From an uncultured Gemmatimonadota bacterium (GTDB lineage Bacteria; SM23-81; DAOVCL01): DNA of 14,684 nt. The stretch is taken from assembly GCA_964626665.1 (NCBI GenBank), contig CAZVGK010000050.1, positions 1 to 14,684 of the forward strand. Reading direction: 5' to 3'. Shown in pieces: positions 1 to 14,684 of the stretch (the first letter of the stretch is position 1; each line of letters begins with the position of its first letter). Made by a program: the position numbers and the translations under genes. The notes below the pieces were generated by a model that saw nothing but the letters and a program-made list of their open reading frames with translations, did not search any database and was not told where the DNA came from.

Positions 1-219
1 AAGAACGATTTTTTCCAAAAAACGGCTTGACTCAACTTAGGAAATCTACAATGCCTTCCAACAGGGTTTCCCACATAGGTAGCAGAAAAGGGGATAGGCC
101 ACCTTCGCCCTCAGATAAGGTGATCTAATCGCCCAGTTGGTGACGAGTGATCGAGCCAGGGCCTTCATCTCTTGCAACAACAGAAAACAACCTCAAATCC
201 AAGAAAAGGATTTTTTCAC

Positions 220-248
220 TTGACGGGGGGGGAGACTTTCTTTATTTT
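220..248 (+). promoter_or_regulatory. Putative sigma70 promoter for ccdA-tlpA
   Basis: TTGACG (220-225), 17-nt spacer, TATTTT (243-248); RBS AGGAGG at 271-276. Confidence 0.55.
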
Positions 249-285
249 ATCTCCTCCAAATTCTTACTTGAGGAGGTTTTTTTTT

Positions 286-984
286 ATGTCGAACATCTCC
301 ATCTTAGCGGCTTTCCTTGCCGGGGTAATCTCCTTTGTCTCCCCCTGCGTCCTGCCCTTAGTGCCGGCCTACATCTCCTTTATCTCAGGCATCTCCATTC
401 AAGAGCTCATCCAGGGAGAAGATAAGAAAAGGGCGCTAAAGGGGGTTATCCTCAACTCTCTCCTCTTTGTGGCTGGTTTTTCCCTAATTTTTATCGGTTT
501 AGGGGCATCGGCCACCCTAATTGGTCAATTTCTTCTCTCCAAGATGGATACTTTGGCCAAGATAGCGGGGGTAATCATTGCCATCTTTGGACTGCACACC
601 GCAGGCATCTTCAAAATCGGGTTCCTCAACTATGAAAAGAGGTTTCAAGCTAAGAAGAAGATTGGCCCCCTTGGCTCCTTTTTGGTGGGGTTGGCTTTTG
701 CCTTTGGTTGGACACCCTGCGTAGGGCCCATTTTGGCTGGCATCTTGGCCGTGGCCAGCACCCAGGAAACCATCAAACAGGGGATCTTCCTCCTCTCCAG
801 CTACTCCCTGGGTTTGGGCATTCCCTTCATCCTTACGGGGATAGGGATAAACAGGTTCTTTATCATCTTTGGCAAGCTGAAGAAATATTTTCGCTGGGTG
901 GAGATAATCAGCGGAGCTCTGCTGGTGATCGTTGGCGCCCTCATCTTCTTCGGCGCGTTACAGAGGCTAACGAGCGTATTTTAA
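286..984 (+). CDS. ccdA: Cytochrome c biogenesis protein CcdA (DsbD transmembrane domain)
   Basis: Motifs SFVSPCVLPLVP and FGWTPCVGPIL, multiple hydrophobic helices. Start moved from 172 to ATG 286, which follows AGGAGG. Confidence 0.93.
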   Translation: MSNISILAAFLAGVISFVSPCVLPLVPAYISFISGISIQELIQGEDKKRALKGVILNSLLFVAGFSLIFIGLGASATLIGQFLLSKMDTLAKIAGVIIAIFGLHTAGIFKIGFLNYEKRFQAKKKIGPLGSFLVGLAFAFGWTPCVGPILAGILAVASTQETIKQGIFLLSSYSLGLGIPFILTGIGINRFFIIFGKLKKYFRWVEIISGALLVIVGALIFFGALQRLTSVF

Positions 985-1004
985 AAAAGAAAGGAGAAGT
1001 TTGT

Positions 1005-1499
1005 ATGAAAACAAGGATCGGTATCCCCCTAATAATTATCGCTTTAGCTCTCTTTACATCTTGCTCCCATCAAAAGAACCCCGGGAGCACAAAGCTTAAT
1101 TTTGTCCTCCAGGATACAAATGGTAATAGCATAAGCTTGACCAACTTTCGGGGTAAGGTCATTATCCTCGATTTTTGGGACACCTGGTGTCCCCCCTGCG
1201 ACAGGGAAATACCAGACTTTATCAAGCTCTATTCCCAATATAAGGATAGGGGTTTCCAGATGGTAGGAATTGCCCTGGCCAGGAAGGGGGTAGGAGCAGT
1301 TAAAGACTATATGAAGGAAAAGGGAGTGAATTATCCTGTTCTCATCGGCACCAGAGAAATCCTCAAGGCCTATGGCTGCTGCCGAGGTATACCAACAACA
1401 TATACGCTGAACAAAAAGGGGGAAATTTATAAGACCTATGTCGGCTACAGACCGAAGTCGGTCTTTGAGGAGGACATAAAAACCCTCTTAAACCAGTGA
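1005..1499 (+). CDS. TlpA/ResA-family thiol-disulfide oxidoreductase, probable lipoprotein
   Basis: LDFWDTWCPPCDREIP active site, GIPT cis-Pro loop, lipobox-like LALFTSC. ATG 1005 follows AAGGAG; lies directly downstream of ccdA. Confidence 0.9.
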   Translation: MKTRIGIPLIIIALALFTSCSHQKNPGSTKLNFVLQDTNGNSISLTNFRGKVIILDFWDTWCPPCDREIPDFIKLYSQYKDRGFQMVGIALARKGVGAVKDYMKEKGVNYPVLIGTREILKAYGCCRGIPTTYTLNKKGEIYKTYVGYRPKSVFEEDIKTLLNQ

Positions 1500-1689
1500 A
1501 CCTCCCCACCCACAAAGGGGCATCCAAAACACCCCCCTCCCCCTTGATGGGGGAGGACTAAGGAGAGGGTGAGAATTGTCTCCGATTCCCCCCTCACCCT
1601 AACCCTCTCCCACCAGGGGAGAGGGAATTATAAGGATATCATTCATCCCCGTTCACAGAACGGGGCATTCTGATAGGTTTTCGTAGAAA
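1496..1689 (-). mobile_element. Non-autonomous IS200/IS605-like element (PATE-like)
   Basis: On the minus strand it opens with AGAATGCCCCGTTCTGTGAACGGGGATGAATG and closes with GGATGCCCCTTTGTGGGTGGGGAGGTTCAC. These related subterminal hairpins and the TTCAC end resemble IS605-family left and right ends. No transposase. Confidence 0.55.
1536..1625. repeat. REP-like inverted pair of C/G-rich hairpins
   Basis: CCTCCCCC-ttgat-GGGGGAGG (1536-1556) followed by GAGGGTGAG, and CCCTCACCCT-aa-CCCTCTCCC-accag-GGGAGAGGG (1591-1625); the two units are mutually inverted. Confidence 0.75.
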
Positions 1690-1742
1690 TCACTAACGCG
1701 CAATCCGCTTCCTTCTCTGGCGACCGATGGCGAAACAAGAAC

Positions 1743-2537
1743 CTATTTCTCAAAGAGGGAGGGGTCAATCTCGGTGTTCACCTCTAAGTTGTTTATCTTA
1801 TACTGAGAAATCTGTTCTCCCTTGAAAGTTGTTATGCCCTTAAAGGGAAAGATAATCCCCTTTACCTTTCTGAAATCGGAAAAGGAGACAAGGAATTTGC
1901 CTGGGCCCATTTGAGATTCCCCATAATAGGATTGGCCGATGATCCAATAGGTTGCGGGATCGATGTAGGCTTTTAGGCTATCCACCGCGCCCAAGCTATC
2001 AGCTGGGAACTGGAAGAGAAGGGTGGAAACTTTCTTCCCCTGAAAAACCTCTGCCGGTAAAGTTTCCACATTTATCTTACCCTTTTTCCACTCCTTGAGG
2101 AGGTTGAGGCGGTTACGGGATGTCTGTCCTTTGAACTGCTCTACCTGTTGCGGAGGAAGATCCATTCTCCCCCGAGATCCTTCTGTCCAACCCCTTTCCC
2201 CATCGAAGACCTGCACCATCCGACCATAGGGAGAGCTAACCTCCTGCCTTATCTTGTTGGGGAAAATCTGGTATTGGGTGATGGATATACCCATATCCCC
2301 TTGGGGACCTTTCATAGTCACCTCTAAATCAATAACCATATCCTTTATCCCCTCAATGGCCTTCTCTCCTCCCATCGCCTTCATTAGCCTGTTGAGCATC
2401 TCCTCAGTTTTAGCTGGCTGGGGCGAGGCACCCTTCTTTTGAGTATCCCTCGCCTGTTCCTCCGCTCCCTGAGAGGAAACAGTGGAAGCCAACAGGATCA
2501 GGGACAATGTTAGCCCCCAGAAAATTCTCTTAGTCAT
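1743..2537 (-). CDS. Secreted protein, LolA-like / outer-membrane lipoprotein-sorting-like fold
   Basis: Signal peptide MTKRIFWGLTLSLILLASTVSS after RBS AAGGAGG; AMGG..AI, VFDGERGW and FSDFRKVKGIIFPF...N..IDPSLF patterns. Start moved from 2594 to ATG 2537. Confidence 0.7.
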   Translation of the reverse strand: MTKRIFWGLTLSLILLASTVSSQGAEEQARDTQKKGASPQPAKTEEMLNRLMKAMGGEKAIEGIKDMVIDLEVTMKGPQGDMGISITQYQIFPNKIRQEVSSPYGRMVQVFDGERGWTEGSRGRMDLPPQQVEQFKGQTSRNRLNLLKEWKKGKINVETLPAEVFQGKKVSTLLFQFPADSLGAVDSLKAYIDPATYWIIGQSYYGESQMGPGKFLVSFSDFRKVKGIIFPFKGITTFKGEQISQYKINNLEVNTEIDPSLFEK

Positions 2538-2680
2538 AAAACCCTCCTTTAATAATTCACCTTTTGATTTACACCGGTATGTCCATAAAATCAAGAGCTC
2601 TTGCCAATCCTCCCTGGCCTGTGAATAGAGAGGCCATCCAATCCCCCCCGATCAAACCTTAAGCCATTAGACCTCCCTGT

Positions 2681-3205
2681 TTAAGACTCCCCGTAACTTA
2701 TCAATGAGAAGACCTTATAACCCCGAAGTTTTTCCTTGCCTTTAAGACCGATAAGCTCTATAAGAAAGGCAACCTCCACAATGACTCCTTGCAGCTTCTC
2801 CACCAACTGACAGGTGGCCCAGGCGGTGCCACCTGTGGCCAAGAGATCATCTAAGACCAAGACCCTATCCCCGAAGCTGATGGCATCTCGATGAACTTCC
2901 AAGGCATCTTTTCCATATTCCAGTTCATACTCTGCCCTTATGGTCGGGGCGGGGAGTTTGCCTGGCTTCCTTACCGGCACAAATCCCACTCCTAACCTGT
3001 AAGCAAGGGCGCCACCCAGGATAAATCCCCGGGATTCCACCCCGACCACCAGATCTACTCTGCGGGAAGAATATTGCTCATAGAGGGCATCGATCACCCT
3101 CTTAAATGCACTTCCATCCTTTAACAGGGTCGTTATGTCCCGGAAAAGTATCCCCCTTTGGGGGAAGTCAGGGATAGCTCTGATCAGGTTCTTCCAATCC
3201 TCCAT
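2681..3205 (-). CDS. apt: Adenine phosphoribosyltransferase
   Basis: IPDFP..GILFRDITTLL, ESRGFI, RKPGKLP, YELEYG and VLVLDDLLATGGT PRPP-binding motif. Confidence 0.97.
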   Translation of the reverse strand: MEDWKNLIRAIPDFPQRGILFRDITTLLKDGSAFKRVIDALYEQYSSRRVDLVVGVESRGFILGGALAYRLGVGFVPVRKPGKLPAPTIRAEYELEYGKDALEVHRDAISFGDRVLVLDDLLATGGTAWATCQLVEKLQGVIVEVAFLIELIGLKGKEKLRGYKVFSLISYGES

Positions 3206-3216
3206 TAGCTCCTCTC

Positions 3217-3492
3217 TCAGAATTTTATCCTAAAATCCTTATAATCCTTCAGGCCCTCATTTCTTCTCACCACAATCCCGGTAATATTGGCCATCCGAGG
3301 GCCAACTTTTATCACCTTGATAAAATCTCCTATCATCCCCTCCTCCCCCTCCACCTCCATCTCCACCTCTCCATTAGGCAAATTCCTTACCCAACCGTAA
3401 AGCCCATACTCCCTGGCCTGGCGGTCCACAAAAAATCTGAAGCCCACCCCCTGCACCACCCCCCTCGTCAAGATGGTGACATTGGCCTTCAC
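3217..3492 (-). CDS. acyP: Acylphosphatase
   Basis: GVVQGVGFR and GWVRNLPNGEVE signatures, 91 aa. Confidence 0.95.
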   Translation of the reverse strand: MKANVTILTRGVVQGVGFRFFVDRQAREYGLYGWVRNLPNGEVEMEVEGEEGMIGDFIKVIKVGPRMANITGIVVRRNEGLKDYKDFRIKF

Positions 3493-3956
3493 GGAGCCTC
3501 TTGAATTAGCTGGAAGGCTAAATCAACTGCCTCCTGGGGGGTTTGCACCTTATTGATTAAGGGGGATACATCCCAGGTGGAAAGCCCGACAACAGGACAA
3601 CCAAATTTAAGGGCAAAGGAAACCTCAGCCAGGGTGCCATATCTACCGGGGAGGGCAATTAAGGCCTGAGATGACCTAACAATGATTATGTTTCTGGCCT
3701 CTCCTAAGTTGGTTACGATGGGAAGGTCAACCCAGGGATTTGCTTTTTTCACCCTGGAACCAGGCAGAATCCCCACCGTAAATCCGCCTGCTGATTTGGC
3801 CCCCCTGCAGGCTGCTTCCATCACCCCACCCAACCCCCCACAGAGCAGAATCCCCCCTCTCTCCGCTATCCCCTTACCTATCTCCTCCGCTATCTCGGCC
3901 ACTTCAGAGGTGCACTTAGCCCCCCCCACAACCCCTACCCTCGGTTTAATAATCAA
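3489..3956 (-). CDS. TIGR00725-family (LOG/Smf-like Rossmann fold) protein
   Basis: CGGLGGVMEAACRGAK, TVGILPG, RNIIIVRS and GRYGTLAEV motifs. Likely TTG start at 3956 after a G-rich RBS; overlaps the acyP start by 4 nt. Confidence 0.88.
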   Translation of the reverse strand: MIIKPRVGVVGGAKCTSEVAEIAEEIGKGIAERGGILLCGGLGGVMEAACRGAKSAGGFTVGILPGSRVKKANPWVDLPIVTNLGEARNIIIVRSSQALIALPGRYGTLAEVSFALKFGCPVVGLSTWDVSPLINKVQTPQEAVDLAFQLIQEAP

Positions 3957-4092
3957 ACACCCCCCCAACAGACAATCTGAGAGCCATAGGGCTCCAAGCC
4001 CTAAAGTCTTGGGTAAATGTGGATTAAGCAAATGTCGCAGATTAACATGGTGCGGCAACCAAACAACAGCCTCGGATTACACGGAATCCCTG

Positions 4093-4170
4093 GAACACAA
4101 ATGACACGAATAAACGAATCCGCACGAATGGATAAGAAAACACATATTCGCCATAGAATCTCTTGTTGAG
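4093..4170 (+). mobile_element. Isolated, decayed left end of the CACGAAT-repeat element seen at 6651-6827
   Basis: GAACACAAATGACACGAATAAACGAATCCGCACGAATGGATAAGAAAA...TATTC...ATAGAATCTCTTGTTGAG aligns by eye with the minus strand of 6825-6752. Confidence 0.6.
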
Positions 4171-4195
4171 GTGGCAGAACCCCGATTCTGCCACC
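4170..4195. repeat. Perfect 10-bp hairpin (REP-like or terminator-like)
   Basis: GGTGGCAGAA-ccccga-TTCTGCCACC. Confidence 0.6.
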
Positions 4196-4202
4196 ACCTC
4201 CC

Positions 4203-4363
4203 TGAGCTTTCTTCTACCCGGCTTTAGCCGGGGTTGCGTGGGCTTTAGCCCGTTTGGAGTGCTGTGACAGGGTCACAGCATACGTCAACAGGAGTTACCA
4301 CACTCCATATAGGACCTAAAGGCCCTGAACCCGCACTAAAGTGCGGTAGAGGTTGGCTGCTCA
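4203..4363. repeat. Multi-hairpin inverted-repeat element with TTTA/TAAA loops (REPIN-like or structured RNA)
   Basis: Hairpins at 4217-4232, 4240-4251, 4260-4280, 4312-4325 and 4331-4346; long-range pairs TCTACC/GGTAGA, TGGAGTG/CACTCCA and TGAGC/GCTCA. Confidence 0.7.
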
Positions 4364-4516
4364 AGCATACCTGAAAAACTTTGTCAAGAAAAGAAGATCT
4401 GGCAAGTTTGTAGTACAGGGCCACCCAGAGATTAATTCTCCTTCCATTTACCAATTTCTATTTTCAGTCAATACGGGGTAGGTCGTTATGCACTAAAATT
4501 AACCAAACTTAAATAA

Positions 4517-4590
4517 TCGGGGCGACTGGATTTGAACCAGCGGCTTCCACGTCCCGAACGTGGCGCTCTGCCGAGCTGAGCTACGCCCCG
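4517..4590 (-). tRNA. tRNA-Pro(CGG)
   Basis: Cloverleaf CGGGGCG...CGCCCCG-A; anticodon arm CCACG-TT CGG GA-CGTGG; T-loop GGTTCAAATCC; CCA not encoded. Confidence 0.96.
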
Positions 4591-4622
4591 ATCTGAAATT
4601 AACCGACTCCAGCGGGCCTTTT

Positions 4623-4648
4623 TGACAGGATAACAGGATTTACAGGAT
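4623..4648 (+). repeat. ACAGGAT periodic repeat, copy 1
   Basis: TGACAGGATAACAGGATTTACAGGAT, identical to 7537-7562. Confidence 0.85.
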
Positions 4649-4773
4649 TTTCCTATACAAAAATGGAAATACTTTTAAACGAAGCCCCCTTCGGTGGCTA
4701 ATCCTCCAATAGAAGCTCACGGACCCTCTGGCGTTTGTCTTCCCCTAACTGCCAATCTCTAACACATAAGCCC

Positions 4774-5238
4774 TCAAAAGATGTTTATCACTCCCAAAGA
4801 GGTTAAAGTAACCACCCCCCCGGCCAGAAGGATCCCCCCTATTATGGCGGGAAGGGCATACCAGAACCTGATGCCAAAGAGAAAGGCGGCCACCGTCCCC
4901 GTCCAAGCGCCGGTAACAGGAAGTGGTATAGCCACAAAAAGGACCAACCCCAGGGCTTCATATCTTTCCACTACCCCACTCCTGCGGCGAGTGCGGGCAA
5001 AGAGCCATTGAAAAAACCGGCGGAATATGGAAAATTTCCTCATCAACCAATTGGACACCGGATCCAGAAAAAGGAGCAGGGGAATAACCGGAAAAAAGTT
5101 TCCTAAACAAGAGAAGAGATATGCCTTCTCCCAACTCAAACCGCCAAAAGTGAGGGCCCAGGGAATGGCTCCCCTCAACTCTGATATGGGCGCCATAGCG
5201 ATAAGTATTGTATAAAGCTCCTTGGAGACCCCAGACAT
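4774..5238 (-). CDS. COG2426 / putative small multidrug export membrane protein
   Basis: PISELRGAIP and LFVAIPLPVTGAWTG motifs. ATG 5238 overlaps the pcm stop (TGATG coupling). Confidence 0.88.
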   Translation of the reverse strand: MSGVSKELYTILIAMAPISELRGAIPWALTFGGLSWEKAYLFSCLGNFFPVIPLLLFLDPVSNWLMRKFSIFRRFFQWLFARTRRRSGVVERYEALGLVLFVAIPLPVTGAWTGTVAAFLFGIRFWYALPAIIGGILLAGGVVTLTSLGVINIF

Positions 5239-5873
5239 CACCCCTGCCAACCTTCCTCCCCCACCAAGGGGACAAAGCTACAACCGCATATATCATTAAC
5301 AAACACCTTTCCCTCACTCTTCTCCAAGACCTGCAAAATCTGATGGTCCCTTTCCCCCACGGGAATCACCATTAAGCCATTATCACTTAGCTGTTCGATG
5401 AGAGAAGGCGGGATGCGCGGAGCAGAAGCAGTTACCAATATGCGATCATAAGGGGAAAACTGGCTCCACCCTTTGCTCCCATCCCCTACTCTGATCACCA
5501 TGTTTTCATAGCCAAGATCTGAAAGTATTCCCTTAGCCCTTTGAACCAAACCAAGTTCCCTCTCCACCGAGAAGATGTGGGAGGAAAACTGGGCCAGTAT
5601 GGCTGTTTGATACCCCGATCCTGTCCCTATTTCCAATATCTTCTCCCCACCATTTAGCTTAAGGCTCTCGGTCATTAGGGCCACCATATAGGGTTGAGAG
5701 ATAGTCTCTCCCTCCCCAATGGGTAGAGGATAATCGCTATAGGCCTGAGGCCAAAGGGCGGGGTCCACAAATCGATGACGGGGAACCCTGCTCATAGCAT
5801 CTAAAACCCTTTGGTCTCTAATGCCGGAAAGCTGGGTGGAAACCATCCTCTGACGAGCAATCAGGAAGTCCAA
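5238..5873 (-). CDS. pcm: Protein-L-isoaspartate O-methyltransferase
   Basis: VPRHRFV, TISQPYMVA, LEIGTGSGYQTA, GDGSKGW and PYDRILVTA motifs; downstream of surE. Confidence 0.97.
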   Translation of the reverse strand: MDFLIARQRMVSTQLSGIRDQRVLDAMSRVPRHRFVDPALWPQAYSDYPLPIGEGETISQPYMVALMTESLKLNGGEKILEIGTGSGYQTAILAQFSSHIFSVERELGLVQRAKGILSDLGYENMVIRVGDGSKGWSQFSPYDRILVTASAPRIPPSLIEQLSDNGLMVIPVGERDHQILQVLEKSEGKVFVNDICGCSFVPLVGEEGWQG

Positions 5874-6625
5874 AGCTTTAGTTTAGAGCCGAAATCCCAG
5901 TCTCCAATCTCCGGAATTGCTGGATAATTAGTCAGGTCCAGATGGAGAGGGGTAATGGATATTTTCCCTTCTTTCACGGCCTTTATGTCCGTATCATCCT
6001 TCCTATCCCAGACGGGGTATTCCTCCCCAATCAAATAGAGGGAATTGCTTCCCTTGGTTTTCTCTATATTAAGCCCTCTCATCCTCTTCCTTCCCAATCT
6101 GGTCACCTGAACCCCTTTGATCTCCTCAGGGGGAAGACCAGGGAAATTTATGTTCAAGATGGTATGGGGGGGGAGACCCTTCTCCAAACAAAGCTCACAG
6201 ATATGACGGGAGAAGGAGGCGGGATAGGCCAGATCCTGGGGCCTCCGCTGAGCTATGGAGAAAGCCAGAGATGAAATTCCAAAAAGCATCCCCTCCAAGG
6301 CGGCGGCCACCGTCCCCGAATAGGAGACATCATCACCCACATTGGCCCCATGGTTAATCCCGGAGACCACTAAGGCCGGCCTCTCATCTAAGAGTTTTTC
6401 TACCCCTAAGGTGATGCAATCGGTGGGGGTTCCCTCTACCACCCAGGTATCTTTTCCCCTCTTCTCCACCTCGATGGGGGATTGAATGGTAAGGGAGTGG
6501 GAAGAGGCGCTCTGCTCTTTCAAGGGGGCTATCACCACTGTTCGGGCCAGCTTCTCCAGCTCCCCACGCAGGGCAGACAGCCCCTCTGCCTCCACCCCAT
6601 CATCGTTCGTTAAAAGGATAAGCAT
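5861..6625 (-). CDS. surE: 5'/3'-nucleotidase SurE
   Basis: ILLTNDDG, GTPTDC, SGINHGANVG.DV.YSGTVAAA and ISITPL motifs. Confidence 0.97.
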   Translation of the reverse strand: MLILLTNDDGVEAEGLSALRGELEKLARTVVIAPLKEQSASSHSLTIQSPIEVEKRGKDTWVVEGTPTDCITLGVEKLLDERPALVVSGINHGANVGDDVSYSGTVAAALEGMLFGISSLAFSIAQRRPQDLAYPASFSRHICELCLEKGLPPHTILNINFPGLPPEEIKGVQVTRLGRKRMRGLNIEKTKGSNSLYLIGEEYPVWDRKDDTDIKAVKEGKISITPLHLDLTNYPAIPEIGDWDFGSKLKLWTS

Positions 6626-6650
6626 TTGCGTATATAAAAGTATGCTCTAA

Positions 6651-6824
6651 AACACGAATTACACCAATGGGCAAATATCACGAATTTTGACGGATTCATC
6701 TGAGTAACCTGGACCTAATTTGTTATAAACCTCAAAAAATGTTTCTATTATCTCCAACAACAGACCTCTATGAATAAATTTCCTTCCCCATTCGTGAAAT
6801 TTGTATATTCGTGCTATTCGTGTT
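6651..6824. mobile_element. 174-bp element bounded by 35-nt inverted repeats built from ~9-nt CACGAAT units
   Basis: 6651-6685 AACACGAATTACACCAATGGGCAAATATCACGAAT versus the reverse complement of 6790-6824, AACACGAATAGCACGAATATACAAATTTCACGAAT. Confidence 0.75.
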
Positions 6825-6827
6825 CAT
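6659..6827 (-). pseudogene. Remnant of a GxxExxY-family (PD-(D/E)XK) protein gene
   Basis: Frame from 6799 reads FHEWGRKFIHRGLLLEIIETFFEVYNKLGPGYSDESVKIRDICPLV*, matching the recalled family N-terminus IIGxxxEV(H/Y)xxLGPGxxExxY. ATG 6827 (MNTNSTN...) is in another frame, and the catalytic core is absent. Confidence 0.65.
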
Positions 6828-6848
6828 AAAAACTTTATCTCTGCTATC

Positions 6849-7505
6849 TTACCAGAAAAGGGCTCTAAAGGTCAAGGCCATAAAGCGAAGGGTATCCAGG
6901 ATTGGGCTAATCAGAGACTCTTTACCTTGATAGAGAGTGCTCACCGGCACCTGGCCTATTCTAAAACCTGCCTTCGCTCCCTTAATAAGAAGTTCAGACT
7001 CAGTTTGGAAATGGGAAGTGGTCAATCTGATATTTTGCAGAATTTCCCTTCTAATAAGCCTATAGCCGGACTGGCTATCCTCCACTTTGGTGTGGGTGAG
7101 GGCAGAAACAACCGCTGAAGTTAGCCTGTTGCTCAACACCCTGGGCCAGGGCATACCTCTCCGATCTTTCATCCGGGAGCCGATGACCAAATCTGCCTGA
7201 TTGGCTTCAGCTAAGAAAAGGGGGATGAATGAGGGGTTATGCTGGCCATCGGCATCCAGAGTAATCACCCCATCATACCCGGATTTGAGGGCATAATTAA
7301 ATCCCGTGCGCAGAGCCTTCCCTTTCCCCAAATTCTTGGGATGTTTGATAACTTTAGCCCCCAAACTCTTGGCGATTTCCGCCGTGCCATCTTGGGAACC
7401 ATCATCTACCACAACTATACCGAAATCTCTCCCCTTTAATTGAGAAATGAGGGGACCGATGGTGGCCTGAGCATTACAGGCCGGTATAAGCACGGCTAAC
7501 CTCAA
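6849..7505 (-). CDS. Glycosyltransferase family 2 (DPM1-like)
   Basis: VVVDDGSQDGT, NLGKGKAL, ITLDADGQH, LVIGSR and DSQSGYR motifs. Confidence 0.93.
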   Translation of the reverse strand: MRLAVLIPACNAQATIGPLISQLKGRDFGIVVVDDGSQDGTAEIAKSLGAKVIKHPKNLGKGKALRTGFNYALKSGYDGVITLDADGQHNPSFIPLFLAEANQADLVIGSRMKDRRGMPWPRVLSNRLTSAVVSALTHTKVEDSQSGYRLIRREILQNIRLTTSHFQTESELLIKGAKAGFRIGQVPVSTLYQGKESLISPILDTLRFMALTFRALFW

Positions 7506-7536
7506 ACCGAACTTGCCACTTTCGGCGGAACTTTCC

Positions 7537-7816
7537 TGACAGGATAACAGGATTTACAGGATCTTTGCTTAGCTTGATCATCCTGTTTATCCCGTATATT
7601 AAAAGAGGAATTTTTCCTGCTAAGGATGGGCCGGAACTTGTCCCGACCTGCCTTAGCTTGTCGGAGGGTCTGTCTGCCTTCCTCGGACTCCGGTAGATCG
7701 GAATCCCTGTAATAAATAACCCTCACCAATCCGAGATGTTACCTCCAAATTTACGATTAGATCGAACTAACAGAACTTACACGACTTTTATTTATCCTGT
7801 CCATCTTGTCAATCCT
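7537..7816. repeat. ACAGGAT periodic repeat, copy 2, with two inverted partners
   Basis: 7537-7562 TGACAGGATAACAGGATTTACAGGAT; inverted ATCCTGTTTATCCCGT near 7580-7595 and ATCCTGTCCATCTTGTCAATCCT at 7794-7816. Confidence 0.7.
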
Positions 7817-7875
7817 TTCTAAAATGGAAATTCCTAAATTCTTTAATTAAAAAAGAGCAGGTTAACTGCTCCAAA

Positions 7876-7952
7876 TGGTCGGGGCGACTGGATTTGAACC
7901 AGCGACCACTAGCCCCCCATGCTAGTGCGCTACCGGACTGCGCTACGCCCCG
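7876..7952 (-). tRNA. tRNA-Pro(GGG)
   Basis: CGGGGCG acceptor; anticodon arm CTAGC-AT GGG GG-GCTAG; T-loop GGTTCAAATCC; CCA encoded. Confidence 0.96.
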
Positions 7953-7962
7953 ACCAAACCTC

Positions 7963-7991
7963 AATATATTGCTTTGGGAGGAACCTGTCAA
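7963..7991 (-). promoter_or_regulatory. Sigma70 promoter for tRNA-Pro(GGG)
   Basis: TTGACA (7991-7986), 17 nt, TATATT (7968-7963), ending 10 nt upstream of the tRNA. Confidence 0.75.
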
Positions 7992-8021
7992 GTAAAAATC
8001 CCCCTTTGCCTAAGCTCCATT

Positions 8022-8050
8022 AAACTACCCCTCTTAAAATCCAAAGTCAA
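8022..8050 (-). promoter_or_regulatory. Possible second, tandem sigma70 promoter
   Basis: TTGACT (8050-8045), 17 nt, TAGTTT (8027-8022). Confidence 0.45.
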
Positions 8051-8126
8051 GCCCAAAATTGGCTTGTGGCTGAGAATCCCAGGTAATGCTCCTCTCCCTG
8101 GTTCACCGCCAATCCTAAAAAAGGCC

Positions 8127-8155
8127 TTGACAGGGCCCAAAGATTCTCCTACTTT
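8127..8155 (+). promoter_or_regulatory. Sigma70 promoter for the tRNA-Arg/His/Glu cluster
   Basis: TTGACA (8127-8132), 17 nt, TACTTT (8150-8155), ending 9 nt upstream of tRNA-Arg. Confidence 0.75.
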
Positions 8156-8164
8156 ACCTTTTGG

Positions 8165-8238
8165 GCGCCTGTAGCTCAGTTGGATAGAGCAGCTGCCTTC
8201 TAAGCAGCGGGTCGGGGGTTCGAATCCCTCCAGGCGTG
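8165..8238 (+). tRNA. tRNA-Arg(TCT)
   Basis: GCGCCTG/CAGGCGT acceptor; anticodon arm GCTGC-CT TCT AA-GCAGC; T-loop GGTTCGAATCC. Confidence 0.96.
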
Positions 8239-8246
8239 CTGAAGAT

Positions 8247-8321
8247 GGTGAGCGTAGCTCAGTTGGATAGAGCACCAGGTTGTGGCCCTGGTGGTCGGGG
8301 GTTCGAGTCCCCTCGCTCACC
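8247..8321 (+). tRNA. tRNA-His(GTG)
   Basis: G-1 plus GTGAGCG/CGCTCAC acceptor with C discriminator; anticodon arm CCAGG-TT GTG GC-CCTGG. Confidence 0.96.
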
Positions 8322-8331
8322 CCTATTTTGT

Positions 8332-8405
8332 GTCCCCATCGTCTAGGCGGACTAGGACACTGGCCTTTCACGCCGGCAACAGGGGTTCGAATCCCCTTGG
8401 GGACA
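8332..8405 (+). tRNA. tRNA-Glu(TTC)
   Basis: GTCCCCA/TGGGGAC acceptor; anticodon arm CTGGC-CT TTC AC-GCCGG; T-loop GGTTCGAATCC. Confidence 0.96.
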
Positions 8406-8420
8406 CTGGCTTGAGCGCTC

Positions 8421-8453
8421 AACCCTTTTGGCTGAGATGCCAGAGGGTTTTCT
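8421..8453 (+). terminator. Probable intrinsic terminator of the tRNA cluster
   Basis: AACCCTTTTGGC-tgagat-GCCAGAGGGTT followed by TTCT. Confidence 0.6.
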
Positions 8454-8503
8454 ATATGGATGAGATAGAGAATAGTAGCAAATGAGCTGTTTTGTAGTTT
8501 CTA

Positions 8504-8545
8504 AAATGTAAAGGGGTCAACCAGAAGGCTGGCCCCTTTGCATTT
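8504..8545. terminator. Hairpin between convergent units, probable terminator
   Basis: AAATGTAAAGGGGTCA...TGGCCCCTTTGCATTT, 16 nt past the stop of the 8562 gene. Confidence 0.6.
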
Positions 8546-8561
8546 GGAATGAACCCTCTCC

Positions 8562-9422
8562 CTACTTCAGAAGCACCACCTTACGGGTCTGGGTGAAACC
8601 AGTTGCCTTCATCCGACAGAGATAGATGCCACTGGAGAGGGGTTCCCCATAGCTATCACACCCATCCCAACTAACCTCATACCTGCCTGCCCCCTGCTGC
8701 CCATCTACCAACGTCCGCACCAACTGCCCCTCTATGTTGTAGATCCTCAAGCTGACCGCTGATTGCTGACTGCTGATAGCTGGCAACTGATAGCAGATGA
8801 GGGTGGTAGAGTTGAAGGGATTGGGATAGTTCTGGGAGAGGCTGAAAGCCTCCGGCAAATGAGCCAAGTCCCTGTTTCCCTCTACGCCAACTCTACCGTC
8901 CGAAAATGTAGGAATGTATTTAATCCCATTTGAGACAAAGAAATTGTCATCCTCACCCCAGAAAATTATGTTGGTATCAGCTCCATATCCGAAGCTGGCG
9001 GGGACAAATCTAAGGATATATACTGGATTAGGTGAAAAAGTTACAGCATAACCAGGTTCAGGTTGATGTTTTTCAACGAAGAAGCTACTGTCTGTAATAA
9101 CTATTGAATCAGTCCATCCGAAGCTGGAATCAGGCCATTCTGGTCCCTGAGACCAATCGATTAGAGTAAGTTTTGAAGGGTCCCAGTATATCAAGTTTCC
9201 GAAATGAGTAACCTCTCTGGTGGTATCCTGGAAGATGAAGGTAACTGGTACACTAACTGTATCCTCAATAGGAAATTGGGGCATTTCGAATTCGAAAGTG
9301 ACGGTACTGTCGAGCTTGCCCTTAGTCTCTGCCAAGGAAGATGAAAAAGGTACAAAGATGGCGATGACAAAGACAATCGCCAGGCTCCTCAGCACGAAAT
9401 TAAACATTTTATGGATGAACAT
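8562..9422 (-). CDS. Secreted protein: signal peptide A, cohesin-like domain, FlgD-Ig/T9SS-A-like CTD (type X)
   Basis: RBS AAGGAGGG; hydrophobic signal; DTVSVPVTF...IYWDPSKL..G cohesin-like pattern; QNYPNPFN...SSGIYLCRMKA...KVVLLK. Confidence 0.85.
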   Translation of the reverse strand: MFIHKMFNFVLRSLAIVFVIAIFVPFSSSLAETKGKLDSTVTFEFEMPQFPIEDTVSVPVTFIFQDTTREVTHFGNLIYWDPSKLTLIDWSQGPEWPDSSFGWTDSIVITDSSFFVEKHQPEPGYAVTFSPNPVYILRFVPASFGYGADTNIIFWGEDDNFFVSNGIKYIPTFSDGRVGVEGNRDLAHLPEAFSLSQNYPNPFNSTTLICYQLPAISSQQSAVSLRIYNIEGQLVRTLVDGQQGAGRYEVSWDGCDSYGEPLSSGIYLCRMKATGFTQTRKVVLLK

Positions 9423-9550
9423 TTGATTCCCTCCTTGTGTTTAGTTTCGGACCAAGAAACGAATCTCACTGGCACCCTTCTGTTTCGGGTAGCAGTGATA
9501 TTCCATTGGAAAGGAGAGCAATTCGTGAGTTCCTCCTATCCCTTTCCAGA

Positions 9551-10381
9551 TTACCTGAGCAAGTCCATCTTCTGGGTCTGAGTGAAGTTGCCTGCCTTCA
9601 TCCGGCATAGATAGATGCCACTGGCCATACCACTGGCATCCCAGGTGACTCTGTGATAACCAGCTCCCTGTCTCTGATCCACCAATGTTACCACCTTCTC
9701 CCCTGCGATGTTATAAACCTCCAGGCTCACCTGACAACCAACAGGGAGGCTATAGCTTATCCTGGTCTCTGGATTGAAGGGATTGGGATAGTTCTGGAAT
9801 AGAGAGTATTGAATTGGCCTCTCAAGATGTTCTTGATCCGAAGGTATCCCTACAACAATTGCACCATCAACCAATTTAGGTATGTAATTGACCCCAGGTT
9901 CACAGGAATCATAAAAGTTCAAATCGCCAGCAGAGAAGCTTATCGAGATAGAATGTCCGTAGCCAAAGCAGAGAGGAATTAGCCTGAGAAAATACACTGG
10001 TTCAGAAGTAAATGTCGTACAGTTACCATAGCTCTGCACTTGGACACAGTTAGAGTCAATAAGTTCAACCTCCAAAGAATCCCAAGGTAACCCAGGGCCA
10101 GAAACTACAGTGACATAGCTGACCTCATCAGGATTCCAGGTTATCCGATTTGTAAAGCCCACCAGTGTGCTGTCGGTGAGGAACTTAACAGGAACTTCTA
10201 CTGTGTCTTCAAGTGGGGATCCCTCAACCTGACCAATTTCGAAAGTACTAAAAGAATCAGGATAGGTACTTTTGGTTCCCACGGGCTCTGCCAAGGAGAA
10301 TGAAAAGGGCACAAAGATGGCGATGATAAAGACAATCGCCAGGCTCCTCAGCACGAGATTAAATACTTTATGGGTGAACAT
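9551..10381 (-). CDS. Secreted protein: signal peptide A, cohesin-like domain, T9SS-A-like CTD (type Y)
   Basis: Same RBS and signal peptide type as the 9422 gene; DTVEVPVKF...GFTNRITWNPDEVSYVTVVSG; QNYPNPFNP...WDASGMASGIY. Confidence 0.85.
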   Translation of the reverse strand: MFTHKVFNLVLRSLAIVFIIAIFVPFSFSLAEPVGTKSTYPDSFSTFEIGQVEGSPLEDTVEVPVKFLTDSTLVGFTNRITWNPDEVSYVTVVSGPGLPWDSLEVELIDSNCVQVQSYGNCTTFTSEPVYFLRLIPLCFGYGHSISISFSAGDLNFYDSCEPGVNYIPKLVDGAIVVGIPSDQEHLERPIQYSLFQNYPNPFNPETRISYSLPVGCQVSLEVYNIAGEKVVTLVDQRQGAGYHRVTWDASGMASGIYLCRMKAGNFTQTQKMDLLR

Positions 10382-10517
10382 TTGATTCCCTCCTTGTGGG
10401 TGGTTTTTGGTTAAAGAGTAAAGATGAATTCCATCCCGGAGTTCTAATCTAAGGGGTAGTGGGATTCAATTTGAAATAAGAACAATTGAAGTCGTCCTCT
10501 TTCTTTTCAAACTACGA

Positions 10518-12266
10518 CTATCGCAGAAGCACCATCTTTCTGGTCTGGTTAAAGCTACCCGCGCTTATCCTGTAAAGATAGATTCCACTGGCCATACCAC
10601 TGGCATCCCAGGTGACTCTGTGATAACCAGCTCCCTGCCTCTGATTCACCAATGTTGCCACCCTCTCCCCGGTAATGTTATAAACCTCCAAGCTCACCTG
10701 ACAACCAACAGGGAGGCTATAGCTTATCCTGGTCTTCGGGTTGAAGGGGTTGGGATAGTTAGGAAAGAGAGTAAACTTTTCTGGAGGAGTAACCGAGGCT
10801 CTCTGGATACGCTCATAGTAGCCGGAGGAAATAAGCACAAAGTCTCTCTTCATCCCCTCCTCAGGGGCACCATCGGCGGGGAAGAGAAGATCAATCCTCT
10901 CCCCTGGCTGCAGATTAACCATCCTCTTATCTTGATCCCTCAAAAGGGAGGTTATATCACCAAGCCTGGAGTGAGTAGCAGTGGAGAGATCTATCTTGTT
11001 ACCAGGCAGGGGAGTAAAATCAGCTATGTAACATCCGATCATATCTGCAGTGTAGGAAGAATTATAGGCCAGCTTAATAGTTACCTTCTCACCTGGTGAT
11101 GCATCGCTAAGGTCTATGACAATAGCACCTTCATAGGGATTTGCCCTGGGGAATATCTCTCTAATTGAAGAACTACCCTCTCCTATGATAGTTATCTTTT
11201 CTCCCATGGATGAAGGAAGAGCCTTGTCGACTACCCCTCCCTTTATCATATACTTCGGTAGATCCTCTAAGCTCAGTTGGCAATTGCCAGATCCAGGAAT
11301 ATCAGATGGGAGATAATATTCCAAAAGCAGATACCCAGAACCATTGGAGGTAAAATAGAGACCATCCTCTTCTTTTAACTCCTCCAGGTGATCATTACCT
11401 TTATCATCAGTGCAGCCAATCAAGGGTAATTTCTGCTTATACTCATAGAGACCCCCATCTTCTCCTATGGCCACTTTAGTTCCATACGGATGGTCTGCCT
11501 CTATCAACTGGAAGCTATTCAGGAATGATCTCTCCTTTTCAAATTCCCTGATCTGTAGATGGTAGAAGCCATTTTCTCCCACTAAGGGCTGATTGAGGAG
11601 GTAATAGTCTATAACCTCCTTTTCTCCTCTGGTTTTGTCCTCTGAGGCAGGGAGGATGGTGTTGTCCTCAACAAAATCGTCTCCATCCCAGGTATAGACA
11701 TAAGGACAACCGTGCTCTGGCCGCTGGATGGTCAGGTAGCCCCGTTCAAATTGTAAGTGAACTGGAATAAGGGTACTATCACAGCAATAACCCCAGGGAT
11801 TCATCTCGGAGTCGGAGAGGGGTCTAAGTTCAAACTTTACTCTTGTAGTATGATAAATATGTTTTCTAATCTCCCACTCAGGGGTCCACATAGTCTTCCA
11901 ACTGGAATCAGGGATCAACCAGAAGTAGCAAGGGCAAGGTGGCCGGCAGAAAGCTCCAGTTGCCCGGCCATTAGGGTAGTCTGGCGGTCCCCCAAATATG
12001 GGTGAGTAGGTATAAAGTTCAACTCCCCACCTGCTTAGCGGTGCCTCGGGAACATCGGGGGTAATATCCTTCATCCCCACAGGTATCTTTACAATGTCCC
12101 CGGGCAAGTGCTTGGTAGTGGTTACATCTCCAACTTTAACCAAAATCCGATAGTTTGTATCGCATTCCCCACCAGAGGCAGCCAGGGCCAGGGTGAAAGC
12201 CCCTATGCTGAAGGCAAAGGCCAAAAGGCTGACCACAGTTAATCTTACACCTTTTGAAGAAGCCAT
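10518..12266 (-). CDS. Secreted protein: signal peptide B, Cys-rich region, uncharacterised GCPYVYTWDG domain, CTD type Y
   Basis: RBS AAGGAGG; signal peptide ending ALA-A; 582-aa open frame; NYPNPFN...KMVLLR C-terminus. Confidence 0.85.
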   Translation of the reverse strand: MASSKGVRLTVVSLLAFAFSIGAFTLALAASGGECDTNYRILVKVGDVTTTKHLPGDIVKIPVGMKDITPDVPEAPLSRWGVELYTYSPIFGGPPDYPNGRATGAFCRPPCPCYFWLIPDSSWKTMWTPEWEIRKHIYHTTRVKFELRPLSDSEMNPWGYCCDSTLIPVHLQFERGYLTIQRPEHGCPYVYTWDGDDFVEDNTILPASEDKTRGEKEVIDYYLLNQPLVGENGFYHLQIREFEKERSFLNSFQLIEADHPYGTKVAIGEDGGLYEYKQKLPLIGCTDDKGNDHLEELKEEDGLYFTSNGSGYLLLEYYLPSDIPGSGNCQLSLEDLPKYMIKGGVVDKALPSSMGEKITIIGEGSSSIREIFPRANPYEGAIVIDLSDASPGEKVTIKLAYNSSYTADMIGCYIADFTPLPGNKIDLSTATHSRLGDITSLLRDQDKRMVNLQPGERIDLLFPADGAPEEGMKRDFVLISSGYYERIQRASVTPPEKFTLFPNYPNPFNPKTRISYSLPVGCQVSLEVYNITGERVATLVNQRQGAGYHRVTWDASGMASGIYLYRISAGSFNQTRKMVLLR

Positions 12267-12295
12267 CTTATCCTCCTTAATCTAAAGGTTTCTAT

Positions 12296-14017
12296 TTACT
12301 TCAAAAGCACCATCTTCTGGGTCTTGGTGAAGCCTCCGGCCTTCATCCGGCAAAGATAGATTCCACTGGAGAGGGGCTCCCCACGGCTGTCACACCCATC
12401 CCAAGTAACCTCATACCTACCTGTCCCCTGTTCCCCATCTACCAAAACCCGCACCAACTGCCCCTCTATGTTGTAAATCTTCAAGCTGACCGCTGATTGC
12501 TGATTGCTGATAGCTGGCAACTGGTAACGGATGAGGGTAGTGGAGTTGAAAGGGTTGGGATAATTGGGCAACAGAGCAAATAAACGAGGAAGCTTGGATG
12601 ATTCTTCGCCCTTAACCCCTACCGGAGTTCCACTTGCTATGTTGGATATCCCCGACCAGTTGGGCACCTCATCCGCAGCCTTCAGGGCAAAATAGTAGGT
12701 TGAGTGCGGGGTGAGCCCCTCTACCTTAAACTGCTGCCCTGTCCCCGCCGGCACTGGAGCTGGCTCATCGGCCACCGTATCTGCCCCCTCCCACCAGGCA
12801 GTGGTATCTGTCCCTACTGGATTAGTTGAATAGCGAATGTCATATCTGTGGGCTGTCCCCTGATTGCCATCATTTCCCGGCGCCGTCCAGGTGAGGGAGA
12901 CATAATCACTCCCCTCATATCCAACCGAAAGATCGATTACCTTAAAAGGAGGTAGATCATCCTCTACAAGCTGAGCATAAGAGTATATTCTTCCCTGAAC
13001 AGAATCACAGGATGAAAAGATGAAAAAGCTACTACTACCATTTAGCTCTACATCTGAAGACTTATTGCCGGAATATTGGGGGATAAAGATAAGCGTATAA
13101 AGCTTGTAGGTGTTTAGTAAGGATGATGAGCAGGTGTCCGGAGATACCTCTGGGATAAACCCTAAGTATTGAACCTCAATCGTGTTCCCATAAACGGAAC
13201 TTGTTAATGAGTCGGGGGCGAGTCTGTCGGTTTCTAATCTGACAAACTGGAACTTAACTGGTTCATATGTCATAAAGTGGTGGAAACCTTTATAAAATGG
13301 GTTCTCCGAATGTATGCGAAAGGTTACCCTAAAAGTATCTGTGGCATGGCCATAGATCGGTGCTAGCTCAGGAGTGAGAGGAGGATCAGGGGGAATACAG
13401 GTGTCAGCATCAGATGGACTTAGAAGGACACCAGGATTCAAGTATTTCATAAACATAGAACCAGCTTTGAGAGAATCTGTACATGGTTCGTAAGCACCCC
13501 CAACTCTATCAACGTAATCATTCTTCCATATAATATTTTTGAATCTCACAGGAGCCTTTTTATCACTTCCAAAACATTTGGGTTGGAAATGGAGGTAGTA
13601 GACCGGATCCCCAGAAAAACTGGCTAACTCAAGGGAATCTGAGTAATTACCTCTTATAGCGAGCGCGGTGTCACCCTCTGTTGTATCTTTCCATGACCAA
13701 TTTTCCGGGAAAGCTGGACCTTTACTCCATCCCATATAGGTAAGCTCACCGCTGTCCCAAACAAACGTGGTGTAGAGATTCTGTATACTACTGGTGTCTA
13801 CTCCTCCAGATGCGTCGTAACGGAGGAAAGTTACAGGAACAGAGTCGACTACTCCTGGTATAACTTCCACAGAGTCGATTTTAAATACGCAACTCAGATC
13901 TTCCTCTCCTTTGCTTCCTCCGGGAGAAGCAGCCAAGGCCAGGGTGAAAGATCCCAGGCTGAGAGCAAGGGCCAATAGGCTGGCTACCACTAATTTTACA
14001 ACTTTTGAAGAAACCAT
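12296..14017 (-). CDS. Secreted protein: signal peptide B, two cohesin-like domains, fibronectin type III, CTD type X
   Basis: RBS AAGGAGGT; VDSVPVTF...FVWDSGEL and DTFRVTF...MTYEPVKF segments; FN3 VSLTWTAPG...GLTPHSTYYFALKAADE; NYPNPFN CTD. Confidence 0.85.
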   Translation of the reverse strand: MVSSKVVKLVVASLLALALSLGSFTLALAASPGGSKGEEDLSCVFKIDSVEVIPGVVDSVPVTFLRYDASGGVDTSSIQNLYTTFVWDSGELTYMGWSKGPAFPENWSWKDTTEGDTALAIRGNYSDSLELASFSGDPVYYLHFQPKCFGSDKKAPVRFKNIIWKNDYVDRVGGAYEPCTDSLKAGSMFMKYLNPGVLLSPSDADTCIPPDPPLTPELAPIYGHATDTFRVTFRIHSENPFYKGFHHFMTYEPVKFQFVRLETDRLAPDSLTSSVYGNTIEVQYLGFIPEVSPDTCSSSLLNTYKLYTLIFIPQYSGNKSSDVELNGSSSFFIFSSCDSVQGRIYSYAQLVEDDLPPFKVIDLSVGYEGSDYVSLTWTAPGNDGNQGTAHRYDIRYSTNPVGTDTTAWWEGADTVADEPAPVPAGTGQQFKVEGLTPHSTYYFALKAADEVPNWSGISNIASGTPVGVKGEESSKLPRLFALLPNYPNPFNSTTLIRYQLPAISNQQSAVSLKIYNIEGQLVRVLVDGEQGTGRYEVTWDGCDSRGEPLSSGIYLCRMKAGGFTKTQKMVLLK

Positions 14018-14054
14018 CTCAACCTCCTTGATCTAAAGGTTTCTACTCCTTGAC

Positions 14055-14631
14055 TTACTTCAAAAGCACAATCTTACGGGTCTGGGTGAAACCACCTGCC
14101 TTCATCCGGCAAAGATAGATCCCACTGGAGAGGGGCTCCCCACGGCTGTCACACCCATCCCAAGTAACCTCATACCTACCTGCCCCCTGTTCCCCATCTA
14201 CCAAAACCCGCACCAACTGCCCCTCTATGTTGTAGACCTTCAAGCTGACCGCTGATTGCTGACTGCTGATAGCTGGTAGGTGGTAGCGGATGAGGGTGGT
14301 GGAATTGAAGGGATTGGGATAGTTGGGGAAGAGAGTAAACTTTTCTGGAGGAGTAACTGAGGCTTTCTGGATATGTTCATAGTTGCCGGAGGAAAGAAGC
14401 ACAAAGTTCCTCTTCATCCCCTTTTCAGGAACACCATCGGCGGGGAAGAAAAGATCAATCCTCTCACCTGGCTGCAGATCAACCATTTCCTTATCTTGAT
14501 CCCTCAAAAGGAAGGTTATATCACCAAGCCTGGAGTGAGTGGCAGTGGAAAGATCTATCTTGTTACCAGGCAGAGGAGTAAAATCAGCTATGTAACATCC
14601 GATCATATCTGCAGTGTAGGAAGAATTATAG
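14055..14631 (-). pseudogene. 5'-truncated paralog of the 10518-12266 gene carrying CTD type X
   Basis: 14305-14631 matches 10741-11067 at a constant offset of 3564. Homology stops abruptly at 14631, there is an in-frame TAA at 14678-14676, and no signal peptide or RBS. Confidence 0.75.
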
Positions 14632-14684
14632 CCCGACTTCCGCAGTAAAAAGGCTAAGTGGTTGTAAATTATGACTTAGATTTT
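14632..14684 (-). mobile_element. Probable end of an IS1634-family insertion sequence
   Basis: CCCGACTTCCGCAGT starts at the homology breakpoint. The minus strand ends ...ACTGCGGAAGTCGGG (LRKSG), resembling recalled IS1634-type ends. No transposase is visible. Confidence 0.45.

Follow-up and report, generated by a model that had tools for sequence, protein, structure and literature searches.

What are the two facing repeat arrays that stand between a glycosyltransferase gene and surE in this bacterium, and how did they come to be there? The window, by which we mean the whole 14,684-nt stretch of Gemmatimonadota DNA analysed here, carries on its minus strand a family-2 glycosyltransferase gene (GT2; 6849-7505, PF00535 at E 1.3e-26), downstream of it surE (5861-6625, PF01975 at E 1.4e-59) and after surE the pcm gene (5238-5873, PF01135 at E 3.2e-62). 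The non-coding bases between GT2 and surE number 223. The original prediction placed in this spacer, at 6651-6827, a mobile unit made of two arms around the remnant of a GxxExxY nuclease gene, and took this particular copy for an internally deleted, MITE-like derivative. Its arms and interior were borne out; its boundaries proved too narrow, since comparison with related genomes gives an inserted unit of 220 nt (6626-6845, minus strand).

The two arms were recovered by a repeat finder at 6651-6694 and 6781-6824, each 44 nt long, 75% complementary and with 86 nt between them. On the plus strand the first holds CACGAAT (6653-6659), CACCAAT (6662-6668), GCAAAT (6671-6676) and again CACGAAT (6679-6685), and the facing arm holds ATTCGTG (6790-6796), ATTTGT (6799-6804) and two further ATTCGTG (6807-6813 and 6816-6822), so that, as had been claimed, each arm consists of four units, at offsets of 0, 9, 18 and 26. 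In the orientation of the element, which is that of the minus strand, the 5' or left arm is 6781-6824, with CACGAAT three times and ACAAAT once, and the same arm recurs in copies elsewhere in this genome (C9, C56) and in its closest relative, G001. The 3' or right arm is 6651-6694 and reads ATTCGTG, ATTTGC, ATTGGTG, ATTCGTG. Exact CACGAAT occurs eight times in the window against 0.66 expected, a count reached by none of 200 shuffles, and five of the eight lie within 6653-6822; a single copy at 9521-9527 is not an arm.

Between the arms (interior 6695-6780) runs what is left of a gene, ~27 codons from its N-terminal part. The minus-strand frame 6659-6823 is open, reads ...LLLEIIETFFEVYNKLGPGYSDESVK... 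and ...FIHRGLLLEIIETFFEVYNKLGPGYSDESVK..., and then enters the right arm, where its stop codon falls (6661-6659). The ATG at 6827-6825 belongs to a different frame, and a frame check found both codons where they had been reported. Outside the arms lie a left segment (6825-6845), which begins with RTAG directly after the host stop and contains the out-of-frame ATG, and a right segment (6626-6650), which ends just before the surE ATG and is absent from the related genome G002. Both are conserved between copies at different loci, and they pair with each other in the predicted RNA fold. Minus-strand RNA from 6626 to 6848 is predicted to form one long stem (-54.2 kcal/mol, z -3.76; none of 200 shuffles as good). 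Rfam gave no match at E <= 1 in 6400-7000, a scan of the element found no terminator pattern, and promoter-like sites numbered two against 0.7 expected.

The history of the site was read from the GT2-surE junction of three genomes of the same genus, of G004 from the same phylum, and of G010. G002, whose flanks are 74% identical, has the GT2 stop, one nucleotide (TAAG) and then the surE ATG, with no counterpart of 6626-6845 (G002:C5). In G001, which is 83% identical, the element is found at the same site (G001:C26). G004 and G010 both have a PF00535 gene directly upstream of surE, with spacers of 10 nt and 78 nt respectively and no CACGAAT array. The empty junction that the original prediction called for is thus present in G002, and the element, also missing from G004 and G010, is not fixed among the relatives. 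Its absence from these three genomes makes the tight GT2-surE junction ancestral and the 220-nt unit derived, and by this comparison the common ancestor of this genome (G000) and G001 acquired the unit by insertion, with the GT2 stop on one side of it and the surE start on the other. The G001:C26 copy (L026 2370-2570) has itself received an insert of ~190 nt with GCCACGAAGGCAC / GTGCCTTTGTGGC-type arms; nested inside the remnant ORF, this insert is what remains of a cassette belonging to a different arm family. Contigs from four of 24 sequencing runs, all of DNA, break at the arms and include pieces of other copies; none of them joins 6625 to 6846, and as contigs drop rare variants this has no bearing on an empty-site variant. 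No clear target-site duplication was seen at the two clean junctions, which leave 2-3 ambiguous bases (AG or AT here, ATA or TA at a second cassette, on contig C4). At the left ends of elements (e.g., window 6841-6848 and G000:C4 at ~52140) RTAG lies directly after or overlaps the host stop codon; at C4 that stop is TAG and the empty site in G001 has TAA. The outer left segment also contains GTAGAA, a word that ends REP-like palindromes of this genome.

The remnant peptide had been assigned to the N-terminus of the GxxExxY proteins. Profile searches found the matching region and scored it below cut-off both with PF13366 (E 0.063, 14.1 bits against 22; residues 23-42 aligned with profile positions 5-24) and with TIGR04256 (E 0.078, 13.4 bits against 35), because only ~20 residues of a 117-position profile are left. 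The assignment holds nonetheless, through BLASTP against the protein of an intact copy with the same arms (G001:C117), where 17 of 40 residues are identical at E 6e-10. Aligned with five intact proteins, the remnant corresponds to about residues 15-41, and everything from the motif tyrosine on is gone: it reads G-Y-S-D-E-S and then arm, with Y43, D79, E89 and K91 of the family deleted. Judged by its sequence, the remnant is a fragment descended from a member of the GxxExxY / PDDEXK_3 family and not a functional member.

Full-length relatives of the deleted copy do exist. Among the eight PF13366 matches in this genome, one full-length gene (C4:52222-52555) lies between CACGAAT arms at 52166-52199 and 52566-52598, the whole cassette being C4:52140-52621. 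This gene is frameshifted by an 8-nt deletion relative to the 90%-identical copy at G001:C117, which is an intact ORF of 133 codons (L078:1532-1933) with its ATG inside the left arm. At the orthologous G001:C156 site the C4 cassette is missing and the flanks, 88-89% identical, join directly. The G001:C117 copy follows a different gene; its orthologous site in this genome (C48) is a decayed mosaic with a relic of the right arm, and G002 has none. With the C4 and G001:C117 copies, and with empty sites at G002 and G001:C156, a mobile unit of the form repeat-nuclease-repeat finds support. Homology to GxxExxY, a nuclease gene between the same arms and an empty GT2-surE junction, the three checks set out in the original prediction, thus all favour it. 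CACGAAT arms accompany the frameshifted C4 gene and the intact G001:C117 gene; the four intact GxxExxY genes of this genome do not have them, each having its own inverted arrays instead (CGCAAAG, CACAAGAT and others). Neither G000 nor G001 yielded an intact master with arms of the window's subtype; two further PF13366 genes of G001 were considered and set aside, one having CACAGAG arms and the other being the ortholog of G000:C12.

The deletion in the window joins the codons ...ES-A-K to the right arm, and the same junction is found at four loci, namely the present one (C50, with G001:C26), C56 (with G001:C47), C9 and G001:C7. The copies beyond the window are G000:C9:52247-52467, G000:C56:3973-4112 together with its further shortened ortholog at G001:C47, and G001:C7:1213-1404, and similarity between the same-junction copies ends within ~25 nt beyond the arms. 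A deletion junction common to separate loci implies that the deleted form was itself copied, and the recurrence at three other loci agrees with the view of this copy as an internally deleted, MITE-like derivative. Other gene-less pairs retain different ends of the ORF (C26:19942 and C6:99032 keep the last codons of the gene), which points to independent deletions. Identity among the copies is 79-90%, a divergence close to that seen in the host flanks, so that they give no sign of recent activity. Orthologous flanks of the C9 locus were not found in G001 or G002, and C56 was rejected as a clean empty site, G002 having an unrelated spacer of ~130-140 nt there.

Arms of this type are numerous in the genome. 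Scoring an arm wherever a stretch of 28 nt held at least two exact heptamers, we counted 66, with heptamer spacings almost only of 9, 17-18 or 26-27 nt. Only four of them fall inside ORFs of at least 120 aa, though such ORFs make up 80% of the genome. A facing partner lies within 650 nt for 17 arms, giving ~13 paired elements, one with a gene, and the remainder are solo. Many solo arms are set among other 9-nt arrays in mosaics that recur, 27 lying after CACnGAwT units and 18 before CACGGAA units. The elements typically start with RTAG right behind the host stop codon, and 18 of 20 cassettes in this genome (seven of the GxxExxY type, 13 four-helix) are co-oriented with both neighbouring ORFs where about half would be expected at random, a count made on crude ORF calls and with some cassettes neighbouring each other. 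Comparison shows cassettes sitting between genes and pointing as their neighbours do, in keeping with units that lack a promoter and rely on read-through from host operons.

The window itself offers a second example of such surroundings. At 4040-4240 there is another CACGAAT array (4105-4129, plus degenerate units) within a mosaic of modules, preceded by CGGATTACACGGAAT-type units and followed by a GAGGTGGCAGAACCCCGATTCTGCCACC-form hairpin and then a TTCTACCCGGC...GCCGGGG REP-like palindrome; this module order recurs at many loci of the genome. The same repeat-rich spacer holds, at 4519-4592 on the minus strand, a stretch that resembles a tRNA gene by sequence. Further along, 8562-14606 comprises five consecutive minus-strand genes, all terminating with a T9SS C-terminal sorting domain (PF18962) and in some cases carrying FlgD-Ig, and elsewhere in the genome CACGAAT cassettes often lie directly after the stop codon of genes ending in PF18962.

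What the intact gene encodes was approached through conservation and structure prediction. Nine residues are invariant in 33 sequences (G37, E40, Y43, D79, E89, K91, Q103, N120 and R130), and the invariance of the catalytic residues indicates a protein under selection. The AlphaFold model (pLDDT 92.5, pTM 0.82) has the predicted fold of a minimal PD-(D/E)XK nuclease. Its best structural match is the Cas4 protein SSO0001 (Foldseek E 6.5e-4; VIA Z 8.2 with an rmsd of 4.2 across 100 residues), and further matches, at Z 5.3-8.2, include a restriction-endonuclease-like protein (3ijm), BpuSI, restriction enzymes, MGME1, Hjc and a splicing endonuclease. At Z of about 8 or less, these fold matches are generic and point to no particular substrate. 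A search of the PDB by sequence profile returned no match at E <= 1. From conserved residues and modelled fold together, the GxxExxY enzyme is probably active. A survey of the PD-(D/E)XK superfamily gives the function of PDDEXK_3 as 'Unknown' and notes multiple transfers (PMC3424549), and literature under the names GxxExxY, PDDEXK_3, PF13366 or TIGR04256, taken from partial texts outside subscription journals, contains no description of repeat arms.

The layout is not peculiar to this genome. PF13366 is present in 75 of 301 sampled genomes, and for a flank test we took the best PF13366 match from each of 29 other genomes among these positives, dropping no locus (L118, which has an internal stop, was omitted from the protein alignment only and is counted here). 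Each gene's preceding 140 nt were aligned with the following 155 nt taken as reverse complement, with 200 shuffles. Flanking inverted repeats were found at 22 of the 29 genes (p <= 0.005, all or all but one of the shuffles being beaten), and at 0 of 32 neighbouring ORFs from the same loci. The arms in the sampled genomes are mostly runs of 8-9-nt units, e.g., CACAGAGA.

It also should be considered that the layout is shared with another protein. By eye, the 16 matches in this genome to PF05635, the four-helix protein of 23S rRNA intervening sequences (IVS), mostly have the same arm-gene-arm arrangement with units of their own. Inverted 7-9-nt units such as GGTAATCGGTGATCGG or GAGCAAGGA occur at PF05635 loci L009-L022 (G000 contigs C2, C4, C5, C7, C11, C13), and one PF05635 locus has GACGAAT units with a 7-nt period, similar to CACGAAT. 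Across the sample PF05635 occurs in 53 of the 75 genomes with PF13366 as against 58 of the 226 without it, an odds ratio of 7.0 in which related genomes are not independent. Given the 58 genomes that have PF05635 but lack PF13366, and four-helix genes in the same layout, the shared design cannot depend on GxxExxY.

From these data 6626-6845 is very probably one decayed member of a family of mobile cassettes. An intact cassette is ~480 bp long, with four CACGAAT units at a 9-nt phase making up its left arm, a 133-codon gene for a GxxExxY (PD-(D/E)XK) nuclease whose ATG lies within that arm, and an inverted right arm. The window copy has lost everything beyond about codon 41 by internal deletion, and the deleted form then spread to other loci by copying. 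Having presumably no promoter of their own, cassettes would be transcribed by read-through from the host operon, and their arms may pair as a long RNA stem, possibly also as a hairpin or cruciform in DNA. The nuclease would recognise the phased units and initiate, by its cut, copying into another site, and deleted copies would then be mobilised in trans by an intact relative. In its present state the window copy would act only as a transcribed hairpin spacer that uncouples translation of surE from GT2, and it probably offers a site for RNase III. We propose the GxxExxY nuclease as the mobiliser tentatively, with somewhat more doubt than belief: the sharing of the layout by four-helix-bundle genes weakens the idea, as do the dozens of arms here with only one, broken, same-arm gene and the lack of a clear target-site duplication. 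For the explanation as a whole, a dead non-autonomous copy of a foldback cassette together with movement driven by the nuclease, we lean in favour on balance.

Several known systems resemble this arrangement in part. In REP/RAYT systems a gene is flanked by inverted short repeats, which are also scattered gene-less in intergenic regions in BIME-like mosaics; the REP/REPIN repeats and the RAYT transposase were reportedly treated by Nunvar in 2010, by Bertels and Rainey in 2011 and by Ton-Hoang in 2012. The present element likewise has one gene between inverted repeats and gene-less repeats scattered and in mosaics, but its gene is PF13366 with a PD-(D/E)XK fold whereas RAYT is an HUH/Y1 tyrosine transposase, and its arms are phased arrays of 7-9-nt units where REPs are single GTAG-tagged palindromes. 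MITEs such as Correia or ERIC are small and gene-less, with inverted ends and many intergenic, co-transcribed copies, and arise by internal deletion of a gene-bearing form. Our element compares well, at 220 non-coding nt with 44-nt arms, same-junction copies at 4 loci and 66 arms genome-wide. Its parent form is also gene-bearing, but encodes a putative nuclease and no recognised transposase, and a clear target-site duplication is lacking. The heptamer tandem repeats of cyanobacteria (STRR) are described as regulatory. Such repeats appear in a preprint on Nostoc recF/recO (10.1101/2022.06.06.494920); they too are short tandem heptamers near start codons across the genome, but are without link to enclosed genes or inverted partners. 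PD-(D/E)XK homing endonucleases (I-Bth0305I, PDB 3r3p, a weak match at rank 46 in the fold search) share the small selfish nuclease gene and the fold superfamily; theirs, however, lie in introns or beside a defined target allele.

The closest published parallel is the ORF-bearing IVS in 23S rRNA of Coxiella and Leptospira. According to passages of PMC4990558, the Coxiella IVS is a selfish element of 428 nt in which a 28-bp stem arises from the terminal inverted repeats, with tandem heptamers (GACAGAT) just ahead of the point at which a four-helix ORF begins, excision by RNase III and decay of the ORF. As far as those passages go, both kinds are units of ~0.4-0.5 kb with terminal inverted repeats that give a long stem, have tandem heptamers before a small, decay-prone ORF and sit within a host transcript (PMC4990558). 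In both a stem with short tandem repeats surrounds the small ORF, the ATG of our intact copy lying in the arm. They differ in that the present element stands between protein genes (GT2, surE) rather than in 23S helix 25 or 45, and its ORF encodes a PD-(D/E)XK nuclease in place of the four-helix S23p protein; dispersal to many loci is shown for the present element, and RNase III processing for the IVS.

The main rival, which we hold unlikely rather than far-fetched, makes the arms themselves the real mobile unit, a REP- or MITE-like foldback that some other enzyme, or the host's replication or repair, sets in motion, with GxxExxY or four-helix genes as passengers or arm-binding accessories. It would account for this genome having 66 arms, most of them solo modules within mosaics of other 9-nt arrays, beside only one same-arm gene, itself frameshifted, and for one layout occupied by two unrelated proteins, with PF05635 present in 58 genomes without PF13366; the GTAG and GTAGAA words in the outer left segment, like those of the genome's REP-type repeats, may also speak for it. 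It sits less well with arm sequences that are specific to each gene subfamily, gene and arms travelling together, or with catalytic residues so invariant that the protein must be under selection, and no other candidate enzyme was identified in this analysis. The strong stem (-54.2 kcal/mol) and the co-orientation of 18 of 20 cassettes with host operons can also be read purely at the RNA level, as in a 23S rRNA IVS: the stem would be a processing or insulation site in operon transcripts, kept for the host's benefit, and presence or absence would reflect recombination and not transposition. Coxiella gives this a precedent, its IVS combining terminal inverted repeats, tandem heptamers before the ORF and RNase III excision (PMC4990558). 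We nevertheless consider it improbable in view of one and the same deleted form at unrelated loci, nested insertions and two clean insertion polymorphisms between congeners, while related genomes do well with a 1-nt junction.

A reading without any mobility, either as a pseudogene passed down vertically from a GxxExxY gene that formerly resided here or as a chance palindrome or operator upstream of surE, could appeal to fixation of the remnant in the closest pair of genomes, G000 and G001. It seems to us scarcely credible, with the element absent from G002, G004 and G010, heptamer clustering far above chance, same-junction copies elsewhere, and neither an Rfam family nor a terminator pattern to suggest otherwise, and the empty site and the dispersal of copies already contradict it. 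Returning to the mobile cassette, it can be carried further, to a proposal we regard as doubtful and offer as speculation: GxxExxY nucleases with arms of phased 7-9-nt units could form a widespread, undescribed class of prokaryotic mobile cassette, in which a stand-alone PD-(D/E)XK nuclease, with no transposase or recombinase, would recognise its own arms and drive copying into junctions between operon genes, with ORF-bearing IVS of 23S rRNA and scattered heptamer arrays as special cases or relics of this class.

For the GxxExxY / PDDEXK_3 family the finding provides a concrete context, that of a gene and inverted phased arms which travel as a unit. The cassettes insert at operon junctions and decay to gene-less hairpins that litter intergenic DNA, and this context accounts for part of the dense repeat mosaics in such genomes and connects them with the long-unexplained intervening sequences of 23S rRNA. 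Annotation is affected as well, in that the arms give rise to N-terminal extensions and small ORFs that are spurious, and translationally coupled genes are split by the inserts. The window copy is a dead relic; its value is that of a well-resolved insertion with an empty site, in a widespread cassette class absent from the literature searched.
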